Sequence record: MN648445
Source of the DNA: Escherichia phage FP43
Direction: 5' to 3' (one strand)
Length of the DNA: 64,000 bases
Below, piece by piece: positions 1 to 64,000 of the stretch. How positions within the stretch are numbered: position 1 is the stretch's first letter; each line of letters begins with the position of its first letter. The position numbers and the translations under genes were made by a program. Under the pieces are notes generated by a model. The model saw only the letters and a list, made by a program, of their open reading frames with translations. It ran no database searches and was not told the DNA's origin.

Positions 1-2
1 CT

Positions 3-164
3 AATAAATTGATGGACCTTATCCGTGACTTGCGTGAAGCCGATACTGATTTAAATGATGTAGCTTATCACGCAGTAAATGATAGCGGAGACTTCTATGA
101 AAAGCAAGTTGATGCTCGTCAGAACGATTTGGTGAATTTTGTTGAAACTTTAATTGGTGAATAA
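3..164 (+). CDS. 3' end of a gene that begins upstream of the window (C-terminal ~53 codons); product unknown
   Basis: Open frame 3 from window edge to TAA at 162-164; next gene ATG at 166. Confidence 0.4.
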   Translation, partial: NKLMDLIRDLREADTDLNDVAYHAVNDSGDFYEKQVDARQNDLVNFVETLIGE

Positions 165-165
165 T

Positions 166-702
166 ATGAAAACTGTAATTGAAACAACTGAAATGTTCGG
201 TGACTTGACTATCGAAAAACTCGGTAATACCTATCTTTTCACTCAAGAAGATGATAGTATTACTATTCTTCCTATGGAACTGGAAGAGATTTTATCTTAT
301 GCTCCTTCAGGATTTAATAGCGTAACTAGTATTGGCAACGAGCTACAAGTTCATTTTTATCGCGGGGAACGTGGTGCTAATATCGAAACTGAAGATATGT
401 GTCTTTCTATTGATAATTGGAAAACATTCGTTGATAAGGTTAAAGAATTCTTGAATTCTGAAACACCTGAAACACCCGAAAAGGCTAAACTTCAATGGGG
501 TAAAGGACGTGGTGCTTTTATTATTAATCCGGTAGCTCTAAACTATACCACGACGTTGGATGTACGGAATTCTTATGAAGATGGTGATGTCGTAACTATT
601 CGTCAAATTGATGATTTACGTTCACATATTACTACGTTTACCAAAGACGAAGCTGTTGCTCTTAAAGCTTATCTTGATTCTGTTATCCCGACTTTGAAAT
701 AA
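166..702 (+). CDS. hypothetical protein
   Basis: ORF track 154..702; first ATG at 166 directly after upstream stop. Confidence 0.55.
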   Translation: MKTVIETTEMFGDLTIEKLGNTYLFTQEDDSITILPMELEEILSYAPSGFNSVTSIGNELQVHFYRGERGANIETEDMCLSIDNWKTFVDKVKEFLNSETPETPEKAKLQWGKGRGAFIINPVALNYTTTLDVRNSYEDGDVVTIRQIDDLRSHITTFTKDEAVALKAYLDSVIPTLK

Positions 703-711
703 GGAATTATT

Positions 712-1185
712 ATGATTATCAATGAAAACTCTTGGCACTTTAAAATTTATGCCGCGTTCAATAGTACATGGAATCGTCCGAAAACGTTGTGTGCTTATTT
801 TTGGAAAACGTTAATCCCGGTATTGGCTGTTTCAATTATTGGATTTGCGATTTTAGCAGCAGTCACAATCATTGGCCAGGAAATTTTAACTAAATTCTTT
901 GTTTTTAGCAGTCTATGGACATTAGTTCCAACCTCAATTGGTGTAGGCATTTTAATTGTAGCAGTCATGGCTTTTATTGCTACCGGGTTAGTAATTGGTC
1001 CGTCTTGGTTGTTAGACAAATATAACGACAGAAAATATTATAAAGAAATTGAGCTCATTGCGCAAAACCAAGAACGAATTAAAAATGGACTTGAGCCTAT
1101 TGAACGTAAGAAATCATTAATAGGTGAATACCTTAAAGCTCGTAAAGAAAAAGTCTGTCCTACTCTTGAATATAAGGCTAAATGA
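712..1185 (+). CDS. membrane protein (two hydrophobic helices, charged C-terminus)
   Basis: 157-aa ORF; RBS GGAA upstream; hydrophobic segments VLAVSIIGFAILAAV and LIVAVMAFIATGLVIG. Confidence 0.55.
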   Translation: MIINENSWHFKIYAAFNSTWNRPKTLCAYFWKTLIPVLAVSIIGFAILAAVTIIGQEILTKFFVFSSLWTLVPTSIGVGILIVAVMAFIATGLVIGPSWLLDKYNDRKYYKEIELIAQNQERIKNGLEPIERKKSLIGEYLKARKEKVCPTLEYKAK

Positions 1186-2171
1186 TGAAAACAATTATGA
1201 AAGGCTACTTTGGTAGCCACCTTTATGGAACGTCTACTCCTGAATCTGACGTCGATTTTAAAGAAATTTATGTCCCTCATGCTCGTGATATCTTGACCGG
1301 TAACGTTAAAGAACACATGAGCAAGAACACGAATAACACATCTTCTAAGAACACAAAGGACGACGTGGACCATGAGTTATATAGTCTCAAATATTTCTTT
1401 AAACTAGCTGCAGATGGTGAAACCGTCGCATTAGATATGCTTCACACTCCACAAAGTCTAGTAGTTAAATCTGATTTGCCTGATGTATGGAAGTATATTC
1501 AAGATAACAGGTCTCGTTTCTATACCACTAACATGAAATCTTATTTAGGGTATGTCCGTAAGCAAGCTTCTAAATACGGTGTCAAGGGTTCTCGACTGGC
1601 TGTTCTTCGTCAAGCCCTTAAACGTTCTAATGAATGGGGACAATACTTTGATAATGGTGCAGTAATTCGTTTATCACATATGAAGAATGTTCTGCCTGTG
1701 GGTGAATTTGCTTCATGGGTTGAAACCGAAAACGAGAAAACAGGTAAGCAAACATTCTATAATCTGTTAGACCGTAAATTCCAAGATACGTTAACCAATA
1801 AAGAGTTCAATGCCATCCTGGTTAAACTGGAAGAGAACTACGGTGAACGTGCTCGTAAGGCAGAAGCCAACGAAGGTATTGACTGGAAAGCATTGAGTCA
1901 TGCATGTCGTGGTGGACTTCAATTATTGGAAATTTACAAAACCGGCGACCTGGTTTACCCACTTCAGGATGCTCCATTTATTCTCGATGTTAAGCTTGGT
2001 AAACATACGTTTAAAACTGTACAAGAATTCCTAGAAGATATTGTTGACCAAGTTGAACATGCGTCAGAACAAGCTGCCAAGAATGGTATGCAACAAAAAG
2101 TAGATATGAGTTTCTGGGATGATTTCCTTGAGCAAGTCTATCTCGAAAATCATAATTCTTACTATAAATAA
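1182..2171 (+). CDS. Pol-beta-superfamily nucleotidyltransferase-like protein
   Basis: 329 aa; N-terminal GS-x10-DVD motif (YFGSHLYGTSTPESDVDF) plus downstream acidic ALDMLH; ATGA overlap with upstream gene. Confidence 0.5.
   Translation: MMKTIMKGYFGSHLYGTSTPESDVDFKEIYVPHARDILTGNVKEHMSKNTNNTSSKNTKDDVDHELYSLKYFFKLAADGETVALDMLHTPQSLVVKSDLPDVWKYIQDNRSRFYTTNMKSYLGYVRKQASKYGVKGSRLAVLRQALKRSNEWGQYFDNGAVIRLSHMKNVLPVGEFASWVETENEKTGKQTFYNLLDRKFQDTLTNKEFNAILVKLEENYGERARKAEANEGIDWKALSHACRGGLQLLEIYKTGDLVYPLQDAPFILDVKLGKHTFKTVQEFLEDIVDQVEHASEQAAKNGMQQKVDMSFWDDFLEQVYLENHNSYYK
2163..2170 (+). promoter_or_regulatory. T4 late-promoter motif
   Basis: Exact TATAAATA, 33 nt upstream of 2203 ATG. Confidence 0.4.
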
Positions 2172-2202
2172 GTAGATAAATAACCCTTAACTTGAGGTAA
2201 AT

Positions 2203-2463
2203 ATGAAAAAATTAGCAATTGGTTTATTCGCAGTAATGATGGCATTCTCTGTTGGTGCTACCACAGGAGCTGGTGGTGACCAGTCTTCTGGGCCTTCCAA
2301 TGGTTCGGTAAATGCATCACATTCTCAGGGTATTGAGAACATTAAATCAAGCTATATTAATAGCACAGCCGGACAAGCAACTGAAGCATGGTCAAAGGGT
2401 CGAGTAGTTACACGCTCCGTATTCTGTGATATGCCTAATTATGTTGCTAAGTGCGATAAGTAA
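2203..2463 (+). CDS. small secreted Gly/Ser/Thr-rich protein with N-terminal signal peptide
   Basis: 86 aa; MKKLAIGLFAVMMAFSVGA signal-like N-terminus; TATAAATA motif 33 nt upstream; TTCG-loop terminator downstream. Confidence 0.55.
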   Translation: MKKLAIGLFAVMMAFSVGATTGAGGDQSSGPSNGSVNASHSQGIENIKSSYINSTAGQATEAWSKGRVVTRSVFCDMPNYVAKCDK

Positions 2464-2466
2464 ATG

Positions 2467-2487
2467 TGGGGACCTTCGGGTCCCTTT
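2467..2487 (+). terminator. intrinsic terminator (TTCG tetraloop hairpin)
   Basis: GGGGACC TTCG GGTCCC then TTT. Confidence 0.6.
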
Positions 2488-2514
2488 AGGGGGTCAAAAT
2501 ATTTTTAAAAAGTA

Positions 2515-2543
2515 GTGTACATGCTTTTAGGATATGTTATTAT
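2515..2543 (+). promoter_or_regulatory. T4-early-type promoter
   Basis: -35 GTGTAC, 17-bp spacer, -10 TATTAT; followed by TATAGACCTATCAA. Confidence 0.5.
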
Positions 2544-2571
2544 AGACCTATCAAAACAAGAGGAGAATAAA

Positions 2572-3552
2572 ATGTTCAACGTTCAAATCAAAAAAGGTAT
2601 CTATCGTAATAACGAAATCTCTGGTTCTTATGTTGCCACAAAGACCTGGTTCCCGGCAAAGCTTAATCCTGAATGTTCCCACTTAGGTGATGGTAAAATT
2701 TTCGTTATGATTGATGGTTCTGAACGTGGAGTATGGGTCTTCAAATCAGACATCGTAATGGAAGGAGTTGAGACATCACCAGTTGCAGTTGTTGAAAGCA
2801 CTGAAGATATGAAAACTCGTATCAACAAACGCTTTAAAGTAATGAACATGATGACGAATGGCATTATCGATGGCAAAATTCGTTCACTCATTATTTCAGG
2901 TGCAGCTGGTATTGGTAAGACGTATTCTCTGGATAAAGCACTTAATAATGCTAATGATAATGGTTTCATCAAATACAAAAGCATTAATGGTAAAATCTCT
3001 GGTATTGGCCTTTACGAACAACTTTGGCTCAACCGTGATGCAGACAGCGTTCTCTTAATCGACGACGTTGACGTATTCTCAGATATGGACATCCTGAACC
3101 TTCTTAAAGCAGCATTAGATACCGGTGATAAACGCAAAGTTTGTTGGAGCACTGCATCATCTTATCTTGATGATAAGGGTATCGATAAAGAATTTGAGTT
3201 TGAAGGTACTATCGTTTTCATTACAAACGTTGATATCGATAAAGAGTTAGAACGTGGTTCGAAACTTGCTCCTCACCTTCAAGCTTTAGTATCTCGTTCA
3301 GTATATCTCGATCTTGGAGTACACTCTAATGAAGAGATTATGGTTCGAGTTGAAGATGTAATATTATCTACTGACATGATGCAGAAACGTGGCTTGACTG
3401 ATGCTGAAACGTATAAAGCATTGTCCTGGATGAAGGCTAATGTATCTCGTCTTCGCAATGTATCATTACGTACGGCTCTTTATGTAGCAGATTTTATTTC
3501 AACCGATAAAGATGGTTGGGAGGAAATCTCCGAAGTAACTTTACTGAAATAA
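2572..3552 (+). CDS. P-loop NTPase (AAA-like ATPase)
   Basis: Walker A GAAGIGKTY and Walker B LLIDDVD; start ATG 2572 after GAGGAG RBS and early promoter. Confidence 0.6.
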   Translation: MFNVQIKKGIYRNNEISGSYVATKTWFPAKLNPECSHLGDGKIFVMIDGSERGVWVFKSDIVMEGVETSPVAVVESTEDMKTRINKRFKVMNMMTNGIIDGKIRSLIISGAAGIGKTYSLDKALNNANDNGFIKYKSINGKISGIGLYEQLWLNRDADSVLLIDDVDVFSDMDILNLLKAALDTGDKRKVCWSTASSYLDDKGIDKEFEFEGTIVFITNVDIDKELERGSKLAPHLQALVSRSVYLDLGVHSNEEIMVRVEDVILSTDMMQKRGLTDAETYKALSWMKANVSRLRNVSLRTALYVADFISTDKDGWEEISEVTLLK

Positions 3553-3690
3553 GCTTATAGGAAGTCCTGAGGTAACAAAAGCCATAAAGATGAATAATCA
3601 TATGGCTTACCTCAAAGAAGGACACCAGGAACTTACTGAGGGCATAGAAATATTTAAAAATAATGATGTACAAATCAAAGAGGATATGTT

Positions 3691-3978
3691 ATGGATTTTA
3701 TGCAAAAAATTAAAGCCGCAGTCGAACTCTATGCTCATCGTATGGTTAGTTCTACAATGCAATATAGCGAGGAGGTTCGCCAGGACTCTTCCTTGAAAGG
3801 AAAAACTAAAGCCTTAATTACCTTAGATCGTTTGCAAAAGAATGCCATAGAGATGCTCCAGTACGACAAGGGTGTATATAAGAAAGAACAGGAAGAGAAA
3901 CTTAAATCTGAAAAATTACAAAAAATCCCGAAGTCTGTTTGGTTCAGTGGAAAAAATACCGAAAAAAGTTTCTTTTAG
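3691..3978 (+). CDS. hypothetical protein
   Basis: 95-aa ORF with GAGGA RBS; overlaps alternative ORF 3590..3796. Confidence 0.35.
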   Translation: MDFMQKIKAAVELYAHRMVSSTMQYSEEVRQDSSLKGKTKALITLDRLQKNAIEMLQYDKGVYKKEQEEKLKSEKLQKIPKSVWFSGKNTEKSFF

Positions 3979-3980
3979 TT

Positions 3981-4009
3981 GTTTACAAGGTCTATGGTTG
4001 TGTTATTAT
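3981..4009 (+). promoter_or_regulatory. T4-early-type promoter
   Basis: -35 GTTTAC, 17 bp, -10 TATTAT (TGT extended); IR AGGTCTAT/ATAGACCT brackets the -10. Confidence 0.55.
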
Positions 4010-4036
4010 AGACCTATCAACTACTGGAGGTAAAAC

Positions 4037-4564
4037 ATGAACGCTAAAGATATTTTCAACCTGGTAAATTATAACGACGGTAAATTTAAATCTGAAGCAC
4101 AAAGCAAGTTCTTTAATGACGTTGCTTATGGTAATGAGATTACCGTGGACGGAGGTCAGATTTTCAAATCTCGCTGGAATTGGATTGTTATCATAGATTC
4201 AGTTGGAATTGTGGAAGTCTACAAAAACACTAACAAAAAACGTACATTATTCTGGTCTCGTGAAACTAACGAACAGTACAAAAAGGATAAAGCATCTCGT
4301 TTATCCAAAGTAACCCAGGAAGATATCGAGTTTATCAAGAAAAATATCGAGATGTACGAAAATTTAATCGCTGAAGACCAGGCAGTACTCGATAAGTTTG
4401 ATGAAATTAAAGCTTCTCGTGAAATCCCTGACTTCATGAAAGAAACAGTAAACGAACGATACGCTCTCACTTCAGAACGTATTGCAAACTATACAAAACA
4501 GAAAGCAGAACGTATTAGTACTCTTCGGAAATTTGAAGAACGTTTAAAGACGGTTCACGCATAA
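4037..4564 (+). CDS. hypothetical protein
   Basis: 175-aa ORF; early promoter and GGAGG RBS upstream. Confidence 0.55.
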   Translation: MNAKDIFNLVNYNDGKFKSEAQSKFFNDVAYGNEITVDGGQIFKSRWNWIVIIDSVGIVEVYKNTNKKRTLFWSRETNEQYKKDKASRLSKVTQEDIEFIKKNIEMYENLIAEDQAVLDKFDEIKASREIPDFMKETVNERYALTSERIANYTKQKAERISTLRKFEERLKTVHA

Positions 4565-4591
4565 ACGCTTTACCCAAGGACGGGTTATAAT
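4563..4591 (+). promoter_or_regulatory. middle-promoter-like element (MotA-box-like + -10)
   Basis: AAACGCTTTA then 13 nt then TATAAT; upstream of 4627 gene. Confidence 0.4.
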
Positions 4592-4626
4592 GGTTTTGAG
4601 TTCCAATTCAATCTGAGGAAATAGTT

Positions 4627-5622
4627 ATGAGCATTACATCTGATGCGGTAAAACATGAAATTAACGGTTTATGTGCTTCACAGATTAAAGTGTGGTTTAA
4701 AGACCATAACGATCGCAGAGCACTTAATTATGAGCAAATTGCTATCCAAGTTCATCAATTACTGACTAGTAAATTTGATTTTCATATGCCGTCTGAAATC
4801 TATACTAATCTGCCGCGAGCACTTATTAAAGCGTGTAAAGGTTATGGAAAATCAATGGCTGATGGAATCTTCAGCGCGCTGAATAAACTTAACGTTCTGT
4901 CGATGATTAACTCTAACAATATCCTGCGTAATCTAGGACGTACTGATTTGTTCGGTCGTGAACAGTGTAAAATGCCTTTGAAATGGATTGTTGCTCATCT
5001 TAACGAGAACCAAACACGTTTTATGGCCGTAACAGCACGTTTACAAATGGGCCTAGATCGTCAGATGAACTTTAAAACTCATCCACGTTATTCAGGTTCA
5101 ACAGACTTTTATAAATGTGAGCTTCAAAAGGTTGGTGGTAAAACTGTCTTAGTAGTTCGTGTAACGTTTGAAGGACGACGTCAAGGATATTTTGACATAA
5201 TCGGCTCTGGTCTTAAACATTGTGGATTTATCGACGAAGTTGATATCAAGCGAGACGGCATTGGATACCGTATTGGGTATGTTTGTACTCTTAAAGAAGA
5301 GATTTCAGGACCAGCTCCAGGTCTAAAAGACGTTAGATATAAAGACGAGCTCGTTGAAGAAATAAAAGAAGTTGAATATGATATCAACCAAGAAGATGCT
5401 CTTAAAGACCTTATTGATGAACTGAACCAAGATGTTATTCCTGTTCAGAAATTTGAATCAAAACATGCTGAGCAAATCAAATACTTTGAAGCTTTGATTA
5501 ACGAACTTAATGTAACTATTCAACAGACTGACGATGAAATCTCACGATTAGCAGGCTTAAACGGTAAAAATAAAACAGAACGAGCTAATCTTATTCAAGT
5601 AGTAAAACTTCTTAAGGAATGA
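4627..5622 (+). CDS. hypothetical protein with C-terminal coiled-coil
   Basis: 331 aa; heptad-like charged C-terminus; MotA-box-like promoter upstream. Confidence 0.55.
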   Translation: MSITSDAVKHEINGLCASQIKVWFKDHNDRRALNYEQIAIQVHQLLTSKFDFHMPSEIYTNLPRALIKACKGYGKSMADGIFSALNKLNVLSMINSNNILRNLGRTDLFGREQCKMPLKWIVAHLNENQTRFMAVTARLQMGLDRQMNFKTHPRYSGSTDFYKCELQKVGGKTVLVVRVTFEGRRQGYFDIIGSGLKHCGFIDEVDIKRDGIGYRIGYVCTLKEEISGPAPGLKDVRYKDELVEEIKEVEYDINQEDALKDLIDELNQDVIPVQKFESKHAEQIKYFEALINELNVTIQQTDDEISRLAGLNGKNKTERANLIQVVKLLKE

Positions 5623-5651
5623 TGTACAACCAAGGATGGTTGGAGTATAAT
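5623..5651 (+). promoter_or_regulatory. T4-early-type promoter (CCAAGGATGGTTGG family)
   Basis: TGTACA ... CCAAGGATGGTTGGAG TATAAT. Confidence 0.5.
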
Positions 5652-5677
5652 AAATTTTTCAACATGAGGAATATAAA

Positions 5678-6637
5678 ATGGCTTTTATTACACGTAGAGA
5701 ACTTATCAAAGAATTTACCTCGAACGCATATACTCCAGGACCTAATCCTATCCGTATGCCTGTAAAGACTCCTGAAGAGATTGAGGAAATCTGTTCATAT
5801 TATGGGATTACTTCTCGTATGTTTACCCAATTTGAATGCGTTACTAACACACCCGTTAAAGAGTTCATTAAAAATGGTGAGTTCAGCCGTTTATTGGCCA
5901 AACAGAAACTTCGTAATTTTTGTATTGGCGGTGAAGGTCAATATTTCGCTAAGCAGTTCCGGAATAACCTTAACAATCTGATGGCCATTGCTTCTCGTAT
6001 TCGTCCTCAAGCAATTAACATGAAACATTTGAAATATACTTACGATAAGTTAGAAATCATGGTTATCAGTGAGAACGAGTTCACTCTTACGTATAAACCT
6101 AAGAATGATAACGTTGCTCGTGTATTCCACCAAGCGTTGGAAGTTTTAGGTGATAATATCCACCAGATTAAAGCAATTTATTCTCGTGAGCTTAATATTA
6201 TCGACCCTATCAAGAATAAGGGCCATATCGCTATCCAGGCTCGTGTATCTATTAGTAAAAAGGTTCCTGCACCATGGTGGCACAAAGACTCTGAATATTA
6301 TCAAAATCTTAAAAAGGAAAATGCATTGTTTGAAGGCAATATTACAGCAACACCAGTCGGTAATGCAGAGGTTCTAGGCGCATATTCTCCAGCACAATCT
6401 GGTATGTTTAAAGGTTTGCCAAATGTGTGCAAACTGTCGACAGTAAAACTAAACGTTTCTAATGACCTTCTTCCTGCCGAAGACTACCATTATAATCAAA
6501 TCAAGGCCACTGTAGACCAACTATCCGTTGAACTTGATAAAGCACAAGCTAAGCTTCGTGATGCTCAACAGGTGGTGACCAATCTCCAGTTGCAGTACTC
6601 TAAACTTTTTAACGCAATGAATGCATTAAAATCATAA
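5678..6637 (+). CDS. hypothetical protein with C-terminal coiled-coil
   Basis: 319 aa; own promoter (TGTACAACCAAGGATGGTTGGAGTATAAT) and RBS. Confidence 0.55.
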   Translation: MAFITRRELIKEFTSNAYTPGPNPIRMPVKTPEEIEEICSYYGITSRMFTQFECVTNTPVKEFIKNGEFSRLLAKQKLRNFCIGGEGQYFAKQFRNNLNNLMAIASRIRPQAINMKHLKYTYDKLEIMVISENEFTLTYKPKNDNVARVFHQALEVLGDNIHQIKAIYSRELNIIDPIKNKGHIAIQARVSISKKVPAPWWHKDSEYYQNLKKENALFEGNITATPVGNAEVLGAYSPAQSGMFKGLPNVCKLSTVKLNVSNDLLPAEDYHYNQIKATVDQLSVELDKAQAKLRDAQQVVTNLQLQYSKLFNAMNALKS

Positions 6638-6641
6638 ATCA

Positions 6642-6671
6642 GTTTACAACCAAGGATGGTTGGAGTATAAT
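6642..6671 (+). promoter_or_regulatory. T4-early-type promoter (CCAAGGATGGTTGG family)
   Basis: GTTTACAACCAAGGATGGTTGGAGTATAAT. Confidence 0.55.
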
Positions 6672-6699
6672 GAACCTATCTTAACGAGAGGAAAATATT

Positions 6700-7647
6700 A
6701 TGACACGTTCACATTACATTGAATACTTTGCCGGTCTTATCGCTAACGCTCACGCTCAACGTGCTATTGGTGCTTGGACTGATGTTCCACATAAAGGTGT
6801 GGTTTATAGTATTCTTCGTGATTTTCTTACATACACAGGCCAAGAAAATCATATCTGTAAAGATACTCAGAATGCGTATTCTCATTCATTAGGGACCCTG
6901 CTTCAATGGTTCAAACGTTCTCGTTTATTATCTTCTACTGTAGCTCGTGATAACATCAAAAACTTTATGAAGCCGAGCTTTATTAAATCTGTGACATCTA
7001 AAACCGATTTGGTTGAATTCACTATTGTTAATGATGTTAAAAAGACTCATTTGGCTGATTGGTTATCTACCATTCCTGAAACTAAATTTGCTGATAAATT
7101 TGCTTATGAATTCAATAACCAAGTGAATATGCTTTTTAAACATTCTCGTAAATTATTCACGGGCGGTGATGGTCGTACAAATAAAGTTCATGTTAAAGAT
7201 TGGGTTACTGCAGTATTCAAACCAACAGGTAATGGTAACGCATCATTGTCAATTGATATCCAGGTTCCTTATTACTACTCACGTAATCTCGGTACCATGA
7301 AAGCCGAAGAAATTAATAAGCACAACAAAACTATTCGTTCGTTGTCTTATAAACTTATTACATTGTTAGAGACTATGGATGTTGTTGAAACGTTCGACGA
7401 ATCCGAAGATAACGGTTCAATGTTATACAGTTCTCGCACCCGAATTAAGCTGAAGAACCCTAACGAGTATAAACTTAAGACTATTAAAGAACCTAAAGTA
7501 GAAAAAGTTGACAACTTGAGCGAAGAACGTGAATATCTCAAATCTCGTCTGAAAGAAGTCGAAGCCCAGATTAAAGAACAGACTAAATCGTTAAAAGCTC
7601 TGAATGCGAAAGCGGACGGTTTACGAAATGCCATTGAGGTGTTATAA
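6700..7647 (+). CDS. hypothetical protein with C-terminal coiled-coil
   Basis: 315 aa; same promoter type as 5678 gene; RBS GAGAGG. Confidence 0.55.
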   Translation: MTRSHYIEYFAGLIANAHAQRAIGAWTDVPHKGVVYSILRDFLTYTGQENHICKDTQNAYSHSLGTLLQWFKRSRLLSSTVARDNIKNFMKPSFIKSVTSKTDLVEFTIVNDVKKTHLADWLSTIPETKFADKFAYEFNNQVNMLFKHSRKLFTGGDGRTNKVHVKDWVTAVFKPTGNGNASLSIDIQVPYYYSRNLGTMKAEEINKHNKTIRSLSYKLITLLETMDVVETFDESEDNGSMLYSSRTRIKLKNPNEYKLKTIKEPKVEKVDNLSEEREYLKSRLKEVEAQIKEQTKSLKALNAKADGLRNAIEVL

Positions 7648-7952
7648 TGAACCTACGTCTTCTAGAGGATATTGATATGAGCACTAATCATGGCTTAGTT
7701 AAGTTTATTGATGATAGTTCAAAGATTGAATTTGTCCAGCGAGATAAAATTCATGGTGAAGAAGAGTTCGTTCCTCCAGCATGGAACGAAATAATGAAAA
7801 TGGTTGAACGACGTGAAAATGCTGCCAAATCGGCAGCAAAACATCCGTGTCCGGAATGTGGAACTATCCAAGTCCAACTGGTTAACTGGACCAGTGATAA
7901 CTTGAAATTGAAATGCCGTAAATGCTTCCACAAATTTGAGAGAACATTATAA
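7647..7952 (+). CDS. zinc-ribbon protein
   Basis: 101 aa; CPEC...CRKC cysteine pairs; TAATG overlap with upstream gene. Confidence 0.5.
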   Translation: MNLRLLEDIDMSTNHGLVKFIDDSSKIEFVQRDKIHGEEEFVPPAWNEIMKMVERRENAAKSAAKHPCPECGTIQVQLVNWTSDNLKLKCRKCFHKFERTL

Positions 7953-8365
7953 TGAGATATAGCCTTCGTTGTTTTATTGCAGCTTTAGTTTTTGCCATTA
8001 TTCCATTCATTTGGAACAGCCAGAATACTTACATGGAAACTAAAGTAATTCCTGTGGAGGTAGTGGAATTAATCTCAGGCCAATCTACAGGAAAATATTC
8101 TAAATTAGAATTTATTGCAGTCTATAAAGACGAGCAAGGACGAGTTTTTGACAGACGTGTATCACCGTCGTTTTATACGCTTCTGAATAAAGGTGATACG
8201 ATAGCTATAGAAATTCGTGAGATGGATATCAAACAAACTACTAAAGATAACTTGATTTGGTTCTTTGGTACAGTGTTGTTGGTTTCTATCTGTATCACAG
8301 GTTTTATTACATGTATTGTATTTGGCATTGCATATTTAATCGATGAAAGGAAAAATAATGTTTAA
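7952..8365 (+). CDS. membrane protein
   Basis: 137 aa; hydrophobic N- and C-terminal helices. Confidence 0.5.
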   Translation: MRYSLRCFIAALVFAIIPFIWNSQNTYMETKVIPVEVVELISGQSTGKYSKLEFIAVYKDEQGRVFDRRVSPSFYTLLNKGDTIAIEIREMDIKQTTKDNLIWFFGTVLLVSICITGFITCIVFGIAYLIDERKNNV

Positions 8366-8621
8366 AGTGTACGGGTATGACTCTACTATTCATAAATGCA
8401 TTTATTGTGATAATGCGAAACGATTGCTGACTGTTAAGAAACAGCCGTTCGAATTCATTAATGTTATGCCAGAAAAAGGTGTTTTTGATGATGAGAAAAT
8501 TGCTGAGCTTCTGGTTAAGCTTGGACGTGAATCACAAGTTGGATTGACTATGCCTCAAGTATTTGCTCCTGATGGAAGTCACATTGGTGGATTTGACCAA
8601 CTGCGAGAATATTTTAAATGA
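8358..8621 (+). CDS. nrdC: glutaredoxin/thioredoxin (NrdC-like)
   Basis: MFKVYGYDSTIHKCIYCDNAKRLL matches T4 NrdC fold and CxxC motif; syntenic position upstream of gene 49. Confidence 0.8.
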   Translation: MFKVYGYDSTIHKCIYCDNAKRLLTVKKQPFEFINVMPEKGVFDDEKIAELLVKLGRESQVGLTMPQVFAPDGSHIGGFDQLREYFK

Positions 8622-8914
8622 GTATTGATTTAACTTTCCCTGGCCCTTATGACCAGGGTGAATTAGAAGCTTTATTATATCAAGAAATGTGCTCTCGTGC
8701 CAAGAACGATATTCAGTATGCTATCGATAATCCATGGGGCGAATTTCGAGTAATGATGGGTAATCGAATCATCGGTGTCCAATGGCGATTCGTTGGCCTT
8801 GAGCCTGAGGACTATGAAGAAAACGAGCACGGTGACTGGATTCCTGTTGGTGAATATCACTGGGAATACGGTGGTCCTGATTTTGAAGTCTCTTGTTCAT
8901 GGGTAGAACAATAA
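8618..8914 (+). CDS. hypothetical protein
   Basis: 98-aa ORF, ATGA overlap with nrdC. Confidence 0.5.
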   Translation: MSIDLTFPGPYDQGELEALLYQEMCSRAKNDIQYAIDNPWGEFRVMMGNRIIGVQWRFVGLEPEDYEENEHGDWIPVGEYHWEYGGPDFEVSCSWVEQ

Positions 8915-8932
8915 CCTGCGAGAAAATTTTAA

Positions 8933-9289
8933 ATGACATATTCATTAAATCTTAAAGATTTCCAGGATGTATACGAAGTTTGTGCCAATGAACTTGGTCC
9001 TGATGCTCCAACTATTATTGAAGTTTTAAATGTGCTCCCTTCATCATTAGCTTACGAAGCCAAATCATGGGGTTGGAACGACACTGTAGTTCGTGATGAC
9101 CTTTACGTCCTGATGAACGATATGATGGTTAAAAAGGCAGAACCGGTTGCACCAATGGTTACCATTACCGTTGAAGAATATAATCGCCTGCAAGCCATTG
9201 AAGAGCTTCTGTGGAACATTGAATGTGACCTGCCGTCAGGGCTAGAATCCTGGATTGATTATGAAGAGCTCAATAAACTCCGGGGTTAA
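8933..9289 (+). CDS. hypothetical acidic protein
   Basis: 118-aa ORF. Confidence 0.5.
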   Translation: MTYSLNLKDFQDVYEVCANELGPDAPTIIEVLNVLPSSLAYEAKSWGWNDTVVRDDLYVLMNDMMVKKAEPVAPMVTITVEEYNRLQAIEELLWNIECDLPSGLESWIDYEELNKLRG

Positions 9290-9417
9290 ACCGTGGTATT
9301 CTGCTCGATGGGAGACTGTCGAGCCAGACGTCGAAACGGTTTACAACGACGAAGAACCATGTTATGATGAACCTTCAATAAATGAATTAATTGATATGGA
9401 AATGGGAAGAGATTATT

Positions 9418-9588
9418 ATGCAAGTTAAATTATTGTACCGTTTATTAAAAAATGGCAAGCATGATTGGTATTTGCTTATTAAAACCGATCCGAATTTTTT
9501 CTCTGGACAACCGTTTACAGTTCGTCCTACTAAACGTCAGCTTCGCAAAGCTAAACGTTCTCATCGTAACTTTTATAGAGAATATTGA
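9418..9588 (+). CDS. small basic protein
   Basis: ATG at 9418 within ORF 9391..9588; basic C-terminus. Confidence 0.3.
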   Translation: MQVKLLYRLLKNGKHDWYLLIKTDPNFFSGQPFTVRPTKRQLRKAKRSHRNFYREY

Positions 9589-9589
9589 T

Positions 9590-10003
9590 ATGAATATTTC
9601 TGAAACTCGCGGTAAATGGTTCAAGATTGTTAAAGAAGACGAAGAACTACAAGTCAAGTTTCCTGAATTAAAGAAAGGAACAATCATCAAGGTAATTGGT
9701 ACTACTACCGAAGATGGTTATGGCGACCATGGCATTATCGAAGTGATGTTGAACACAGGTGAGAAACTTTGCATCTATGACCGTGATACTTCTCTTTGGT
9801 GCTTCTGGGAATCCCATTCAATAGATGAACTCGAAGAAATTGACCAAGTAGTTTGTGATGGTGGACTTGGTGAATTCGAAGGTGAACGTATTTCTTATGC
9901 TTTAGCTAAATTAGCTTGTCAAGAAAATAATGACGGTTATGAAGGTAATCTGATGCAAGCCGCAGCGGAATACATTGAATATTTAGAAAGACGTTTAAGT
10001 TAA
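9590..10003 (+). CDS. hypothetical acidic protein
   Basis: ATG 9590 immediately after upstream stop; 137 aa. Confidence 0.45.
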   Translation: MNISETRGKWFKIVKEDEELQVKFPELKKGTIIKVIGTTTEDGYGDHGIIEVMLNTGEKLCIYDRDTSLWCFWESHSIDELEEIDQVVCDGGLGEFEGERISYALAKLACQENNDGYEGNLMQAAAEYIEYLERRLS

Positions 10004-10037
10004 TAAATACCCTTATCTATTTAAGGTAAGGGTTTAT
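10002..10037 (+). promoter_or_regulatory. late-promoter-like AATAAATA plus RBS-sequestering hairpin upstream of gene 49
   Basis: AATAAATA then ACCCTTA-N11-TAAGGGT hairpin containing the SD-like AAGG; same architecture as described for T4 gene 49. Confidence 0.4.
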
Positions 10038-10038
10038 T

Positions 10039-10512
10039 ATGTTATTATCTGGCAAATTATACAAAGAAGAAAAACAAAAATTTTATGATGCACAGAACGG
10101 TAAGTGTCCTATTTGCCACCGTGAATTAGACCCTGATGTTCAAGGTAACCATCTTGACCACGACCATGAATTAAACGGGCCAAAAGCTGGTAAGGTTCGT
10201 GGTTTACTATGTAACCTGTGCAATGCAGCAGAAGGTCAAATGAAGCATAAGTTCAACCGTTCTGGTCTTAAAGGTCAAAACGTTGATTACCTCGAATGGC
10301 TTGAAGCTCTTCTTGCTTATTTGAAACAAGACTATTCTGATAATAATGTCCATCCTAATTTTGTTCCAGACAAAACTAAAGAGTTCTCAAGACTAGGTAA
10401 AGAGGAAATGATGACCGAGATGCTTCAAAGAGGATTTGAATATAATGAATCTGATACTAAAACACAATTAATAGCTTCATTCAAAAAGCAGCTTAGAAAG
10501 AGTTTAAAATGA
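10039..10512 (+). CDS. 49: endonuclease VII (Holliday junction resolvase), gene 49
   Basis: 157 aa; near-identical to remembered T4 EndoVII (MLLTGKLYKEEKQKFYDAQNGKC...HLDHDHELNGPKAGKVRGLLCNLCN). Confidence 0.9.
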   Translation: MLLSGKLYKEEKQKFYDAQNGKCPICHRELDPDVQGNHLDHDHELNGPKAGKVRGLLCNLCNAAEGQMKHKFNRSGLKGQNVDYLEWLEALLAYLKQDYSDNNVHPNFVPDKTKEFSRLGKEEMMTEMLQRGFEYNESDTKTQLIASFKKQLRKSLK

Positions 10513-12326
10513 AAATTGAAAAAGAAATTGAAGGATTAATTTATAAAACTAATAAAGATCTTTTGAACGAGAATGCTAATAAAGATTCTCGTGTTTTTCC
10601 AACTCAACGGGACCTTATGGCTGGTATTGTGTCTAAGCACATTGCCAAAAATATGGTCCCGTCTTTTATTATGAATGCGCATGAAAGCGGAATCATTCAT
10701 ATGCATGATATTGATTATTCTCCTGCTCTTCCATTTACTAATTGTTGTTTAGTCGATTTAAAGGGGATGCTTGAGAACGGATTTAAATTAGGCAATGCTC
10801 AAATTGAAACGCCTAAATCGATTGGTGTTGCTACTGCAATTATGGCACAAATTACTGCACAGGTTGCTTCACATCAATACGGCGGAACGACTTTTGCTAA
10901 TGTAGATAAAGTACTTTCTCCTTATGTTAAACGTACATACGCTAAACATGTTGAAGATGCAGAAAAATGGCAAATCGCTGATGCGTTGAATTATGCTCAA
11001 TCTAAAACAGAAAAAGACGTATACGATGCATTCCAAGCTTATGAATATGAAGTAAATACTCTTTTTAGTTCAAACGGGCAAACGCCTTTTGTAACAATTA
11101 CATTTGGTACGGGAACCGATTGGACCGAACGAATGATTCAGAAGGCAATTCTTAAAAACCGCATTAAAGGTCTTGGTCGTGATGGAATAACTCCTATTTT
11201 TCCTAAACTTGTTATGTTTGTTGAAGAAGGTGTTAATCTTTATAAAGATGATCCAAACTATGATATTAAACAACTTGCGTTAGAATGTGCAAGCAAAAGA
11301 ATGTATCCTGACATTATTTCGGTTAAGAATAATAAAGCTATTACCGGTTCTTCAGTTCCGGTTTCTCCAATGGGTTGCCGTAGTTTCTTGAGCGTATGGA
11401 AAGATTCGACTGGTAATGAAATTCTTGATGGACGTAATAATCTTGGTGTTGTAACACTGAATCTTCCTCGCATCGCGTTAGATTCTTATATTGGAACACA
11501 GTTCAATGAACAGAAATTTGTTGAGCTATTTAATGAACGAATGGATCTGTGCTTTGAAGCCTTGATGTGCAGAATTAGTTCTTTAAAGGGCGTTAAAGCG
11601 ACTGTTGCTCCTATTCTTTACCAAGAAGGTGCATTCGGGGTTCGTCTTAAACCTGACGACGATATAATTGAGATATTTAAAAACGGTAGAAGTTCAGTGT
11701 CTTTAGGATACATTGGTATTCATGAATTGAATATTCTTGTTGGTCGTGATATTGGACAAGAAATTTTAACTAAAATGAATGCTCATCTTAAACAGTGGAC
11801 CGAAAGAACTGGATTTGCTTTTAGCTTATATTCTACTCCTGCTGAAAACCTTTGTTATCGCTTCTGTAAACTTGATACAGAAAAATATGGAAGTGTAAAA
11901 GATGTCACTGATAAAGGCTGGTACACTAACAGTTTCCATGTTTCAGTAGAAGAAAATATTACTCCGTTTGAAAAAATTTCTCGTGAAGCGCCATATCATT
12001 TCATTGCGACAGGTGGTCACATTTCTTATGTTGAACTTCCTGATATGAAAAATAACTTAAAAGGACTTGAGGCTGTCTGGGATTATGCTGCACAACATTT
12101 AGATTATTTTGGTGTTAATATGCCAGTGGATAAATGTTTTACATGCGGAAGTACTCATGAAATGACTCCTACTGAAAACGGATTTGTTTGTTCAGTTTGT
12201 GGAGAAACTGATCCTAAAAAGATGAACACCATAAGAAGAACATGCGGTTATTTGGGAAATCCGAACGAGCGCGGATTTAATCTAGGCAAAAATAAAGAAA
12301 TCATGCATAGGGTTAAACACCAATGA
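10509..12326 (+). CDS. nrdD: anaerobic ribonucleoside-triphosphate reductase
   Basis: 605 aa, uninterrupted; C-terminal glycyl-radical region and Cys cluster (CFTCGS...CSVCG); T4 NrdD is 605 aa. Confidence 0.95.
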   Translation: MKIEKEIEGLIYKTNKDLLNENANKDSRVFPTQRDLMAGIVSKHIAKNMVPSFIMNAHESGIIHMHDIDYSPALPFTNCCLVDLKGMLENGFKLGNAQIETPKSIGVATAIMAQITAQVASHQYGGTTFANVDKVLSPYVKRTYAKHVEDAEKWQIADALNYAQSKTEKDVYDAFQAYEYEVNTLFSSNGQTPFVTITFGTGTDWTERMIQKAILKNRIKGLGRDGITPIFPKLVMFVEEGVNLYKDDPNYDIKQLALECASKRMYPDIISVKNNKAITGSSVPVSPMGCRSFLSVWKDSTGNEILDGRNNLGVVTLNLPRIALDSYIGTQFNEQKFVELFNERMDLCFEALMCRISSLKGVKATVAPILYQEGAFGVRLKPDDDIIEIFKNGRSSVSLGYIGIHELNILVGRDIGQEILTKMNAHLKQWTERTGFAFSLYSTPAENLCYRFCKLDTEKYGSVKDVTDKGWYTNSFHVSVEENITPFEKISREAPYHFIATGGHISYVELPDMKNNLKGLEAVWDYAAQHLDYFGVNMPVDKCFTCGSTHEMTPTENGFVCSVCGETDPKKMNTIRRTCGYLGNPNERGFNLGKNKEIMHRVKHQ

Positions 12327-12793
12327 ATTATGATAGATTTTATCCTTGCGATTTTGTGAATGGCCCTGGTTGTAGGGTCGTTCTTTTCGTTACAGGGTGT
12401 TTGCATAAATGCGAAGGGTGTTATAATAAATCAACATGGAATGCTAGAAATGGTGTTCCATTCACTGGTGAAACACTAGAACAATTAATTGAATGTTTGA
12501 ATAATGATTATATAGAAGGATTGACTATAACTGGAGGAGACCCTCTCTATCCTGATAACCGAGATGTTATTCATTGCATTGTCCAAACAGTAAAAAATCT
12601 TTATCCCAGTAAAAGCATTTGGTTGTGGACAGGATACAAGTTTGAAGATATTAAACAACTAGAAATGCTTAAATATGTTGATGTTATTATTGATGGGAAG
12701 TATGAGAAAAATCTTCCGACCAAAAAGCTGTGGCGAGGATCAGATAATCAGCGACTTTGGTCAAATACCGATGGGGTGTGGAAACATGATTAA
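12323..12793 (+). CDS. nrdG: anaerobic RNR activating protein
   Basis: 156 aa; Cys-rich N-terminus (CDFVNGPGCRVVLFVTGCLHKCEGC); ATGA overlap with nrdD. Confidence 0.9.
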   Translation: MNYDRFYPCDFVNGPGCRVVLFVTGCLHKCEGCYNKSTWNARNGVPFTGETLEQLIECLNNDYIEGLTITGGDPLYPDNRDVIHCIVQTVKNLYPSKSIWLWTGYKFEDIKQLEMLKYVDVIIDGKYEKNLPTKKLWRGSDNQRLWSNTDGVWKHD

Positions 12794-12903
12794 ATTGAAT
12801 TACATTATGGATACTATAAATGATATGATTTTTCGTTTTGGTCCAGAATTTTATTCACAATATAGTTTAATGATTATCAATGCTTAGTTAATTAAGGGTA
12901 AAT

Positions 12904-13119
12904 ATGTACAAATTTCGTAAAGGTTTAGCTGATTTTCTTACAACTGTAACGTTCTTTTTGTTTATGGCAGTTGGAGCTATTTTTCTTATTCCTTTTACTG
13001 GTGTATTTTTCGTGATTAGTTTAATTTCTCCAGAAAAAGGTTTATCCTCCAGCGAATTCAATGAACGTTTGGACAAAATTACTAATAAACTGAATTCTGT
13101 TCTTGATAAAAAGGCTTAA
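12904..13119 (+). CDS. small membrane protein
   Basis: 71 aa; long hydrophobic stretch. Confidence 0.45.
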   Translation: MYKFRKGLADFLTTVTFFLFMAVGAIFLIPFTGVFFVISLISPEKGLSSSEFNERLDKITNKLNSVLDKKA

Positions 13120-13121
13120 TT

Positions 13122-13439
13122 ATGATTAGTTTTGAGCGGTATGTGGTAGAGAGTTGGAAGGGTTTTGATATGTTCGGTAATGACTATTATTTTTACGAAT
13201 GTAATCTAAATCCTAGTTTTTGGGCTGGACGTGAACGAGATCTAGAAGAAATTAATGCTCGTGCCGAATTGTTAGGTGAATTGCCTACGGTTTATTTTAC
13301 CTTTGATGCATCTGGATTTGTTATCCAGGTTTATTTTCCTGAAGAAAACTCTGGTGAGGATTCTGTTAATCCTCCTTATTGGGCTTACCAAGGAATTATT
13401 TCTCGTGGAACAAAACTCGAACTTAAAGAACAAGATTGA
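13122..13439 (+). CDS. hypothetical protein
   Basis: 105-aa ORF. Confidence 0.45.
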   Translation: MISFERYVVESWKGFDMFGNDYYFYECNLNPSFWAGRERDLEEINARAELLGELPTVYFTFDASGFVIQVYFPEENSGEDSVNPPYWAYQGIISRGTKLELKEQD

Positions 13440-13728
13440 AATCTATGGCATCCCTGAAGAAGTAGGACGTTGTCCAGGATGTTATGCTGTTACAAAACTT
13501 TTAAAGGATCTCAATGCTCCTTATACATTTTATAAAGTCCTCACTAATAATGGTAAGATTGAATATGACCGTCCTTTAATCGTATCTCTTGCTAAACGTG
13601 CAGGATTCACTTCACTTAATATTCGTTATCCTGTCATATTTTTAAATGATAAGAAACAAAAGAATATTGCAGAGTTTAAAAAGTCCTTGATTTCATTAGG
13701 ATATGACTCTGATATCATAGAAGATTGA
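13435..13728 (+). CDS. glutaredoxin-like (NrdH-like) thioredoxin-fold protein; start codon uncertain (no in-frame ATG before the CPGC motif)
   Basis: KIEIYGIPEEVGRCPGCYAVTKLL redox-fold signature; frame continues upstream only with non-ATG starts. Confidence 0.45.
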   Translation: MEIYGIPEEVGRCPGCYAVTKLLKDLNAPYTFYKVLTNNGKIEYDRPLIVSLAKRAGFTSLNIRYPVIFLNDKKQKNIAEFKKSLISLGYDSDIIED

Positions 13729-13752
13729 CCAGGTGCCGCCTGGTCTTCTTTA
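13727..13752 (+). terminator. intrinsic terminator-like hairpin
   Basis: GACCAGG TGCCG CCTGGTC then TTCTTT. Confidence 0.45.
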
Positions 13753-13837
13753 TCTCATTTCTAATATAATCCATTGGAATCTTCACTTCACTATCTCCTT
13801 GTGCCCCTCTCAACTCAAAAATATTTTTCATAAAACA

Positions 13838-13866
13838 GTTTACATCCTCGATAGATATGTTAAGAT
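13838..13866 (+). promoter_or_regulatory. T4-early-type promoter
   Basis: -35 GTTTAC, 17 bp, -10 TAAGAT. Confidence 0.4.
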
Positions 13867-13894
13867 TAAACCATCTGCTATAGAGGAAAACAAA

Positions 13895-14077
13895 ATGACA
13901 ATTGAAGATAAAGAAATTAAGGTTGACCAGTACTATTCTGTCAACGGTAATGCAGTACAGATAACCAGAGTTTCAAGCCTGGATGTTTGGTACCGTTCAA
14001 TCAAATATTCGGAAATTGGTGAAATGCTTTGTGACCGTGGTATCTTCTGTTCAATTGCAAAGGAAATTAAACCATGA
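13895..14077 (+). CDS. small hypothetical protein
   Basis: ATG 13895 after AGAGGA RBS and promoter. Confidence 0.35.
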   Translation: MTIEDKEIKVDQYYSVNGNAVQITRVSSLDVWYRSIKYSEIGEMLCDRGIFCSIAKEIKP

Positions 14078-14322
14078 TTAGTTTAGACTCAAAGAAAGTT
14101 GTTCTAACCCTTAAAGTTAATGACGAGCGACTGGTATTCATTACCATTTCCGATTTGCATGTTGAAATTGCTAATGGCGTTCGTACTTATCAAACGTCTA
14201 AAACTCATTGGGACTATATCCCAATGTTGACGCTTACTCAGCGTTTAGAATCAATCGGACTTAAAGACCTTTCAGTAAGTGAAGTGAATTTTATCAAACG
14301 CATTGTATCAATCAACCTCTGA
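14074..14322 (+). CDS. hypothetical protein
   Basis: 82-aa ORF, ATGA overlap. Confidence 0.45.
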   Translation: MISLDSKKVVLTLKVNDERLVFITISDLHVEIANGVRTYQTSKTHWDYIPMLTLTQRLESIGLKDLSVSEVNFIKRIVSINL

Positions 14323-14329
14323 GGTACTT

Positions 14330-14623
14330 ATGGGTAAAACATATCGTCGTAAAGATTTGAAAGTTCGCGATTACGACTATTTTGGTAAGCGTAAAGCTCC
14401 TGACGGTGTTAGCCACAAAGACATGGTTGAAAACATCTTCCGCTCAGATAAATGGAAACGTATGAAAGGTGTTGATTCTGAAGTCAAGAATGAAATGAAT
14501 CGACAACTCCGCAAAGAAGTTCGTAAGTTGAAAAAAGATGTTTACAGTAAAGAAGAGTATGATTATAATACTTCTCATACTGAAGCCAAACGTAAAGCTA
14601 ACGAATGTTATCGTTACAGTTGA
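14330..14623 (+). CDS. small basic protein
   Basis: ATG 14330 after GAGG RBS; Lys/Arg-rich. Confidence 0.45.
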   Translation: MGKTYRRKDLKVRDYDYFGKRKAPDGVSHKDMVENIFRSDKWKRMKGVDSEVKNEMNRQLRKEVRKLKKDVYSKEEYDYNTSHTEAKRKANECYRYS

Positions 14624-14630
14624 GGAAATT

Positions 14631-14765
14631 ATGAATATTAAACGAATGCTTTTTAAGCAAGGATTATATACTTTAAATGTTAATCCAAAGGGTGATACAA
14701 CTAAATGGTCTGTAAATGACTGGATTAAGTTCATCGATGAAAATGGGGCGTGGAACACAAAATGA
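14631..14765 (+). CDS. small hypothetical protein
   Basis: ATG 14631 after GAGGAA RBS. Confidence 0.3.
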   Translation: MNIKRMLFKQGLYTLNVNPKGDTTKWSVNDWIKFIDENGAWNTK

Positions 14766-14962
14766 ATCCTGAATCTATGTTATCGCAAAAGCTTCGTGAA
14801 GAACGTGCAGAATTCTTTGCCAATATGAAACTCAACGGCGTTGAGGATGAAGACTTCTTACGCTGGTTCTGGATTTACAAATACAAAGAATGCCAGCACG
14901 CTGTACTATTGACTTGTGCAGCTATGTACGAAGGCTGGAAAGGCGCTAAAAAGTTCGGTTAA
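14762..14962 (+). CDS. small hypothetical protein
   Basis: ATG 14762 overlapping upstream stop. Confidence 0.4.
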   Translation: MNPESMLSQKLREERAEFFANMKLNGVEDEDFLRWFWIYKYKECQHAVLLTCAAMYEGWKGAKKFG

Positions 14963-14965
14963 TAA

Positions 14966-14994
14966 TGTACAACGATAGGAAGACATGTTATTAT
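14966..14994 (+). promoter_or_regulatory. T4-early-type promoter
   Basis: -35 TGTACA, 17 bp, -10 TATTAT; IR GATAGGAAGA/TCTTCCTATC brackets -10. Confidence 0.5.
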
Positions 14995-15025
14995 CTTCCT
15001 ATCGTCTTAAAATGAGGAAAATATC

Positions 15026-15265
15026 ATGGCCCAAGAATTAGATTTTATCAAATTCAAAAAACACCTCGACGTTAAAATTGGGAATTCAATTGTTAGGATT
15101 GAGTATGACATTTTAACAGATGCTATTACTGTTAGTTGTGATGGAAATAGTTTCAGCTTCGATACAACCGAAAACAAATACCCAATCTATAAAGGCATCT
15201 TTGATATGGGTGTTGATATTACTCCACGTGATACAAATTACTTACTTTTCATGCTTAAAAAATAA
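15026..15265 (+). CDS. hypothetical protein
   Basis: 79-aa ORF with GAGGAA RBS and early promoter. Confidence 0.45.
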   Translation: MAQELDFIKFKKHLDVKIGNSIVRIEYDILTDAITVSCDGNSFSFDTTENKYPIYKGIFDMGVDITPRDTNYLLFMLKK

Positions 15266-15294
15266 TATACAAACTCTTGAGAGATGAGTATAAT
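15266..15294 (+). promoter_or_regulatory. T4-early-type promoter
   Basis: -35 TATACA, 17 bp, -10 TATAAT; IR GAGAGA/TCTCTC brackets -10. Confidence 0.5.
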
Positions 15295-15331
15295 TCTCTC
15301 GTTGGATAATAAAATAACCGAGGAAAATAAT

Positions 15332-15664
15332 ATGTCTACTAAAATCAAAAACGTAGTTAATTCTTTCGCTTTCGATAAAGTTGTTGCTCTTCTGGAATCC
15401 GGCAATATTGTTACTCCTCAAGTTCTTGACGCGTGGGAATTCCGTCTTTATGAAATCATGCAAAAACACGACCAGAAAATTGGACGTAATTCTATTCGTG
15501 AAATTCTAGTACAATATATTCTTTCTGAATTTGACGTTGCTGCATTTGGTGTTGAATCTAAAGCTTATCAGAAACATGAAATCTCTGAAAAGACTATCCG
15601 TCGTATGAAAAATCAACGTAAGAAAAAATTCGTTGACCTTAAAATTGTTAAGGCGGTAAAATGA
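15332..15664 (+). CDS. hypothetical protein
   Basis: ATG 15332 after GAGGAAAA RBS; early promoter upstream. Confidence 0.45.
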   Translation: MSTKIKNVVNSFAFDKVVALLESGNIVTPQVLDAWEFRLYEIMQKHDQKIGRNSIREILVQYILSEFDVAAFGVESKAYQKHEISEKTIRRMKNQRKKKFVDLKIVKAVK

Positions 15665-15888
15665 GCGTATTAACAGAAACTTTGATTAATGACCTGCGTC
15701 TAGCTGGTTACGAAGTTGGTACAAATAGCCTAGGTCTTCCTCAGATTGAAGGTCCTGGATTTATTCTAGAATACGAATTCAAACAATGGTGGTTATATGC
15801 TACGGTTGACGATGCGTTGAATATTGATTTCGTTGACCAATTTGATTCGCTGGATGCTGCCTTATTTGCAGCAAAGGAACTAGAATGA
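15661..15888 (+). CDS. hypothetical protein
   Basis: 75-aa ORF, ATGA overlap. Confidence 0.45.
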   Translation: MSVLTETLINDLRLAGYEVGTNSLGLPQIEGPGFILEYEFKQWWLYATVDDALNIDFVDQFDSLDAALFAAKELE

Positions 15889-16154
15889 AATTAACTCGAA
15901 TCAGTATAACTGAAGAAAAGCTGGGCGAATTTTACGTCGACAACTTTATGAAAGTTACGTATTTTCCATTTGTTAAAGGTGTCGGTTTTTGGGAACCTCA
16001 TGTATCTCAATTAAACGAAGGCGACTATAACGAAACACATGAGAACTTTTTAGATTTTCTTTATGGAGCTGGATTAACCGAGCTTTATATTGATATACAT
16101 GAGTTCAAACGTTTAATGGAAAAAGTATTCCAGGCGTATTGTTTGCTCCGATAG
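15885..16154 (+). CDS. hypothetical protein
   Basis: 89-aa ORF, ATGA overlap. Confidence 0.45.
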   Translation: MKLTRISITEEKLGEFYVDNFMKVTYFPFVKGVGFWEPHVSQLNEGDYNETHENFLDFLYGAGLTELYIDIHEFKRLMEKVFQAYCLLR

Positions 16155-16160
16155 TATCTC

Positions 16161-16205
16161 GTGCTTTAAGATAGGTCTCTAAATATTATGATATAATAGA
16201 CCTAT
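16161..16205 (+). promoter_or_regulatory. promoter-like element upstream of gene 55 (MotA-box-like TGCTTTA, -10 TATAAT)
   Basis: GTGCTTTAAG ... TATAAT; IR ATAGGTCT/AGACCTAT flanks it. Confidence 0.35.
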
Positions 16206-16226
16206 GAATTGAGCCAAGAGGTACTT

Positions 16227-16784
16227 ATGACTGAACAAAAACCTAAAAATAACTATGTGAATAATAAAGAGCTTCTCGCCGCTATAATCGAGTGGAAAAA
16301 GGAGCTCTTAAATAATAAAGACCCAAACAAAATTATTCGTCAGAATGATACCATCGGTTTAGCAATTATGCTTATCGCCGAAGGCCTGTCCAAACGTTTC
16401 AACTTTTCAGGATATACCCAGTCTTGGAAGCAGGAGATGATTGCAGATGGGATTGAAGCCTCTATTAAGGGACTTCATAATTTCGACGAAACTAAGTACA
16501 ATAACCCACATGCATACATAACTCGAGCTTGTTTTAATGCTTTTGTCCAACGTATCAAAAAAGAACGTAAGGAAGTTGCAAAGAAATATAGTTACTTCGT
16601 TCATAATGTCTACGACAGTCATGACGATGATATGGTAGCGTTGGTAGATGAAACGTTTATTCAAGACATCTACGATAAAATGACGCATTATGAAGAATCC
16701 GCTTATAAAGCTCCTGGGGCTGAAAAGAAGGAAGTTGTTAGCGATTCGCCTAGTTTGGATTTTTTATATGAGGATGACAATTGA
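16227..16784 (+). CDS. 55: late-transcription sigma factor gp55
   Basis: Near-identical to remembered T4 gp55 ([20 protein letters not shown]...[24 protein letters not shown]). Confidence 0.9.
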
Positions 16785-16983
16785 CATCTCTAACTACTTA
16801 GAAGAACCTTTTGACGAAGCAATCCCTTATTTGGTAAAACTGTTGGGTCGTGAATTTAAAATTAATTTTGACATCGACCCTTTGAACCCACATGACGTGT
16901 CATTTTCGATAAATGGGACTCCAGTTGAGTACGAGTTCTGTATTGAAGAGGATGGACGTTTTTATTTTAATTTAATGAGATAA
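16774..16983 (+). CDS. small hypothetical protein
   Basis: ATG 16774 overlapping end of gene 55. Confidence 0.4.
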
Positions 16984-16984
16984 T

Positions 16985-17308
16985 ATGACTACCGAGATTA
17001 TTGAAAATAAAGAAGCAGAAGATGCAGTAGCTAAAATGCTACAAGAAATCCAAAAGAAAAATGAAGCTGAAGCACGTAAAAAATCCGAAAAGATTCTTAA
17101 AAAGAATCGTTTTGAACTAAACCGTCTTTATGCACATGCTCAAGAAGCAGCAATTCAAAACAACTTCGAAGCTTACGAATATGCTATTAAGAAATCTCGG
17201 GATATTCTACGACAACCATATAATGACAAGTTAATTAAAATCCAGTGGATTACTACTCGTCAGGCTATTGAGGACATCATTAATGGCGCTAGTTCAAACA
17301 AAGTTTAA
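16985..17308 (+). CDS. hypothetical protein
   Basis: 107-aa ORF. Confidence 0.45.
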   Translation: MTTEIIENKEAEDAVAKMLQEIQKKNEAEARKKSEKILKKNRFELNRLYAHAQEAAIQNNFEAYEYAIKKSRDILRQPYNDKLIKIQWITTRQAIEDIINGASSNKV

Positions 17309-17489
17309 ACGTCTGAAGCTGAACGCAGGGTTCTCCCTTAAATTGGGAGGTCCTCTTTGTGTTAAAATTTCTGAAAAGGAATATCACGACGGTTCTATTA
17401 CAGAAATTTGTCCGCCTATTGTAAAGGCAGACCCAAAACAACTCGTGTGGGTCGATTCATTTCAAGTTAAGAAATGGTGGAAACGATGA
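17283..17489 (+). CDS. small hypothetical protein
   Basis: ATG 17283 inside ORF 17268..17489. Confidence 0.35.
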   Translation: MALVQTKFKRLKLNAGFSLKLGGPLCVKISEKEYHDGSITEICPPIVKADPKQLVWVDSFQVKKWWKR

Positions 17490-17528
17490 GAGAAATTGAT
17501 TTAGGCATTTTCTGAGAGGTGCTTATGC

Positions 17529-17702
17529 ATGACGAACATCCCGACTTCTGAAAATTTCGATAAAATCCGTAAAGGCAAAGCAGAAAGAATGAGACGTTTT
17601 AAAGAGTCTTATGATAAAGCTAAAGCCGAAGGAACTATTACATACAAGCCCATTCGATTTAAAAGTTCAAATGAGCCTCTGTACGGTGTACTATGTGGAT
17701 AG
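17529..17702 (+). CDS. small hypothetical protein (57 aa, below ORF-track cutoff)
   Basis: ATG 17529 after GAGAGG RBS; stop immediately before TTCG terminator. Confidence 0.3.
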   Translation: MTNIPTSENFDKIRKGKAERMRRFKESYDKAKAEGTITYKPIRFKSSNEPLYGVLCG

Positions 17703-17727
17703 GAACTCTTCGGAGTTCCTTTTTTTG
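17702..17727 (+). terminator. intrinsic terminator (TTCG tetraloop)
   Basis: GGAACTC TTCG GAGTTCC then TTTTTTT. Confidence 0.7.
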
Positions 17728-17772
17728 CTTTATAAACGGATGATAAAATGAATTAACTAATGAGGAAATAAT

Positions 17773-18792
17773 ATGAAAATTTTGCACTTAGGCGACTTCC
17801 ATATCGGAGTCAAACAAGACGACCCATGGGTTCAAGATATTCAACGTGATGGTATTCGACAAGCAATTGAATACTCTAAGAAACACGGGATTAAAACTTG
17901 GATTCAGTACGGTGATTGGTTTGACGTCCGTAAAGCAATAACACATCGTACAATGGAATTCAATCGTGAAATCGTTGATATGATTTCTAAAGCAGGCATT
18001 CACGTTCATGTCACGATAGGAAACCATGACATGGCGTTTAAGAATACAATAACACCTAACACTGTTTCTGAATTGTTAACTCAATTTGAAAACTTTACTA
18101 TTTACGAGCATCCAACTACTGTAGATTTTGACGGATGTCTGATTGATATCGTTCCATGGATGTGTGAAGAAAATACAGGTGAAATCTTAGAGCACATCAA
18201 GACTTCTTCTGCTGCGTATTGTGTTGGTCACTGGGAACTGAACGGTTTTTATTTCTATAAAGGAATGAAGTCCCATGGGCTTGAACCTGATTTCTTAAAG
18301 ACCTATAAACAAGTCTGGTCCGGCCACTTCCACACAATCTCTGAAGCTGCTAACGTCAAATATATTGGGACACCATGGACCCTTACTGCAGGTGACGAGA
18401 ACGACCCACGTGGATTCTGGGTATTCGACACTGATGTTGAACGTATGGAATTTATTCCTAATGAAACAACATGGCATCGACGAATCACTTATCCGTTTAA
18501 AGGCAAAATCAATTATTCTGATTATACTAATCTAGCCGTACGTGTTATAGTATCAGAAATTGATTCAGAGTTGACTAAATTTGAATCTGAACTTGAAAAA
18601 GTAGTTCACTCTCTTCGTATGGTTTCTAAAGTTGATAACAGTGTTGAATCTGATGACGACCAGGAAATCGAGATTAAATCACTTCAAGATATCATTAAAG
18701 AATATATTGACGCGATTCCAGATATCTCAGACGAAGACAGAGAAGCGCTGGTCAAATATTCCAACGAACTTTATATTGAGGCAACACAATGA
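17773..18792 (+). CDS. 47: recombination endonuclease subunit gp47 (Mre11-like)
   Basis: 339 aa; phosphoesterase motifs (LGDFHIG, GNHD); strong match to remembered T4 gp47. Confidence 0.95.
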   Translation: MKILHLGDFHIGVKQDDPWVQDIQRDGIRQAIEYSKKHGIKTWIQYGDWFDVRKAITHRTMEFNREIVDMISKAGIHVHVTIGNHDMAFKNTITPNTVSELLTQFENFTIYEHPTTVDFDGCLIDIVPWMCEENTGEILEHIKTSSAAYCVGHWELNGFYFYKGMKSHGLEPDFLKTYKQVWSGHFHTISEAANVKYIGTPWTLTAGDENDPRGFWVFDTDVERMEFIPNETTWHRRITYPFKGKINYSDYTNLAVRVIVSEIDSELTKFESELEKVVHSLRMVSKVDNSVESDDDQEIEIKSLQDIIKEYIDAIPDISDEDREALVKYSNELYIEATQ

Positions 18793-19046
18793 CTTTAGAT
18801 GAATTTAACAATGCTGGGCTAGGGCTTGAAGTTGAAATAGACGTTAAAGATGATGATGGATTCGAGAACACTATCAAGTATTGGATTGAGCCATTACGCG
18901 TTGAAGGCAATGAAGTTAAAGCCGTTCATGTCTGTACCGACTGGGCTATTGAATTTAGCTTTAATATAATGGACAACGATACTCCTAGCTCTATTCTTAA
19001 AATGGCTGAAGCGTGTATTGAGGATGCGTATAATGACGAAGACTGA
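18789..19046 (+). CDS. hypothetical acidic protein
   Basis: 85-aa ORF, ATGA overlap with gene 47. Confidence 0.45.
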   Translation: MTLDEFNNAGLGLEVEIDVKDDDGFENTIKYWIEPLRVEGNEVKAVHVCTDWAIEFSFNIMDNDTPSSILKMAEACIEDAYNDED

Positions 19047-19272
19047 CTATGAAATCCATCGTCACGAATTTAGTATTGGCGACGGTTATATTGGTATCGT
19101 TGAATGGACTGAGAATTACGAGGAATCAACTCCTCGTTTCTTTGGAACAATGTATGTTATCTGTGAGTACGCACCAGGTGTTGTTATGTATGCAGAACTA
19201 GATGAATATTTTGCTGATAGGGATGACATGTTAAAATATGTAGAGGACTTCATTCGAAGAGAATACATATGA
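19024..19272 (+). CDS. hypothetical protein
   Basis: ORF 19018..19272; first ATG at 19024. Confidence 0.4.
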   Translation: MRIMTKTDYEIHRHEFSIGDGYIGIVEWTENYEESTPRFFGTMYVICEYAPGVVMYAELDEYFADRDDMLKYVEDFIRREYI

Positions 19273-20957
19273 AATCATTTAAATTAAATCGTGTTCGTTA
19301 TCAAAACATCATGTCGGTAGGTGGGAATCCTATTGATATCCAATTAGATAAAGTCCAAAAGACATTAATCACTGGTAAAAATGGTGGTGGTAAATCTACG
19401 ATGTTAGAAGCCATTACTTTCGGACTTTTCGGTAAACCATTTCGTGATGTTAAGAAAGGACAAATCATTAATAGCACGAACAAGAAAGAGCTCTTAGTTG
19501 AGCTTTGGATGGAATTCGATGATAAAAAATACTTCATTAAACGAGGCCAAAAGCCCAATATTTTCGAAATCTCCGTTGACGGTGTTCGTCTTGATGAATC
19601 TGCCAGCAGTCGCGACTTCCAAGAAGAATTTGAACGTAGCATCGGAATGTCATACGCGTCTTTTAAACAGATCGTTGTGCTTGGGACGGCAGGGTATACC
19701 CCTTTCATGGCTCTTAGCACCCCTGCTCGTAGAAAACTTGTCGAAGACCTTTTAGAAGTAGGCACACTCGCTGAAATGGATAAAATCAATAAGTCTCAAG
19801 TTCGAGAACTTAATTCCCAGGGACAAGTTCTCGATGCTAAGAAAGATGGTGTTATCCAACAAATTAAGATTTATAACGAGAATATCGAACGTCAAAAGAA
19901 ATTATCTGGCGATAATGTAGCGCGTCTACAGAATATGTATGACGACCTGGCTAAAGAAGCTCGGTCATTAAAAGCAGAAATCGAAGAAGCTAATGAGCGA
20001 CTACTTAATATCGTTCTTGATGAAGACCCTACTGAGGCATTCAATAAGATAGGACAAGAAGCATTCTTGATTAAATCTAAAATTGACTCATATAACAAAG
20101 TTATTAAGATGTATCATGATGGCGGTACATGTCCTACTTGCGCATCACAGTTGCACCAGGGTGATCCTATTGTCTCTAAGATTACCGATAAGCTTCATGA
20201 ATGTAATCACTCATTCGAGCAACTTACCTGCCACAGAGATAATCTGAGTGTCCTAGTGGACGAATATAGAGCTAATGTTAAGACTAAGCAGGACCTTGCA
20301 TCTGATATTCGTACCAAGAAACAAGCAATGATTGCCACTATTGATAAAGCTAAGAAAGTTAAAGCTGCAATAGAGCAAGCCTCGGCAGAATTTATCGACC
20401 ATGCCGATGAGATAGCTTTGCTTCAAAAAGAACTTGATAAAATCATTAAAACAAAATCAGATATCGTTCTTGAAAAATACCATCGTGGTATTATCACAGA
20501 TATGTTAAAAGATTCTGGTATTAAAGGTGCTATCATTAAAAAATATGTGCCTCTGTTCAACAAGCAGATTAACCATTATCTTAAAATCATGGAAGCCGAT
20601 TACGTGTTTTCTATTGATGAAGAATTCAATGAATCTATAAAATCACGTGGTCGTGAAGAGTTCAGTTATGCTTCATTTAGTCAAGGTGAAAAAGCACGTA
20701 TCGATATTGCACTGTTGTTTACATGGCGAGATATTGCTGAAAAGGTCTCTGGTGTTAAAATCAACACGTTGATTCTTGATGAGGTTTTTGACGGCGCTGT
20801 AGATTCTGAAGCTGTTAAGGCTATAGATACCATTCTTGGAAGTTTACAAAATACTAACGTGTTCATTATCTCTCATCGAGACCATGACCCTCAACGTTAT
20901 GGACAACATCTTCAGATGAGTAAAGTTGGACGATTTACTGTAATGACTGTTTCATAA
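19269..20957 (+). CDS. 46: recombination endonuclease subunit gp46 (Rad50/SbcC-like ATPase)
   Basis: 562 aa; Walker A GKNGGGKST, coiled-coil with CPTC zinc hook, C-terminal LILDEVFDG. Confidence 0.95.
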   Translation: MKSFKLNRVRYQNIMSVGGNPIDIQLDKVQKTLITGKNGGGKSTMLEAITFGLFGKPFRDVKKGQIINSTNKKELLVELWMEFDDKKYFIKRGQKPNIFEISVDGVRLDESASSRDFQEEFERSIGMSYASFKQIVVLGTAGYTPFMALSTPARRKLVEDLLEVGTLAEMDKINKSQVRELNSQGQVLDAKKDGVIQQIKIYNENIERQKKLSGDNVARLQNMYDDLAKEARSLKAEIEEANERLLNIVLDEDPTEAFNKIGQEAFLIKSKIDSYNKVIKMYHDGGTCPTCASQLHQGDPIVSKITDKLHECNHSFEQLTCHRDNLSVLVDEYRANVKTKQDLASDIRTKKQAMIATIDKAKKVKAAIEQASAEFIDHADEIALLQKELDKIIKTKSDIVLEKYHRGIITDMLKDSGIKGAIIKKYVPLFNKQINHYLKIMEADYVFSIDEEFNESIKSRGREEFSYASFSQGEKARIDIALLFTWRDIAEKVSGVKINTLILDEVFDGAVDSEAVKAIDTILGSLQNTNVFIISHRDHDPQRYGQHLQMSKVGRFTVMTVS

Positions 20958-20983
20958 ACGCTTTAACACGATGTGGTTATAAT
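20957..20983 (+). promoter_or_regulatory. middle-promoter-like element (MotA-box-like + -10)
   Basis: AAACGCTTTA then 12 nt then TATAAT; IR GATGTGGT/ACCACATC around the -10. Confidence 0.4.
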
Positions 20984-20999
20984 GACCACATCAAATTAA

Positions 21000-21200
21000 A
21001 TGGAGAACAACATGGAGTATTCAACCGGACAACATCTTCTTGTTGTCCCTGAAATTAAAAAATATGTTTTGACCAATACGTTTTCAGGTGAAGAACATAT
21101 TGTTACTGAACAAATGCTCAAATCTGCTTTTAAAGATGAGTATAATAAAATAATGTCTAATCGCAATTCCGCATGGACAGTTACTGACTTCTACGAATAA
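21000..21200 (+). CDS. small hypothetical protein
   Basis: 66-aa ORF between 46 and 45. Confidence 0.4.
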   Translation: MENNMEYSTGQHLLVVPEIKKYVLTNTFSGEEHIVTEQMLKSAFKDEYNKIMSNRNSAWTVTDFYE

Positions 21201-21212
21201 GAGAGAAATAAT

Positions 21213-21629
21213 ATGTTTACTACTGCTAAAGGTTTCACTGCTGCTGATCTGAAAGTTACTTCTATCCGTACTGACGCTAACCCGCATAACCATAATCGTG
21301 TTCGTAAAGCATGGGTCCTGCATTGTGATGACGCAAGTGCTAAAAAGCTTCAATCTTTGCCACAAGAAACTCGTTTTATGATTTATGGTTTTATTGATAA
21401 CGATGTATCTGATATGTGGATTCATCTGATGCGTAAGCACTATAAAGATTCTATTGAAGCCGGTGGAAAAATCGTTCTTGATAAAGATGGTTCTGAGCGT
21501 CTGGAAGATTTCTACTGTGTTGATGCCGACGAACAATTAATTGCAGCTGGCGAAATTGTTGCTTCTAAAATTCCAGAATATATTGAATCACTGCCTGAAG
21601 CTATTAAAAAGCAGATGGTTGCTGCATAA
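21213..21629 (+). CDS. hypothetical protein at the rpbA (RNA polymerase-binding protein) position
   Basis: 138 aa; assignment by synteny (between 46 and 45) only. Confidence 0.45.
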   Translation: MFTTAKGFTAADLKVTSIRTDANPHNHNRVRKAWVLHCDDASAKKLQSLPQETRFMIYGFIDNDVSDMWIHLMRKHYKDSIEAGGKIVLDKDGSERLEDFYCVDADEQLIAAGEIVASKIPEYIESLPEAIKKQMVAA

Positions 21630-21671
21630 TAAATTTGTTATAAACTTTGAATTGTCTTGAAAGGAAATAAA

Positions 21672-22358
21672 ATGAAACTGTCTAAAGATACTATCGCTAT
21701 TCTGAAAAACTTTGCCTCTATTAACTCCGGTATTCTGCTGAGTCAAGGTAAATTTATTATGACCCGTGCAGTTAATGGCACCACTTATGCGGAAGCAAAT
21801 ATCTCTGATGAAATTGATTTTGACGTAGCACTTTATGATTTGAATAGCTTCTTAAGCATTTTGAGTCTAGTGTCTGACGATGCTGAAATTTCAATGCACA
21901 CTGATGGCAATATTAAAATTGCAGATACACGTTCCACAGTTTATTGGCCTGCTGCCGACAAGAGCACTATTGTTTTTCCTAATAAGCCAATTCAATTCCC
22001 GGTGGCTTCTGTGATTACTGAAATTAAAGCTGAAGACCTTCAACAATTGCTTCGAGTTTCACGTGGTCTCCAGATTGATACAATTGCTATTACAAATAAA
22101 GATGGTAAAATTGTTATCAATGGTTACAATAAAGTTGAAGATTCTGGACTAACTCGTCCTAAGTATTCTTTGACTCTTACCGATTATGACGGTTCTAACA
22201 ACTTTAACTTCGTAATCAATATGGCTAATATGAAAATCCAGCCAGGTAACTATAAAGTAATGTTGTGGGGAGCTGGTGATAAAGTTGCAGCCAAGTTTGA
22301 AAGCTCTCAAGTAAGTTATGTTATTGCGATGGAAGCCGATTCTACTCACGACTTCTAA
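21672..22358 (+). CDS. 45: sliding clamp gp45
   Basis: MKLSKDTIAILKNFASINSGILL... matches remembered T4 gp45 across its length. Confidence 0.95.
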   Translation: MKLSKDTIAILKNFASINSGILLSQGKFIMTRAVNGTTYAEANISDEIDFDVALYDLNSFLSILSLVSDDAEISMHTDGNIKIADTRSTVYWPAADKSTIVFPNKPIQFPVASVITEIKAEDLQQLLRVSRGLQIDTIAITNKDGKIVINGYNKVEDSGLTRPKYSLTLTDYDGSNNFNFVINMANMKIQPGNYKVMLWGAGDKVAAKFESSQVSYVIAMEADSTHDF

Positions 22359-22433
22359 GTCAAAGCTTTACGTTTAATGTAGTACGATTATGGAGGAGAA
22401 ATCCTCCAGTTTAATGATAATGAGGAAAATTAC

Positions 22434-23396
22434 ATGATTACTATCAATTCCAAAGAGCACATTCTAGAACAGAAATATCGTCCTTCTTCCATTGACGAAT
22501 GTATTCTGCCTGCGTATGACCATGAAACATTCAAGTCTTTAGTATCTAAAGGAAAACTTCCTCATATTATTTTACACTCTCCATCTCCTGGTACCGGTAA
22601 AACAACCGTGGCAAAAGCATTATGTAATGATATCAATGCCGAAATGATGTTCGTCAACGGTTCTGATTGTAAGATTGATTTTGTGCGTGGTCCGTTAACT
22701 GCATTCGCTCGTTCAGTCTCAATGGAAGGCAAGCCTAAAGTTATTGTTATTGATGAATTTGACCGTAGTGGCCTCGCCGAATCACAACGTCACCTTCGTA
22801 CATTCATGGAAGAATTCTCTAGTAACTGCTCTATTATTATCACTGCTAACAATATTGATGGAATTATTGAACCATTACGTAGCCGTTGTCGAGTTATCGA
22901 ATTCGGACGTCCGACTGAAGAAGATAAAATCTCGATGATGAAGAAAATGATTCATCGTATGGTTGAAATCTGTAAGAACGAAAATATCGAAATCGCTGAT
23001 ATGAAAGTTGTTGCAGCTCTGGTTAAAAAGAATTTCCCGGACTTTCGTCGTACAATTGGCCAATTAGACCAGTACTCGTCTAAAGGTGTTCTTGATGCAG
23101 GTATTCTGTCTATCGTAACTAATGACCGTGGCACAGTCTCTGATGTTATCGAAGCAATGAAGAACAAAGATATCAAACAACTTCGTGCATTAGCTCCAAA
23201 ATATGCTGCAGATTATTCATGGTTCATCGATAAATTAGTTTCAGAATGTTATGACCAAGTTGCACCTGGTAAAAGTATTATTTCGCTTTACGAAATTGCA
23301 GGCGAAAATAATAAGTTTCATGGACTAGCAAGTAATATTGAATTACATGTTATGTATATGCTTCTTCAACTGACCTGCGAACTGACTTGGAAATAA
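22434..23396 (+). CDS. 44: clamp loader large subunit gp44
   Basis: [17 protein letters not shown]...[10 protein letters not shown] (Walker A), DEFDR; matches T4 gp44. Confidence 0.95.
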
Positions 23397-23397
23397 T

Positions 23398-23961
23398 ATG
23401 AACTTATTCGATGATGACGTCCAGCTTAACGAGCACCAAATTGCATGGAAGTCTAATGACGCTGATGCGATTCAAAAATGTGCTGATATGTTTAAAGAAA
23501 AACCTGAGAATGAATTCTTTAAAATCATTAATGCTATTAATGAAAAGAAATCTATGTCAATTGCTCAGGTCGACTACTCAAAATTTATGGTTGAGAACTC
23601 ATTATCCCAGTTCCCAGAATGTATGCCAGCCGTTTACATGATGAACTTAGTCGGTTCTGAATTAAGTGATGAAGCGCACTTCAACTATATGATGGCGGCA
23701 ATTCCGCGTGGTCGTCGATTCTCTAAATGGGCTAAACTAGTCGAAGACACTTCAGAGTTACTAGTTATCAAACTGTTGATGAAACATTACACAATCAACA
23801 TGAATGATGCTACCGAGTATAAGCGGCTCCTTGAAAAAAATAACAAGTTGCCAATAGTCCTTAAAGAACTGAAGGCCATGGTCACTGATGAATTTCTCAA
23901 AGAAGTTACTAAAAACGTAAAAGAACAAAAACAATTTAAAAAATTAGCATTGGAATGGTAA
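23398..23961 (+). CDS. 62: clamp loader small subunit gp62
   Basis: 187 aa, same length as T4 gp62; syntenic, TAATATG junction. Confidence 0.9.
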
Positions 23962-23963
23962 AA

Positions 23964-24332
23964 ATGATTGAAATTAAATTGAAGAACCCTGAAGATTTTC
24001 TGAAAGTCAAAGAGACTTTGACCCGTATGGGCATCGCTAATAACAAGGATAAAGTCCTTTACCAGTCTTGTCATATCCTCCAAAAGCAAGGTAAATATTA
24101 CATCGTCCACTTTAAAGAAATGCTGCGTATGGACGGACGTCAGGTTGATATTGATGGTGAAGACTATCAGCGACGTGATTCGATTGCTCAGTTGCTTGAA
24201 GACTGGGGATTAATTGTTATTGAAGACTCTGCTCGTGAAGATCTGTTTGGCCTGACTAATAACTTCCGTGTTATCTCTTTTAAACAGAAAGATGACTGGA
24301 CTTTGAAAGCAAAATATACAATTGGTAATTAA
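23964..24332 (+). CDS. regA: translational repressor RegA
   Basis: MIEIKLKNPEDFLKVKETLTRMGIANNKDKVLYQSCHILQK matches remembered T4 RegA. Confidence 0.9.
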   Translation: MIEIKLKNPEDFLKVKETLTRMGIANNKDKVLYQSCHILQKQGKYYIVHFKEMLRMDGRQVDIDGEDYQRRDSIAQLLEDWGLIVIEDSAREDLFGLTNNFRVISFKQKDDWTLKAKYTIGN

Positions 24333-24336
24333 AGCA

Positions 24337-24357
24337 ATGGGACTTCGGTCCCATTTG
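24337..24357 (+). terminator. intrinsic terminator (TTCG tetraloop) between regA and 43
   Basis: ATGGGAC TTCG GTCCCAT then TT. Confidence 0.55.
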
Positions 24358-24413
24358 GAGTATAATAAGTTCATCAACAAACAAAAGACAATAACTCGTC
24401 TAAAGGAAATTAA

Positions 24414-27125
24414 ATGAAAGAATTTTACTTAACGGTTGAACAGATTGGTGATTCAATTTTTGAACGTTACATCGATTCTAATGGCCGTGAACGTACTCGT
24501 GAAGTAGAGTATAAGCCATCGTTGTTTGCACATTGTCCTGAAAGTCAGGCTACGAAATATTACGATATCTATGGTAAACCTTGTACTCGTAAATTATTCG
24601 CTAACATGCGTGATGCCTCCCAATGGATTAAACGCATGGAAGATATCGGACTTGAAGCACTTGGCATGGACGATTTCAAATTGGCGTATTTGTCTGACAC
24701 TTATAACTATGAAATCAAATACGACCATACAAAAATTCGTGTGGCTAACTTCGACATCGAAGTAACATCTCCGGACGGGTTCCCTGAGCCGTCACAAGCA
24801 AAACATCCGATTGATGCTATCACCCATTATGACTCAATTGATGACAGGTTTTATGTATTTGACCTTTTGAATTCTCCATACGGTAATGTAGAAGAATGGT
24901 CTATCGAAATTGCGGCTAAGCTTCAAGAACAAGGTGGTGATGAAGTTCCATCCGAAATTATCGATAAAATCATTTATATGCCGTTCGATAACGAAAAAGA
25001 ATTGTTAATGGAATATCTCAACTTCTGGCAACAGAAAACTCCTGTCATTTTGACTGGATGGAACGTTGAGTCATTTGATATTCCATATGTGTATAACAGA
25101 ATCAAGAATATTTTTGGTGAATCTACTGCGAAACGTTTATCACCACATCGTAAAACTCGTGTTAAAGTTATCGAAAACATGTATGGTTCTCGTGAAATCA
25201 TTACATTGTTCGGTATCTCTGTTCTTGATTACATTGACCTTTACAAAAAATTCTCTTTTACCAATCAACCGTCGTATTCTCTGGATTACATTTCAGAATT
25301 TGAATTGAACGTTGGTAAACTGAAATATGACGGCCCTATTTCTAAGCTTCGTGAAAGCAATCACCAACGATATATTTCTTATAACATCATCGACGTGTAT
25401 CGTGTATTGCAAATTGATGCTAAGCGCCAGTTCATCAACTTGAGTTTGGACATGGGTTATTATGCTAAGATACAGATTCAATCTGTGTTCAGCCCAATTA
25501 AAACATGGGATGCTATTATTTTTAATAGCCTTAAAGAGCAGAACAAGGTGATTCCACAAGGTCGTTCTCACCCGGTTCAACCTTATCCCGGTGCTTTTGT
25601 TAAGGAACCTATTCCAAATCGATACAAATATGTAATGAGTTTCGACCTTACATCTCTGTATCCAAGTATTATTCGCCAAGTGAATATTAGCCCAGAAACA
25701 ATAGCAGGAACGTTTAAAGTAGCTCCACTGCATGATTATATTAACGCAATCGCTGAACGTCCTTCAGATGTGTACAGTTGTTCTCCTAACGGCATGATGT
25801 ATTATAAAGACCGTGATGGTGTAGTTCCAACTGAAATCACTAAGGTCTTTAATCAACGTAAAGAACATAAAGGTTACATGCTTGCGGCTCAACGTAATGG
25901 TGAAATAATTAAAGAGGCGTTGCATAATCCTAATCTTTCTGTTGACGAACCATTAGATGTTGATTATCGTTTCGACTTCAGCGATGAGATTAAAGAAAAG
26001 ATTAAAAAGTTGTCTGCTAAATCTCTTAATGAAATGTTGTTTAGAGCTCAACGTACTGAAGTTGCAGGTATGACTGCACAAATTAACCGTAAATTGCTCA
26101 TCAACTCGCTTTATGGTGCACTTGGAAACGTTTGGTTCCGTTATTACGATTTGCGTAATGCTACTGCAATCACAACATTTGGTCAAATGGCTTTACAGTG
26201 GATTGAACGTAAAGTTAATGAATACCTGAATGAAGTTTGTGGTACAGAAGGCGAAGCTTTCGTTCTTTATGGTGATACAGACTCTATTTACGTATCTGCT
26301 GATAAAATTATCGATAAGGTTGGTGAATCTAAATTCCGTGATACCAACCATTGGGTAGACTTCTTAGATAAGTTTGCTCGTGAACGTATGGAACCGGCTA
26401 TTGATAGAGGTTTCCGTGAAATGTGTGAATACATGAATAATAAGCAACATTTGATGTTCATGGACCGAGAAGCTATTGCTGGTCCTCCGCTCGGTTCTAA
26501 AGGTATTGGTGGATTCTGGACTGGTAAGAAACGTTATGCATTAAACGTGTGGGATATGGAAGGAACTAGATACGCTGAGCCTAAACTCAAAATCATGGGT
26601 CTAGAGACTCAGAAATCTTCGACCCCTAAAGCAGTACAGAAAGCTCTTAAAGAATGTATTCGTCGTATGCTTCAAGAAGGTGAAGAATCATTACAAGAAT
26701 ATTTTAAAGAGTTTGAAAAAGAATTCCGTCAATTGAATTATATTAGCATCGCGTCAGTATCTTCTGCGAATAACATTGCTAAATACGACGTTGGTGGATT
26801 CCCTGGTCCTAAATGCCCGTTCCATATTCGTGGAATTCTGACATATAACAGAGCTATCAAAGGTAATATTGATGCTCCACAAGTTGTAGAAGGCGAAAAG
26901 GTATACGTTCTGCCTTTACGTGATGGAAACCCGTTCGGTGATAAATGTATCGCATGGCCTTCTGGTACTGAAATCACAGATTTAATTAAAGACGACGTAC
27001 TTCATTGGATGGACTACACTGTTCTCCTTGAGAAGACATTTATTAAACCACTTGAAGGATTCACATCAGCAGCGAAACTCGATTACGAGAAGAAAGCATC
27101 TCTGTTCGATATGTTCGATTTTTGA
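24414..27125 (+). CDS. 43: DNA polymerase gp43 (family B)
   Basis: 903 aa; exo motif FDIEV, pol motifs DLTSLYPS and YGDTDS; N-terminus matches RB69-type pol from memory. Confidence 0.97.
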   Translation: MKEFYLTVEQIGDSIFERYIDSNGRERTREVEYKPSLFAHCPESQATKYYDIYGKPCTRKLFANMRDASQWIKRMEDIGLEALGMDDFKLAYLSDTYNYEIKYDHTKIRVANFDIEVTSPDGFPEPSQAKHPIDAITHYDSIDDRFYVFDLLNSPYGNVEEWSIEIAAKLQEQGGDEVPSEIIDKIIYMPFDNEKELLMEYLNFWQQKTPVILTGWNVESFDIPYVYNRIKNIFGESTAKRLSPHRKTRVKVIENMYGSREIITLFGISVLDYIDLYKKFSFTNQPSYSLDYISEFELNVGKLKYDGPISKLRESNHQRYISYNIIDVYRVLQIDAKRQFINLSLDMGYYAKIQIQSVFSPIKTWDAIIFNSLKEQNKVIPQGRSHPVQPYPGAFVKEPIPNRYKYVMSFDLTSLYPSIIRQVNISPETIAGTFKVAPLHDYINAIAERPSDVYSCSPNGMMYYKDRDGVVPTEITKVFNQRKEHKGYMLAAQRNGEIIKEALHNPNLSVDEPLDVDYRFDFSDEIKEKIKKLSAKSLNEMLFRAQRTEVAGMTAQINRKLLINSLYGALGNVWFRYYDLRNATAITTFGQMALQWIERKVNEYLNEVCGTEGEAFVLYGDTDSIYVSADKIIDKVGESKFRDTNHWVDFLDKFARERMEPAIDRGFREMCEYMNNKQHLMFMDREAIAGPPLGSKGIGGFWTGKKRYALNVWDMEGTRYAEPKLKIMGLETQKSSTPKAVQKALKECIRRMLQEGEESLQEYFKEFEKEFRQLNYISIASVSSANNIAKYDVGGFPGPKCPFHIRGILTYNRAIKGNIDAPQVVEGEKVYVLPLRDGNPFGDKCIAWPSGTEITDLIKDDVLHWMDYTVLLEKTFIKPLEGFTSAAKLDYEKKASLFDMFDF

Positions 27126-27165
27126 TATAATGCCATGGACGGTAAACTAATTAAATGAGAGAAAT

Positions 27166-27801
27166 ATGAAAACTACACCAATCACTATCGCTATTGACGC
27201 AATCGTAAAACAAGCTTCATCTCTTGCCACTATGGCTAAAGTAATTAGTCAAAACTCTGCCCGATATAATGCTATTCTTGAAACTCTTCGTCGCCCTGGA
27301 CTGAGTAATTATGAAAGCCGAGTAATTATTACAGGTGTTGGTAAGAACGCTAATATCGCAACTAAAGCTTCCGAGACTTTTGCTTCACTAGGTATTCCTA
27401 GCATGTATTTGAACACCGGGCATTATTCTCATGGCGACGCAGGATTTATTGCACCTAATGATGTATTAGTTCACATCAGTCGTTCTGGTAAGACTGAAGA
27501 AATGATAGGTGTTGCTAAACATCTTCGTATGATTCGTCCTCAGGTTAAACAGATTCTGTTACATTGTAACCCTGACATTCCGCAAGAATACGAAGCTCTT
27601 TTTGATTATACGTTCTGTACAGGCATCGCGGTAGAGGTTGATGAGAATTCTCTGGCTCCGACCATGTCCACTACATTGTTGTTAGCGCTTATCGATACGT
27701 TTGCTATCAACCTTTCGTCTGAACGTGGATTTACCTCTAATGACTTCCTTAAGTTCCACCCTGGTGGTGCACTAGGTGCCATGTTACGAGGCGAACAATG
27801 A
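27166..27801 (+). CDS. SIS-domain sugar-phosphate isomerase (arabinose-5-phosphate isomerase-like)
   Basis: 211 aa; ITGVGKNANIATK and SRSGKTEE SIS motifs; C-terminal FHPGGALGAML typical of KdsD/GutQ-type isomerases. Confidence 0.6.
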   Translation: MKTTPITIAIDAIVKQASSLATMAKVISQNSARYNAILETLRRPGLSNYESRVIITGVGKNANIATKASETFASLGIPSMYLNTGHYSHGDAGFIAPNDVLVHISRSGKTEEMIGVAKHLRMIRPQVKQILLHCNPDIPQEYEALFDYTFCTGIAVEVDENSLAPTMSTTLLLALIDTFAINLSSERGFTSNDFLKFHPGGALGAMLRGEQ

Positions 27802-27941
27802 AAGCAATAACAATAGGACTTTTACTATTGATGCTTGTCATGACTATCTACTGGAGCTTAACGGCTCCAGTAATGATTCCGACTCTTATAATCGGATGGA
27901 TTATGATTGGACTACAAGCAAAGTATGAATGCTTTAACTAG
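27798..27941 (+). CDS. small hydrophobic membrane peptide (47 aa), possibly Imm-like
   Basis: ATGA overlap with upstream gene; almost entirely hydrophobic. Confidence 0.3.
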   Translation: MKAITIGLLLLMLVMTIYWSLTAPVMIPTLIIGWIMIGLQAKYECFN

Positions 27942-27982
27942 AATAGTGTACGATACACCTACTTACCAATGAGGACCACAAC

Positions 27983-29668
27983 ATGAAAAAAGCTGTTATT
28001 CTTGGTGCTGGACTGGCAACTCGTTTGTATCCAATAACGCACCATATTCCTAAGGTGCTTGTTAACTATAAACAAGACACTATTCTGAGCAATTTGTATA
28101 CAATTTATTCTGACCTTGGCGCAGATGAAATTATTGTAGTAGTTCATTCAAAATTTGCTGAAACTGTTCGAGCTTATTGCGAGCAAGAAGGGTTCAATGT
28201 GACTATTCGTACAGTTGATGAAGCGTATGGTTCTGCTTATGCTCTTGCTAAATTATACAAAGATTTAGATGGCCATAACGTAATTGTTAACTGGTGTGAT
28301 ATTATTCCTGACTTTGGTTCATGGTCTTGGAATGTTAACGCAATCTATGTTAAGGGTGATGAATGTCGATATAATTTCGATGGTGAAAATATCACTAACG
28401 TAGGTTCAACAGGTGGTAATGTTGTAGGAATTTATCAGTTCAAAGACTGGGAATTCTACATGGGTTCTACTGATGAGGAAATTCACGAATACTGCAAAGG
28501 TCGTGATTTCGTAGAATTCCTTTACGGCAGTGCATTCAATAAATCAGAGCTTATGAATCTAATTGATTTAGGTGATATGCCTAAACTTGAAAAGGCTCAT
28601 GAAGTTCGTGAACTGAATCGTAGTTTTAATGCAGTTGAAATTGGCGAAGAAACTGTAACTAAATTCGCGTTAACCGAACAAGGTCGAGCTCTTCAAAAAG
28701 ATGAGATTTCATGGTATTTGAAAGTGAAATCAGATTCAGTTCCTCAGTTAGTTTCGGTAAATGAAAATAATTTTGAAATGGAACGTATTAAAGGTAAGCC
28801 GGCATTTGAATATATTAAATCCAAATCAAGTCTTGCTCGTCCACAAATTGTTGATGCAATTTTAGATGCACTGAAATTCAGCACGGACACTTATTTTGTA
28901 AGTCCTGAAACTGTTCGCCGTGATTTCACTAAAGAGTTCTATACGAAAGTTATTGATCGTTGTGAAAGCATTCAGCCATTGATTGATTCATTTGGTAAAA
29001 TCACACATGTGAACTACACTAAGATTGGACGTCTGAAGCCAATGTTGAAACAAGCTTTAGAACATCTTATTCGTTATCATAACCGTTCTCAGGGACAGTA
29101 CTCTGTTATTCATGGTGACCCGAACTTCAGTAATACTATGATTACCGATAACGGCGAAGTCAAGTTTATCGACCCTCGTGGATATTTTGGTGAAACCAAG
29201 ATTTACGGGCCAAAATTGTATGATGAAGCTAAAGTGCTTTATGCTGTTTCAGGTTATGATGAATTCAATGCTAATCCGACCTGGGGTCAGTTTACTATTG
29301 ATGAAACAACTTGTAATGTGACTATTAACATCAATCCATTAGTTTACAAATATGGAAAGATGAGTTCGTTTAACGAGTATCATCATTTGGCAGTAGCAAT
29401 TATCTGGATTGCATTAGGTGGTTATTTCAAGAATAATCCACTTAAAGCGGTTGCCGCATATTATAAAGGTATGGAACTTCTGACTAAGCAATTACGTAAC
29501 ATGGGCCGTGTACTTCAAGACGGCTCTATTAGTTATGACGTAGCAGAACCTGTAACGGCTACTCTGATTACAAAAAATCCTGGTAAATGGGTACTAACTG
29601 ATAAAGAAACTGGTGTTTCCTATCGTCCAATCGGCGGCGATATCACTCATCAATGGGAACGAATCTAA
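27983..29668 (+). CDS. bifunctional sugar-1-phosphate nucleotidyltransferase / sugar kinase (fusion)
   Basis: N-term MKKAVILGAGLATRLYPITHHIPKVLV (G-x-G-T-R-L nucleotidyltransferase signature); C-term HGDPNFSNTMI...IDPRG (APH/choline-kinase-like catalytic motifs). Confidence 0.6.
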   Translation: MKKAVILGAGLATRLYPITHHIPKVLVNYKQDTILSNLYTIYSDLGADEIIVVVHSKFAETVRAYCEQEGFNVTIRTVDEAYGSAYALAKLYKDLDGHNVIVNWCDIIPDFGSWSWNVNAIYVKGDECRYNFDGENITNVGSTGGNVVGIYQFKDWEFYMGSTDEEIHEYCKGRDFVEFLYGSAFNKSELMNLIDLGDMPKLEKAHEVRELNRSFNAVEIGEETVTKFALTEQGRALQKDEISWYLKVKSDSVPQLVSVNENNFEMERIKGKPAFEYIKSKSSLARPQIVDAILDALKFSTDTYFVSPETVRRDFTKEFYTKVIDRCESIQPLIDSFGKITHVNYTKIGRLKPMLKQALEHLIRYHNRSQGQYSVIHGDPNFSNTMITDNGEVKFIDPRGYFGETKIYGPKLYDEAKVLYAVSGYDEFNANPTWGQFTIDETTCNVTININPLVYKYGKMSSFNEYHHLAVAIIWIALGGYFKNNPLKAVAAYYKGMELLTKQLRNMGRVLQDGSISYDVAEPVTATLITKNPGKWVLTDKETGVSYRPIGGDITHQWERI

Positions 29669-30054
29669 TGCACCGTGTAGAAAACATGCTTAATCTTTGT
29701 TTTGATGTCGATGATTGTATAACAGAGTGGAATAACAATCGTGATTACGTGAACTTCAAACCAGACGTCGAAATGGTGTCTGCCATTAATGCCCTGTATG
29801 ATGCAGGGCATACCATAACGCTTTACACTGCCCGTGGTATGAAGTCGGTAGGTCCTGGTCGTATAGCAATTGACATTCTCCCAAGTCTGATTCAGAACTT
29901 GGAAAACATTGGTTTGAAGTACCATAATTTGCTAACACATAAACCAGTATATGATTGGATTATCGACGACAAAGCTATGCGTCCTGACGAATTCAAAGCT
30001 CTTATGAATAAAGGCGAATTCGAAACATTTAAATCATATAAACCAAATCTATAA
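29668..30054 (+). CDS. HAD-superfamily phosphatase
   Basis: FDVDDCIT motif I (DxDx[TV]); TAATG overlap with upstream kinase gene. Confidence 0.5.
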   Translation: MHRVENMLNLCFDVDDCITEWNNNRDYVNFKPDVEMVSAINALYDAGHTITLYTARGMKSVGPGRIAIDILPSLIQNLENIGLKYHNLLTHKPVYDWIIDDKAMRPDEFKALMNKGEFETFKSYKPNL

Positions 30055-30100
30055 TAATTTAAGTAAGACCTGCAAAAACCATCGCATCAATTAACGCGAG

Positions 30101-31273
30101 ATGCAAAAAAAAATGAATACTTTTAAAATCGGAACGAATTTTGATTTAGCTCTTCTTGATAAAATCGTAGAGCTCAATAAAACCTATCCTAATAGCTTGA
30201 TAAACGAAGTATATGGCTCTACAAGAGAAATGGCTTTTGTAGCAGCCAGACCTGATTTTAGGCTTCCTGACGTTGACAAAAAGATGTTAGAAGATTACGT
30301 TAAACGTTGTAACGAATTAGGTATTTGCTTTAACTATACACTCAACACGATAAATCCTGGTTCAAAAAGAGAACTAGTTGAGTGGAAGAAGAAAGCTATT
30401 CAGGATTATGTTCAGTATCTTTGGTCAATAGGCGTATGGCGTATTACTATCGCTAACCCTGTTGTTATGGAAATTGTTCGTGAAGTCAATAAAGATATTG
30501 AGATTGAAGTTTCAACAATTCTACATGTTGATGCTGTAACTCAAATCAAATACTTGCATGACCAATATAACATCAAAAAGGTCTGTTGCGGAATTCATAA
30601 GAACCGTTCAGTTTCTTTCCTGAAGCGTGCAGCAGAGTTTTGCAATAAGAACAATATAATATTTGAAGTTCTTGTAAATGAGTTCTGTTCTAATGCTGGT
30701 AAAGGGTATACAACACATTGTAGCTATCGTGACTCTTGCTATATTTTCCATAGTACTGATGTTACCGCTGATGATGCTAAATCCTTAAATGGATATCCTA
30801 TGCAGCACTGTATTAAAGCTCGTGATACAGACCCATTTAACTGGTTGAGAACTCGTTTTGTTCGTCCTCAAGATTTGAAACTTTATAATGATATTGGTAT
30901 CACTCAATTTAAAGTTTCAGGACGTACAGGTAGCACAGACTACATTTTGAAAGTTCTTGAAGCATACGCTTCTGAAAAGTTTGAAGGTAATTTGTTAGAA
31001 CTGTGGAAGCCTTTAGAGACTATTTTCACTCTTGAAAATGAGACTGAGTTTTCACATACAGTAAATATTGAAACCTCTTTGTTAGATGGCTTTTTAGAAA
31101 AAAGGTGGTTCAGACATCCAGATTTTGATTGTGCTAATGAAATCTGTGGGTCAACGTGTACATATTGTGAAAGGTATTATAAACGTCAATTATCTAAAAA
31201 CGGGTTAGCAGAAAACTCCATATCTATTATTGATATAACTAACTCTGATGACGCTTTGAGGTACCCGGAATGA
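30101..31273 (+). CDS. Cys-rich TIM-barrel-like protein (tentatively peptidase-U32-like; C-terminal C-x4-C-x3-C-x2-C cluster), possible Fe-S enzyme
   Basis: 390 aa; alternating beta/alpha pattern; CANEICGSTCTYC near C-terminus; alternative start at 30113. Confidence 0.5.
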   Translation: MQKKMNTFKIGTNFDLALLDKIVELNKTYPNSLINEVYGSTREMAFVAARPDFRLPDVDKKMLEDYVKRCNELGICFNYTLNTINPGSKRELVEWKKKAIQDYVQYLWSIGVWRITIANPVVMEIVREVNKDIEIEVSTILHVDAVTQIKYLHDQYNIKKVCCGIHKNRSVSFLKRAAEFCNKNNIIFEVLVNEFCSNAGKGYTTHCSYRDSCYIFHSTDVTADDAKSLNGYPMQHCIKARDTDPFNWLRTRFVRPQDLKLYNDIGITQFKVSGRTGSTDYILKVLEAYASEKFEGNLLELWKPLETIFTLENETEFSHTVNIETSLLDGFLEKRWFRHPDFDCANEICGSTCTYCERYYKRQLSKNGLAENSISIIDITNSDDALRYPE

Positions 31274-31509
31274 TTTCTAGAAAAAGTTTTAATTATAAAC
31301 TTAACGAAGAGATTTTGACTATGAAACTGAACACTAACGAACAAATTCTTAAAAAGGCCCTTATGGGCCTGTTTGAAACCAAAGCGGCTAAAGTGATTAA
31401 AGAACCTGTTCAATTGGAATACTACACTGATGCATTCCTTCATAGTGTTCTTGGAAGTATAGATTCTGAAGCTTTACGTTATATCAACATTGTCAAGAAA
31501 TTCAAATAA
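31270..31509 (+). CDS. small hypothetical protein
   Basis: 79-aa ORF, ATGA overlap. Confidence 0.35.
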   Translation: MISRKSFNYKLNEEILTMKLNTNEQILKKALMGLFETKAAKVIKEPVQLEYYTDAFLHSVLGSIDSEALRYINIVKKFK

Positions 31510-31568
31510 GCTTTACGAATTGAGTATATAATAAATTGTATTGAGGTAAACATGGAAAATATAACACA

Positions 31569-32267
31569 ATGAAATATATCAAAGCCGCAGATTTTCAAGC
31601 CGCATTTAAAGCAGTCAATCGTGAAATTTTAGAAAACCCCGAATTCGTAACTGATTCTCGTATTGGACGTTGTAATGAAATCGGGTCCATGACAGTAGTT
31701 GTTGACAATCCATCATCATTCAAAATGACCGACCCACGTATTAACCGCATCTCTTATGAATATGCCGAAGACTTCTGGAAGTTTATGATTTCTGGTGGTA
31801 CTGATGCAGAAGAAGCGTTTAAGGCATATCCTAATGTCGCTAAATTCATTTCTAAACCAAAATCAGATGCTTTGCCTGCGAACTTCAACACTTTCTACGG
31901 TCCTCGCATTGTGGCCCAATTACCAGCTCTTCTAAAAGAACTTAAAGAGAAACCTAACTCTCGAAGAGTTGTGTTCCAAATTCTAGAAAGTTCTGATCAG
32001 GCTTTGCTTGATTCAGACGAAACACTTGAATATCCATGTACTGACTCAGTGACTTATTATATTCGTGATGGTAAGCTTTATACCCACTGCCATATGCGTT
32101 CTCAGAACTGTGCTGTTGTTATGCAGTTGGATTTTTATCTCCAAGGAAAATTACTTCATTATATCGCTAACGAATGTGGTGTAGAAGTTGGTGATTATAC
32201 TCATACCATGGTAAGTGCCCATGTGTTTGAACGTGATTTTGATTATGTTAAAGGATTCCTTGACTAA
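31569..32267 (+). CDS. 42: dCMP hydroxymethylase-like (thymidylate-synthase fold), gene 42
   Basis: 232 aa; PNSRRVVFQI and CTDSVTYYIRDGKLY...MRSQN align with remembered T4 gp42 active-site region; syntenic. Confidence 0.75.
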   Translation: MKYIKAADFQAAFKAVNREILENPEFVTDSRIGRCNEIGSMTVVVDNPSSFKMTDPRINRISYEYAEDFWKFMISGGTDAEEAFKAYPNVAKFISKPKSDALPANFNTFYGPRIVAQLPALLKELKEKPNSRRVVFQILESSDQALLDSDETLEYPCTDSVTYYIRDGKLYTHCHMRSQNCAVVMQLDFYLQGKLLHYIANECGVEVGDYTHTMVSAHVFERDFDYVKGFLD

Positions 32268-33166
32268 TGGCTATTTTCCGCGTACCAATCTTAAGTATGC
32301 GGTCTTATGAAACTGGACAGTATGCTATCCTTAAGGATGGCAACTTCCAACTTCATTTGCACCGTGCTAATCCAGGTGATGTGATTACATATCCACGTAA
32401 TGCATCTGATATTAAAGAATGTGAACGTCTTTTCCCGGAATTTAAGTTTGTTCCATTATGGTATAAAGATAACGCGTATAACACTCGTAAATATTTCTGG
32501 TCTGAAAATGAATTTGTGGTTGATTCATTAATTGCTTATTATGATTGTGATTTTCTAATAACAGATATCACTGGATATGACGGCGCTTTTGATGTAGAAT
32601 TCAATTTCAATATCACGGCAGACCCTAATAAACCACGTTTTTATATTGACGAATTCTTAAAAACCGATATGTTGTCAGTTAATCGTTCACTTCAAACTAC
32701 TGTGTTGAATGAACGTCAAAAAGAAGTGCTGGTTAACGCCGGTGCAGATGTTAATAAGATTATCGTAACGCAGAAAGTTATACGTCCTTCCATCATGCAG
32801 CGTCTTGTAGGTGATTTGGCTCCTATTCATCTAGATGGTATTTTTCATCCATTTCGAATTAGTGACCCATGTTATCGTTTTGAACAAGTGGTTGAATGTG
32901 CAATTCAATTAGGACAACCGCTTTATATAACCGATCCAAATAATAGCTTTGACAGAAATAAGTATCCTGAAGAAGCGCTGATTCGAATTTTTAAACCAAC
33001 TAAAACTGAGTACTATCAAATTCTTAAAGGACGTCCGAAAATTCAATATTTCGAAAATCCTGAAGAAGTATTCCATCCAGGTCTTGGTGAGTTCATCTAC
33101 TTTAATGCTTTAATTTCTTCACCGTATAATATACCTAAATACGAAGATGTCGTAATCGAGGAATAA
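32267..33166 (+). CDS. hypothetical protein occupying the T4 beta-glucosyltransferase position
   Basis: 299 aa; TAATG overlap with gene 42; no motif recognised. Confidence 0.5.
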   Translation: MAIFRVPILSMRSYETGQYAILKDGNFQLHLHRANPGDVITYPRNASDIKECERLFPEFKFVPLWYKDNAYNTRKYFWSENEFVVDSLIAYYDCDFLITDITGYDGAFDVEFNFNITADPNKPRFYIDEFLKTDMLSVNRSLQTTVLNERQKEVLVNAGADVNKIIVTQKVIRPSIMQRLVGDLAPIHLDGIFHPFRISDPCYRFEQVVECAIQLGQPLYITDPNNSFDRNKYPEEALIRIFKPTKTEYYQILKGRPKIQYFENPEEVFHPGLGEFIYFNALISSPYNIPKYEDVVIEE

Positions 33167-33167
33167 A

Positions 33168-33716
33168 ATGGCTAAAATTATTTTAGTAGACGGCCCGGAT
33201 AATGCCGGTAAAACAACTTTCATTAATGACATAATGGAAATTAGTGAAAGATATGTGAAGATTGATTTCCCTAAACGAACAGTTGATGGACGTTTCGATG
33301 TTAAGTCTCGAAATGAAGTTGGCTGTTTCGAAACGATGTTGAATTATTTAGACCCTACTAAGATTTATCTGTTAGACCGTGGATATATTAGTAACTGGGT
33401 TTATGGACGTATTCGACAAGATGCGGACTCGGTTCTTGACGTTTATGAACAGGACTATGTTCGTCTTTGCCAAAACCATGATGTGTTCACAATTATTTTA
33501 ACACGTAACGAAATGACTGAAAGTTTTGAAGACGACCTTATTACTTTGTCTTCATTCGGTTTTAATACAGTCATTTCACATTTTGAAGAGTTTGCAATTC
33601 ATAACAAAATCCAAACGTATCAATTACTTAATCATGATGGTGCTAACAAAGTTATAGGATTTAATGCAAGCGAACGTAATGGTTTGATTACAGAAATCAT
33701 CAAATGGGCTCGTTAA
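33168..33716 (+). CDS. P-loop nucleotide/nucleoside kinase (thymidylate-kinase-like)
   Basis: Walker A GPDNAGKTT; LLDRGYISNWVYG resembles the TMPK DR[YH] motif. Confidence 0.5.
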   Translation: MAKIILVDGPDNAGKTTFINDIMEISERYVKIDFPKRTVDGRFDVKSRNEVGCFETMLNYLDPTKIYLLDRGYISNWVYGRIRQDADSVLDVYEQDYVRLCQNHDVFTIILTRNEMTESFEDDLITLSSFGFNTVISHFEEFAIHNKIQTYQLLNHDGANKVIGFNASERNGLITEIIKWAR

Positions 33717-33815
33717 GAGCCTATTTAAAGTTTTAAATGCTGTATAACCCTTAGTATATAATCGTTTTATCTTTTAAACATGAGTAAAATATAATGATGC
33801 CTATGGAAAAATACA

Positions 33816-34988
33816 ATGTCTGATTTAAAATCTCGTCTGATTAAAGCTTCTACTTCTAAAATGACTGCAGACTTGACTAAGTCTAAGCTGTTTAATAATC
33901 GTGATGAAGTCCCTACTCGTATTCCGATGTTGAATATCGCACTAGGTGGTGCTCTGAATGCAGGATTGCAATCAGGCTTGACTATTTTTGCTGCACCTTC
34001 TAAACACTTTAAAACGCTGTTTGGACTGACTATGGATGCAGCGTATATGAAGAAATATAAAGATGCAATCTGTTTGTTTTATGACTCGGAATTTGGTGCT
34101 TCAGAATCTTATTTTCGTTCAATGGGTGTTGATTTAGACCGTGTAGTTCATACACCAATTCAGTCCGTCGAACAACTTAAAGTTGATATGACTAATCAGC
34201 TTGACGCTATTGAACGTGGTGATAAAGTTATTATCTTTATCGATTCAATCGGTAATACTGCATCTAAGAAAGAAACCGAAGATGCATTGAACGAGAAAGT
34301 CGTAGGTGATATGTCCCGTGCTAAGGCACTTAAATCTCTGTTCCGTATTGTGACCCCTTATCTGACTATTAAAGATATTCCGTGTGTTGCAATCAACCAT
34401 ACAGCAATGGAAATCGGCGGACTATATCCTAAAGAGATTATGGGTGGTGGTACAGGTATTCTTTACTCTGCTAACACTGTATTCTTTATCTCTAAACGTC
34501 AGGTTAAAGAAGGTACAGAATTGACCGGTTATGACTTCACGTTGAAAGCAGAAAAATCTCGTACAGTTAAAGAGAAATCTACTTTCCCAATCACGGTTAA
34601 TTTTGATGGCGGTATCGACCCATTCAGTGGCTTGTTAGAAATGGCAACTGAAATTGGATTTGTTGTTAAGCCTAAAGCCGGTTGGTATGCTCGTGAATTC
34701 CTTGACGAAGAAACAGGTGAAATGATTCGTGAAGAGAAATCGTGGCGTGCTAAAGCTACTGATTGTGTAGAATTCTGGGGACCGTTGTTTAAACACAAAC
34801 CTTTCCGAGATGCAATTGAAACTAAATATAAACTAGGTGCTATCTCTTCTATTAAAGAAGTTGATGACGCTGTTAACGACCTTATTAATTGCAAAGCAAC
34901 AACTAAAGTTCCTGTTAAAGCTTCTGATGCTCCGTCTGCAGCAGATATAGAAAACGACCTTGACGAAATGGAAGATTTCGATGAATAA
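33816..34988 (+). CDS. uvsX: RecA-like recombinase UvsX
   Basis: 390 aa; MSDLKSRLIKASTSK...; matches remembered T4 UvsX throughout. Confidence 0.95.
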   Translation: MSDLKSRLIKASTSKMTADLTKSKLFNNRDEVPTRIPMLNIALGGALNAGLQSGLTIFAAPSKHFKTLFGLTMDAAYMKKYKDAICLFYDSEFGASESYFRSMGVDLDRVVHTPIQSVEQLKVDMTNQLDAIERGDKVIIFIDSIGNTASKKETEDALNEKVVGDMSRAKALKSLFRIVTPYLTIKDIPCVAINHTAMEIGGLYPKEIMGGGTGILYSANTVFFISKRQVKEGTELTGYDFTLKAEKSRTVKEKSTFPITVNFDGGIDPFSGLLEMATEIGFVVKPKAGWYAREFLDEETGEMIREEKSWRAKATDCVEFWGPLFKHKPFRDAIETKYKLGAISSIKEVDDAVNDLINCKATTKVPVKASDAPSAADIENDLDEMEDFDE

Positions 34989-35322
34989 TCTCGATGATTT
35001 AAATCTAGAAATCGTTGATGAATCCCCTTCTTCGGAAGGGGAAGACATTCGCAAAGAACGAGTGTTTAATGAATCTCTTAAAATTATCCGTTCAGCAATG
35101 GAAAATGTCATTCAAGAGATTCTGATTACACTTGAAGACGGTTCCCATCATATAGTCTATATTACAAAACTAGACTGGGTTGATGGTAAAATCGTAATGG
35201 ACTTTGCAGTTCTTGACCAGGACAGAAAAGCAGAACTTGCACCACATGTTGAAAAATGTGTTACAATGCAAGTACAACAAGCTTTTAATGAACGAACCAA
35301 GAAAAAATTTAAATTCTTTTAA
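34981..35322 (+). CDS. 40: protein at the gene 40 position (head vertex assembly chaperone in T4)
   Basis: 113 aa; assigned by synteny between uvsX and 41. Confidence 0.5.
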   Translation: MNNLDDLNLEIVDESPSSEGEDIRKERVFNESLKIIRSAMENVIQEILITLEDGSHHIVYITKLDWVDGKIVMDFAVLDQDRKAELAPHVEKCVTMQVQQAFNERTKKKFKFF

Positions 35323-35331
35323 GGAGTTATC

Positions 35332-36774
35332 GTGGTAGAAATTATTTTGTCTCATCTCGTATACGACCAGGCTTATTTTTCTAAGGTCTGGCCTTATATG
35401 GATTCTGAGTATTTTGAGCGTGGACCGGCAAAAAATGTCTTTAAAATTATAAAGAGCCACGTTAACGAATATAATGCAATGCCATCTATCAATGCATTAA
35501 AGGTGGCTTTAGATAACAGTTCTTTAACTGAAGCCGAATATAAAGGAACTTCAGACCTAATTGAAAAATTGGCTGATACTCCTGAAGACCACGAATGGTT
35601 GGTTAAAGAAACTGAGAAATATGTCCAGCAAAAAGCGATGTATAATGCTACATCCAAAATCATTGAGATTCAGTCTAATGCTGAACTACCTCCAGAACAA
35701 CGTAACAAGAAAATGCCTGACGTAGGAGCTATTCCTGATATTATGCGTCAAGCACTTTCAATTTCGTTTGATAGTTATGTTGGTCATGACTGGATGGAAG
35801 ACTATGAAGCACGCTGGCTTTCTTATCTAAATAAAGCACGTAAGGTCCCGTTCAAATTAAACATTCTTAATAAAATCACCAAAGGTGGCGCAGAAACAGG
35901 TACACTGAACGTTTTAATGGCCGGTGTTAACGTTGGTAAATCTTTAGGCCTTTGTTCACTTGCTGCAGATTATCTTCAAACAGGACATAATGTTCTTTAT
36001 ATTTCCATGGAAATGGCTGAAGAAGTTTGTGCTAAGCGTATAGATGCAAACATGCTTGACGTATCACTCGATGATATCGATGATGGTAACGTATCTTATG
36101 CTGAATATAAAGCCAAGATGGAAAAATGGCGTTCAAAATCAACATTAGGACGTTTAGTAGTTAAACAGTATCCTACTGGTGGAGCTAACGCTAATACATT
36201 TCGTGCATTGCTTAATGAGTTAAAACTTAAGAAGAACTTTGTGCCATCTGTAATCATGGTTGATTACTTAGGTATTTGTGGGTCTTGTCGTATCAGAGTT
36301 TACACTGAAAATAGCTACACATTAGTTAAAGCTATCGCAGAAGAACTTCGTGCATTAGCAGTAGAATCTGAAACAGTTCTATGGACTGCAGCCCAAGTAG
36401 GACGTGCAGCATGGGATGCTTCAGACATGAACATGAGTGATATCGCAGAATCAGCAGGTTTACCAGCAACGGCAGATTTCATGTTGGCTGTAATTGAAAC
36501 CGAAGAACTTGCACAAGCTGAACAACAACTTATCAAACAAATCAAATCACGATATGGTGATAAGAATAAGTGGAATAAATTCCTGATGGGTGTACGTAAA
36601 GGTAACCAGAAATGGATTGAGATTGAGCAAGAAGGCATGAACACACCTAACACAGTAAATGAAAACGCAGGTGCTCAGATGCGTCAGGCAGAGGTGAATC
36701 GTACGGAACGCGTAGGTAAAGCCAAAGCAACACGTGCTGACCTAGATAGCTTAGCCAATGAGTTAAAATTTTAA
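35332..36774 (+). CDS. 41: replicative DNA helicase gp41 (DnaB-like)
   Basis: GTG start after AAGGAG RBS; MVEIILSHLVYDQAYFSKVWPYMDSEYFE matches T4 gp41; Walker A GVNVGKS. Confidence 0.95.
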   Translation: MVEIILSHLVYDQAYFSKVWPYMDSEYFERGPAKNVFKIIKSHVNEYNAMPSINALKVALDNSSLTEAEYKGTSDLIEKLADTPEDHEWLVKETEKYVQQKAMYNATSKIIEIQSNAELPPEQRNKKMPDVGAIPDIMRQALSISFDSYVGHDWMEDYEARWLSYLNKARKVPFKLNILNKITKGGAETGTLNVLMAGVNVGKSLGLCSLAADYLQTGHNVLYISMEMAEEVCAKRIDANMLDVSLDDIDDGNVSYAEYKAKMEKWRSKSTLGRLVVKQYPTGGANANTFRALLNELKLKKNFVPSVIMVDYLGICGSCRIRVYTENSYTLVKAIAEELRALAVESETVLWTAAQVGRAAWDASDMNMSDIAESAGLPATADFMLAVIETEELAQAEQQLIKQIKSRYGDKNKWNKFLMGVRKGNQKWIEIEQEGMNTPNTVNENAGAQMRQAEVNRTERVGKAKATRADLDSLANELKF

Positions 36775-36777
36775 TAA

Positions 36778-36800
36778 AAAGGAGACTTCGGTCTCCTTTC
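36778..36800 (+). terminator. intrinsic terminator (TTCG tetraloop) after gene 41
   Basis: GGAGAC TTCG GTCTCC then TTT. Confidence 0.6.
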
Positions 36801-36803
36801 GGG

Positions 36804-36832
36804 GTTTACATCTTCCTCTAGGCATGATATGA
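36804..36832 (+). promoter_or_regulatory. T4-early-type promoter
   Basis: -35 GTTTAC, 17 bp, -10 TATGAT. Confidence 0.4.
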
Positions 36833-36862
36833 TGTACTTACACCAACCAAGAGGAAAACATT

Positions 36863-37237
36863 ATGAATATGTCTCAAGCAATTTTTACTGCAATCACCGA
36901 AAACACAACTGTTGAAGTAGTTTCTCCGCTAGCAACCTACGTTATTCTTGCTCCTAAAACTATTGTATCTCGTATGGAAAACATGGGCAAACGTATCGTA
37001 CAAATTGTTGGAGCCGGAAATCAAAAACTTGATTATCTGCGAACCATCAAAGCTTATGAACATTTCCAACTCGAAAAAGGTTCTCCTATCCAGGTAGAAC
37101 TCGTAAATGGTGATATCGTTCGAGCAATGTTCCATCATTTCTATGCATTGAATGACCCATCTAAAGCGGTTCGTTTAATTGCATACGACGCAAACCAAAA
37201 CGAAATCAACGCAGATATATCTAAATTACGTTTTTAA
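36863..37237 (+). CDS. hypothetical protein
   Basis: 124-aa ORF with promoter and GAGGAAAA RBS. Confidence 0.5.
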   Translation: MNMSQAIFTAITENTTVEVVSPLATYVILAPKTIVSRMENMGKRIVQIVGAGNQKLDYLRTIKAYEHFQLEKGSPIQVELVNGDIVRAMFHHFYALNDPSKAVRLIAYDANQNEINADISKLRF

Positions 37238-37266
37238 GTTTACTTCTCCAGTAGTTGTGTTATTAT
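37238..37266 (+). promoter_or_regulatory. T4-early-type promoter
   Basis: -35 GTTTAC, 17 bp, -10 TATTAT; 10-bp perfect IR CCAGTAGTTG/CAACTACTGG brackets -10. Confidence 0.55.
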
Positions 37267-37292
37267 AGACCTATCAACTACTGGAGAACAAA

Positions 37293-37610
37293 ATGAAAAC
37301 CATCGATTGTAAAGCAGAATTTAAGATTTTTTATCACGGTTCAAGTAGTTCAGCTAACATCGAAAACATGCTTTGTCCTCCTGAAGAAACAGGAGTTCTG
37401 TCTGAAACCGGACGTAAGAAAAACTTGAATCGTGTATTCTTTACTGAAGATATCGGTTTAGCAAAGATTTATGCAGGACGAGCCGCACGCTCTTATGGAG
37501 GTGAACCGCGTCTCTATCGAGTAATTTCTCCGGTAGACGTAGTTCAAATGAATAATACTAAAGGTGCTACAGTTTATCACGCTGAATGGGCATTTTGCGA
37601 GGAAATATGA
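37293..37610 (+). CDS. hypothetical protein
   Basis: 105-aa ORF with early promoter. Confidence 0.45.
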   Translation: MKTIDCKAEFKIFYHGSSSSANIENMLCPPEETGVLSETGRKKNLNRVFFTEDIGLAKIYAGRAARSYGGEPRLYRVISPVDVVQMNNTKGATVYHAEWAFCEEI

Positions 37611-37795
37611 GCAAATTAACTAAAGTTACTTTTATTGGCTGGTTTAAAAGCGGCGAGATGTTCACTAAAGATATCATGTTATCAGGTGATCGTGAAGAAA
37701 TCGAGTGGGTTGCGGTACAACTTGCTGAAGTGAACAATGCATTAGTTAAAGCATTTATTAATGACGAGAAAGTTTTTGAAGCTGATTTTCGATAA
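37607..37795 (+). CDS. dmd: Dmd-like (discriminator of mRNA degradation; antitoxin against host RnlA/LsoA in T4)
   Basis: MSKLTKVTFIGWFKSGEMFTKDI...NNALVKAFINDEKVFEADFR resembles remembered T4 Dmd. Confidence 0.7.
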   Translation: MSKLTKVTFIGWFKSGEMFTKDIMLSGDREEIEWVAVQLAEVNNALVKAFINDEKVFEADFR

Positions 37796-37807
37796 TTTTA
37801 AAATAGC

Positions 37808-37838
37808 TGTTTACAAGCACCACATACTGTGTTACTAT
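37808..37838 (+). promoter_or_regulatory. T4-early-type promoter
   Basis: -35 GTTTAC, -10 TACTAT. Confidence 0.4.
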
Positions 37839-37866
37839 CTTTCTATCAACTACAGAGGAAATTGAA

Positions 37867-38235
37867 ATGAAAAAATTAATCGCTTTAGCAATGGTATTTG
37901 GATTAACCGGATGCGGTGCTCATGGCTTTATCCCTAATAACGTTGGCCAATTGATTTACAATCCGAATGTTAAACAGTATGACCAACCTAAAGTTGAAGT
38001 GGAAGACCCGGTTACTGTAGGTAATCGAATGATTCAAGCTGATGCCCATGCTCAACGTTATCGTGATTCTGATACTATAGCATTGACAAAAGAACAACGC
38101 GTTAAAGAACATTGTCTACAGGCTACTGAAATCGCATTCATTCGCTATGTTGAAACAACGGGTAAAGAGCCTACCCAGAAACAAATCGCGAATAACTACG
38201 TCCGGTGTATTGAACGTTTAAACAAATTTAATTAA
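37867..38235 (+). CDS. putative lipoprotein
   Basis: Signal peptide with lipobox LTGC (MKKLIALAMVFGLTGC). Confidence 0.5.
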   Translation: MKKLIALAMVFGLTGCGAHGFIPNNVGQLIYNPNVKQYDQPKVEVEDPVTVGNRMIQADAHAQRYRDSDTIALTKEQRVKEHCLQATEIAFIRYVETTGKEPTQKQIANNYVRCIERLNKFN

Positions 38236-38238
38236 TTG

Positions 38239-38268
38239 GTTTACGCCAAAGTTAAAACAAGATACTAT
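38239..38268 (+). promoter_or_regulatory. T4-early-type promoter
   Basis: -35 GTTTAC, 18 bp, -10 TACTAT. Confidence 0.4.
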
Positions 38269-38296
38269 AAACATAACAAATCAAGAGGAAATTAAC

Positions 38297-38545
38297 ATGG
38301 AATTATTCGTAGCTAGTTCAGTAGCAGTTTTAATCGCAGGTATTGGTTCAATCATCATTTACATGTTGCCTTGGGTAATCGCACTTATTCGTGGCACAAA
38401 AAGCACAACAGCAATCTTCTTTGTATCTTTACTCTTTAACTGGACGATGGTTGGTTGGATTGGAACTTTAATTTGGTCTATCGTTGCCGAAAAGAAATCT
38501 TCTCAGCAGCCTCAACAAGTAATTATTATTCGCGAAAAAGAATAA
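38297..38545 (+). CDS. small membrane protein
   Basis: 82 aa; two hydrophobic helices. Confidence 0.45.
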   Translation: MELFVASSVAVLIAGIGSIIIYMLPWVIALIRGTKSTTAIFFVSLLFNWTMVGWIGTLIWSIVAEKKSSQQPQQVIIIREKE

Positions 38546-38549
38546 ACTT

Positions 38550-38579
38550 GTTTACATTATAGATGGACTATAGTATAGT
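38550..38579 (+). promoter_or_regulatory. T4-early-type promoter upstream of sp
   Basis: -35 GTTTAC, -10 TATAGT; GGACTA/TAGTCC inverted repeat. Confidence 0.4.
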
Positions 38580-38608
38580 AGTCCTATCAAATCAACTAAG
38601 GAGTTAAA

Positions 38609-38902
38609 ATGAAAAAGTTATCATTGGCAGCAATCTTACTTGCAGTATCATGTGCACCGGCTCCAGTTACAGCAGGTTATGATAAAGACCTCTGTGAGTG
38701 GTCAATGACTGCAAATCAAGAAGATGTTGAACATCAAATCTTCGCTGATATCATGAACATTACTAAACGAGACCGTCCTAATATGGTTAATAAAGTTGTT
38801 GAACAACTTAAGTCTGGCGGTATCATGCAGTACAACTATGTTTTGTATTGTGACCCTAATTTCGATAACAAAGATATCGTAACCGAAATCACAGGTGAAT
38901 AA
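38609..38902 (+). CDS. sp: Spackle-like periplasmic protein (superinfection exclusion / lysozyme inhibitor in T4)
   Basis: 97 aa with signal peptide; GYDKDLCEWSMTANQ...GGIMQYNYVLYCD matches remembered T4 Sp. Confidence 0.7.
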   Translation: MKKLSLAAILLAVSCAPAPVTAGYDKDLCEWSMTANQEDVEHQIFADIMNITKRDRPNMVNKVVEQLKSGGIMQYNYVLYCDPNFDNKDIVTEITGE

Positions 38903-38903
38903 T

Positions 38904-39554
38904 ATGATTTATTACATGCACAAAAACGCACCGTTTAAATATGGTAAATTTCCTAATGCACAATGTTATAATATAACGCCGAATGAAAATAATAACGGAT
39001 ATCATATTGGTGTAATTTTTGTAATTGTTAAAGATAACGAAATCGTTGCCTGGGCAGATTTTAAAGGTACAACGTATGACGTTAATCCAGTTCCGTTCAC
39101 ATATTATAATTTAATGGATTTGGCATACGACTATAATTGGTTTACTCATGATACTCTAGCACATGTTGAAGGCGTAGGATTTGACATCTCTTATTCTAGT
39201 TATTCATTATGTCCTATGAGCCGAGCTCACGGTAAAGATGTATCATATCTTTCAATTCGGAAACGTGTAAACTTCAAACGTAGTACAGAGTATGTTGGTG
39301 GACTCTTTGTTAAAGATAATAAAATAACCCGTATTAGTTATCCTTTAAGTGTAGGTCAAAAAGATGTTGATGTTGATTTAGACTTAACTGAAAATAACAT
39401 TAATCATATTGCTTCTGTATATTTTGATATCGATGAAAAAATTGTAGTGTGTGGATATGAATTACCACCTGAAGAAAAGGCTGAAACAATTGAAGTCGAA
39501 TTAGAAATTTCTGTTGATGACCAAATATTTAATGCATTTATGAATCGAGGTTAA
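38904..39554 (+). CDS. hypothetical protein
   Basis: ORF 38895..39554 (GTG) with ATG at 38904. Confidence 0.45.
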   Translation: MIYYMHKNAPFKYGKFPNAQCYNITPNENNNGYHIGVIFVIVKDNEIVAWADFKGTTYDVNPVPFTYYNLMDLAYDYNWFTHDTLAHVEGVGFDISYSSYSLCPMSRAHGKDVSYLSIRKRVNFKRSTEYVGGLFVKDNKITRISYPLSVGQKDVDVDLDLTENNINHIASVYFDIDEKIVVCGYELPPEEKAETIEVELEISVDDQIFNAFMNRG

Positions 39555-39555
39555 A

Positions 39556-39753
39556 ATGACTACTGCAATTTGCACTGGTTCTAAAATTAGTGTTTTTACA
39601 AGTTTTGAAGATTATGAAGTTGTTTCAAAACACCAATACCATATTAGCGTAAAAGCTAATGATGGTGTAATTTGGAATATTCCACACTATGAAGACACTA
39701 CATATGAAGTCACAGATGCGAACGGTGATAAAGCGATCTTTGTGATTGATTAA
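39556..39753 (+). CDS. small hypothetical protein
   Basis: 65-aa ORF. Confidence 0.4.
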   Translation: MTTAICTGSKISVFTSFEDYEVVSKHQYHISVKANDGVIWNIPHYEDTTYEVTDANGDKAIFVID

Positions 39754-39772
39754 ATATACTCAGGAGGTACCT

Positions 39773-40240
39773 ATGGGTATTATTAACACTGCAATAGATT
39801 CAGTTTATGCATATAAGTTTATTCGACTAATGCAAAAACCTTTTACCGAATGGAAAGCGTACGAAGCCAAAATCATCGACGAACGTGGAAGTGTTCTTAA
39901 ACGTCCTTCCACTCCTGAAGAGAAAGCGGCTTATACACCTTTTCATGCTTCAGTTCGTTCAATGAAGCGAATGATGAGTACTGTTCCAGGTCTTAATGGA
40001 ATGGCCTCAATGATGTCTGCCTGGAGTGCCGTAGCATCCCGCTATAACATTACAGAAGAACAACAGAAAGAAATATTTAAAGAACTCCCTTTATTTGAGG
40101 ATATGGTTGCTGGTGATTCAGGTGGCAGCCCTCAAGCTATTGCATCAGGAACAACTACAGGTGCAGTCGTAAATAAAGGTCCAGAACAAATTCCTTCCAA
40201 GAAAAGAAAGCGAATTAAAGTAAATATTAATAAGTTGTGA
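39773..40240 (+). CDS. hypothetical protein
   Basis: ATG 39773 after AGGAGG RBS. Confidence 0.45.
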   Translation: MGIINTAIDSVYAYKFIRLMQKPFTEWKAYEAKIIDERGSVLKRPSTPEEKAAYTPFHASVRSMKRMMSTVPGLNGMASMMSAWSAVASRYNITEEQQKEIFKELPLFEDMVAGDSGGSPQAIASGTTTGAVVNKGPEQIPSKKRKRIKVNINKL

Positions 40241-40279
40241 TATGATGGCCTTATTAATTTAAGGCCTCTGGAGAATACT

Positions 40280-41302
40280 ATGGCTGAATGGATAGATAAT
40301 GAATTTGCTTATCGTGCGTTTTCTCACCTCCCTCGTTTTAGACAAATCAATAATTCAAGCACATTTAAATTAACATTTCGATGCCCAGTTTGTGGCGACT
40401 CTCAGACAGATGCAATGAAAGCCCGCGGATGGTATTACGGCGGTACTCCAGGTAATGTGCATTGCTATAACTGTCAATACCACAATACAATTTCCGGATA
40501 CTTAAAAGAGTATGATGAAGAGCTTTATCGCGAATATCTAATGGAAGTTCGTAAAGAAAAAGCTAGAATGGAACCGAAGATTGAAAAGGTTCCTGAACAT
40601 AAACCAGAACCGGAGAAAAAGACTATAAATTCTTTGCCGTCTTGTTCTCGTCTGGACAAACTGCCTGAAGAGCATCCTATTGTGAAATATGTTAAGTCTC
40701 GGTGTATTCCTAAAGAATCGTGGAATAGATTATGGTTCACATTAGAATGGCCTAAATTGGTCAACAAGATTCAACCTGGTACGTATAAGAAAGAGATTCC
40801 CGAGCCACGTTTAGTGATTCCTATTTTTAATAAAGATGGGAAGGCCGAGTCATTCCAAGGACGTGCACTTCGTAAAGATGCTCCTCAGAAATATATCACT
40901 ATTAAAGCGTTTGAGTCTGCAACAAAAATTTATGGTGTTGAACGTGTTAAGGAAGGAGACGTCTGGGTAATGGAAGGCCCTATTGATAGTTTATTCATAC
41001 CCAATGCAATCGCTATTACAGGCGGCTCGATAGATTTAGATGTGGTACCATTTAAAGAACGTCGGGTATGGGTAATGGATAATGAACCTAGGCATCCGGA
41101 TACTATAGCTCGCATGAAGCGATTAGTTGATGCAGGCGAACGTGTCATGTTCTGGGATCGAGCTCCATGGAGTTCAAAGGATGTGAATGATATGGTAATG
41201 AAAGAAAATGCAACACCACAAGAAATTTTAGAATATATGAAACAGAATATTTCAAGTGGGTTGCATGCTAAAATGAGATTATCTCGTTATTCGAAGATTT
41301 AA
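40280..41302 (+). CDS. 61: DNA primase gp61
   Basis: 340 aa; zinc-binding CPVCGDS...CYNC and TOPRIM region; matches remembered T4 gp61. Confidence 0.95.
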   Translation: MAEWIDNEFAYRAFSHLPRFRQINNSSTFKLTFRCPVCGDSQTDAMKARGWYYGGTPGNVHCYNCQYHNTISGYLKEYDEELYREYLMEVRKEKARMEPKIEKVPEHKPEPEKKTINSLPSCSRLDKLPEEHPIVKYVKSRCIPKESWNRLWFTLEWPKLVNKIQPGTYKKEIPEPRLVIPIFNKDGKAESFQGRALRKDAPQKYITIKAFESATKIYGVERVKEGDVWVMEGPIDSLFIPNAIAITGGSIDLDVVPFKERRVWVMDNEPRHPDTIARMKRLVDAGERVMFWDRAPWSSKDVNDMVMKENATPQEILEYMKQNISSGLHAKMRLSRYSKI

Positions 41303-41496
41303 ACAAGCCCTATAATAGCAAAGGCCAAATCAACTACAGTATCCAATGGAACAGAAGGAACTATAATACCATGGGCAACTAACAATGGTGCAATCCCGAA
41401 GTTCCATGAAATAATGCCACCTACAACTATTGCAGCGATAGCAGTTTTCTTTTTATTGCCTTTAATAGCGTTGATTAACGATGGAAGTTTAAACAT
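41299..41496 (-). CDS. small membrane protein on the minus strand (convergent with gene 61)
   Basis: 65 aa; strong SD AAGGAGAT 3 nt before ATG (reverse complement of 41497-41508); two hydrophobic helices. Confidence 0.55.
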   Translation of the reverse strand: MFKLPSLINAIKGNKKKTAIAAIVVGGIISWNFGIAPLLVAHGIIVPSVPLDTVVDLAFAIIGLV

Positions 41497-41584
41497 AATA
41501 TCTCCTTAGTTACCTATTATTTATTACGCTTTATAAAATTAATGTTAGAATTAACTCTCTTATACTGAATTGAAAGGAAAAATA

Positions 41585-42106
41585 ATGGCACACTTTAACG
41601 AATGTTCACAACTTATTTCTGGTGTTGATAAAGCAGAAGAAGCTTATTTTAATGCTCTGATTCACGAAGATAAAGACCCACTGCAGGTAATGCTTGATAT
41701 GCAGAAATCTTTACAGGTTCGTCTGGCAAATGACAAGCCTGAACATAACAAACATCCTGATGAATTGGCTACTGCTGGTGATGTTGTTGATTGGCTGCGT
41801 AATCAGAAAGATTATATTGATGATGAATTCCGTGAACTGCTGACTTCACTTGGTGGTATGAGCAATGGTGAAAAAGCCGCTAGCAGTGTATGGAAGCCAT
41901 GGAAAGCACAACATGCTGAATATCGAAATCGTCGTATCGATGAACTGTCTCCTGAAGACCAGCTTGAAATTAAATTTGAAATGATTGATATTCTGCATTT
42001 CGTTCTGAACATGTTCCAAGGTCTTGGTCTTTCTGCTGAAGAAATCTTTAAACTTTACTACTTGAAAAACCAACACAACTTTGAACGTCAGGATAATGGT
42101 TACTAA
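41585..42106 (+). CDS. 56: dCTP pyrophosphatase gp56 (MazG-like)
   Basis: MAHFNECSQLISGVDKAEE...; resembles remembered T4 gp56; syntenic next to 61. Confidence 0.8.
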   Translation: MAHFNECSQLISGVDKAEEAYFNALIHEDKDPLQVMLDMQKSLQVRLANDKPEHNKHPDELATAGDVVDWLRNQKDYIDDEFRELLTSLGGMSNGEKAASSVWKPWKAQHAEYRNRRIDELSPEDQLEIKFEMIDILHFVLNMFQGLGLSAEEIFKLYYLKNQHNFERQDNGY

Positions 42107-42112
42107 TTAAGT

Positions 42113-42120
42113 TATAAATA
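42113..42120 (+). promoter_or_regulatory. T4 late-promoter motif upstream of soc
   Basis: Exact TATAAATA, 32 nt upstream of soc ATG; soc is a late gene in T4. Confidence 0.55.
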
Positions 42121-42151
42121 CACCTGTAATTAAACAACAAAGGAGTTAATT

Positions 42152-42388
42152 ATGGGTGGTTATGTAAACATCAAAACCTTTACGCATCCTGCTGGTGAAG
42201 GTAAAGAAGTTAAAGGTATGGAAGTTTCTGTGCCGTTTGAGATTTATTCAAACGAACATCGGATTGCAGATTCTCATTACCAAATCTTTCCATCAGAAAA
42301 GGCAGCTTATTCTACTGTAGTTTCTGATGCAGCTGACTGGAAAACTAAGAACGCTGCAATGTTTACCCCTACACCAGTAAGTGGTTAA
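42152..42388 (+). CDS. soc: small outer capsid protein Soc
   Basis: GYVNIKTF...HYQIFPSEKAAYSTV matches remembered T4 Soc; exact TATAAATA late promoter upstream. Confidence 0.75.
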   Translation: MGGYVNIKTFTHPAGEGKEVKGMEVSVPFEIYSNEHRIADSHYQIFPSEKAAYSTVVSDAADWKTKNAAMFTPTPVSG

Positions 42389-42397
42389 ATAATTTAA

Positions 42398-42422
42398 GGA
42401 ATCCTTCGGGATTCCTTTTTTG
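42398..42422 (+). terminator. intrinsic terminator (TTCG tetraloop) after soc
   Basis: GGAATCC TTCG GGATTCC then TTTTTT. Confidence 0.7.
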
Positions 42423-42430
42423 TTTCTACA

Positions 42431-42460
42431 GTTTACAACCACTAAAAACTGTGTTAAGAT
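42431..42460 (+). promoter_or_regulatory. T4-early-type promoter
   Basis: -35 GTTTAC, 18 bp, -10 TAAGAT. Confidence 0.4.
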
Positions 42461-42488
42461 ATTCTTACTTACTCAAGAGGAGAACAAT

Positions 42489-42716
42489 ATGTTAAATCGT
42501 TGGATTAAACCTAATAACACATTAGGTGCTTTGATTGCTCAAGAAGTTTCGTTGAAATACGGTCTTGGATATTACGATGATGTAGTCGTACACTCATTCA
42601 TGATGGATGGTGAAGACGTCAAATTTAATGCCGAAATCCGTTGGGATGATGGTGGTGTTCGTTTTGTTCGAGGAACAATTAATGCTTACGATGCTGAAGA
42701 AGTTTTTTGCTGTTAA
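42489..42716 (+). CDS. small hypothetical protein
   Basis: ATG 42489 after AAGAGGAG RBS and early promoter. Confidence 0.4.
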   Translation: MLNRWIKPNNTLGALIAQEVSLKYGLGYYDDVVVHSFMMDGEDVKFNAEIRWDDGGVRFVRGTINAYDAEEVFCC

Positions 42717-42729
42717 ACCAGGCGAAGGT

Positions 42730-42930
42730 ATGATGCCTATTCCTGATACACATGAAAAAAGTTGGGAATATATTGGTGACGGAATGATGGAAGAAGTTAT
42801 TCATCCAAAAACAAAACAGGTTAATGCTTCAAGCTCTTCAAGTTATAATCATTCATACGTATCGTCTTGGTCTGGTGATTCTGGTTCAAGTTATTCTGAT
42901 TGTAGTTCGGACTCAGGGAGTTGTGATTAA
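42730..42930 (+). CDS. small protein with Ser-rich low-complexity C-terminus
   Basis: ATG 42730; C-terminus SSSSSYNHSYVSSWSGDSGSSYSDCSSDSGSCD. Confidence 0.35.
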   Translation: MMPIPDTHEKSWEYIGDGMMEEVIHPKTKQVNASSSSSYNHSYVSSWSGDSGSSYSDCSSDSGSCD

Positions 42931-43109
42931 TGAACAGAATAGTTAAATGGTTTAAAAGCTGGGACGATGGTGTCGGTCCAGAAGATTGGCTGGATGTTCT
43001 TGAAGAGAATATGGCTAAAGAATTCCAGAAACATGAAGAAAAGCTCGTCGAAGATGAAGGCGAACGTATTGTAAAACTTTATATGGGTGAACCATCGAGG
43101 AAATTATAA
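42930..43109 (+). CDS. small hypothetical protein (59 aa, below ORF-track cutoff)
   Basis: TAATG-coupled at both ends. Confidence 0.3.
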   Translation: MNRIVKWFKSWDDGVGPEDWLDVLEENMAKEFQKHEEKLVEDEGERIVKLYMGEPSRKL

Positions 43110-43573
43110 TGGATGCTATGCTATTTAAAATGTATTTGCTTGAAGCCAAGTCATTTAAACATATACCAGTGGAAGATAAGACTCCACTAGAAATAGCTAT
43201 TCTCATTAACAAAAGTCTAAATAATCCGCAATATATCGTAGAAGAATTCTGCAAATTGCAGATTCCTAAAGGTTACAAAATTCGTGTAGAGCGAGTTGGA
43301 GCTATTACTCGTTCTAAAAATTCTCCGTTTAGTCTTGAAGAAGGCATAAAGGACTTAGGTTATGAATCCACGGAAAATGCTGTTTATGTGAATCCTGAAA
43401 AGCGTTTAGACTTGTTTGAAAAGCGAGACCATAAGTATTTTGCCAAAAAATACTTTATTACATCATTAGCAGATTTAGTCCATTTGCAACGAGCTATTTG
43501 GAAATTTTTTAAGACAAAAGGTGTAGCGCTAGAAACATTCTCTGAACCTGTTAGTTTTTATCTCGGTGAATAA
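43109..43573 (+). CDS. hypothetical protein
   Basis: 154-aa ORF, TAATG overlap. Confidence 0.45.
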   Translation: MDAMLFKMYLLEAKSFKHIPVEDKTPLEIAILINKSLNNPQYIVEEFCKLQIPKGYKIRVERVGAITRSKNSPFSLEEGIKDLGYESTENAVYVNPEKRLDLFEKRDHKYFAKKYFITSLADLVHLQRAIWKFFKTKGVALETFSEPVSFYLGE

Positions 43574-43754
43574 TATGGACCTTATGAGTATGTTTGACGA
43601 GCCTGAAGTTGAGGCTCCTAAAGTGCATCGTAGTGAACTTGTTGATGAACTAGATAGTATTATACAACGACACGGCTTTAGTTTACCTGTCGAAGCCCTG
43701 AAAGACCTTGCCTCTTATTATGACGACCCTCCACCATGGAGTCCTTGGAAATGA
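43566..43754 (+). CDS. small acidic protein
   Basis: 62-aa ORF. Confidence 0.35.
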   Translation: MNNMDLMSMFDEPEVEAPKVHRSELVDELDSIIQRHGFSLPVEALKDLASYYDDPPPWSPWK

Positions 43755-43915
43755 AAGATAAATTGAAAGAGAAATTCTTACTAGAAATCAAGGAAAAAGA
43801 CTTTGAGACATGGTATCGAATGGTGAAAGGGTTGACATTGCTTTTTAAAGCGTCCTTATTCATGTTAGAACAACCTGGCCCAGATGGTCCTTTAGTAGGA
43901 AAGCTTAAAAAGTAG
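43751..43915 (+). CDS. small hypothetical protein (54 aa, below ORF-track cutoff)
   Basis: ATGA overlap at 43751. Confidence 0.3.
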   Translation: MKDKLKEKFLLEIKEKDFETWYRMVKGLTLLFKASLFMLEQPGPDGPLVGKLKK

Positions 43916-43943
43916 TTTACATTCCCTCCTCTCGTGTTATGAT
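43915..43943 (+). promoter_or_regulatory. T4-early-type promoter upstream of modB-like gene
   Basis: -35 GTTTAC, 17 bp, -10 TATGAT. Confidence 0.45.
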
Positions 43944-43970
43944 AGGCTTATCTTTAAATGGAGGTCTATC

Positions 43971-44552
43971 ATGACATGTCAATCTGAACTTCAAGAACGT
44001 GAATACCTAACAAATCTGATTGATAGCAAATTCACCCGCCAAGAACAAAACATTCTCTGGGCTTGCACCGATTCTAAGGAAGACCCGGATTTCCACTATG
44101 AATTAGACCATCTTGTTCGTAAGCATATGACTTCTACAGTACCAGTAGAACTCTACCGTGGTGTAACTCCAGAAGAAGTAGAACGTCTTTCTCTTCTTTC
44201 TGTTGGATGCCATTGGTCTCCTGGACGAGTAACATCGTTCACAACTGATTTCAGTACAGCTCGTCAATTCTCCGGGAGATGGGAATATCAGACGTACACT
44301 ATTCTTAGTCTCAGGAATGCTCCATTCATTTTTGATTACTACCAAAACATGGTTAACATTGTACTTGCCGGAAAGAATCCTAAGCATGTTATGGAAGAAA
44401 CGCGTGTTGATGTCCTAGATATGATTGAATCTGAACAAGAGTACATGGTCTCAGGTATCTCTAGATTTGAGATTGTGGAAATTGAAGACTTAGAATATGA
44501 CCCTTTATCTCGACTATACAAAATCATTCATTTAAAAATGTTGAATTTTTAG
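43971..44552 (+). CDS. modB: ADP-ribosyltransferase, ModB-like
   Basis: 193 aa; paralog of the next gene (shared ILW.C...VR...TS.VP...YRG); position matches T4 modB. Confidence 0.55.
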   Translation: MTCQSELQEREYLTNLIDSKFTRQEQNILWACTDSKEDPDFHYELDHLVRKHMTSTVPVELYRGVTPEEVERLSLLSVGCHWSPGRVTSFTTDFSTARQFSGRWEYQTYTILSLRNAPFIFDYYQNMVNIVLAGKNPKHVMEETRVDVLDMIESEQEYMVSGISRFEIVEIEDLEYDPLSRLYKIIHLKMLNF

Positions 44553-44581
44553 TGTACAAACTCTACCGACGATGATACTAT
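44553..44581 (+). promoter_or_regulatory. T4-early-type promoter upstream of modA-like gene
   Basis: -35 GTGTAC, 17 bp, -10 TACTAT. Confidence 0.45.
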
Positions 44582-44609
44582 ACCTTTATCAACCACAGGA
44601 GAAACCTAA

Positions 44610-45218
44610 ATGTTTATGCCGTATAATGAATGTGAAATTGAGGAAATGGTTCGCCGTGCTCAATGCCCTGAATATCAAGATGAATTGCAGTACGAAATTG
44701 ATAGTCAATTCAACGATAATGAACAAAGCATCCTTTGGCAGTGTATGGAAAACAAGCCAGACTGTATTCAACAGGAGTTAAGTTCAATCGTTCGTAGAAA
44801 TTGGACGTCTTCAGTTCCTGAGACAATGTATCGTGGAATCTCTAAGAAAACTATGGCCACACTCGACGATAAAGATGTTGGTAGTATTATTAAATTTGAT
44901 AGAGTAATGAGCTTTAGTCCAGTGTTCGGTGTAGCACGTAACTTCGCTTCATATAATTTTTATGGAACATTTAATATGTTCTGCATCAAAGATGCACCAT
45001 TTGCTTTCAACTTCCGTGAACATATGCTTAACATGATTCTGGCTGCGCCATCTTGTGAGTTCAATGGAGCTTTCCCTGAAGCGACAAGACGGTCTAATGC
45101 TAGACTTATATCTGACGAATGCGAATTTATGCTCCCTATAGGGACTACACTGCGTGTAGATTCTATTATTCAAGATGGACGTTATACAATCTGGAATCTG
45201 TCTATTGTCGGTTACTGA
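44610..45218 (+). CDS. modA: ADP-ribosyltransferase, ModA-like
   Basis: 202 aa; paralog of preceding gene; own early promoter. Confidence 0.55.
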   Translation: MFMPYNECEIEEMVRRAQCPEYQDELQYEIDSQFNDNEQSILWQCMENKPDCIQQELSSIVRRNWTSSVPETMYRGISKKTMATLDDKDVGSIIKFDRVMSFSPVFGVARNFASYNFYGTFNMFCIKDAPFAFNFREHMLNMILAAPSCEFNGAFPEATRRSNARLISDECEFMLPIGTTLRVDSIIQDGRYTIWNLSIVGY

Positions 45219-45292
45219 CTGGATTGGAATAACCGGATGGAACTCAGAACCATTATAACACATAAAAAATTAAAGCATTTTATGAAAAAAGA

Positions 45293-45321
45293 GTGTACAC
45301 TACCTGAGGGCATGATATTAT
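45293..45321 (+). promoter_or_regulatory. T4-early-type promoter
   Basis: -35 GTGTAC, 17 bp, -10 TATTAT; followed by TATAGACCTATCAG. Confidence 0.5.
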
Positions 45322-45370
45322 AGACCTATCAGCTAAATGACCTAACGTCCGTAAGACAGAGGAAAATATT

Positions 45371-46117
45371 ATGTTATCAAATAATAAAATTAACAAAATA
45401 AATCGTCGTCTTGACCACACCAGAGCTTCTGCGAAGAGACGCTCTAAGGATTTTAACTTAGACTTTAATTACCTTAAAAACATTCTTGATCAAAAGGTCT
45501 GCGCTTACTCAGGTGAATCTTTCAATAACTCTGTTGAAGGTGAGAAATTATCCTTAGAACGTTTTAATAACGATATCGGCTACATTAAAGGTAATGTTAT
45601 CCCAGTTAAGAAAAAATATAACACGGCTCGTTCTGATTTAACATTAGAAGAACTTATTGAGAAACGTGATGCCATTGCAAGGCGTATCGCTAATCCTTCT
45701 GCCCGTAAAGTAGAGAAACTTAATCTCGACGAGAAGAAATGGGCCCAAATTAAAAAGGTTTATGGTACTATTTTAAAAATCCGAGCAAAACGTGAAAATC
45801 GTGTTAAGCATATGGCGAACATGATGAAAAATCAACCTTTATCTAACGAATCTAAACTTAGAATTGTTGCTTTGAAAGCACGCATTAATGGCTCACATCA
45901 AGCAGAAGGCCATGAACTTACTAAACTCAACGTTCTTCTTAAAGGCTCTGACTGGAAAACTAAAACTAAATTAACTGACGCTGAATCGCTTTTCGATACA
46001 TATGATAAAGTTATCCAAGGTCTGCGACGTTTTGAAAAGATTGGTTTCATTGGTAAATTAAAATTGAAACGTGGCTTACCACTTAGCGCATCATTATTCC
46101 AACTGATTAAAGGTTAA
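45371..46117 (+). CDS. protein at the srd position (sigma-70-related in T4)
   Basis: 248 aa; assigned by synteny upstream of dda only. Confidence 0.45.
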   Translation: MLSNNKINKINRRLDHTRASAKRRSKDFNLDFNYLKNILDQKVCAYSGESFNNSVEGEKLSLERFNNDIGYIKGNVIPVKKKYNTARSDLTLEELIEKRDAIARRIANPSARKVEKLNLDEKKWAQIKKVYGTILKIRAKRENRVKHMANMMKNQPLSNESKLRIVALKARINGSHQAEGHELTKLNVLLKGSDWKTKTKLTDAESLFDTYDKVIQGLRRFEKIGFIGKLKLKRGLPLSASLFQLIKG

Positions 46118-46119
46118 TT

Positions 46120-46431
46120 ATGGTTTATGTATATGCAATAGTTTATCGAGATATGGAAGGATTTACTGTCCCGGTTCCACTTGATGAGCATCGTCCTGCA
46201 GTATTTTTTAGAAAGGATATTGCAGATAAAGTTTTCGATACTTTGAAAACACAGTATAAAACAGATTTAAAAATGGGAGTTCTAAGAATGGTCGAAACTC
46301 CGCGTAAGTTCTGGTTTAATAAGCTTGAAATGAAACACGTTAAACTAGATGCGGAGACGCAAAGATTGTATCAACGAATTCTGGACACAGGCCGTATTGT
46401 TAGTATTCCAATTGCAGGGACTTTACGATGA
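46120..46431 (+). CDS. hypothetical protein
   Basis: 103-aa ORF, ATGA overlap with dda. Confidence 0.45.
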   Translation: MVYVYAIVYRDMEGFTVPVPLDEHRPAVFFRKDIADKVFDTLKTQYKTDLKMGVLRMVETPRKFWFNKLEMKHVKLDAETQRLYQRILDTGRIVSIPIAGTLR

Positions 46432-47741
46432 CATTTGATGATTTGACTGAAGGCCAGAAAAACGCCTTCAACGTTGTTATGAACGCTATTAAAGAAAAGA
46501 AACATCACGTAACTATTAATGGGCCTGCTGGTACAGGTAAAACAACCCTTACTAGATTCATCGTTGAAGCCCTTATTTCTTCTGGAGAATCAGGTATTAT
46601 TTTAGCAGCCCCTACACATGCTGCTAAAAAGGTTCTAAGCAAACTTGCAGGTCAAGAAGCATCGACTATTCATAGCATTCTTAAAATCAACCCAACTACA
46701 TACGAAGAAAACGTATTATTTGAACAGAAAAAGGTTCCCGACTTAGCCTTGTGTCGTGTACTGTTATTTGATGAAGCGTCAATGTGTGACCGTTCTCTGT
46801 TTAAAATAATGTTAGCTAGTATCCCTAAATGGTGCACAGTAATTGGAATCGGCGACCGATGCCAGATTCGTCCGGTAGACCCAGGCGAATCAACGGCGTA
46901 TCTAAGTCCTTTCTTCACTCACAAAGACTTCGTGCAATGCAACCTTACAGAAGTTAAACGTAGCAATGCACCAATTATTGATGTTGCGACTGATATTCGT
47001 AATGGCAAATGGATTTATGATAAAGTAGTTGATGGGCACGGTGTTCATGGATATACAGACCTTAAATCATATATGATGAACTATTTTAATGTCGTTAAAA
47101 CTCCTGAAGACCTTTTCGAAAATCGAATGATGGCATTCACAAATAAGTCAGTAGATAAGTTGAATTCAATTATTCGCCGAAAACTTCTCGAAACAGAAAA
47201 GCCATTTATTAAAGATGAAGTCATTGTTCTACAAGAGCCGTTTACCAAGACGTATAAGCTAGATGGCAAAAATATGTCTGAAATGCTTTTCAATAACGGG
47301 CAATTCGTTCGTATTCGAGATGCTGTAGAAACGTCTACATTCGTTAAAGCACGTGGTGTTTCGGGCGAATATATGATACGATACTGGAATCTTACAGTAG
47401 AAACATATGGGGATGATGAAGAATACATCCGCGAAGATATAAAGGTTATTTCTTCTGAAGAAGAGCTTTATAAATTCAATTTGTTTTTGGCTAAGACTGC
47501 AGAAACATACAAATTCTGGAATAAAGGTGGTAAAGCTCCATGGAGCGAATTCTGGGATGCTAAACGTATGTTCACTAAGGTGAAGGCACTACCAGTATCA
47601 ACCTTCCATAAGGCCCAGGGTATGTCTGTTGACACGGCCTTTGTTTATACACCGTGTATCCATTATGCTGATTCAGAATTAGCTAAACAGTTATTGTATG
47701 TCGGCACAACTCGTGGTCGTTTTGACGTCCATTTTATTTGA
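46428..47741 (+). CDS. dda: Dda DNA helicase (SF1)
   Basis: MTFDDLTEGQKNAFNVVMNAIKEKKHHVTINGPAGTGKTT matches remembered T4 Dda. Confidence 0.95.
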   Translation: MTFDDLTEGQKNAFNVVMNAIKEKKHHVTINGPAGTGKTTLTRFIVEALISSGESGIILAAPTHAAKKVLSKLAGQEASTIHSILKINPTTYEENVLFEQKKVPDLALCRVLLFDEASMCDRSLFKIMLASIPKWCTVIGIGDRCQIRPVDPGESTAYLSPFFTHKDFVQCNLTEVKRSNAPIIDVATDIRNGKWIYDKVVDGHGVHGYTDLKSYMMNYFNVVKTPEDLFENRMMAFTNKSVDKLNSIIRRKLLETEKPFIKDEVIVLQEPFTKTYKLDGKNMSEMLFNNGQFVRIRDAVETSTFVKARGVSGEYMIRYWNLTVETYGDDEEYIREDIKVISSEEELYKFNLFLAKTAETYKFWNKGGKAPWSEFWDAKRMFTKVKALPVSTFHKAQGMSVDTAFVYTPCIHYADSELAKQLLYVGTTRGRFDVHFI

Positions 47742-47750
47742 GAGAAAATT

Positions 47751-48428
47751 ATGAGCACTGATGTTATTATAGATTTTGAAACATTCGGCAATACGTCAAA
47801 AGCTGCTGTTATTGACCTTGCGGTTATTGCATATAATTCGGACCCTGAAATTGTTGAATCATTCGAAGAACTTGTTCAACGAGGTAAGCGAATTAAATTT
47901 AATTTAGCTTCTCAGAAAGGGAAGCGAGTTTTCGCTAAATCCACTATGAAATGGTGGAAAGAACAATCAGCAGAAGCACGTAAAAACCTGGCCCCGTCTG
48001 AAGACGATGTCACTACGCTTGAAGGCGTTAAAATCTTTTTAGATTATTGTCGAGCTAATAAAGTTGACCAATGGAAATCACAGATGTGGTGCCGTGGTAT
48101 GAGCTTTGACTTCCCGATATTGGTCGATTTGATTCGTGACCTCTATCGTGATGAAGGTGTTCTTGAACCAGATATTGATACCGATAAATTAGAACCGGTT
48201 AAATTCTGGGCTCAACGCGATATTCGTACGGCAATCGAAGCTTACTCGTTGACACGAGGATTAAGTATGTGTCCATTACCGATGGGTACGCTAAAAGGAT
48301 TCGTTGCCCATGATAGTATTCACGATTGTGCTAAAGATATTTTGATGTTAAAATATGCTCAGCGTTATGCGCTTGGCCTTGAAGATGTCCCTGAGAATCC
48401 TGACCCGTTAAGTGTAAAACAGCGATAA
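47751..48428 (+). CDS. dexA: exonuclease A (DnaQ-like 3'-5' exonuclease)
   Basis: 225 aa; N-terminal IDFETFG exo motif; syntenic after dda. Confidence 0.8.
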   Translation: MSTDVIIDFETFGNTSKAAVIDLAVIAYNSDPEIVESFEELVQRGKRIKFNLASQKGKRVFAKSTMKWWKEQSAEARKNLAPSEDDVTTLEGVKIFLDYCRANKVDQWKSQMWCRGMSFDFPILVDLIRDLYRDEGVLEPDIDTDKLEPVKFWAQRDIRTAIEAYSLTRGLSMCPLPMGTLKGFVAHDSIHDCAKDILMLKYAQRYALGLEDVPENPDPLSVKQR

Positions 48429-48433
48429 AAACA

Positions 48434-48463
48434 GTTTACAACCAAGGATGGTTGGAGTATAAT
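48434..48463 (+). promoter_or_regulatory. T4-early-type promoter (CCAAGGATGGTTGG family)
   Basis: GTTTACAACCAAGGATGGTTGGAGTATAAT. Confidence 0.55.
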
Positions 48464-48493
48464 CTTTCTATCTTAACCAAACAGGAAAACATT

Positions 48494-48988
48494 ATGAATA
48501 TCAATACCACGGCTACTTACATCCTGAAAGATGAAAAACAAATCAACTGGTACGGTGCTTCAGTGCGAGCTTATGAAAAGTTTTGTGAAATTTTAGGTGC
48601 CACTCAAGGTAATAGTTTCACTATTGTTAACTTCATCAAACAAGTTGAAGGCCCTTGGTTATTCTTAGAAATTAAAAATTCATATGGTACAATTTCTACT
48701 ACCGCCCTTCCAAGCACCGACTTTGAACTGTTGATTGAAGAAGTAGAACCCGTTAAAGATATCTGTATTGATATGGATATCGCTTGTATGTACGGTACTC
48801 TGATTAAGCCTATTGAGCCTACTGATTTGTTGTGTAAATATGTTTCAATTCGACGTCCGTTCGCAGGTCCAGTAAATGGATGGGTAACTGACCAATGGAT
48901 TGAAGACGGTGTTGAACTTCTGAACGTTGTTCATGCAGGTGATTTTAGTGTAGTTCCACGTAGTGCTGTGGTTAATATCCTTAATTAA
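48494..48988 (+). CDS. hypothetical protein, paralog family member 1 of 3
   Basis: C-terminal GWVTDQWIEDGVELLNVVHAGDFSVVP shared with the next two genes. Confidence 0.5.
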   Translation: MNINTTATYILKDEKQINWYGASVRAYEKFCEILGATQGNSFTIVNFIKQVEGPWLFLEIKNSYGTISTTALPSTDFELLIEEVEPVKDICIDMDIACMYGTLIKPIEPTDLLCKYVSIRRPFAGPVNGWVTDQWIEDGVELLNVVHAGDFSVVPRSAVVNILN

Positions 48989-48992
48989 TGTT

Positions 48993-49020
48993 GTACATCC
49001 AAGGACGGATGGAGTATAAT
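48993..49020 (+). promoter_or_regulatory. T4-early-type promoter (CCAAGGA family variant)
   Basis: TGTACATCCAAGGACGGATGGAGTATAAT. Confidence 0.5.
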
Positions 49021-49050
49021 GAATTCAATTTAAACAAAGAGAGAGAAATT

Positions 49051-49506
49051 ATGATTACTATTGGTGAAATTAAGCGTGTATCGTCTGCATCTCGTTCTAA
49101 AGCTGCAGGTCGTCTAGTTGAAGTGGTAGGACTTCGTACTAATGGTACTGGACGTGTTAAAGAAGTTAAAGTTCGAATCATTCCTAGTTCTGGAAAAACT
49201 GAAACTCAGTACGCTTACGTAAGTCCTAAATTCTTGGAAACTCATGTGAGCGCTCATTTTGCTTCTACTGAACCTAATGTACAGTTCAAATGGGCCCTTT
49301 GCAAAGGCGTTGAATTCCGGACTGATAAAGAATTTGATTTCATCGACGAATATGGTTATCCAAACAAAACTGATATTATGTGCGGCTTCATCAGTGACCA
49401 ATGGGTTGAAGATGGTGAAAAGTTATACAATATCGTATTCTTAGGTGACTTCCGAGTTGTTAAAGAATCTGAAATCACTCGCTATGTGTCTCCTCGTAAA
49501 GCTTAA
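49051..49506 (+). CDS. hypothetical protein, paralog family member 2 of 3
   Basis: C-terminal GFISDQWVEDGEKLYNIVFLGDFRVV. Confidence 0.5.
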   Translation: MITIGEIKRVSSASRSKAAGRLVEVVGLRTNGTGRVKEVKVRIIPSSGKTETQYAYVSPKFLETHVSAHFASTEPNVQFKWALCKGVEFRTDKEFDFIDEYGYPNKTDIMCGFISDQWVEDGEKLYNIVFLGDFRVVKESEITRYVSPRKA

Positions 49507-49515
49507 GGAATTATT

Positions 49516-49935
49516 ATGAATATTGTAAATCTCTCTACAGGTGATTACGTATATGTATCTGTTGCTTCTCGCTCTAAAGTTGCCGGGAAGTTGGTTGAAG
49601 TTCTTTCTGTGAGTGATCCGGTTTTTGGTCGTAACCAAGTTAAAGTTCGTGATGCTAATGGTAATATTGGCTACGTCTCAAGCCAGTTCATTGAGCCAGA
49701 AGAAAAAGCGTTCAAATGGGGACTATGCAGATCAGTTTCTGTTGAAAAAGACCATGAATTCACTATTGCTGCGGCAACTGATGGAACGCCATGGAAAACT
49801 AAGCAAATCGCCGGATTTATTAGCGACCGTTGGGTAGAAGATGGTGTTAAGCTTTATAACATCGTTTTCGCTGGTCAGTTCATGGTAGTTCCTGAATTCC
49901 AAATTAAAAAATATAGCCCAGCTGCTTTCGCATAA
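49516..49935 (+). CDS. hypothetical protein, paralog family member 3 of 3
   Basis: C-terminal GFISDRWVEDGVKLYNIVFAGQFMVVP. Confidence 0.5.
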   Translation: MNIVNLSTGDYVYVSVASRSKVAGKLVEVLSVSDPVFGRNQVKVRDANGNIGYVSSQFIEPEEKAFKWGLCRSVSVEKDHEFTIAAATDGTPWKTKQIAGFISDRWVEDGVKLYNIVFAGQFMVVPEFQIKKYSPAAFA

Positions 49936-49939
49936 AGTT

Positions 49940-49969
49940 GTTTACTTCTCCTCTGGTTTTGATATTATA
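49940..49969 (+). promoter_or_regulatory. T4-early-type promoter
   Basis: -35 GTTTAC, -10 TATTAT; 11-bp IR CTCCTCTGGTT/AACCAGAGGAG brackets -10 and covers the RBS. Confidence 0.5.
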
Positions 49970-49994
49970 ACCATATCAACCAGAGGAGAATAAT

Positions 49995-50519
49995 ATGTTA
50001 GTTTACCGCGTAGAACGTAGTTTTTGTACTCAACGTGAATCATTACCAGGAATTGTTATCGAAGACGGTAAAGCCGTCAGAATTTGGGAAACCTCTTGGA
50101 ATAAAGAACCTCGCTCACCTTACGGTTGGTCTGGCACTGACAACTCTGAAGAAACATGGGAGTTCCTTGATAAGCATGGAATACTCTCAGGTAACTTCTA
50201 CCATCACGGCGACAACTATAATGTCCCTAATCGTCCTACAGTAAATGAAGACAAACTTCTTGAACAAAATATCTTAAGATACCATAGAATTGAGTACACA
50301 TTTGAATTGAGTGAAGATTGGGCTCAAGGGTTCTATTTTGGATTTGAAAGCGTTGACGCGGTTTATGCATGGTTTGATGACCAGGTGGATGTTGAACTCT
50401 TGAAAGCTAAAGGATACTACATCGCGGTCTATGAAGCACCTGATTTCATCCTCGGAAGTTGTCAATTAATGTTTAGACGTTCATTGGCAGAACAAGTTGA
50501 TTTTATTTTGCTAAAATGA
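49995..50519 (+). CDS. hypothetical protein
   Basis: 174-aa ORF with promoter and GAGGAG RBS. Confidence 0.5.
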   Translation: MLVYRVERSFCTQRESLPGIVIEDGKAVRIWETSWNKEPRSPYGWSGTDNSEETWEFLDKHGILSGNFYHHGDNYNVPNRPTVNEDKLLEQNILRYHRIEYTFELSEDWAQGFYFGFESVDAVYAWFDDQVDVELLKAKGYYIAVYEAPDFILGSCQLMFRRSLAEQVDFILLK

Positions 50520-50548
50520 TGTACAACAACTATGGCCTATGATACTAT
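50520..50548 (+). promoter_or_regulatory. T4-early-type promoter
   Basis: -35 TGTACA, 17 bp, -10 TACTAT; followed by TATAGACCTATCAA. Confidence 0.5.
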
Positions 50549-50576
50549 AGACCTATCAAAACAAGAGGAGAATATT

Positions 50577-50804
50577 ATGAAACGTCAAATCATTAAAAAC
50601 GTAACTACTGATTCAAACATCGATGAGTTTGAAGATGTTCTGTTTAATCCTGATTTAGTTGTTGTACAGAAAAACTGGACCGGATTTTTATGCTACACCG
50701 AAGTGGTTTACGTTTACGAAAAACTCGGTGATGAAATGCCTATCTACGGTATCTTCCGTGAAATCACTGAAAACGGTACAACTTATTGGAAGGAAACTTA
50801 CTAA
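50577..50804 (+). CDS. small hypothetical protein
   Basis: ATG 50577 after AGAGGAG RBS (cassette near-identical to 2538-2574). Confidence 0.4.
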
Positions 50805-51214
50805 TGGCTAATAAATTCCGCGTTAACTCGTGGTACCAATTTAAAGATAAACGTGCCCAAGAAGAGTTTATTAAGGACCACACCGATAATGGGATTTATG
50901 CACGACGTCTTGGCATGGAACCATTTAAAGTATTAGATGTTGACCATCTTGGTCGTCCTACTAAAATTGTGACATCTACTGGCATGGTTGGATACGCAAC
51001 AGGTGGTGATATCCTTGATGAAAACTTTATCTGGCTCTCCACGAATGAAGCAGAGTTCTTTGACGAAGTTGGAAATCCATATCAAGCGTCCGAAGAGCAA
51101 GATTCTAGTGAACTTGGTGAATTGTCTGAATTTCCGGTGATGTCGATTACTATCGAAAATAACGACCAGGCATGGTCTTTGTATCAAATGTTGAAAGCAC
51201 ATTTTAAGGAATAA
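50804..51214 (+). CDS. hypothetical acidic protein
   Basis: ATG 50804 overlapping upstream stop. Confidence 0.45.
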
Positions 51215-51216
51215 TA

Positions 51217-51396
51217 ATGCCGTTATACGACTATAAATGTCAATCTGAAGATTGTGGTCATGAATATGAAAAAATTAAAAGGATTTCTGAACGAGAAAAC
51301 GATGTTTGCCCTGAATGTCATCGTCTGTCTACTCGTCGGGTTTCTGCTCCTAAACATGTGAACGGTGGTTTTTACGACTTACTTAAGAAGGGATAA
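51217..51396 (+). CDS. zinc-ribbon protein (FmdB-like C-x2-C...C-x2-C; 59 aa, below ORF-track cutoff)
   Basis: MPLYDYKCQSEDCGHEYE...CPECH. Confidence 0.35.
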   Translation: MPLYDYKCQSEDCGHEYEKIKRISERENDVCPECHRLSTRRVSAPKHVNGGFYDLLKKG

Positions 51397-51398
51397 TT

Positions 51399-51824
51399 AT
51401 GGCTTTTAAAGGTTTTGAAGTTGGTAAGAAATATCATATTATCAAAGGTCAAGAAGATAATTTCTTGAGAATTCTTAATACGACTGGTAAACGTCTTAAT
51501 ACTAATCTGCATACTACTTTATTGTCCAAAGATTTTATTGTGGAAGAGATGATTGGTTACGGTGTTTCGGTTATTGCTGTAGAAGCCGTAGGCGATTATG
51601 GCCGAACTATTCATAGTATGCAAGGTGATATTCTGCTTTATGGTGCAGAATTTAAATTCTTTGAAGAAGTTCAGGAACCAGATACAGCTGTCGATTTCAA
51701 AAAAGGCTCTATAGAATTTGTTGATGGTTCGGTGATCGTATCAGGTGATGTGGTCATTACAGTTAAAAGTGAACAAGGGCGTTTGGCTGCAATTGATGCA
51801 CTTCAGAAAATTAAATTTAAATAA
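51399..51824 (+). CDS. hypothetical protein
   Basis: 141-aa ORF; TTCG-loop terminator downstream. Confidence 0.45.
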   Translation: MAFKGFEVGKKYHIIKGQEDNFLRILNTTGKRLNTNLHTTLLSKDFIVEEMIGYGVSVIAVEAVGDYGRTIHSMQGDILLYGAEFKFFEEVQEPDTAVDFKKGSIEFVDGSVIVSGDVVITVKSEQGRLAAIDALQKIKFK

Positions 51825-51843
51825 GGGCTTCGGCCCTTTTTGC
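51825..51843 (+). terminator. intrinsic terminator (TTCG tetraloop)
   Basis: GGGC TTCG GCCC then TTTTT. Confidence 0.55.
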
Positions 51844-51887
51844 TTTAGATTTCGGATGATAGAATACCTTCATAACGAGGAGACAAC

Positions 51888-53705
51888 ATGATTAAAAATG
51901 AAATTAAGGTATTGTCAGATGTAGAACATATTAAGAAACGTAGTGGTATGTATATTGGTTCTTCGGCCAAAGAAGCCCACGAGCGTTTTTTGTTTGGTAA
52001 ATATCAACAAGTTGAATATGTTCCTGGTCTGGTTAAATTAATCGATGAGATTATTGACAACTCGGTTGATGAAGCTATTCGTACATCATTTAAGTTTGCA
52101 AATAAAATTGATGTGCAAATTAAAAATAATCAAGTTTCGGTGGAAGATAACGGACGTGGTATTCCTCAAGGTTTAGTTACCGACCAAACAGGTGAACAAA
52201 TTCCTGGGCCTGTAGCAGCCTGGACTATTCCAAAGGCCGGTGGTAACTTTGGTGATGACTCTGAACGCAAGACTGGTGGTATGAACGGCGTCGGGAGTAG
52301 TTTAACTAATATCTTCTCTACGTTGTTTACAGGCATCACGTCAGATGGCGAAAATGAAATCACTGTTAACTGTTCAAACGGAATGGAAAACAAATCATGG
52401 TCTTCTAAGAAATCTAAAGGTAAAGGCACTAAAGTAATCTTCACTCCTGATTTCACTTCATTTGAAGAGCATAATTTATCTCAAATTTATTTAGATATTA
52501 CTTTAGACCGACTTCAAACATTGGCAGTCGTTTATCCTGATATCACGTTCACATTTAATGGTAAAAAGGTTGATGGTAATTTTAAACGATTTGCTAAACA
52601 ATTTGGTGAAGATAATATCATTCAAGAAAATGATAAAGTCTCTATAGCATTCACAACATCACCAGATGGCTTCCGTCATTTAACTTATGTGAATAACATC
52701 CATACTAAAAATGGTGGACATCATGTTGAATGTGTAATGGACGATATCTGCGAACATCTTTTGCCGGGTATTAAAAAGAAATATAAGGGTATTGAAGTCA
52801 CTAAAGCTCGTGTTAAAGAATGTCTCACAATGTTGATGTTTATTAGAGACATGAGCAACATGCGTTTTGATTCTCAGACTAAAGAACGTTTAACGTCAAC
52901 GTATGGTGATATTCGTAATCATATCCAATTAGATGCTAAGAAAATTGCTCAGGCACTTCTTAAAAATGAAGCCTTGATTATGCCTATTGTTGAAGCAGCA
53001 TTAGCTCGTAAATTGGCGGCAGAAAAGGCTGCAGAAACTAAAGCAGCTAAAAAGGCAACTAAAGCTAAGGTTCATAAGCATATTAAAGCTAACCAATGTG
53101 GTAAAGATGCAGATACGACATTGTTTTTAACAGAAGGTGATTCGGCAATTGGATATCTCATTGATGTTCGTGACCGTGAACTACACGGCGGATTCCCGTT
53201 ACGTGGTAAGGTGATGAATAGCTGGGGTATGTCATATGCTGATATGATGAAGAACAAAGAGCTCTTTGATATCTGTGCTATCACAGGTCTTATTCTTGGT
53301 GAAAAGGCAGAGAATACGAACTATCGTAATATTGCAATTATGACCGATGCCGATCATGACGGCCTTGGAAGTATTTATCCTGCTTTGCTTGCTTTCTTTA
53401 GTAATTGGCCTGAATTGTTTGAACAAGGACGTATTCGCTTTGTTAAAACACCTGTAATTATTGCACAAATTGGCAAAACTCAAAAATGGTTTTATACTGT
53501 AGCTGAGTATGAAGAAGTTAAAGATACACTGCCTAAGCATAGTATTCGATACATCAAGGGATTGGGCTCCCTTGAAAAGTCAGAGTATCGTGAAATGATT
53601 CAGAACCCTGTGTACGACGTAGTTAAACTTCCTGAAAATTGGAAAGAACTCTTTGAAATGCTGATGGGTGATGATTCAGAACTTCGTAAAGAATGGATGT
53701 CCTAA
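51888..53705 (+). CDS. 39: DNA topoisomerase II large subunit gp39 (GyrB-like), continuous 605-aa form (T4 39+60 equivalent)
   Basis: MIKNEIKVLSDVEHIKKRSGMYIGS...; ATPase and TOPRIM regions in one frame. Confidence 0.95.
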   Translation: MIKNEIKVLSDVEHIKKRSGMYIGSSAKEAHERFLFGKYQQVEYVPGLVKLIDEIIDNSVDEAIRTSFKFANKIDVQIKNNQVSVEDNGRGIPQGLVTDQTGEQIPGPVAAWTIPKAGGNFGDDSERKTGGMNGVGSSLTNIFSTLFTGITSDGENEITVNCSNGMENKSWSSKKSKGKGTKVIFTPDFTSFEEHNLSQIYLDITLDRLQTLAVVYPDITFTFNGKKVDGNFKRFAKQFGEDNIIQENDKVSIAFTTSPDGFRHLTYVNNIHTKNGGHHVECVMDDICEHLLPGIKKKYKGIEVTKARVKECLTMLMFIRDMSNMRFDSQTKERLTSTYGDIRNHIQLDAKKIAQALLKNEALIMPIVEAALARKLAAEKAAETKAAKKATKAKVHKHIKANQCGKDADTTLFLTEGDSAIGYLIDVRDRELHGGFPLRGKVMNSWGMSYADMMKNKELFDICAITGLILGEKAENTNYRNIAIMTDADHDGLGSIYPALLAFFSNWPELFEQGRIRFVKTPVIIAQIGKTQKWFYTVAEYEEVKDTLPKHSIRYIKGLGSLEKSEYREMIQNPVYDVVKLPENWKELFEMLMGDDSELRKEWMS

Positions 53706-53727
53706 GCTCCTTCGGGAGCTTCATTTT
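53704..53727 (+). terminator. intrinsic terminator (TTCG tetraloop) after gene 39
   Basis: AAGCTCC TTCG GGAGCTT then CATTTT. Confidence 0.55.
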
Positions 53728-53747
53728 AATTTTAATAAGGCTTAATT

Positions 53748-54848
53748 ATGAAAGTTATGTTTATCCCATCTCGCGCAGTCCCATTTAACCCAGAACGTGT
53801 ACAAGGTGGTCTTGAAGCAGTACATTTAAATGTATTGAAATATCTTGTGTCCATCGGTGCTGATATTGATTATATCGGCTTTGATAATGACACGTTTGGT
53901 GACTGGAAGGTTAATCATCATCCTGTTGGTCATCTGACTAAATTCAGTCTAGGTATGAGTTATACTATGGCTCGTAAGATTGTTGAACTAGCCGGCATCC
54001 ATGAATACGATTTTGTTGTTACTATGGAACCGACCAAACTAACCGTTCAGGCAATTAAAGACGCAGGTCTCTCTAAAGTTCATAAGAATTTTATGGCAAC
54101 ACCATTTGAACCGGTATCTCGTGGCATTGTTCAAATTTGGGACCAGACTATTCAAATTCATAAGAACGGTGGTAAGAGTTATGCTCCTACTAAAGCCTTC
54201 CGTGAATTTGAACGCAAATATTGTTATATGACTTCAGGTCTGACTGACAAAATTGATTATGATTATTGGCGAGCAAATCCGTTGTTTGAAGCCGAAGATT
54301 ATCCGGTTATTTGTTTGAATGAGAAACCTGAAGTTCTTCCGGCGACTGATCTGATTATTAGTGCACAACGTTATGACACTAAAATGCGTCGTACTGATGT
54401 TGCTCTTGAAGCGATTAAAGCACTAGGCGAAAATGGTGCAGGATACTGTCCTAGTAAATGGGCACCACCAGCTAAATATCCTGTTATTATTGATGCTCCA
54501 CACAGTGAAATCATGGAACGTCTTAAAACAGCTAAAGCACTTATCAATACGTGTCCTGACACGGGTACGGTAGAGAATAGTTCTATTGAAGCCATCTCTA
54601 AAGGTGTCCCTGTGATTCAGTTAGTTTTTAAGGATTATCCGCACGCGACATTCGAATATGACCCAGATACTGTGCGTGTAGAAATTGATTCCTCTACTCC
54701 TAAGAAAGAAGTAGTTGCGCTTTACACAAAAGCTGTATTAGAATTCACTGACACATACGAAGCTCGAGTTAAACGTGCTGAAGCAGTATGGAAGAAGTAT
54801 AACCGAGATGCAGTTGTTGCGATGTGGGATAAAATCTTCACAGCGTAA
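53748..54848 (+). CDS. putative GT-B fold glycosyltransferase (candidate DNA hmC glycosyltransferase)
   Basis: 366 aa; N-terminal MKVMFIP...GGLE and C-terminal TGTVENSSIEAISKGVPVI resemble GT-B donor-binding region; lies between 39 and rIIA. Confidence 0.5.
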   Translation: MKVMFIPSRAVPFNPERVQGGLEAVHLNVLKYLVSIGADIDYIGFDNDTFGDWKVNHHPVGHLTKFSLGMSYTMARKIVELAGIHEYDFVVTMEPTKLTVQAIKDAGLSKVHKNFMATPFEPVSRGIVQIWDQTIQIHKNGGKSYAPTKAFREFERKYCYMTSGLTDKIDYDYWRANPLFEAEDYPVICLNEKPEVLPATDLIISAQRYDTKMRRTDVALEAIKALGENGAGYCPSKWAPPAKYPVIIDAPHSEIMERLKTAKALINTCPDTGTVENSSIEAISKGVPVIQLVFKDYPHATFEYDPDTVRVEIDSSTPKKEVVALYTKAVLEFTDTYEARVKRAEAVWKKYNRDAVVAMWDKIFTA

Positions 54849-54940
54849 ATCCTGAATCGCCTGAGGCACTATTACACATAAGATGATAGATTATATGGTC
54901 TTTAGTAATAGTGCCCTAGGAATCTACTGAAGAGAATATT

Positions 54941-55141
54941 ATGAGAACATATAACGTGGACTTGGAACTTTTTGATAAAGCGGTGCTCCGGGAATTCCGG
55001 CTTATCCAAAGATTTTTTGATATCGAGTCAGCAGAGTCCTTTAAAGAACGCTTTAAAGAAATTCGATATAAAATACAAACCGATACAGCTACTAAAGAAG
55101 AACTTCTTGAAGTAGCAGAAATTTTTAAACGTAACTTGTGA
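54941..55141 (+). CDS. small hypothetical protein (rIIA.1 position)
   Basis: 66-aa ORF upstream of rIIA. Confidence 0.4.
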   Translation: MRTYNVDLELFDKAVLREFRLIQRFFDIESAESFKERFKEIRYKIQTDTATKEELLEVAEIFKRNL

Positions 55142-55153
55142 TGAGAGAAAAAT

Positions 55154-57367
55154 ATGATTATTGAAACGGCTAAAGAAACGATTATTGGTTCAGGCGGTAA
55201 GAGCACAGCATTTACTATTCAAGGCAATAGCAAAGTTTATAAGATTTTGTCTAATGACCTTTATACAAACAAAGAATTGGCTTGTGTACGTGAATTAATC
55301 ACAAACTGTATCGATGGACAAATTCTTAATGGTTGCACTGATAAGTTTATTGTTCAGGCTCCAGGTCGTTTAGACCCACGTTTTGTAGTTCGAGACTTTG
55401 GTCCTGGTATGAGTGATTTCACCATTCGAGGTAATGACGAAGAGCCAGGAATCTATAACTCATATTTTGCTTCAACTAAAACATCGAGTAACGATTTCAT
55501 TGGTGGATTCGGACTCGGCTCTAAAGCTCCACTAGCATATACCGACACATTTAACCTTACGTCTTATCACAACGGCGAAGTTCGTGGTTATGTAATTTAT
55601 CAAGATGACACAGGTCCACAGATTAAGCCGACCTTTGTAGATAAGATGGGTCCTGATGACCGTACGGGTGTAGAAGTAGTTGTACCGGTTAACCCGGAAG
55701 ATTTTGAAAAGTTTGCATCCGAAATTGCATATGTTATGCGTCCTCTAGGTGACATTGCAGAAGTTCGTGGTGTTAAAGATATCAAATACTTTCCTGAATT
55801 TGATGATGTATATTTGGCCAAGGAAGCTCCATGGGGTGAACGCGGTAATATCATGGCTGTTTATGGCGGTATTGTATATCCAATCGGAAGTGTTATTAAA
55901 GAACAAACGTGGATGATGACGCGATGCACTACAGCTTATATTAAATTCCCTATGGGTGAACTAGATGTAGCTCCGTCTCGTGAAGCATTGTCATTTGATA
56001 AACGTACAGTAGCAAATATCCATAAACGCGTTGCAGAAATCGATGCTAAATTGTTCGCTGAAGATTCTAAGAAATGGATTGATTGTAAATACCCACGTCA
56101 TGTGTTCCGTGAAATTGATTCTCTTGGCTATACCGCTCGTAAATACATGGAAAAGGCCGGGTCTAATATTGAATCACTGAAATACTCTAAAGAACAACTA
56201 ACTTATTCTGAGTTGTACAAACGTTTTAAAATGGGGCCTGAGTGGTGTAATCTTGGTGTCGTATACGATATCGTTGAATCCCCTCGTCTTCGTCGTATTC
56301 GTGAAAGCGGCAGCTCAACGGCAACCATTTCAATTAACAGTCTGATTGGCATTAACATTAAAAATGTTGAAATTGTTATTGACGACGTTAAGGGACGCGT
56401 TCCATTAATGCGAGCTCTTAATTCAATTGAAATGTCTAAAGACGAGGTTAAATTAACCGGTAAAGTTCCACGCGGTTTTGGTAAAAGCGTACTATTCGTT
56501 GACCCTACAGACGAAGATGCAATGAAACTTCTGGAACGCCTTAAAGTTATCTTTGATGGCGACAACATTAACATGTACAAGACTTCAGAGCTTTTACAAA
56601 TCGTTAAGCCATGGATTGAAGTCAGGAAACGGACTAATGAGCCTCGTCCTAAATCGCCAAGTGCTCATCGATTCTTTAAGAATGAAAACGATGTTTGGGT
56701 ATCAGAAGACCTCTTTATTCCGGCAAGTGAAGCAGATGAAATCCAAGGTTATGCTATAGTTCGTAATCGTTCTAATGCTGAATGTCTTGACGCAGATAAA
56801 GGTTGGTTGAACTATGACTCCAATTTCTTAACCCGTATTGCTGATTTGTCAGGTATTAAAGAGTTCACTGTAGTTCGTCCACAGATTGCTAAGAAAGTTC
56901 GTAAACTTGGTGAAGTAGAATGCTTGTTCGAAAAATCAATTAATGACTATATTACGCTAATCGATAAAGTGGATTATGATGAGTATGTATCACCAAGTCG
57001 TAGAGCACAGCCTTATTTGAATCATATTACTCGTAATGAAGAGCTTAACTTCCTTAGTAAGTATTTTAGCTCTAAGAACAAAGAAATCAGTAAAGACTTT
57101 GCAAAACTCTCAACAGTAAATAATCGTTGGGGATGGAATCGATTCGCAGGTGCTACTAATACAGACCTGAATAAGAAGTTAGAACTGTGTGCTAAAATTT
57201 TCGATAAGCTTAAAGATAATGCTTACGATAATGATGATAAAATGGTTATTGAATTCGAAACCAATTATCATATTGTGTCAGACTACATGGGACGACGTGG
57301 TACTCTTTCTAAAGAACAAGTCGCTCAAATCGTTAAATTCATGAAGGCTGTGGAAGCAGCCAAATAA
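55154..57367 (+). CDS. rIIA: rIIA membrane-associated protein (GHKL-ATPase-like N-terminus)
   Basis: 737 aa; VRELITNCIDG, RLDPRFVVRDFGPGMSDF, NDFIGGFGLGSKAP match remembered T4 rIIA. Confidence 0.9.
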   Translation: MIIETAKETIIGSGGKSTAFTIQGNSKVYKILSNDLYTNKELACVRELITNCIDGQILNGCTDKFIVQAPGRLDPRFVVRDFGPGMSDFTIRGNDEEPGIYNSYFASTKTSSNDFIGGFGLGSKAPLAYTDTFNLTSYHNGEVRGYVIYQDDTGPQIKPTFVDKMGPDDRTGVEVVVPVNPEDFEKFASEIAYVMRPLGDIAEVRGVKDIKYFPEFDDVYLAKEAPWGERGNIMAVYGGIVYPIGSVIKEQTWMMTRCTTAYIKFPMGELDVAPSREALSFDKRTVANIHKRVAEIDAKLFAEDSKKWIDCKYPRHVFREIDSLGYTARKYMEKAGSNIESLKYSKEQLTYSELYKRFKMGPEWCNLGVVYDIVESPRLRRIRESGSSTATISINSLIGINIKNVEIVIDDVKGRVPLMRALNSIEMSKDEVKLTGKVPRGFGKSVLFVDPTDEDAMKLLERLKVIFDGDNINMYKTSELLQIVKPWIEVRKRTNEPRPKSPSAHRFFKNENDVWVSEDLFIPASEADEIQGYAIVRNRSNAECLDADKGWLNYDSNFLTRIADLSGIKEFTVVRPQIAKKVRKLGEVECLFEKSINDYITLIDKVDYDEYVSPSRRAQPYLNHITRNEELNFLSKYFSSKNKEISKDFAKLSTVNNRWGWNRFAGATNTDLNKKLELCAKIFDKLKDNAYDNDDKMVIEFETNYHIVSDYMGRRGTLSKEQVAQIVKFMKAVEAAK

Positions 57368-57376
57368 GGAAACATT

Positions 57377-58312
57377 ATGTACAATATTAAATGCTTGTCT
57401 CAAGAAGAACAGTTAGAAGCTTACGGTCTGGTTAAATCAGGCCAATGGACCCGTCGGGAAATTGCTGATTACTTCAATATTTCCACTGACACTCTTCGTA
57501 AGATTGTTAAGAATTTTAAAGCTGAAGAGAAAGCCGCTGAATTTGAAGACGAAGAACAAGTCCAAGAAAATAATGAACCTATTATTACAGGTCATCGTCC
57601 AGAAATCGTATGGAACGCATCATCTAAATTTATTTCAATCATTGAAGGACGCGTAGCATACAATGCGACCCCATCAAGTCATGCAAATTTTGAAGAAATT
57701 AAAGCTAATTTGGTCGCAGGAAACCTTAGTAAAGCTGTCGAACTTATTAACATCAAGAAAGCTATTACTAAGTTTGTTGACGGTAATGTTACTATTGAAG
57801 GTGGTAGTTTATTTTATCAAGGTATAGAAATTCGTTCAGGACTGGTTAATCGTATTATTGATTCTATGGAAAAAGGCGAAGACTTTAAATTCTATCTGCC
57901 GTTCCTTGAAAACCTGTTAGAAAACCCAAGCGAAAAAGCTGTACAACGTTTATTCGACTTCTTGGTTGCAAACGATATTGAAATCACTGAAGATGGGCAT
58001 TTTTATGCATGGAAAGTAGTTCGTAAAGACTATTTAGACTGCTATAGTGGTACATTTGATAACTCCCCAGGTAAAGTTGTTTCAATGCCTCGTACTCGAG
58101 TTAACGACGATGATACTCAAACCTGTTCTCGCGGTCTCCATGTTTGTGCTAAATCTTATATTCGCCACTTTGGTTCAAGCTCAGATAAAGTTGTTAAGGT
58201 TAAAGTTCATCCACGTGATGTTGTATCCATCCCAGTTGACTATGGTGATGCTAAGATGCGTACTTGTCGTTATGAAGTAATTTCAGACGTTACTGAATTA
58301 TTTGCAGAATAA
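57377..58312 (+). CDS. rIIB: rIIB protein
   Basis: 311 aa; MYNIKCL...GGSLFYQ.IE.RSGLV.RI.DSMEKGE.F.FY.PFLENLLENPS matches remembered T4 rIIB. Confidence 0.9.
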   Translation: MYNIKCLSQEEQLEAYGLVKSGQWTRREIADYFNISTDTLRKIVKNFKAEEKAAEFEDEEQVQENNEPIITGHRPEIVWNASSKFISIIEGRVAYNATPSSHANFEEIKANLVAGNLSKAVELINIKKAITKFVDGNVTIEGGSLFYQGIEIRSGLVNRIIDSMEKGEDFKFYLPFLENLLENPSEKAVQRLFDFLVANDIEITEDGHFYAWKVVRKDYLDCYSGTFDNSPGKVVSMPRTRVNDDDTQTCSRGLHVCAKSYIRHFGSSSDKVVKVKVHPRDVVSIPVDYGDAKMRTCRYEVISDVTELFAE

Positions 58313-58317
58313 TAATT

Positions 58318-58340
58318 GGGGACTTCGGTCCCCTTTTCTT
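58318..58340 (+). terminator. intrinsic terminator (TTCG tetraloop) after rIIB
   Basis: GGGGAC TTCG GTCCCC then TTTTCTTT. Confidence 0.7.
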
Positions 58341-58351
58341 TAGGGGTAATT

Positions 58352-58639
58352 ATGATTCATCCATTTGACGTATCAGAAACCAAAATTGCTAATCTTCGTG
58401 GTCATCATAAGTGTAAATCAGTTTATTGTGCTAAATTGGTAAAACATCCTGGTGATGCACACTACGGCTGGTTAGAATGCGACGAAGTTGTTATTGAAAT
58501 CCCGCCGGTAGATGCAGAATATCTTGAAGAAGGAGACCGCATTTATTTTGGTGAACTACACATCAGAGGTATTTATGGTAAAGACGAACTTGGGACTGTT
58601 GAGACTGAAGAATCTTCCGACATTTATCCTGTCGAATGA
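58352..58639 (+). CDS. hypothetical protein
   Basis: ATG 58352 just after TTCG terminator. Confidence 0.4.
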   Translation: MIHPFDVSETKIANLRGHHKCKSVYCAKLVKHPGDAHYGWLECDEVVIEIPPVDAEYLEEGDRIYFGELHIRGIYGKDELGTVETEESSDIYPVE

Positions 58640-58655
58640 GTTTTTGACTAGTGAA

Positions 58656-59132
58656 ATGAAAGTGAAGATTGCTGACACTGCTCGATATTCGTTGAGCCAA
58701 AATCCAGACCAAAATAAAGAAGATGTAGTTCGACGTTGTAAGGTTGCAGTCTTTGCAGAGTATGTAGTAGCAAATTGGCTAGACGGATATGTTAATAAAG
58801 GTATTGAAGATGTAGAAGACCCGTATACGTATGCATGGGACGTGTTAGCTCATCCCAAATATTGTGGAATTCGTGTAGAAGTCAAGACACATCAGATGGA
58901 TTCTAAATGGATTTCTGTTACCACAGGATACAGTGGTGATTATCCAGGCGGCAACGGAATCAACATAGGGCCCTTCCTTAATCATCGAGTCGCTGACTGT
59001 ATTATTATATTGAATGTCAAAGAAACCTCACCTGACGTCTTCTCTTATTCTATAAAGTTCGTGGGAGACCATGAAGACCTAAAGAAAATCGTCCGCAAGA
59101 GCAACTACAACGGCTGGTATCTTCATCTTTAA
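58656..59132 (+). CDS. hypothetical protein
   Basis: ATG 58656 within ORF 58512..59132. Confidence 0.45.
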   Translation: MKVKIADTARYSLSQNPDQNKEDVVRRCKVAVFAEYVVANWLDGYVNKGIEDVEDPYTYAWDVLAHPKYCGIRVEVKTHQMDSKWISVTTGYSGDYPGGNGINIGPFLNHRVADCIIILNVKETSPDVFSYSIKFVGDHEDLKKIVRKSNYNGWYLHL

Positions 59133-59144
59133 TTTCATAAAAGT

Positions 59145-59174
59145 GTTTACAACTAAGTAGGACTATGATATAGT
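59145..59174 (+). promoter_or_regulatory. T4-early-type promoter
   Basis: -35 GTTTAC, -10 TATAGT; inverted repeat TAGGACTA/TAGTCCTA. Confidence 0.4.
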
Positions 59175-59200
59175 AGTCCTATCTAAAAGAGGATAACATC

Positions 59201-59464
59201 ATGAAATTTAAATTTTTCTACGCAAAACATAAAGTGACTGGTGAGTTTGTTTCAATGTACAACACCGCAGATGACGAAGGGATGATTTATACTCATTTAG
59301 GTCTATCTCATTGGGACTCGGACGTGCCTTATATGTCATCTGAAGCCGAAATAACTCGTCTGGTTAACGGGCATATGAACGACCATTTTAATGTTATTCT
59401 TTCTAAAGACCTTAAAGAGGTTATCAACAAAGGATATATGGAACTTGCGGAAGTTGAGATATGA
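59201..59464 (+). CDS. hypothetical protein
   Basis: 87-aa ORF with promoter and AGAGGA RBS. Confidence 0.45.
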   Translation: MKFKFFYAKHKVTGEFVSMYNTADDEGMIYTHLGLSHWDSDVPYMSSEAEITRLVNGHMNDHFNVILSKDLKEVINKGYMELAEVEI

Positions 59465-59656
59465 GCTCTAAAATGTGGATAGGAATATGGTTGCTTAGTA
59501 TCCCAATGATTTGTATAATATTTTCAATTGTATTGAGGTACTTATGAAAAATGCACTTCTTATTGTACTAAGAACAATTTGTGATACGGGTTTTTACATT
59601 GCATGTTCGTTCACTGGAACATGGTTGGCTTTAACATATTTTAATGTAATTTAATT

Positions 59657-59686
59657 GTTTACAACAAGGTAGGATTATGGTATAGT
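59657..59686 (+). promoter_or_regulatory. T4-early-type promoter
   Basis: -35 GTTTAC, 18 bp, -10 TATAGT; IR GTAGGA/TCCTAC. Confidence 0.4.
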
Positions 59687-59714
59687 AGTCCTACTGAAAC
59701 ATGAGGAACACAAA

Positions 59715-59915
59715 ATGGCTAAGCTTTTTAAAGATGTTGAAATTGGTGAAAAATTTGTTCTGAATAATGGTCAGCAGCTTATTCGTGTAGCTTCTATCGC
59801 CGGACAAACTCATAACTGTATCGCCCCAACGTGTTGGACTCGATTCTTTATTGAAGATGACACTGAATGTTTAACTGTTGAAGAGCTTTTTGAACGTTCT
59901 GATATAGCCGAATAA
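59715..59915 (+). CDS. small hypothetical protein
   Basis: 66-aa ORF with promoter and GAGGAA RBS. Confidence 0.4.
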   Translation: MAKLFKDVEIGEKFVLNNGQQLIRVASIAGQTHNCIAPTCWTRFFIEDDTECLTVEELFERSDIAE

Positions 59916-59919
59916 AATT

Positions 59920-59948
59920 GTACAAACTCTTGAGAGCAGAGTATAATG
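59920..59948 (+). promoter_or_regulatory. T4-early-type promoter upstream of ndd
   Basis: -35 TGTACA, 17 bp, -10 TATAAT; IR TGAGAGC/GCTCTCA brackets -10. Confidence 0.5.
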
Positions 59949-59992
59949 CTCTCATGGATTACAAAAAACATTAATCAATTGAGGAAATTAGC

Positions 59993-60439
59993 ATGTCCAA
60001 ATATTTAACTCGTAAAGACCTTCTGGCAGTTGGCGGTGAAGTTGTTGCAGTGGTTCGTAACGGCGAATACGGTTCTGAAGTTTCTAAAGAGTTTCGTTCT
60101 CGTGAAGGTTTTTACTTCTTTGTTAAAGGTTCATCTGATTGGCGACAAGTAGCAGCACGATTCTTTGTAGGACGTCAACGTTCTAAACAAGGGTTGGATG
60201 CAATTCTTTCTCACATTCGTCAAGGCCGTTCGCAACTAGCCCGTACCATGGGTACTAATAATATTGAATATGACGTAATCTTTGTTTCAGCCAAGAACAT
60301 GAAACCACTGACCACTGGTTATGGTAAAGGTCAATTGGCTCTGGCATTCACTCGCAACCATACATCAGAATATCAAACACTCACTGAAATGAACCGTCTT
60401 CTGGCCGATAATTTCAAATTCATTCTGCAGAGTTACTAA
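59993..60439 (+). CDS. ndd: nucleoid disruption protein Ndd
   Basis: FYVGNQRSKQG..SHIRQ.RSQLART...[37 protein letters not shown] matches remembered T4 Ndd. Confidence 0.85.
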
Positions 60440-60445
60440 TTTATA

Positions 60446-60480
60446 CAGGCCTATTAAGTTAGGCCTTTAATTTATTTTTG
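60446..60480 (+). terminator. intrinsic terminator-like hairpin after ndd
   Basis: AGGCCT-N8-AGGCCT then T-rich tract. Confidence 0.45.
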
Positions 60481-60491
60481 AGGTAATTAAA

Positions 60492-60638
60492 ATGATATCA
60501 TGGATTATTGCATTGTTGTGTTGGTCGTTTTTATTCGTTAACACTTTAGTTACAGGCGAAACAACAGTATTTCAACAGGCCGTATCACAAGGCACCTTAG
60601 CGGTCTTAGCTCTTTTTAACGTGTTAAAAGGCGAGTAA
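60492..60638 (+). CDS. small hydrophobic membrane peptide (48 aa), Ac-like position
   Basis: ATG after AGGTAA; hydrophobic; TAATG-coupled to next ORF. Confidence 0.35.
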   Translation: MISWIIALLCWSFLFVNTLVTGETTVFQQAVSQGTLAVLALFNVLKGE

Positions 60639-60778
60639 TGATTAAGAAAATCTTAGCAGGAGCCTTCGGGCTCTTGTTGTTGCTTACGGTTCTGTACTAT
60701 GGTGTGATGTTTGGACTAATCCAAGTAGTGCTTTTCATTTCAGATGTTATAATGGATATTCGTTCATTAATATGGTGA
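60638..60778 (+). CDS. small hydrophobic membrane peptide (46 aa)
   Basis: TAATG-coupled; stop 4 nt before gene 52 ATG. Confidence 0.35.
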   Translation: MIKKILAGAFGLLLLLTVLYYGVMFGLIQVVLFISDVIMDIRSLIW

Positions 60779-60782
60779 AAAT

Positions 60783-62108
60783 ATGCAATTGAATTCTCGT
60801 AATCTAAAAAGTATTATTGATAACGAAGCCTTAGCATATGCGATGTACACCGTTGAAAACCGTGCAATCCCAAACATGATTGATGGATTTAAGCCGGTTC
60901 AACGTTTTGTGGTTCATCGTGCATTAGATTTGGCTCGTGGTAATAAAGAAAAATTTCATAAACTTGCGTCAATTGCAGGCGGTGTTGCAGATTTAGGTTA
61001 TCACCATGGTGAATCTTCTGCACAAGATGCAGGTGCATTGATGGCTAACACATGGAACAACAACTATCCACTGTTAGATGGCCAAGGCAACTTTGGTTCT
61101 AGAACAGTCCAAAAAGCTGCAGCATCTCGTTATATTTTTGCTCGTGTAAGTAAAAATTTCTATAACGTATATAAAGATACTGAATATGCTCCAGCTCATG
61201 AAGATAAAGAACACATTCCACCAAAATTCTATCTTCCTATTATTCCGACAGTTCTTTTGAATGGCGTCTCTGGTATTGCAACCGGTTACGCAACAAATAT
61301 TCTGCCTCATAGTTTTAAATCGGTCAAAAAGGCTGTATTACAAGCTCTTCAAGGTAAAAATGTCACTAAGCCAAAAGTTGAATTCCCGGAATTCCGTGGT
61401 GAAGTGCATGAAGTTGATGGGCGTTATGAGATTCACGGAACATACAAGTTCACATCTCGTACTCAAATGCAGATAACTGAAATCCCATATAAATTCGACC
61501 GTGAAACGTATGTGAGTAAGGTTCTTGACCCGTTGGAAGACAAAGGTCTAATCTCATGGGAAGATGATTGTGGTGAACACGGCTTTGGGTTTAAGGTGAA
61601 GTTCCGTAAAGAGTACTCGCTTCCTGATGATGAAGAGCTACGTCATGAAAAAATCATGAAAGATTTTAGTCTCATCGAACGTCGTTCACAAAACATCACA
61701 GTGATTAATGAAAAGGGTAAATTAGCGGTCTACGATAATGTAGTAGACTTAATCAAAGATTTTGTTGAAGTCCGTAAGACTTACGTTCAGAAACGTATTG
61801 ACAACAAAATCATTGAATCTGAAAAAGCATTTAAACTGGCTTTTGCTAAGGCACACTTCATCAAAAAAGTTATCAGTGGCGAAATTGTGATTCAAGGCAA
61901 GACCCGTAAAGCTTTGACTGAAGAGCTAGCACAAATCGAAATGTACAAAGAACATGTCGATAAACTGGTGGGTCTTAACATCTTCCATATCACTTCCGAT
62001 GAAGCACGTAAACTAGCAGAAGAAGCTAAAGCTAAGAAAGAAGAAAATGAGTATTGGAAGTCTACTGATGTTGTGACAGAGTACACTAAAGACTTGGAGG
62101 CACTTTGA
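60783..62108 (+). CDS. 52: DNA topoisomerase II medium subunit gp52 (GyrA-like)
   Basis: MQLNSRNLKSIIDNEALAYAMYTVENRAIPNMIDGFKPVQR matches remembered T4 gp52. Confidence 0.95.
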   Translation: MQLNSRNLKSIIDNEALAYAMYTVENRAIPNMIDGFKPVQRFVVHRALDLARGNKEKFHKLASIAGGVADLGYHHGESSAQDAGALMANTWNNNYPLLDGQGNFGSRTVQKAAASRYIFARVSKNFYNVYKDTEYAPAHEDKEHIPPKFYLPIIPTVLLNGVSGIATGYATNILPHSFKSVKKAVLQALQGKNVTKPKVEFPEFRGEVHEVDGRYEIHGTYKFTSRTQMQITEIPYKFDRETYVSKVLDPLEDKGLISWEDDCGEHGFGFKVKFRKEYSLPDDEELRHEKIMKDFSLIERRSQNITVINEKGKLAVYDNVVDLIKDFVEVRKTYVQKRIDNKIIESEKAFKLAFAKAHFIKKVISGEIVIQGKTRKALTEELAQIEMYKEHVDKLVGLNIFHITSDEARKLAEEAKAKKEENEYWKSTDVVTEYTKDLEAL

Positions 62109-62184
62109 GTGCCCTAGCCTTAGGATTTCTAGGTGCAATAGCTGCACTAGTGATTTGGCTGTATTGGTTAGACAAACATGATTA

Positions 62185-62215
62185 GGGAGCTTCGGCTCCC
62201 TTTTGTGTTTTTTTC
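62185..62215 (+). terminator. intrinsic terminator (TTCG tetraloop) after gene 52
   Basis: GGGAGC TTCG GCTCCC then TTTTGTGTTTTTTT. Confidence 0.7.
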
Positions 62216-62224
62216 TCACAAAAC

Positions 62225-62253
62225 AGTTTACATGTGCTTCAAACGTGATATTA
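62225..62253 (+). promoter_or_regulatory. T4-early-type promoter
   Basis: -35 GTTTAC, 17 bp, -10 TATTAT; followed by TATAGACCTATCAA. Confidence 0.55.
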
Positions 62254-62293
62254 TAGACCTATCAAAACAAAACAACCAAATTGGAGAAATAAA

Positions 62294-62509
62294 ATGTCTA
62301 AAATGAAATTAACCCAAAACACAACTACTCGTTTCGGTAAAGTTAAACCTGGTATGAATGCTCCTCGTAAAGCACTTGTTGAAGAATTAAATTTCTTAGA
62401 AGTTGAAATCAATTCTTTAGTGGTTCGCGGTTCAAATGGACGTCATTTAGAAAAGCTTCGTTCTAAAAAGGCAAAACTTATTGGCCTTATTAAAGAAATG
62501 AGTTTGTAA
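62294..62509 (+). CDS. small basic protein
   Basis: 71-aa ORF with early promoter. Confidence 0.45.
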   Translation: MSKMKLTQNTTTRFGKVKPGMNAPRKALVEELNFLEVEINSLVVRGSNGRHLEKLRSKKAKLIGLIKEMSL

Positions 62510-62546
62510 ATTTTACCAGGGCTTTTTAAAAAGAGCCCAAAATAAA

Positions 62547-62575
62547 GTTTACTTTTGCTTCAAACATGATATTAT
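62547..62575 (+). promoter_or_regulatory. T4-early-type promoter upstream of motA
   Basis: -35 GTTTAC, 17 bp, -10 TATTAT; near-duplicate of 62225 cassette. Confidence 0.55.
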
Positions 62576-62612
62576 AGACCTATCAAAACAAATACTAATT
62601 TGGAGAAATAAA

Positions 62613-63245
62613 ATGTCTAAAGTTACTTACATCATCAAAGCTTCTGAAAACGCTCTGAATGAAAAAACTGCTGCAATAATGGTTTATATCATTAAGAACA
62701 ACTTCACCACTGCTGCCAATGTCCGTGAAGCCCTGGAAGCAGAATACAGTGCATCAGTTGTTAACTCTAACATTGGTGTATTGATTAAGAAAGGTTTAGT
62801 CGAAAAATCCGGTGATGGACTTGTAGCAACAGGCGAAGCAATGGATATTATCCAAAAAGCTGCAGACCTCTTTGCCCAAGAAAATGCTCCAGAACTTCTT
62901 CAGAAACGTAACACCAGAAAAGCACGTGGAGTTACTCCTGAAATGCATGAATTAGCAAACTTTGTTTTTGAAAATATTAAAGATAAAGTTGAAGTTAAAG
63001 AAATTGGTGAAAACCGTAGTAACTTAGAAGTTCGATTCGCTAAACGAGTTCTAGGCATTCGCCAAATTGAAATTCGACGAGATGGCGCTCTTAGAATCTT
63101 TGCATACAACATGTCAGAAACTGAATCAAAGCTGTTTACTTCTCTTGAAAATGATGTTAAGATTAAGATCGGTGGTAAATATACTTACATTGACTTCCCT
63201 AATGTGTCTAAAGAAATCATTACCCTTGTAACTAACGTACTGTGA
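62613..63245 (+). CDS. motA: middle-transcription activator MotA
   Basis: MSKVTYIIKASENALNEKTA...NSNIGVLIKKGLVEKSGDGL matches remembered T4 MotA. Confidence 0.9.
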   Translation: MSKVTYIIKASENALNEKTAAIMVYIIKNNFTTAANVREALEAEYSASVVNSNIGVLIKKGLVEKSGDGLVATGEAMDIIQKAADLFAQENAPELLQKRNTRKARGVTPEMHELANFVFENIKDKVEVKEIGENRSNLEVRFAKRVLGIRQIEIRRDGALRIFAYNMSETESKLFTSLENDVKIKIGGKYTYIDFPNVSKEIITLVTNVL

Positions 63246-63255
63246 GGAATACATA

Positions 63256-63585
63256 ATGAATAAGCTGAATATTATTAACGAACTTCGTAAATGTGCAGAA
63301 CCTACTCAGGAAGGATGGGATATTTGGTACCACGGGGCTTATTTAGGGACAATTGTAAAGATTAAAGCAGGCCAATATACGGTTATTCGTGAAAATAATG
63401 ACGCGCCATTTGGCCTTCGTAAAAACTACATGGCAGCGATCAGTTCATTTGTTGATGCAGCTTACGAAATCTATAAAGAAGATTATAAAGAATATCAGCA
63501 GTCACAACCAGTTATTCGTTCGATTGGTGTAAATAAACAAGCACAAAAATCTATTTGGCAACGTATTAAGGAATGGTTTAAATGA
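63256..63585 (+). CDS. hypothetical protein
   Basis: 109-aa ORF. Confidence 0.45.
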
Positions 63586-64000
63586 AAACTTTTAAAGAAC
63601 GTTTAGCTCTGTTAGATAAAGCTTTGTCGCGTGAGACTCCGGAAAGTCTGGCTGCTAAATTAGCTTCTTACGGTGGTGAATATACAGAACAAAATGTTTT
63701 AGACGAAGTTCCTGAAATCTGTTGGCAGACTCTGTATTGGGATGAAAACCAAAAGTATCAACGACGAATTGTCTGCGCAGCCAACCGTTTTAAATTAAAA
63801 GATGGACGAACTCTTATTATTCCAGGTGCTCGTCATTATTCTAAAGATATGGCAGAAGTTTTAGATGTAGTTAAACCTCAATTAGTTACTCAACAAGTTT
63901 GTGATGATGACCAAGGGTTTATTGACCAATATAGTAATTATTGGACACGTGAAGAAGCAATGATTATTGCAACTTACGCTGGACAAGTACGTATTGAACG
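63582..64000 (+). CDS. hypothetical protein, 5' part only (runs off window end)
   Basis: ATG 63582 (ATGA overlap); open to the window end. Confidence 0.45.

Follow-up and report, generated by a model that had tools for sequence, protein, structure and literature searches.

The gene at positions 30101 to 31273 of the window, by which we mean the complete stretch of 64,000 nucleotides of Escherichia phage FP43 (MN648445) that was analyzed, encodes a member of the Peptidase U32 family with the fold of that family, a set of strongly conserved cysteines and a recurrent genetic linkage to genes for prephenate supply and nucleotide metabolism. Judged from their sequences, the phage proteins of this type form a separate, distinct subfamily of the U32 iron-sulfur enzymes. 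With respect to function, we infer that the protein is rather likely an O2-independent, prephenate-dependent hydroxylase of cytosine C5. It would bind one or more Fe-S clusters and fulfil an anaerobic role in the modification of the phage DNA.

A phage subfamily of U32 proteins

The window comes from an RB69-like T-even phage of the genus Mosigvirus, and the gene under study is the following:

30101..31273, + strand: Peptidase-U32-family, putative Fe-S, protein of 390 aa (homologue of RB69 ORF050c and p000v gp169)

Translation yielded the open reading frame exactly as it had been delimited originally. Nevertheless, the true start is likely the ATG at 30113 (MNTFK..., 386 aa), since p000v gp169 has been annotated from that position and the homologues begin there. 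The alternating beta/alpha pattern that had been recognized in the sequence is reflected in the AlphaFold2 model of the 390-aa protein, which is confidently of the TIM-barrel type (pLDDT 93.2, pTM 0.91). The resemblance to the U32 family, considered insecure in the original prediction, is now secured by a Pfam profile and by structure comparison. The profile PF01136 (Peptidase_U32) matched residues 98-290 with 42.2 bits against a gathering cutoff of 22.4 and is carried by all listed homologues, and the top matches of the model were U32 proteins and generic TIM barrels, in line with the U32-type barrel of the PF01136 superfamily. The archaeal U32 protein Mk0906 (PDB 5D88; 14% identity) was below detection by sequence, and searches of the PDB sequences, whether the query was the single protein or the profile of the family, returned noise only. 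Mk0906 differs from the phage protein in that it has 247 aa, no assigned function and no C-terminal Cys4 region.

The phage protein is not an ortholog of RlhA, TrhP, UbiU or UbiV. The identity to these proteins is 16-19%, the NCBIfam UbiU model scored 18.4 bits where its cutoff is 440, and the NCBIfam models for RlhA and TrhP gave no match. A search of E. coli with the family HMM detected TrhP as sole relative (E 2e-6) and gave no significant match to RlhA. This relation to TrhP, together with the fact that both known U32 enzymes that act on nucleic acids modify RNA (PMC5727448, PMC6599085), could point to an RNA hydroxylase that modifies phage or host tRNA/rRNA in the course of infection and is unrelated to DNA modification. 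However, the host already possesses TrhP and RlhA, the RNA-binding C-terminal extensions of these two enzymes are missing from the phage protein, the gene is consistently found among genes for DNA precursors and DNA glycosylation, and it does not occur in related phages that infect aerobes and have the same translation needs. A role in RNA modification is therefore improbable in our estimation. The lack of the RNA-binding extensions makes the architecture compatible with a small-molecule substrate.

Two groups of conserved cysteines

The conservation of the cysteines was evaluated in a close-family alignment of 82 members (45-88% identity) and in a distant set of 123 cluster representatives. 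Nine cysteines are conserved in the family (C162, C196, C207, C213, C237, C344, C349, C353 and C356) and they are arranged in two groups:

30686..30811, + strand: central cysteine group C196, C207, C213 and C237, to which C162 (30584-30586) can be added
31130..31168, + strand: C-terminal C-x4-C-x3-C-x2-C (C344, C349, C353, C356), from translation and conservation

The central cysteines, which had not been mentioned before, are all five invariant among the 82 family members, and in the distant set C196 is kept in 122 and both C207 and C237 in all 123 representatives. In the alignment, C196, C213 and C237 correspond to C169, C176 and C193 of UbiU and also match cysteines of RlhA and TrhP. The central group probably forms the [4Fe-4S] site of the U32 domain. 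The cluster of UbiU is ligated by C169, C176, C193 and C232, and three of these four have an aligned equivalent in the phage protein whereas C232 lacks a counterpart; hypothetically, the family-invariant C207 or C162 could stand in as fourth ligand. The signature of the U32 family reads E-x-F-x2-G-[SA]-[LIVM]-C-x4-G-x-C-x-[LIVM]-S, with two cysteines spaced C-x6-C. The phage protein deviates from this pattern: it reads E189-VLVNEF-C196-(10 residues incl. C207)-C213-YIFHS, in which the flanks are recognizable and the canonical C-x6-C spacing is broken by a 10-residue insert, resulting in C-x10-C-x5-C. The cysteines of this motif have been shown to be essential in RlhA (C169/C176) and in UbiU (C176) (PMC5727448, PMC10990095).

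The C-terminal motif CANEICGSTCTYC is present at residues 344-356 (nt 31130-31168), as had been predicted, and its conservation is far beyond chance: all four cysteines are invariant in the 82 family members and they are found in 114-116 of the 123 distant representatives. AlphaFold2 modeled residues 340-360 with a pLDDT of ~95. As four invariant cysteines are available, the site would be fully ligated, and the sequence suggests a second, fully Cys-ligated metal site that may hold either [4Fe-4S] or Zn. A second group of cysteines near the C-terminus is shared with RlhA, where Cys580/Cys611 are essential (PMC5727448).

The spacing C-x3-C-x2-C of the last three cysteines had raised the possibility of a radical-SAM enzyme. 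This reading did not hold. A Pfam match to Radical_SAM (PF04055) was absent even at E<=1, structure comparison gave no match to the radical-SAM fold, and instead of three cysteines in the loop that follows the first strand of the barrel there are four invariant ones at residues 344-356 of 390. Since four cysteines ligate a cluster fully, and considering the C-terminal position, the motif does not resemble the three-Cys open-iron site of radical-SAM enzymes. The only Fe4S4 enzyme among the structure matches listed was ThiC, which appeared at rank 38 and did not stand out from dozens of unrelated barrels. The annotations of the homologues ('peptidase', 'protease of the collagenase family', and 'peptidase' in PHROG) would imply a genuine collagenase-like peptidase, but the family name is historical and the characterized U32 members are tied to hydroxylation. 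The chance that the protein is either a peptidase or a radical-SAM enzyme is very slight.

Genomic context and the nature of the DNA modification

The gene is embedded in a cluster for the synthesis and attachment of a sugar, and the window in addition encodes an anaerobic ribonucleotide reductase:

10509..12326, + strand: anaerobic ribonucleotide reductase NrdD (Pfam NRDD, 571 bits, and Gly_radical; p000v annotation)
12323..12793, + strand: NrdD activase NrdG (Pfam Fer4_12 and Radical_SAM; p000v annotation)
27166..27801, + strand: SIS-domain arabinose-5-phosphate isomerase, equivalent of RB69 gp55 (Pfam SIS, p000v annotation, PMC13326640)
27983..29668, + strand: bifunctional sugar kinase / nucleotidyltransferase, AfhE-like, equivalent of RB69 gp52:53 (Pfam NTP_transferase and kinase-like C-terminus, PMC13326640)
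29653..30054, + strand: HAD-type phosphatase, AfhF-like, equivalent of RB69 gp51 (NCBIfam TIGR01689, PHROG 1238, PMC13326640)
31270..31509, + strand: 79-aa ORF (RB69ORF049c family, phrog_8601), the start of which overlaps the U32 stop codon
31569..32267, + strand: thymidylate-synthase homologue, homologue of RB69 gp48, 5-hydroxy-dCMP synthase (Pfam Thymidylat_synt; function from PMC13326640)
32267..33166, + strand: probable DNA arabinosyltransferase at the position of RB69 gp46:47 (inferred from synteny with RB69 only; no Pfam match)
33168..33716, + strand: thymidylate-kinase-like nucleotide kinase, equivalent of RB69 gp45 (p000v annotation; no Pfam match at 1e-3)

The isomerase, the NTP-transferase/kinase and the HAD phosphatase upstream of the U32 gene corroborate the 'sugar module' setting that had been described originally. 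The modification in RB69 was determined by NMR to be beta-D-Araf-(1-3)-alpha-D-Araf-5-hydroxy-dC, in which the arabinose is unmodified (PMC13326640). The cytosine of the phage DNA is fully replaced. The hydroxyl is introduced by the thymidylate-synthase homologue, which contains bound flavin and uses O2 as demonstrated by 18O2 labelling (PMC13326640). The copy in the window is 97% identical to that of p000v.

The original prediction was that a redox or Fe-S enzyme in this cluster would tailor the sugar (or base) beyond simple glycosylation, and RB69p050 has been labelled 'sugar or heterocycle reductase' (Table 1 of PMC13326640). A reductase of this kind, or some other enzyme that tailors the sugar in the arabinose pathway, would be in keeping with the position of the gene, which comes after that of the HAD phosphatase and before that of the base-modifying enzyme, and with the AfhE-like and A5P-isomerase genes found in 17 and 10 of the distant U32 loci, respectively. 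Indeed, the co-occurrence of the U32 gene with sugar-activation genes, which alone would equally fit a sugar-related role, was counted against our proposal. However, the final product carries plain D-arabinofuranose, and the formation of UDP-arabinose in phage HY126 has been credited to AfhE and AfhF alone, with the U32 protein left unmentioned (PMC13326640). Moreover, several phages whose sugar module is identical, and which produce or encode this modification system, do not have the gene (Acinetobacter phages DLP3 and AB-Navy97, Pseudomonas phage PspYZU05 and the E. coli Dhakavirus WG01), some U32 homologues reside in purely nucleotide contexts that are devoid of sugar genes, and pentose chemistry offers no rationale for the linkage, described below, with chorismate mutase and DAHP synthase. 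A sugar-tailoring function is thus quite unlikely. In other words, of the original prediction the redox/Fe-S role stands as likely and the oxidation of the base agrees with the reading we favor, whereas the tailoring of the sugar was not borne out.

The presence of NrdD and NrdG implies that the phage is equipped for dNTP synthesis without O2. FNR-type sites numbered 98 in the window versus 86 expected, which does not exceed chance, and none was located upstream of the U32 gene. Likewise, scanning the cluster for promoters and terminators gave nothing beyond the shuffled expectation; a single TTTAAA-16-TATAAT site was observed at 30028-30055, from which no conclusion was drawn. The 79-aa ORF directly 3' of the U32 gene is kept at that position in Mosigvirus, Tegunavirus, Pectobacterium phage PM2 and L036, and its product is possibly an accessory factor. 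The idea that this ORF represents a degenerate chorismate mutase was rejected: it showed no Pfam match and no BLAST similarity, the hhalign probability was 0.4%, and the Yersinia phages have both genes.

Association with the supply of prephenate

In T4-like phages other than Mosigvirus the U32 gene is as a rule adjoined by a chorismate mutase gene (Pfam CM_2, 44.6 bits). The two genes were found together in 54 phage records, covering nearly every non-Mosigvirus T4-like lineage that has the U32 gene, and in the Shewanella phage Thanatos the pair has been relocated together to another position in the cluster. The phage chorismate mutases have kept the catalytic residues R11, R28, K39, S84 and Q88. 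The same association extends to distant phage contigs, with U32 proteins that are 40-55% identical, where a DAHP synthase-chorismate mutase fusion, a lone chorismate mutase or a DAHP synthase is adjacent. Such a prephenate-supply neighbour is present in 13 of ~38 distant loci, in all cases within ~620 bp. The DAHP_synth_1 neighbour of L007 was also considered as an arabinose-5-P-using KDO-8-P synthase, which was discarded on the basis of the NCBIfam scores (237 bits for DAHP synthase versus 63 for KDO8P synthase).

Prephenate is required by all characterized U32 hydroxylases (PMC10990095, PMC5727448, PMC6599085) and was identified as the oxygen donor for UbiU/V by 18O labelling (PMC10990095). 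Mosigvirus, the genus of the window, is without chorismate mutase, and none was found elsewhere in the window, so that its U32 protein would depend on PheA/TyrA of the host. The full-text literature searches that were run returned no text that ties U32 or chorismate mutase to these phages.

Distribution among phages

The thymidylate-synthase homologue is present in 373 phage records, including 57 of Acinetobacter and 20 of Rhizobium phages. The U32 gene was counted in 221 records, which without exception belong to phages that infect facultative anaerobes and include none of Acinetobacter, Rhizobium or Pseudomonas; it was absent from all examined phages of strict aerobes. Coliphages can do without the U32 gene, as the cluster of the E. 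coli Dhakaviruses lacks it. In phages that are not T4-like the U32 gene is found beside genes for AfhE-like proteins, A5P-isomerase, DNA glycosyltransferases (TAGT), dNMP-kinase-like proteins, dCMP deaminase and dUTPase/DCD. A thymidylate-synthase homologue was not detectable within 10 kb of the U32 gene in these phages, which implies that the acceptor hydroxyl must come from something else. The commonest neighbour in the distant phages is a thymidylate-kinase-like dNMP kinase (Thymidylate_kin), which points to a product at the level of the monophosphate.

Proposed role

In the reaction that we propose, the U32 protein would hydroxylate cytosine at C5 independently of O2, with dCMP as the most probable substrate. 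Prephenate would donate the oxygen atom and depart as phenylpyruvate and CO2, and the two electrons would be carried off by the cysteine-bound cluster(s). The resulting 5-hydroxy-dCMP would then pass via the dNMP kinase to the DNA polymerase, to be followed by arabinosyl transfer to the 5-OH. The protein would thereby act as oxygen-independent partner of the adjacent flavin- and O2-dependent 5-hydroxy-dCMP synthase, and the phage could multiply in hosts that are anoxic, for example in E. coli of the gut. The combination of an O2-using synthase with full replacement of cytosine and the possession of NrdD/NrdG was counted in favor of the proposal, as were the aligned cysteines, the linkage to prephenate supply, the distribution of the gene among phages and the architecture of the protein. 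On the other hand, the stoichiometric supply of prephenate for ~6 million cytosines per burst (our own estimate) is demanding and was counted against it. Further points against are the interrupted cysteine spacing with its missing fourth ligand, the lack of orthology to RlhA, TrhP, UbiU or UbiV, the lack of chorismate mutase in Mosigvirus, the Dhakaviruses that are devoid of the U32 gene and the published label for RB69p050. No U32 protein has so far been reconstituted in vitro as hydroxylase (PMC10990095).

A prephenate-dependent U32 hydroxylase might also act on another substrate or at another moment, i.e. on cytosines in DNA after replication, on dCTP, dCDP, dUMP or another pyrimidine, or provide extra flux beside the thymidylate-synthase-like enzyme at all oxygen levels. 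RlhA and TrhP indeed act on polynucleotides (PMC5727448, PMC6599085), the dCMP deaminase that adjoins the U32 gene in some huge phages could point to dUMP, UbiU/V are able to work aerobically when expressed (PMC10990095), and the absence of an FNR-like site upstream of the gene gives no sign of anaerobic regulation. Yet the dNMP kinase as commonest neighbour, the lack of a nucleic-acid-binding extension and the absence of the gene from the phages of strict aerobes argue against such variants, and we consider them unlikely.

A wider generalization of the proposed dCMP hydroxylation, to which we attach somewhat less than even confidence, is that the phage U32 proteins are a family of viral enzymes that hydroxylate C5 of pyrimidines in DNA precursors with an organic compound as source of the oxygen. 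Among the T-even relatives the family would serve as anaerobic counterpart of the thymidylate-synthase-like enzyme, and in the huge phages without that enzyme the only source of 5-hydroxypyrimidine for the attachment of sugars. The phage genes for chorismate mutase and for its fusions with DAHP synthase would in that case have an auxiliary purpose, to feed stoichiometric prephenate to DNA modification, which would explain the shikimate-pathway genes in phage genomes. The only phage route to 5-hydroxycytosine that has been described needs O2, and still every cytosine is replaced in these phages, whose prey are gut bacteria in a largely anoxic setting. The donation of oxygen by prephenate was demonstrated for ubiquinone no earlier than 2024 and has been inferred for two RNA modifications; if the proposal is correct, this chemistry would extend to DNA and to viruses. 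In addition, dCMP would be a small-molecule U32 substrate that could allow reconstitution of the enzyme class in vitro, and the phage-therapy candidates among the Mosigviruses would be expected to perform differently at anoxic infection sites from U32-free relatives such as Dhakavirus.

Relation to known systems

Several characterized systems resemble the proposed one in part. RlhA (YdcP), which forms 5-hydroxycytidine at C2501 of E. coli 23S rRNA and needs prephenate and Fe-S biogenesis (PMC5727448), shares with the phage protein the U32 domain, the cysteines in the U32 motif and the second C-terminal cysteine group, and by analogy the base chemistry, hydroxylation of cytosine C5, would be the same. 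RlhA differs in its length of 653 aa, a large C-terminal region included, and in acting on rRNA in 50S precursors, whereas the phage protein of 386-390 aa belongs to a separate subfamily with a 10-residue insert in the cysteine motif and a proposed deoxynucleotide substrate. The pair TrhP/TrhO parallels the arrangement suggested for the phage, as an O2-free, prephenate-dependent U32 route and an unrelated O2-dependent route lead to the same 5-hydroxypyrimidine in facultative anaerobes (PMC6599085). In that case, however, the O2-dependent partner is a rhodanese and the substrate is tRNA, instead of a flavin-binding thymidylate-synthase homologue and DNA precursors.

The anaerobic ubiquinone hydroxylases UbiU/UbiV have a U32 [4Fe-4S] cluster and a small-molecule substrate, as may by analogy hold for the phage protein, and replace flavin mono-oxygenases when O2 is absent (PMC10990095). 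They differ in that they form a heterodimer, work with the lipid-binding factor UbiT and have a fourth ligand that is not that of the phage protein. Finally, the 5-hydroxy-dCMP synthase (RB69 gp48, DLP3 gp80 and the HY126 enzyme) forms the product that is proposed for the U32 protein and is encoded in the same cluster, two genes downstream of the U32 gene. It is distinguished from the U32 protein by an unrelated fold, its flavin, the need for O2 and its presence in phages of strict aerobes that are without U32.

The U32 gene and its cluster

The open reading frame (ORF) of the original prediction was confirmed, together with its C-terminal cysteine motif, CANEICGSTCTYC (residues 344-356 of the 390-aa translation). 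It is followed by a small gene:

30101-31273, + strand: ORF of the peptidase U32 family (the target), 390 aa
31270-31509, + strand: 79-aa ORF (RB69ORF049c family, phrog_8601), in ATGA overlap with the U32 stop codon

With 99% identity the window matches Escherichia phage p000v, an RB69-like T-even phage (Mosigvirus), in which the target is gp169, a homologue of RB69 ORF050c with the database annotation 'peptidase'. ATG 30113 (MNTFK..., 386 aa), at which both the p000v gene model and the homologues start, is probably the true initiation codon, and not the ATG at 30101 of the longest ORF. The cluster reads: DNA polymerase, SIS/arabinose-5-P (A5P) isomerase, NTP-transferase/kinase, HAD phosphatase, U32 target, 79-aa ORF, thymidylate-synthase (TS) homologue, putative glycosyltransferase and kinase. 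The 79-aa ORF is the next gene after U32 in Mosigvirus, Tegunavirus (Yersinia), Pectobacterium PM2 and a single T4-like contig from metagenomic data. Its product contains no cysteine and possibly assists the U32 enzyme as an accessory factor; a relationship to chorismate mutase (CM) was considered and rejected.

On the opposite strand, ORFs at 29665-29925 (-; 86 aa) and 31186-31443 (-; 85 aa) run across the HAD gene and the U32/79-aa genes, respectively; they are in all likelihood fortuitous, the sequence being AT-rich. Serratia phage LC53 and Yersinia phage phiR1-RT carry a segB-like homing endonuclease between the HAD phosphatase and U32 genes (L002 5352-5990; L015 3207-3845); the window has no such gene.

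A separate U32 subfamily

The originally suggested relation to the U32 family proved right, and is firmer than was then held. A representative library contained 1186 relatives of the target (E<=1e-3). Nine cysteines are invariant in the family (C162, C196, C207, C213 and C237, and C344, C349, C353 and C356; numbering of the 390-aa version), and most of them are retained across 123 cluster representatives with identities down to ~27%. C196, C213 and C237 correspond in the alignment to C169, C176 and C193 of UbiU, which ligate its cluster, and to the equivalent cysteines of RlhA and TrhP. An insert of 10 residues, among them C207, splits the canonical C-x6-C in the target, and the fourth canonical cluster ligand has no counterpart in the target. 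Orthology to RlhA, TrhP, UbiU or UbiV was rejected; the family is a separate subfamily and mostly phage-borne.

The alternative that the C-x3-C-x2-C spacing reflects a radical-SAM enzyme found no support. The target has no radical-SAM match in Pfam even at E<=1, no such fold occurs among its leading structure matches, and the spacing belongs to the C-terminal four-cysteine motif. As all four of these cysteines are invariant, the site would be fully ligated rather than of the three-cysteine, open-iron type.

Association with prephenate supply

Every U32 enzyme characterised so far is linked to hydroxylation that proceeds without O2 and requires prephenate and Fe-S clusters (PMC10990095, PMC5727448, PMC6599085). 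RlhA produces 5-hydroxycytidine (PMC5727448) and TrhP 5-hydroxyuridine, with TrhO as the O2-dependent counterpart (PMC6599085), and UbiU/V stand in for flavin mono-oxygenases in anoxia, where prephenate was proved to be the oxygen donor by 18O labelling (PMC10990095).

U32 is followed in Serratia phage LC53 by a gene for a genuine chorismate mutase (Pfam CM_2, 44.6 bits). This type was found by tblastn in 54 phage records that cover nearly every U32-bearing lineage outside Mosigvirus (Klebsiella, Serratia, Yersinia, Enterobacter, Proteus, Erwinia, Edwardsiella, EcS1, Providencia, Pectobacterium, Morganella, Kosakonia and Shewanella); it is absent from the Mosigviruses, the window included, and from Klebsiella phage Marfa. 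Judged by the examined loci and the record annotations, the gene lies in the neighbourhood of U32 and the TS homologue, mostly between both. In Shewanella phage Thanatos-1, where the cluster is rearranged, the U32-CM pair was relocated as one unit. The phage enzymes retain R11, R28, K39, S84 and Q88, which are active-site residues of the E. coli chorismate mutase.

A scan of viral contigs yielded 47 loci, including a distant set with U32 proteins 40-55% identical to the target, many on contigs of 127-294 kb. A prephenate-supply gene lies beside U32, each time within ~620 bp, in 13 of the ~38 distant loci: a stand-alone CM in L053, L054, L057, L058, L061 and L063, DAHP synthase in L007 and L035, and a fused DAHP synthase-CM (PF00793 + PF01817) in five large uncultured phages:

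L047 8411-9433
L048 9-971
L049 7302-8357
L051 8332-9387
L060 11085-12203

Such phage-borne shikimate-pathway fusions are apparently without published explanation.

Proposed function

The modified base of RB69 DNA is arabinosyl-5-hydroxycytosine and not hydroxymethylcytosine (Lee et al., NAR 2026, PMC13326640). According to that study the TS homologue gp48 binds flavin and forms 5-hydroxy-dCMP with incorporation of 18O from O2, and UDP-arabinose is made by the isomerase, an AfhE-like enzyme (kinase/nucleotidyltransferase) and an AfhF-like enzyme (HAD phosphatase). RB69p050 appears there in Table 1 only, labelled 'sugar or heterocycle reductase' without experiment; the discussion mentions other pyrimidine hydroxylation pathways known for RNA and ties none to RB69p050.

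The earlier suggestion that the sugar is further tailored is not borne out, as RB69 carries plain arabinose (beta-D-Araf-(1-3)-alpha-D-Araf-5-hydroxy-dC) and Acinetobacter phage DLP3 has the same modification without U32 (PMC13326640). Taken alone, the co-occurrence of U32 with sugar genes is ambiguous. Oxidation of the base, which had been named in passing, is favoured by the hydroxylations typical of the U32 family, the linkage to prephenate genes and the 5-hydroxycytosine cluster.

As to phyletic distribution, the TS homologue was found in 373 phage records, 57 of them from Acinetobacter and 20 from Rhizobium, and U32 in 221 records, every one a phage of facultative anaerobes. Neither U32 nor CM is present in the clusters of Acinetobacter AB-Navy97, Pseudomonas PspYZU05 and E. 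coli Dhakavirus WG01. The window also encodes an anaerobic ribonucleotide reductase, ~18 kb upstream of U32:

10509-12793, + strand: NrdD (605 aa, PF13597 571 bits) and its activase NrdG

We consider it very likely that the target is a prephenate-dependent U32 redox enzyme. The most economical reading, to which we attach reasonable but lesser confidence, is that it would hydroxylate cytosine at C5 in an O2-independent, prephenate-dependent manner, because the gene is tightly tied to prephenate-supply genes, because the known hydroxylase of the 5-hydroxycytosine cluster around it depends on O2, because the phage replaces all cytosine and can reduce ribonucleotides anaerobically, and because relatives infecting strict aerobes are without U32. 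Against this stand the non-canonical cysteine motif, the lack of an own chorismate mutase in Mosigviruses, and the Dhakaviruses, which infect E. coli without U32; WG01 (L012 5878-10589) keeps the AfhE-like gene, HAD, kinase, TS homologue and glycosyltransferase. The Dhakaviruses form a natural comparison set for the oxygen dependence of phage growth.

The substrate of such a hydroxylase would be a mononucleotide, most simply dCMP, since dNMP-kinase neighbours are frequent and any RNA-binding extension is absent. Among 117 nearest neighbours from 27 non-redundant loci of distant phages, counted by Pfam family, the commonest were Thymidylate_kin (9), DAHP_synth_1 (6), SIS (5) and CM_2 (4), followed by ATP-grasp, dCMP deaminase, NTP_transferase, dUTPase/DCD, TAGT and other glycosyltransferases.

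The gene and its annotation were known already. Full-text searches retrieved no paper connecting U32 or chorismate mutase to these phages, and within the searchable literature the proposed function and the U32/prephenate-supply synteny appear unreported.

Other U32 loci

Of the distant loci, 17 contain AfhE-like genes and 10 contain A5P-isomerase genes; in none was a TS homologue detectable within 10 kb of U32. The 80-kb DnaE-type phage contig L007 (6939-12801) encodes in a row A5P isomerase, an AfhE-like kinase/nucleotidyltransferase, U32, DAHP synthase and an NAD-epimerase; with no TS homologue found within 10 kb, it may represent an arabinosyl-hydroxypyrimidine pathway relying on U32 alone. 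In L018 (7777-16179) U32 is flanked by TAGT (a TET-associated-type DNA glycosyltransferase, 33.9 bits), a DXD glycosyltransferase, dUTPase/DCD and UDP-galactopyranose mutase. The arrangement recalls the system for galactose/glucose-5hoC in Rhizobium phage RL38J1, though no TS homologue is nearby.

Radical-SAM/SPASM genes recur a few kb from U32 in unrelated contigs (L006 1314-2249; L019 7980-9011; L008 14160-15185), and RimK-type ATP-grasp genes in four U32 neighbour sets; both hint at more chemistry on the hydroxylated base. A bacterial U32 homologue neighbours a deoxynucleoside kinase, a 5'-nucleotidase (NT5C), a nucleoside 2-deoxyribosyltransferase and a PnuC-like transporter. The bacterial Clostridia-like contig L008 (9185-17428; dockerin/GH43 neighbour; also L009) adds a second U32 paralogue and the radical-SAM/SPASM protein, and has the appearance of an uncharacterised cluster for the modification or salvage of nucleosides.

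Follow-up and report, generated by a model that had tools for sequence, protein, structure and literature searches.

The minus-strand reading frame and its surroundings

The window analyzed here, a 64,000-nt stretch of Escherichia phage FP43 DNA (sequence record MN648445), carries an open reading frame (ORF) of 65 codons on its minus strand, with an ATG at 41494 to 41496. The flanking genes are those for primase (gene 61; 40280 to 41302, plus strand), dCTPase, and soc, the last lying 650 bp off on the plus strand, and a spackle gene and an imm-like gene are found ∼2 kb away. An earlier note, made from the sequence alone, had described a 65-amino-acid minus-strand gene at this place ending tail-to-tail with gene 61, and both points were borne out, as the palindrome TTAA is common to the stop codons of the ORF and of the primase gene. 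The features of the locus, in window coordinates, are as follows.

41299 to 41496, minus strand: CDS for a 65-amino-acid small membrane protein (phrog_2024), MFKLPSLINAIKGNKKKTAIAAIVVGGIISWNFGIAPLLVAHGIIVPSVPLDTVVDLAFAIIGLV, from the ORF list and the sequence
41299 to 41302, both strands: TTAA, overlapping stop codons of the ORF (minus) and primase (plus), without intergenic spacer or terminator
41302 to 41358, minus strand: codons 47 to 65, Pro-rich loop and short amphipathic C-terminal helix (51 to 61), net charge −2, predicted periplasmic (AlphaFold2)
41374 to 41454, minus strand: codons 15 to 41, single predicted transmembrane (TM) helix including the near-invariant W31-N32-F33 (41398 to 41406) and P37 (AlphaFold2, hydropathy, and conserved columns)
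41446 to 41496, minus strand: codons 1 to 17, basic N-terminal segment, net charge +5, predicted cytoplasmic (charge counts)
41500 to 41507, minus strand: Shine-Dalgarno sequence AAGGAGAT, separated from the ATG by 3 nt, as seen in the sequence itself
41511 to 41514, minus strand: putative transcription start, ∼6 nt past the box, giving a ∼15-nt leader that holds the Shine-Dalgarno sequence (placed according to PMC1524935)
41518 to 41525, minus strand: probable late-promoter box of the T4 type, AATAAATA, with A at −13 and a 21-nt gap to the ATG, conserved
41527 to 41551, plus strand: MotA-box-like candidate middle promoter for gene 56, divergent (CGCTTTA, 12 nt, TAGAAT), read from the sequence

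The candidate middle promoter for gene 56 was called by its resemblance to the MotA-box consensus. It sits back-to-back with the late box and has a parallel upstream of gene 56 in T4 (TTGCTTA, 13 nt, TATAAT).

Minus-strand ORFs of at least 50 amino acids number 117 in the window, so that the length of this one is not significant by itself. It is, however, the sole member of that set placed where the plus-strand ORFs leave a gap (2% overlap), and in the RefSeq annotation of JK45, a 98% identical phage, it is the only one of 89 CDSs on that strand in 50 kb. By both measures, its description as the only convincing minus-strand gene held. The same layout, convergent with the DNA primase gene and divergent from a dCTPase, dam, or MazG-like gene, was identified in JK45, T4, CJ20, a20, SEA1, Melville, CIP9, KLB31, CkP1, and the homologous loci L009 and L022. 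The 4-nt CDS overlap with primase recurs in T4, a20, Melville, CIP9, KLB31, CkP1, and L022, whereas the unit and primase are kept apart by another ORF or a spacer in Gaprivervirus, L009, and SEA1.

An Rfam scan of 41000 to 41900 gave no match in the ORF or its upstream region, and the search of the window for an intrinsic terminator serving the minus-strand unit was likewise negative. Scans of the loci L009, L007, and L021 for terminators and σ70 promoters returned nothing convincing. By eye, a hairpin (AGGGAG-GAAA-CTCCCT) followed by a T-run can be seen 3′ of the ORF in L009.

Coding evidence and family membership

Substitutions in the ORF follow the pattern of a protein-coding sequence. In 13 of 15 pairs, the only ones for which dS could be estimated, dN/dS was 0.10 to 0.47, with synonymous sites saturated between clades. 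The window ORF differs from that of the locus L012 by 11 synonymous and 4 nonsynonymous changes, and its comparison with L009 gave a pS of 0.78 and a pN of 0.16. Indels were in-frame, with 3-codon deletions in phages a20 and OE5505. A tblastn search with the ORF product identified 692 phage records, T4 included, of which 685 held a near-full-length match and just one was seen to carry a disrupted copy. The frame stays open in several genera down to ∼14 to 25% identity, with the W-N-P positions conserved. On this comparative evidence, the ORF is almost certainly a real coding gene. The contrary view, that it is a chance ORF or gene-caller artifact in the spacer between primase and gene 56, spread by automated annotation, could draw on its absence from the hand-curated T4 records, on its uninformative length among the many minus-strand ORFs, and on the automatic annotation of its relatives (e.g., by Pyrodigal). 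It is in effect already refuted by the substitution pattern, and the rarity of disrupted records, the preservation of the frame at such low identities, and the conservation of the Shine-Dalgarno sequence and promoter box also stand against it, leaving it a negligible prospect. In T4_ev240, a T4-derived genome, the copy carries a frameshift, so that growth in the laboratory probably does not require the gene, unless the frameshift is a homopolymer sequencing error.

The product matched the phrog_2024 HMM over its whole length (E value, 1.9e−27; residues 1 to 65 against profile positions 1 to 65 of 65), as did all 16 of the diverse relatives that were searched. An identical protein has already been deposited in 16 Mosigvirus entries on 217 contigs, and the ORF is an annotated CDS in JK45 (KMC32_gp027; YP_010076105.1), a20, and others. 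Members of phrog_2024 are annotated "hypothetical protein" between primase and dCTPase or dam in Tequatrovirus, Mosigvirus, and Gaprivervirus. In T4 itself, the copy lies at 17738 to 17938 (plus strand) and has no annotation in NC_000866.4 or AF158101.6. Tandem paralogs, here designated A and B, are lineage specific, and loci differ in which of them they carry and in what order (A only, A+B, B+A, or B only). A sequence scan of 1.84 billion representatives identified 14 clusters, all of short phage peptides, and a full-text literature search found no paper on the ORF. The product is thus an ordinary member of phrog_2024, already catalogued and uncharacterized, which makes its identification a solid but modest finding.

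The putative late promoter

The earlier note had also pointed to a near-perfect Shine-Dalgarno sequence 3 nt from the ATG and, upstream of it, a box resembling the T4 late promoter; both were recovered from the minus strand of the window. At the place of the Shine-Dalgarno sequence, most homologous loci carry AGGAG or AGGAGG, while CIP9 and KLB31 have GGAGG and SEA1 has CAGGAGGG. The published position of the late box is −13 to −6 (PMC1524935). In the 64 kb of the window, AATAAATA occurs twice on both strands taken together, against 9.8 copies expected, and the sole minus-strand copy is that of the ORF. The sequence ATAAATA is fourfold depleted (7 observed versus 28 ± 5.4 expected), and all four of its plus-strand copies lie 20 to 32 nt before ORF starts (soc, gene 49, and an 86-amino-acid secreted protein). 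Among them are TATAAATA, 31 nt upstream of soc, and AATAAATA, 29 nt upstream of the endonuclease VII gene (gene 49).

An equivalent box was present in every homologous locus examined. In at least nine unrelated sequence contexts, drawn from about six genera, the first gene of the unit is preceded at 14 to 22 nt by a box of the TATAAATA type. The clade of the window has AATAAATA at 21 to 22 nt before the ATG. In T4 the box is GATAAATA (T4 positions 17709 to 17716) at 21 nt, a distance of 19 nt being found in the loci L015, L016, and L029, and T4-clade loci with another upstream context, which aligns with the gene-56-proximal sequence of the window, have AATAAATA at 22 nt. Measured to the first gene of the unit, CATAAATA lies at 16 nt in Gaprivervirus and at 15 to 22 nt in L009, L022, and KLB31; a perfect TATAAATA lies at 15 nt in CIP9; and (T)ATTAAATA lies at 14 to 19 nt in Melville, CkP1, and SEA1. 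Where paralogs occur as tandem pairs, the box precedes the first gene only.

An A at −13 is the commonest natural variant of the T4 late promoter (9 of 50 listed sites; PMC2988020), and either A or T is common at this position in T4 relatives (PMC1524935). Most homologs do not have the consensus T at −13, and with G or C in its place, or with the ATTAAATA form, the promoter may be weak. A family-wide rule, with T never found at −13 and the promoter kept deliberately weak, was considered and ruled out by the perfect box of CIP9, although T is indeed absent from −13 in the Tequatrovirus, Mosigvirus, and Gaprivervirus copies.

No σ70-type promoter for the ORF was found on the minus strand in the window. 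Lying on the opposite strand to all other genes, the ORF is beyond the reach of early and middle promoters, and in T4 the early and middle transcripts have a single polarity, opposite to the ORF strand (PMC2988020). The suggestion that the opposite strand is the late direction was only half right, since late T4 transcripts run either way (soc is late and on the plus strand). The argument that does stand runs the other way: the minus strand is never used by early or middle transcription. Given its conservation and placement, AATAAATA very probably functions as a late promoter of the T4 type, and there is good reason to think that it drives the ORF with late timing.

The predicted protein, its possible roles, and known systems

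An AlphaFold2 model of the product (mean pLDDT, 81.6) contains helices at residues 3 to 11, 15 to 41, and 51 to 61, and the hydropathy profile has one clear hydrophobic span. Its earlier description as a two-helix membrane protein was imprecise: there is a membrane helix, but three helices are modeled and only that at 15 to 41 is long enough to span the membrane. A two-TM hairpin was also considered and appears unlikely; the second segment contains two Asp residues, its helix has 11 residues, and its summed Hessa-scale score (apparent insertion free energy) was +6.5 to +8, the value of +8 being that of residues 44 to 62. The N terminus carries five basic and no acidic residues, and residues 47 to 65 carry no basic and two acidic residues and are otherwise hydrophobic; the N-terminal side is the more positive in 35 of 36 family members. 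According to the positive-inside rule and a single AlphaFold2 model of this 65-residue peptide, the protein is probably single-pass with its N terminus in and its C terminus out. With an expected mass of ∼7 kDa, it would give hardly any tryptic peptides suited to mass spectrometry.

Conservation is centered on a core of WNF-x3-P...G..LP, with conserved positions at W31, N32, F33, P37, G43, P47, V49, L51, and D/E52. The gathering of these residues in the outer half of the TM helix and the juxtamembrane loop suggests that the protein acts by contacting a specific partner at the periplasmic leaflet and not by damaging the membrane in bulk. Searches of Pfam, NCBIfam, and PADLOC at E values of ≤10 gave no match save a meaningless one to a restriction enzyme (E value, 0.037), and no significant similarity to holin, antiholin, Imm, or Spackle families was found in PHROGs, Pfam, NCBIfam, or PADLOC. 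A sequence profile search of the PDB returned only NqrE (E value, 0.81), and Foldseek searches of BFVD and the PDB returned family members or noise only.

Taken together, the locus is likely to be a genuine phrog_2024 gene forming a one-gene late transcription unit, reversed within the early replication-gene block. Once replication starts, RNA polymerase with gp55, gp33, and the gp45 clamp would initiate ∼6 nt past AATAAATA, and the short leader with its strong Shine-Dalgarno sequence would allow translation of the 65-amino-acid product. The protein would then be inserted into the inner membrane as a single-pass protein, with residues 1 to 17 in the cytoplasm, residues 15 to 41 as the TM segment, and the ∼24 C-terminal residues, comprising the Pro-rich loop and the short amphipathic helix, at the periplasmic face. 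Its contact partner could be the protein itself, the tandem paralog where present, or another envelope protein. Because no terminator precedes the primase gene, late transcripts would also have to continue into the 3′ end of gene 61 in the antisense direction. We infer the late timing, the topology, and the partner binding. Most likely, the protein would modulate late envelope events as a nonessential accessory factor, for instance by adjusting when lysis occurs, by taking part in lysis inhibition, or by protecting the envelope; an envelope- or lysis-related role of this kind is guessed from anatomy alone and is offered as a tentative suggestion.

The earlier note had proposed a late-expressed membrane protein of holin, antiholin, or exclusion type. 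The membrane-protein gene is genuine and its late box is conserved, but the proposed roles found no support, there being no family match, no lysis cassette, and a C terminus that is hydrophobic and acidic. A holin, pinholin, or antiholin would be a late membrane protein that forms or gates inner-membrane lesions to time lysis, and the product shares with these its small size, its single TM helix (residues 15 to 41), and its probable late expression. The UniProt entry of the OE5505 homolog is named "Holin," and 2 of 16 relatives touch the holin family phrog_11161 (E value, 0.012). The label is unique, however, with the other named members that were examined being hypothetical or uncharacterized, and an E value of 0.012 in 2 of 16 hydrophobic peptides is not significant where Pfam and NCBIfam give nothing. 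Holins typically have a charged, hydrophilic, usually basic C-terminal tail, which the product lacks; no holin family or fold match and no endolysin or spanin neighbors were found, and the gene lies between primase and dCTPase, away from the lysis genes. Conservation centered on WNF...P...LP suggests a specific contact and not a pore. T4 already possesses a complete lysis set (t, rI, rIII, e, and pseT.3/pseT.2), and phage without a functional t fail to lyse the host; both facts speak against a second holin and, with the other points, make such a role improbable.

The same features could be read as an envelope-level exclusion or antidefense factor that blocks entry of superinfecting DNA or masks or neutralizes a membrane-associated host defense, and whose rapid sequence change and duplication would keep pace with shifting targets. 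In keeping with this, the sequence evolves faster than its neighbors (54% identity to the T4 copy, versus 74% for primase and 72% for dCTPase), the tandem paralogs are lineage specific and variable, the family is restricted to phages, and the spackle and imm-like genes are close by. Yet the product resembles neither Imm nor Spackle in sequence, nor any entry of PADLOC, and the dN/dS of <0.5 indicates purifying and not diversifying selection at the available resolution. Known T4 exclusion genes are early, as their function requires, whereas this ORF appears to be late, and we consider an exclusion role unlikely. The main role of a real ORF might instead be in RNA, as antisense to the 3′ end of the primase mRNA or as insulation of the convergent units. 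With the stop codons overlapping in TTAA and no predicted terminator, late transcripts would pass into gene 61 in the antisense direction; the overlap is seen again in several genera, and antisense late transcripts are cited for T4, e.g., at gene 32 (PMC2988020, PMC3014915). This would leave unexplained the purifying selection on amino acids, the strong conserved Shine-Dalgarno sequence, the in-frame indels, and the residues conserved among relatives at 20 to 30% identity, and the unit stands apart from primase in Gaprivervirus, L009, and SEA1; an RNA role therefore seems very unlikely.

The one-gene late unit matters chiefly through T4, the reference organism for the whole phage group. T4 omics studies counted just the features annotated in NC_000866.4 (PMC9697503), and a conserved late gene missing from that record would have been invisible to T4 transcriptome and proteome studies. 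Roughly a thousand of the T4-like genomes sequenced, from at least six genera, contain the gene, and the combination of its own probable late promoter with a membrane protein without known relatives offers a cheap, well-defined target for knockout and reanalysis of existing data. In other respects it is not surprising, as T4-type genomes are rich in small uncharacterized ORFs and late promoters in the early region are well known. A more ambitious and rather doubtful view is that this is an overlooked T-even late gene, left unnoticed through 60 years of T4 genetics by its absence from the reference annotation, with a product that would be a new late envelope component bearing a periplasm-side motif (WNF-x3-P...G..LP.V.L[D/E]) and having a paralog partner in some lineages. 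Were this true, candidate roles would include lysis timing or inhibition, membrane-linked head assembly, and evasion of membrane-sensing host defense.

Among known systems, the closest is phrog_2024 itself, with which the window ORF shares its HMM match, position, and orientation and from which it does not differ; the family is without a model in Pfam or NCBIfam, and nothing corresponding to it appears among the curated T4 genes. T7 gp17.5-type holins and pinholins are similar in having 60 to 70 amino acids, one hydrophobic helix, and probable late expression, but the ORF product differs from them in having no charged hydrophilic C-terminal tail, lysis cassette, or significant HMM or fold match, and T4-type phages use the unrelated 218-amino-acid holin T. 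Like T4 Imm, Spackle, and RI, it is a small phage protein at the inner membrane or periplasm, although it has no sequence similarity to them; no Pfam match at E values of ≤10 linked it to these proteins, whereas T4_Spackle (PF25676) was detected on nearby genes in related loci. The genes for Imm and Sp also differ in being early and located on the opposite strand; Imm contains two TMs, and signal or SAR sequences direct the export of Sp and RI. With the T4 late genes that are embedded in the early region and have a TATAAATA-type box just upstream of the Shine-Dalgarno sequence (soc and, in its late transcript, gene 49), the unit shares its architecture, in which the 8-bp box is followed by a short leader rich in A and T, a strong Shine-Dalgarno sequence, and the ATG. 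Those genes are on the early (plus) strand and can also be read through from upstream promoters, whereas the ORF described here lies on the other strand, has the late box as its only visible promoter, and converges on primase with overlapping stop codons.

A minus-strand gene between the primase and dCTPase genes

The window comes from a T-even phage genome and, over the primase-dCTPase region, shares 98% identity with phages ATK47, JK45, and APCEc01.

Features of the primase-dCTPase region
40280-41302, plus strand, primase gene (gene 61), phrog_47
41299-41302, both strands, TTAA palindrome in which the stop codons of the small ORF and primase overlap
41299-41496, minus strand, small ORF of 65 codons between gene 61 and gene 56
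3 nt 5′ of the small-ORF ATG, minus strand, Shine-Dalgarno sequence (SD) AAGGAGAT
41518-41525, minus strand, late box AATAAATA, 21 nt 5′ of the small-ORF ATG
41585, plus strand, ATG of the dCTPase gene (gene 56), phrog_173

The ORF, SD, box, and tail-to-tail arrangement with primase had been described in an earlier note, and all were found to be correct. The gene was also said to be alone on its strand, which was confirmed: it was the sole minus-strand ORF of at least 50 aa within a plus-strand ORF gap of the window, and the only one of 89 CDSs on that strand across 50 kb of the JK45 RefSeq annotation. The 4-nt CDS overlap of convergent stops was also identified in T4, a20, L022 (L numbers denote loci of related phages), Melville, CIP9, KLB31, and CkP1, spanning at least five genera. 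Thus, no spacer or terminator separates the opposed primase and small-ORF transcription units.

Length is no proof of a gene, as 117 ORFs of 50 aa or more lie on the minus strand of the window. However, Nei-Gojobori dN/dS was 0.10 to 0.47 in the 13 of 15 compared pairs with estimable dS; synonymous sites were saturated in the other two (window versus L009, pS 0.78 and pN 0.16; L009 versus L006, pS 0.76 and pN 0.35). Against the close relative L012, the window had 11 synonymous and 4 nonsynonymous differences, and in-frame 3-codon deletions were present in two lineages (a20 and OE5505). Using tblastn, the protein was identified in 692 phage records from Tequatrovirus, Mosigvirus, and Gaprivervirus, near full length in 685, and it matched phrog_2024 ("unknown function") end to end (E value, 1.9e−27). 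Based on these sequence comparisons, the small ORF is a real gene, and one previously catalogued; the identical protein is deposited in 16 Mosigvirus entries as "hypothetical protein." Only one disrupted copy was seen, in T4-derived T4_ev240 (LR597657.1; L033 1110-1160): loss of 1 nt from an A-run (AAGAAAC to AAAAAC) leaves an ORF cut short after 18 codons. Either this evolved line has truly lost the gene, which would then be dispensable in the laboratory, or a homopolymer was misread during sequencing.

Elsewhere in JK45, an "immunity to superinfection" gene (L001 1018-1266) adjoins spackle ∼2 kb upstream of primase, whereas imm of T4 is flanked by genes 42 and 43. JK45 also has a sugar-nucleotide cluster (L024 27257-30145), annotated as phosphoheptose isomerase, GlmU-like, and arabinose-5-phosphate isomerase genes, immediately before the DNA polymerase gene as transcription runs; by offset it would fall at ∼27170-30050 in the window. 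In RB69-like phages, clusters of this type are associated with arabinosyl-hmC DNA modification.

Family distribution and the T4 copy

When 1.84 billion representative proteins were scanned exhaustively with an HMM, only 14 clusters were returned, all of 45 to 70 aa. Divergent members occurred in 164 records from Klebsiella, Salmonella, and Citrobacter phages, and a further 116 records, which may overlap these 164, came from phages of Enterobacter, Kosakonia, Edwardsiella, and other hosts. At every inspected locus the gene and primase are convergent, in most cases overlapping by the same 4 nt. Its sequence changes faster than those of its neighbors: protein identity to T4 is 54%, versus 74% for primase and 72% for dCTPase.

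Two paralog types, ∼25 to 31% identical, were distinguished: A (65 to 66 aa, MxKL...AIKGNKK) and B (66 to 74 aa, MGT[V/I/L]FYQIWK...). The window and T4 carry A only, Gaprivervirus A then B, L009 B then A, and SEA1 B only; adjacent locus tags indicate that ESCO47 is probably B then A. This varying content and order hints at a hetero-oligomer or at diversification.

Paralog loci
L007, 2001-2407
L013 and L019, 1501-1907
L009, 1805-2198
L021, 2001-2225

The 66-aa T4 homolog (NC_000866.4, 17738-17938, plus strand; L002 3239-3439) sits between dam (16846-17625) and gene 61 (17935-18963), in an "empty" gap of 309 bp, with its own GATAAATA box (17709-17716) and AGGAGG SD. It is not annotated in RefSeq NC_000866.4 or curated GenBank AF158101.6, but is annotated in a Pyrodigal-annotated T4 assembly; neither NCBI nor UniProt has an accession for the exact protein, whose only records come from raw-read assemblies. 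Because a published T4 transcriptome/proteome study limited its counts to what NC_000866.4 annotates, this gene was invisible to it (PMC9697503).

Evidence for late transcription

T4 late promoters lack a −35 element and consist of an 8-bp box, TATAAATA, spanning −13 to −6, and A or T is common at −13 in T4 relatives (PMC1524935). Among 50 listed T4 late sites, 32 match the box perfectly and 9 carry A at −13 (PMC2988020), making AATAAATA the commonest natural variant. Such motifs are avoided in the window: ATAAATA occurred 7 times versus 28 ± 5.4 expected, and AATAAATA twice versus 9.8. All four plus-strand ATAAATA copies lie 20 to 32 nt 5′ of ORF starts.

Plus-strand ATAAATA copies
42113, plus strand, before soc
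10002, plus strand, before gene 49 endonuclease VII
2163 and 2175, plus strand, two copies before an 86-aa secreted protein

Across the lineages tabulated below, the box is conserved before the homologous gene though the flanks are otherwise unalignable, and the predicted start always falls ∼6 nt past the box, just 5′ of a strong SD.

Late boxes and their distance to the ATG
T4, GATAAATA, 21 nt (19 nt in L015, L016, and L029)
T4-clade loci with different upstream context, AATAAATA, 22 nt
Gaprivervirus, CATAAATA, 16 nt
L009 and L022, CATAAATA, 22 and 19 nt
Kanagawavirus KLB31, CATAAATA, 15 nt
Kanagawavirus CIP9, TATAAATA (perfect), 15 nt
Gelderlandvirus, Karamvirus, and SEA1, (T)ATTAAATA, 14 to 19 nt

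Tandem paralogs provide an internal control, with a box before the first copy only in both Gaprivervirus (A then B) and L009 (B then A). Motif avoidance, box conservation, and the first-copy-only box are three independent lines supporting box function, and the small-ORF unit is very probably transcribed late. No sigma-70-type promoter was found on the minus strand in a scan of the window.

Other boxes were also observed. Minus-strand variants GATAAATA (53372-53379) and CATAAATA (58570-58577) lie within plus-strand genes and are followed by neither an SD nor an ORF. They either persist by chance despite the strong depletion of the motif or serve as late promoters of antisense RNA. ORF 2203-2463 (86 aa; phrog_2243, unknown function), preceded by tandem TATAAATA and GATAAATA boxes (2163-2182, plus strand), has a signal-peptide-like N terminus and is a probable further late, exported small protein in the early region.

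Predicted protein, possible roles, and the adjacent putative gene 56 promoter

AlphaFold2, using a 21-sequence alignment, predicted helices at residues 3-11, 15-41, and 51-61 (mean pLDDT, 81.6), and hydropathy identified a single clear membrane span (residues ∼18-41). A second span in the C-terminal segment is unlikely, as this contains two Asp residues and its summed score on the Hessa scale of apparent insertion free energy is +6.5 to +8. Net charge is +5 over the N-terminal 17 residues and −2 in the C-terminal part, and 35 of the 36 family members are more positive on the N-side than on the C-side. Under the positive-inside rule, the protein is thus predicted to be single-pass and N-in/C-out, with ∼24 residues at the periplasmic face. 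Positions conserved among relatives at 14 to 36% identity (W31, N32, F/Y/L33, P37, G43, P47, hydrophobic 49 and 51, and D/E52) fall in the outer helix half and juxtamembrane loop, a pattern that would suit specific contact better than nonspecific membrane damage.

Comparative evidence thus supports well the earlier proposal of a late-expressed membrane protein. Its suggested holin, antiholin, or exclusion roles were unsupported guesses, since Pfam, NCBIfam, PADLOC, PDB sequence, Foldseek (BFVD and PDB), and Rfam searches gave no homology clue to function; the lone "Holin" label is on the UniProt entry of the OE5505 copy, other named members examined being hypothetical or uncharacterized; the sole holin HMM contact (E value, 0.012) involved 2 of 16 relatives; and the charged C-terminal tail and lysis-cassette context usual for holins are both absent. 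A lysis or envelope-related role is at most a tentative prospect. No terminator before gene 61 was found on the small-ORF strand in the window scan, so late transcripts would extend into gene 61, yielding RNA antisense to its 3′ end; that this is the main function is countered by purifying selection on the peptide. We favor a late accessory role in the inner membrane for the protein, which would be non-essential and act by binding a partner at the periplasmic leaflet. The original observation is therefore confirmed, for a family catalogued but uncharacterized and absent from the curated T4 gene list. The finding is modest but solid, its chief value lying in amending the T4 annotation and in offering a clear target for inexpensive experiments.

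The rest of the 88-bp region between the small ORF and gene 56 is filled by a divergent element directly back-to-back with the late box.

Putative gene 56 promoter element
41527-41551, plus strand, MotA-box-like middle promoter: CGCTTTA, 12 nt, TAGAAT

This was called by comparison with the MotA-box consensus. At the equivalent T4 position, a note in the record identifies the gene 56 transcript as the oriA primer RNA, so by analogy an oriA-like origin may lie 30 bp from the late promoter in the window. The element itself parallels its T4 counterpart upstream of gene 56 (TTGCTTA, 13 nt, TATAAT).

Follow-up and report, generated by a model that had tools for sequence, protein, structure and literature searches.

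Stem-loops nested in the early promoters of a T4-like Mosigvirus: PeSL-type elements with conserved pairing and variable sequence, some predicted to mask ribosome sites in read-through RNA

The window analysed here is a stretch of 64,000 nucleotides from Escherichia phage FP43 (sequence record MN648445), and its sequence places the phage among the T4/RB69-like Mosigviruses. A ~4-kb stretch around the focal site has 99.5% identity to Mosigvirus vB_EcoM_SA79RD (Straboviridae, Tevenvirinae) and also matches hundreds of T4-like phages. According to the SA79RD annotation the window corresponds to the prereplicative region, with nrdC, 55, 43, uvsX, 41, 56, modA/B, dda, dexA, motB, 39, and rIIA/B, and nearly all of its genes lie on the plus strand. 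The focal promoter sits between a small ORF and a gene for a MotB.2-like protein, where the following features were found:

49933-49935, plus strand: stop codon of the upstream gene, bounding the focal intergenic gap
49941-49946, plus strand: -35 hexamer TTTACT, in the arrangement TTTACT-16-TATTAT with TG
49946-49958, plus strand: left arm TTCTCCTCTGGTT, CT-rich and anti-SD-like, in the -35/-10 spacer and 5' of the predicted start
49960-49965 with 49972-49977, plus strand: inner helix TGATAT/ATATCA, closing around the -10
49963-49968, plus strand: -10 hexamer TATTAT, in the loop, with an extended -10 TG at 49960-49961
49978-49990, plus strand: right arm AACCAGAGGAGAA, which holds the SD GAGGAG (49983-49988) and ends 4 nt before the ATG
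49995-50519, plus strand: MotB.2-like gene, 174 aa, equivalent to SA79RD_009 in OL960576

The focal site carries a strong sigma-70-like early promoter, and a consensus scan calls a promoter there; a consensus terminator scan did not call the focal hairpin. The stem comprises 13 bp with the SD inside it and folds to -23.9 kcal/mol. Start sites, here and at the other promoters, were inferred from the position of the -10 at the usual spacing of ~7 nt, which puts the focal start at ~49975 and leaves the left arm, ending at 49958, upstream of it. A reading made from the letters of the DNA alone (the sequence-only reading) had proposed that read-through transcripts sequester the GAGGAG within 49948-49988. 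Folding bears this out, since opening the initiation region is calculated to cost 19.2 kcal/mol in read-through RNA, where the 13-bp stem forms, and 1.7 kcal/mol in RNA from the site's own promoter, a difference of +17.5 kcal/mol. In T4, motB.2 has a ribosome-site mask too (-23.7 kcal/mol), and MotB.2 orthologues, T4 included, keep such a mask built from different arms.

Promoters were chosen blind to the repeats. Each had to combine a -35 that departs from TTTACA, TTTACT, or TTGACA at no more than one base with a -10 that matches TAnnnT equally well, the two being 16-18 nt apart, and to have a real ORF with SD and ATG downstream. These criteria yielded 25 credible early promoters on the plus strand and essentially none on the minus strand. 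The bracketing stem of each was defined as the longest perfect Watson–Crick stem with the centre of the -10 inside its loop. Such stems reach at least 6 bp at 9 of the 25 promoters and at least 8 bp at 6, against expectations of 1.6 and 0.11 when the spacer is shuffled and of 2.8 and 0.57 when spacers are swapped between promoters, a control that preserves all conserved promoter motifs. None of 1000 control replicates reached the observed counts. Other -10-like hexamers in the window (n = 1011) have stems of at least 6 bp in 8.5% of cases and of at least 8 bp in 1.2%, from which the promoters differ with binomial P values of 1e-4 and 4e-7, respectively.

All eight inverted repeats quoted by the sequence-only reading were located, and its count of at least ten promoters with a repeat was correct, as we count at least 11 including those at 16171 and 20970. 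Three sites (38565-38584, 59158-59181, and 59669-59694) add to its list. Apart from the focal site and two further masking hairpins described below, the repeats are:

3988-4015, plus strand: tight hairpin AGGTCTAT / ATAGACCT around the -10 at 4004-4009, at an nrdC.8-like gene; initiation region unaffected
14972-15005, plus strand: tight hairpin ACGATAGGAAGA / TCTTCCTATCGT around the -10 at 14989; 12 bp, -16.7 kcal/mol
15279-15300, plus strand: tight hairpin GAGAGA / TCTCTC around the -10 at 15289, upstream of a 55.2-like gene
16171-16205, plus strand: repeat ATAGGTCT / AGACCTAT with a 19-nt loop; -9.2 kcal/mol, z -1.9
20970-20992, plus strand: repeat GATGTGGT / ACCACATC around TATAAT; -13.3 kcal/mol, z -4.9
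38565-38584, plus strand: tight hairpin GGACTA / TAGTCC around the -10 at 38574
59158-59181, plus strand: tight hairpin TAGGACTA / TAGTCCTA around the -10 at 59169
59669-59694, plus strand: tight hairpin GTAGGA(TTA) / (TAG)TCCTAC around the -10 at 59681; 11 bp with G·U allowed
59931-59954, plus strand: tight hairpin TGAGAGCA / TGCTCTCA around the -10 at 59942

Stems range from 6 to 14 bp and the spacing between arms from 3 to 24 nt. As RNA, the window hairpins fold to between -13 and -24 kcal/mol with z of -3 to -8, the 16171 repeat being weaker, and no Rfam covariance model matched anywhere in the window at the gathering threshold. Only about a third of early promoters carry a repeat and about two thirds do not, so the feature is optional. 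The description of its sites as many early promoters holds for that third but not for every example, as the 20970 promoter is of the middle type (MotA box GCTTTA-N12-TATAAT) and the 16171 repeat has a MotA-box-like GCTTTA upstream at a spacing that fits a -10 poorly, leaving its promoter class uncertain. Likewise, arms were said to differ between promoters, and at least seven distinct pairs are present, but several sites share AGACCTAT or TAGTCC because the right arm overlaps the conserved motif after the -10, TATTAT-AGACCTATCAA. The 59942 promoter is a paralogue of the 15289 promoter, and the differences between them are compensatory changes.

Two further hairpins reach the ribosome-binding site of the downstream gene:

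37244-37288, plus strand: wide hairpin TTCTCCAGTAGTTG / CAACTACTGGAGAA, 14 bp, -21.1 kcal/mol, with the -10 at 37261
43939-43972, plus strand: masking hairpin ATGATAGGCTT / AGGTCTATCAT, -18.7 kcal/mol, upstream of modB

The first has the same architecture as the focal site and masks the SD of a 105-aa gene at 37293 at a calculated opening cost of +18.0 kcal/mol; the promoters at 37239 and 49941 are paralogues, separated by three compensatory double changes. In the second, the -10 hexamer (43938-43943) itself contributes to the 5' arm, and the SD and the AU of the modB start codon are covered by the 3' arm, for an opening cost of +15.2 kcal/mol. This class, in which the 5' arm draws on the -10 and the SD and AUG lie under the 3' arm, was absent from the sequence-only reading. 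Among ModB orthologues (positional candidates confirmed by blastp; tblastn with the N-terminus of the window ModB found too few), 10 loci spanning 24-95% protein identity keep a mask upstream, built from nine different arm pairs.

The generality of the repeats was assessed in 126 loci (~2 Mb) from diverse T4-like contigs. The focal MotB.2-like protein as query recovered only three near-identical loci, so 20-kb loci anchored on gp49, gp56, and rIIB were used instead. Together with the window these yielded 303 non-redundant early promoters, redundancy having been cut by clustering (Hamming distance >6 over 50 nt), although the remaining promoters are still kin by descent or recombination. A stem of at least 6 bp was found in 98 of them (32%) against 23-26 expected, and one of at least 8 bp in 46 (15%) against 1.6-3.3 expected, so that in both the window and this larger set the repeats exceed the shuffled background against which the sequence-only reading had proposed to check them. 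The comparison with T4 early promoters that it had also suggested gives a similar picture, with a bracketing stem of at least 6 bp in 11 of 32 and of at least 8 bp in 8; bracketed T4 sites lie just 5' of dmd, mobD.2, denV, ipI, ipII, ipIII, 30.7, and 30.8. Loop centres of stems of at least 7 bp cluster sharply between 0 and +3, counted from the -10's first base (47 of 196). There are lesser peaks too: one at about -40 consists of true terminators that immediately precede the -35, and another spans +12 to +20, where the T4-like set has 33 stems of at least 7 bp, most of those listed being of the form with the -10 in the 5' arm.

In orthologous promoters, gathered by way of the gene they precede, hairpins persist at particular gene junctions while their arms are replaced. 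At the 55.2-like junction the hairpin is kept in 15 of 17 orthologous promoters with eight different left arms, among them GAGAGA/TCTCTC, GGGACCA/TGGTCCT, GAGGACA/TGTCCTC, GGGGTCAT/ATGACCCC, and ATAGAGAT/ATCTCTAT as well as others, and it is retained even where the promoter has switched from the -35 type to the MotA-box type. A nine-sequence alignment of the 7-bp helix at this junction has 98% of cells paired and changes on both sides in 6 of 7 pairs; its covariation score of 0.68, compared with 0.09-0.20 for slid registers, was reached by none of 500 shuffles. For the middle-promoter subfamily, a MAFFT alignment (A1) was out of register at sequences with one extra base pair, so pair counts were taken from alignment A2. 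Equivalent persistence was found for the nrdC.8-like gene (12 of 13 orthologous promoters, eight left arms), for cef (12 of 12, eight arms), and for the gene at 59993 (8 of 8). These junction-specific hairpins persist across phages whose proteins share 25-65% identity, and the suggestion that structure rather than sequence is conserved is upheld, as arm sequences turn over completely while the pairing is kept.

The form in which the pairing is selected can be approached through its imperfections. Single mismatches within stems, read on the sense strand, are G·T in 19 cases and A·C in 5 (P = 0.007), whereas the arm-swap control has 16 G·T and 20 A·C along with many other types. The sense strand also has a lower folding energy than the antisense strand (P = 0.003). 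The excess of G·T and the better folding of the sense strand argue for a single-stranded sense molecule, most simply RNA, and thus the sequence comparisons point to a hairpin in sense-strand RNA as the selected structure. G·T is also the best-tolerated mismatch in single-stranded DNA hairpins, and the asymmetry is therefore compatible with a hairpin in the non-template DNA strand as well.

The consequence for the ribosome site was measured as an energy difference: the free energy of opening the initiation region (-13 to +2) was calculated for read-through RNA, and the value for RNA from the site's own promoter was subtracted. The difference is at least 10 kcal/mol at 37 of 291 promoters (~13%), compared with 4.1 in swap and 2.0 in shuffle controls, and at most 0.25 kcal/mol at 98 (about one third), compared with 79 and 51. 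With an excess at both ends, the distribution over the 291 promoters is bimodal. Complementarity between spacer and SD is also enriched. The seven tight hairpins at 4004, 14989, 15289, 38574, 59169, 59681, and 59942 end at or before the predicted start, ~20 nt 5' of the AUG, and alter the opening energy by only -1.0 to +0.5 kcal/mol. Every left arm precedes the predicted start (~7 nt beyond the -10), in agreement with the earlier claim that only read-through RNA contains the whole hairpin. The further suggestion, that translation is coupled to the choice of promoter, stands as a prediction for the focal site, the promoters at 37261 and 43938, and ~13% of the 291, but fails for the seven tight hairpins and hence for most of the examples first listed. 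When the initiation region was scored by its mean unpaired probability and set against mononucleotide shuffles, no general masking emerged (accessibility was slightly higher, 0.515 vs 0.486), and by this measure the focal site is no outlier. That null result arises because the CT-rich composition of the spacer survives shuffling and because pairing probability ignores the stability of the helix; opening energy with swap controls resolves the conflict.

The repeats are real, strongly non-random, and evolutionarily maintained. We propose, with a probability of about 0.7, that they are PeSL-type stem-loops nested in early promoters, and in some MotA middle promoters, which form RNA hairpins of a masking and a tight class. 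Sigma-70 early promoters with a nested stem-loop would fill very tight intergenic gaps. Only RNA begun further upstream would form the hairpin, because the 5' arm, located in the spacer or taking in the -10, precedes the point at which the promoter's own transcripts are predicted to start. In the masking class (49946-49990, 37244-37288, and 43939-43972), the 3' arm would cover the SD, or SD and AUG, rendering masked read-through RNA poorly translatable and shielding its GGAG from RegB, and RNA from the early promoter itself would keep its ribosome site free. Synthesis of the MotB.2-like protein, ModB, and the 105-aa protein would then be confined to the period in which their early promoters fire.

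In the tight class, which would be the majority, the 3' arm is predicted to end at about +1 with the ribosome site untouched. These would be intercistronic hairpins, probably distinct from classical intrinsic terminators, that close the upstream cistron at its 3' end. Their location within the promoter would follow from lack of space: at bracketed promoters the median distance from the end of the upstream stop to the -10 is 26 nt, which leaves the stop directly against the -35. Such compaction accords with the lower frequency of terminator-like hairpins upstream of bracketed promoters and with the promoterless hairpin that relatives L029-L033 have at the position of the 15279-15300 hairpin. 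Our guess is that they attenuate or pause read-through, block 3' exonucleases, or both. The -35, TGn, and -10 are fixed by RNA polymerase, so complementarity has room to arise in the spacer and the discriminator/+1 region alone, and pairing one with the other necessarily leaves the -10 in the loop. The -10-centred loop is therefore probably a consequence of the fixed promoter elements.

It is unlikely, in our view, that the hairpins in such gaps are instead ordinary Rho-independent terminators, stopping upstream transcripts shortly ahead of the following promoter. GenBank OL960576 does label the equivalents of the 49951-49995, ~4004, ~14989, and ~20970 hairpins as rho-independent terminators (TransTermHP/WebGeSTer), 'terminator' is the PeSL papers' own word, and one RB49 PeSL stem-loop, the only one assayed, cut lacZ about as much as rrnB T1 (PMC2839356). 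Also in favour of terminators, a terminator-like hairpin is less frequent upstream where a bracketing stem is present (odds ratio 0.48, P = 0.026), and relatives L029-L033 have a canonical terminator, a GGGC-UUCG-GCCC+T6 hairpin without a promoter, at the position of the 15279-15300 hairpin and followed by the same conserved TTGGATAATAAAAT. Yet the definition of a terminator as a G+C-rich stem with a short loop and a T/U-tract does not describe the bracketing stems, as the 8 nt 3' of the right arm contain no T-tract; they average 1.7 T and are A/C-rich, like ATCAAAACAA. This, and the failure of the terminator scan to call the focal hairpin, make the OL960576 labels doubtful as classical terminators. 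AT-rich stems and loops as long as these (8-24 nt) are also unusual for terminators, and hairpins of the wide class end in the SD, 4 nt before the AUG.

A feature acting in DNA is, in our judgement, quite unlikely, whether a cruciform or hairpin, homology for recombination of cassettes, or an aid to promoter opening through a single-stranded -10. Exchange is suggested by PeSL-flanked mini-circles with crossovers within the loop (PMC2839356), and the promoters at 3982 and 37239, which share an identical 33-nt right half joined to different left arms, with other combinations in their orthologues, fit an exchange within the loop. The centring of the loop on the AT-rich -10 would suit promoter opening. 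A two-strand cruciform, however, would not be expected to show the 19 to 5 bias for G·T in the sense strand or the lower sense energy, and homologous recombination needs neither complementarity within the element nor compensatory changes. Loops of up to 24 nt disfavour cruciform extrusion, and the SD/AUG masks are conserved at particular genes.

It is very improbable that the repeats have no function, as chance complementarity between the post-(-10) motif and the spacer or as quasi-palindromes perfected by templated strand-switch repair. Enrichment survives the arm-swap control that preserves the motifs, hairpins persist at specific junctions despite arm turnover and 25-65% protein identity, and neither the strand asymmetry nor the bimodal effect on ribosome sites is expected under neutrality. 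These results weigh against the frequent overlap of the right arm with the conserved AGACCTATCAA motif and the standing of T4 as the classical system for quasi-palindrome-templated mutation, both of which favour a neutral origin.

The idea that the repeats are palindromic operators, bound by a DNA-binding protein of phage or host to shut off early promoters, draws some appeal from dyad symmetry over the -10 (the classical operator position) and from a shut-off mechanism still unknown (PMC2988021), but is essentially refuted by arm diversity: at least seven unrelated arm pairs occur in one genome and turn over completely between orthologues, as the sequence-only reading had anticipated in calling a single operator-binding repressor unlikely, the arms are spaced 3-24 nt apart rather than at a fixed distance, and tolerated G·T 'pairs' would be meaningless to a protein reading duplex DNA.

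The interpretation as PeSL-type RNA hairpins can be extended, tentatively and at some risk of overreach, to a genome-wide RNA code for promoter of origin, rather than terminators or recombination sites, in which about one eighth of early promoters would gate translation and about one third would carry a hairpin that insulates and marks the cistron boundary for RNA decay. Gating of translation to a gene's own immediate-early transcripts would mirror the late-only gating of gene e, with conservation at modB and motB.2 that extends from T4 to Mosigvirus. For the insulating third, the ribosome site would be spared and promoter-derived RNA would fold on itself, insulating the next ribosome site.

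The cassettes would decide the expression of dozens of small T4-like early genes from overlapping transcripts. If masking works as we infer, synthesis of ModB and the other masked products would be limited to the time when their own early promoters are firing, despite continued transcription. Genome annotations call such hairpins 'rho-independent terminators' and sometimes miss the promoter they enclose, and compact elements combining promoter and insulator would be useful parts for phage engineering. Our literature search found no earlier report of SD masking at modB or motB.2, and no T4 3'-end or Term-seq map.

The repeats are a further instance of the published PeSL element (Arbiol 2010, Comeau 2014), an identity that the sequence-only reading had not recognised. 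In the PeSL papers the cassette is described as a strong sigma-70-like early promoter with a stem-loop, mostly between -35 and -10 or overlapping the -10; a terminator/attenuator role and recombinational shuffling are proposed, and middle versions (PmSL) exist (PMC2839356; PMC4122927). Published cassettes and those described here alike place an early promoter together with a stem-loop in the short gap from an upstream stop to the next SD-ATG, and both have variable stem sequences and tolerate G-T pairs. The published cassettes are also associated with plastic regions and with cassette exchange, to which the right half shared by the promoters at 3982 and 37239 may be a counterpart. The focal site has three of the defining parts: a sigma-70 promoter, an overlapping inverted repeat, and an intergenic position between the stop at 49933-49935 and the ATG at 49995. 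PeSLs have been described in RB49/phi1, PST/T4, and nt-1/KVP40, to which the present RB69-like Mosigvirus adds a further genus, and the PST/T4 stems are drawn just upstream of the promoter, whereas here the -10 lies in the loop. RB49 stems have the form GGGG...CCCC, unlike the AT-richer stems without a T-tract found here. The 2010 paper (PMC2839356) does not mention RB69, covariation, or translation, and the parts of the 2014 paper (PMC4122927) examined discuss neither covariation nor translation. Selection at the level of sense RNA, tails unlike those of terminators, and the division into masking and non-masking hairpins with masks at modB and motB.2 would be additions to the PeSL literature examined.

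Two kinds of intercistronic hairpin offer a second comparison. In bacterial promoter-coupled terminators, a hairpin that stops read-through and the next promoter share a few dozen base pairs, saving space between tandem genes (Fletcher et al., bioRxiv 10.64898/2026.08.19.745784). There the hairpin lies over the -35 with a T-tract in the spacer just before the -10, whereas the window hairpins hold the -10 in the loop and lack a T-tract; the promoter-coupled geometry does occur in the relatives L013, L017, and L018. Stable C(UUCG)G hairpins between T4 cistrons, with the tetraloop, a GC-rich stem, and often a T-tract, were reportedly described by Tuerk et al. in 1988. The hairpin that L029-L033 carry in place of the one at 15279-15300 contains the C(UUCG)G loop, a type that has no promoter in its loop.

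The masking class has counterparts in translational control. CT-rich anti-SD insulators of sigma-54 promoters silence read-through translation (Levy et al., bioRxiv 10.1101/086108), and the focal left arm TTCTCCTC is likewise a pyrimidine-rich promoter segment that pairs with a downstream SD. Those insulators are bacterial, measure 3-5 nt, and lie within 25 nt of the SD, whereas the stems here are perfect over 11-14 bp and belong to phage sigma-70 promoters. Similar in form are hairpins known from T4 e, soc, 49, and I-TevI, which sequester the SD and have a promoter within them; RNA structure is also known to block RegB (PMC3014915). In these a helix over SD and/or AUG has its 5' strand upstream of the internal promoter, so that long read-through RNA is untranslatable and RNA from the internal promoter is translated, an architecture predicted for the focal, 37244-37288, and 43939-43972 hairpins. 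The internal promoter of the e-type hairpins is late (gp55, TATAAATA) and translation is delayed; here it is an immediate-early sigma-70 promoter and translation would be restricted to the early burst. Masking, if it operates in this way, would be a simple timing device complementing the classical lysozyme case.

At many promoters in the window the sequence following the -10 is conserved as TAtnAT-AGACCTATCAA and gives way to an A/C-rich leader (examples at 2538, 4004, 37261, 45316, 50543, 62249 and 62570). This conservation constrains the right arm of the nested hairpin, which accounts for arm sequences being common to several hairpins. Two promoters, 3982-4036 and 37239-37292, match each other at every one of the 33 nt of the right half (GTTGTGTTATTATAGACCTATCAACTACTGGAG) and differ in their left arms, so that one fold is tight, ending near the predicted start with the ribosome site untouched, and the other is wide, its 3' arm masking the Shine-Dalgarno (SD) sequence. 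Other phages have the wide left arm in front of their counterpart of the 4037 gene. Judged from sequence, the pattern looks like cassette exchange inside the loop.

At the cef promoter (50520-50560) the left arm reads GGCCTAT in the window and GGTCTAT in a near-identical phage (L002), resulting in an A·C mismatch against ATAGACC. A hairpin is kept at this junction in 12/12 relatives, and the stem in the window has, by this comparison, probably been weakened recently.

Two further hairpin arrangements occur in the window:

43939-43972, third hairpin class, modB promoter and initiation region, -18.7 kcal/mol
5627-5642, 6647-6662 and 48439-48454, small hairpin CAACCA-AGGA-TGGTTG entirely within the spacer, about -7 kcal/mol
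48992-49020, variant copy of the spacer hairpin, TCCA...TGGA

In the modB hairpin the -10 hexamer and discriminator form the 5' arm and pair with the SD and AUG. ModB orthologues keep an upstream hairpin, built from nine different arm pairs. Among the 303 non-redundant early promoters of the window and 126 T4-like loci, stems of 7 bp or longer whose loop centres fall at +12 to +20 (counted from the -10 start) number 33, and most of those listed show this modB-type form. The spacer-contained hairpin is common to four window promoters, the 48992 copy differing from the other three by a compensatory change (A-T to T-A), and represents the "between -35 and -10" subclass of the published promoter-early stem-loop (PeSL) cassette.

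T4 itself (NC_000866) has long, imperfect, G·U-rich hairpins in which a CT-rich spacer is paired with the SD (-18 to -24 kcal/mol):

near 62773, just upstream of regB
near 53919, nrdC.8
near 65390, denV
near 8194, motB.2

RegB cleaves its own mRNA at the SD, which makes the regB site of interest.

In the nearest GenBank record, OL960576 (phage vB_EcoM_SA79RD), several promoter-nested hairpins are labelled rho-independent terminators:

locus L001, 21952-21996
locus L026, 12966-13009, 6979-7011 and 23834-23871

All of these hairpins lack a T-tract, and OL960576 has no promoter annotated at the focal site (49946-49990). In loci L029-L033, in front of the orthologue of window gene 15332, a GGGC-TTCG-GCCC+T6 terminator, without a promoter, stands in place of the promoter hairpin, and the conserved TTGGATAATAAAAT comes after it as in the window. 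In L013, L017 and L018, ahead of the gene orthologous to window gene 37293, the -35 hexamer lies in the loop of a GC-rich terminator hairpin (GGGG-cTTACAg-CCCC or GGGG-TGTACA-CCCC) whose T-tract serves as the promoter spacer, a layout matching the bacterial "promoter-coupled terminator" geometry.
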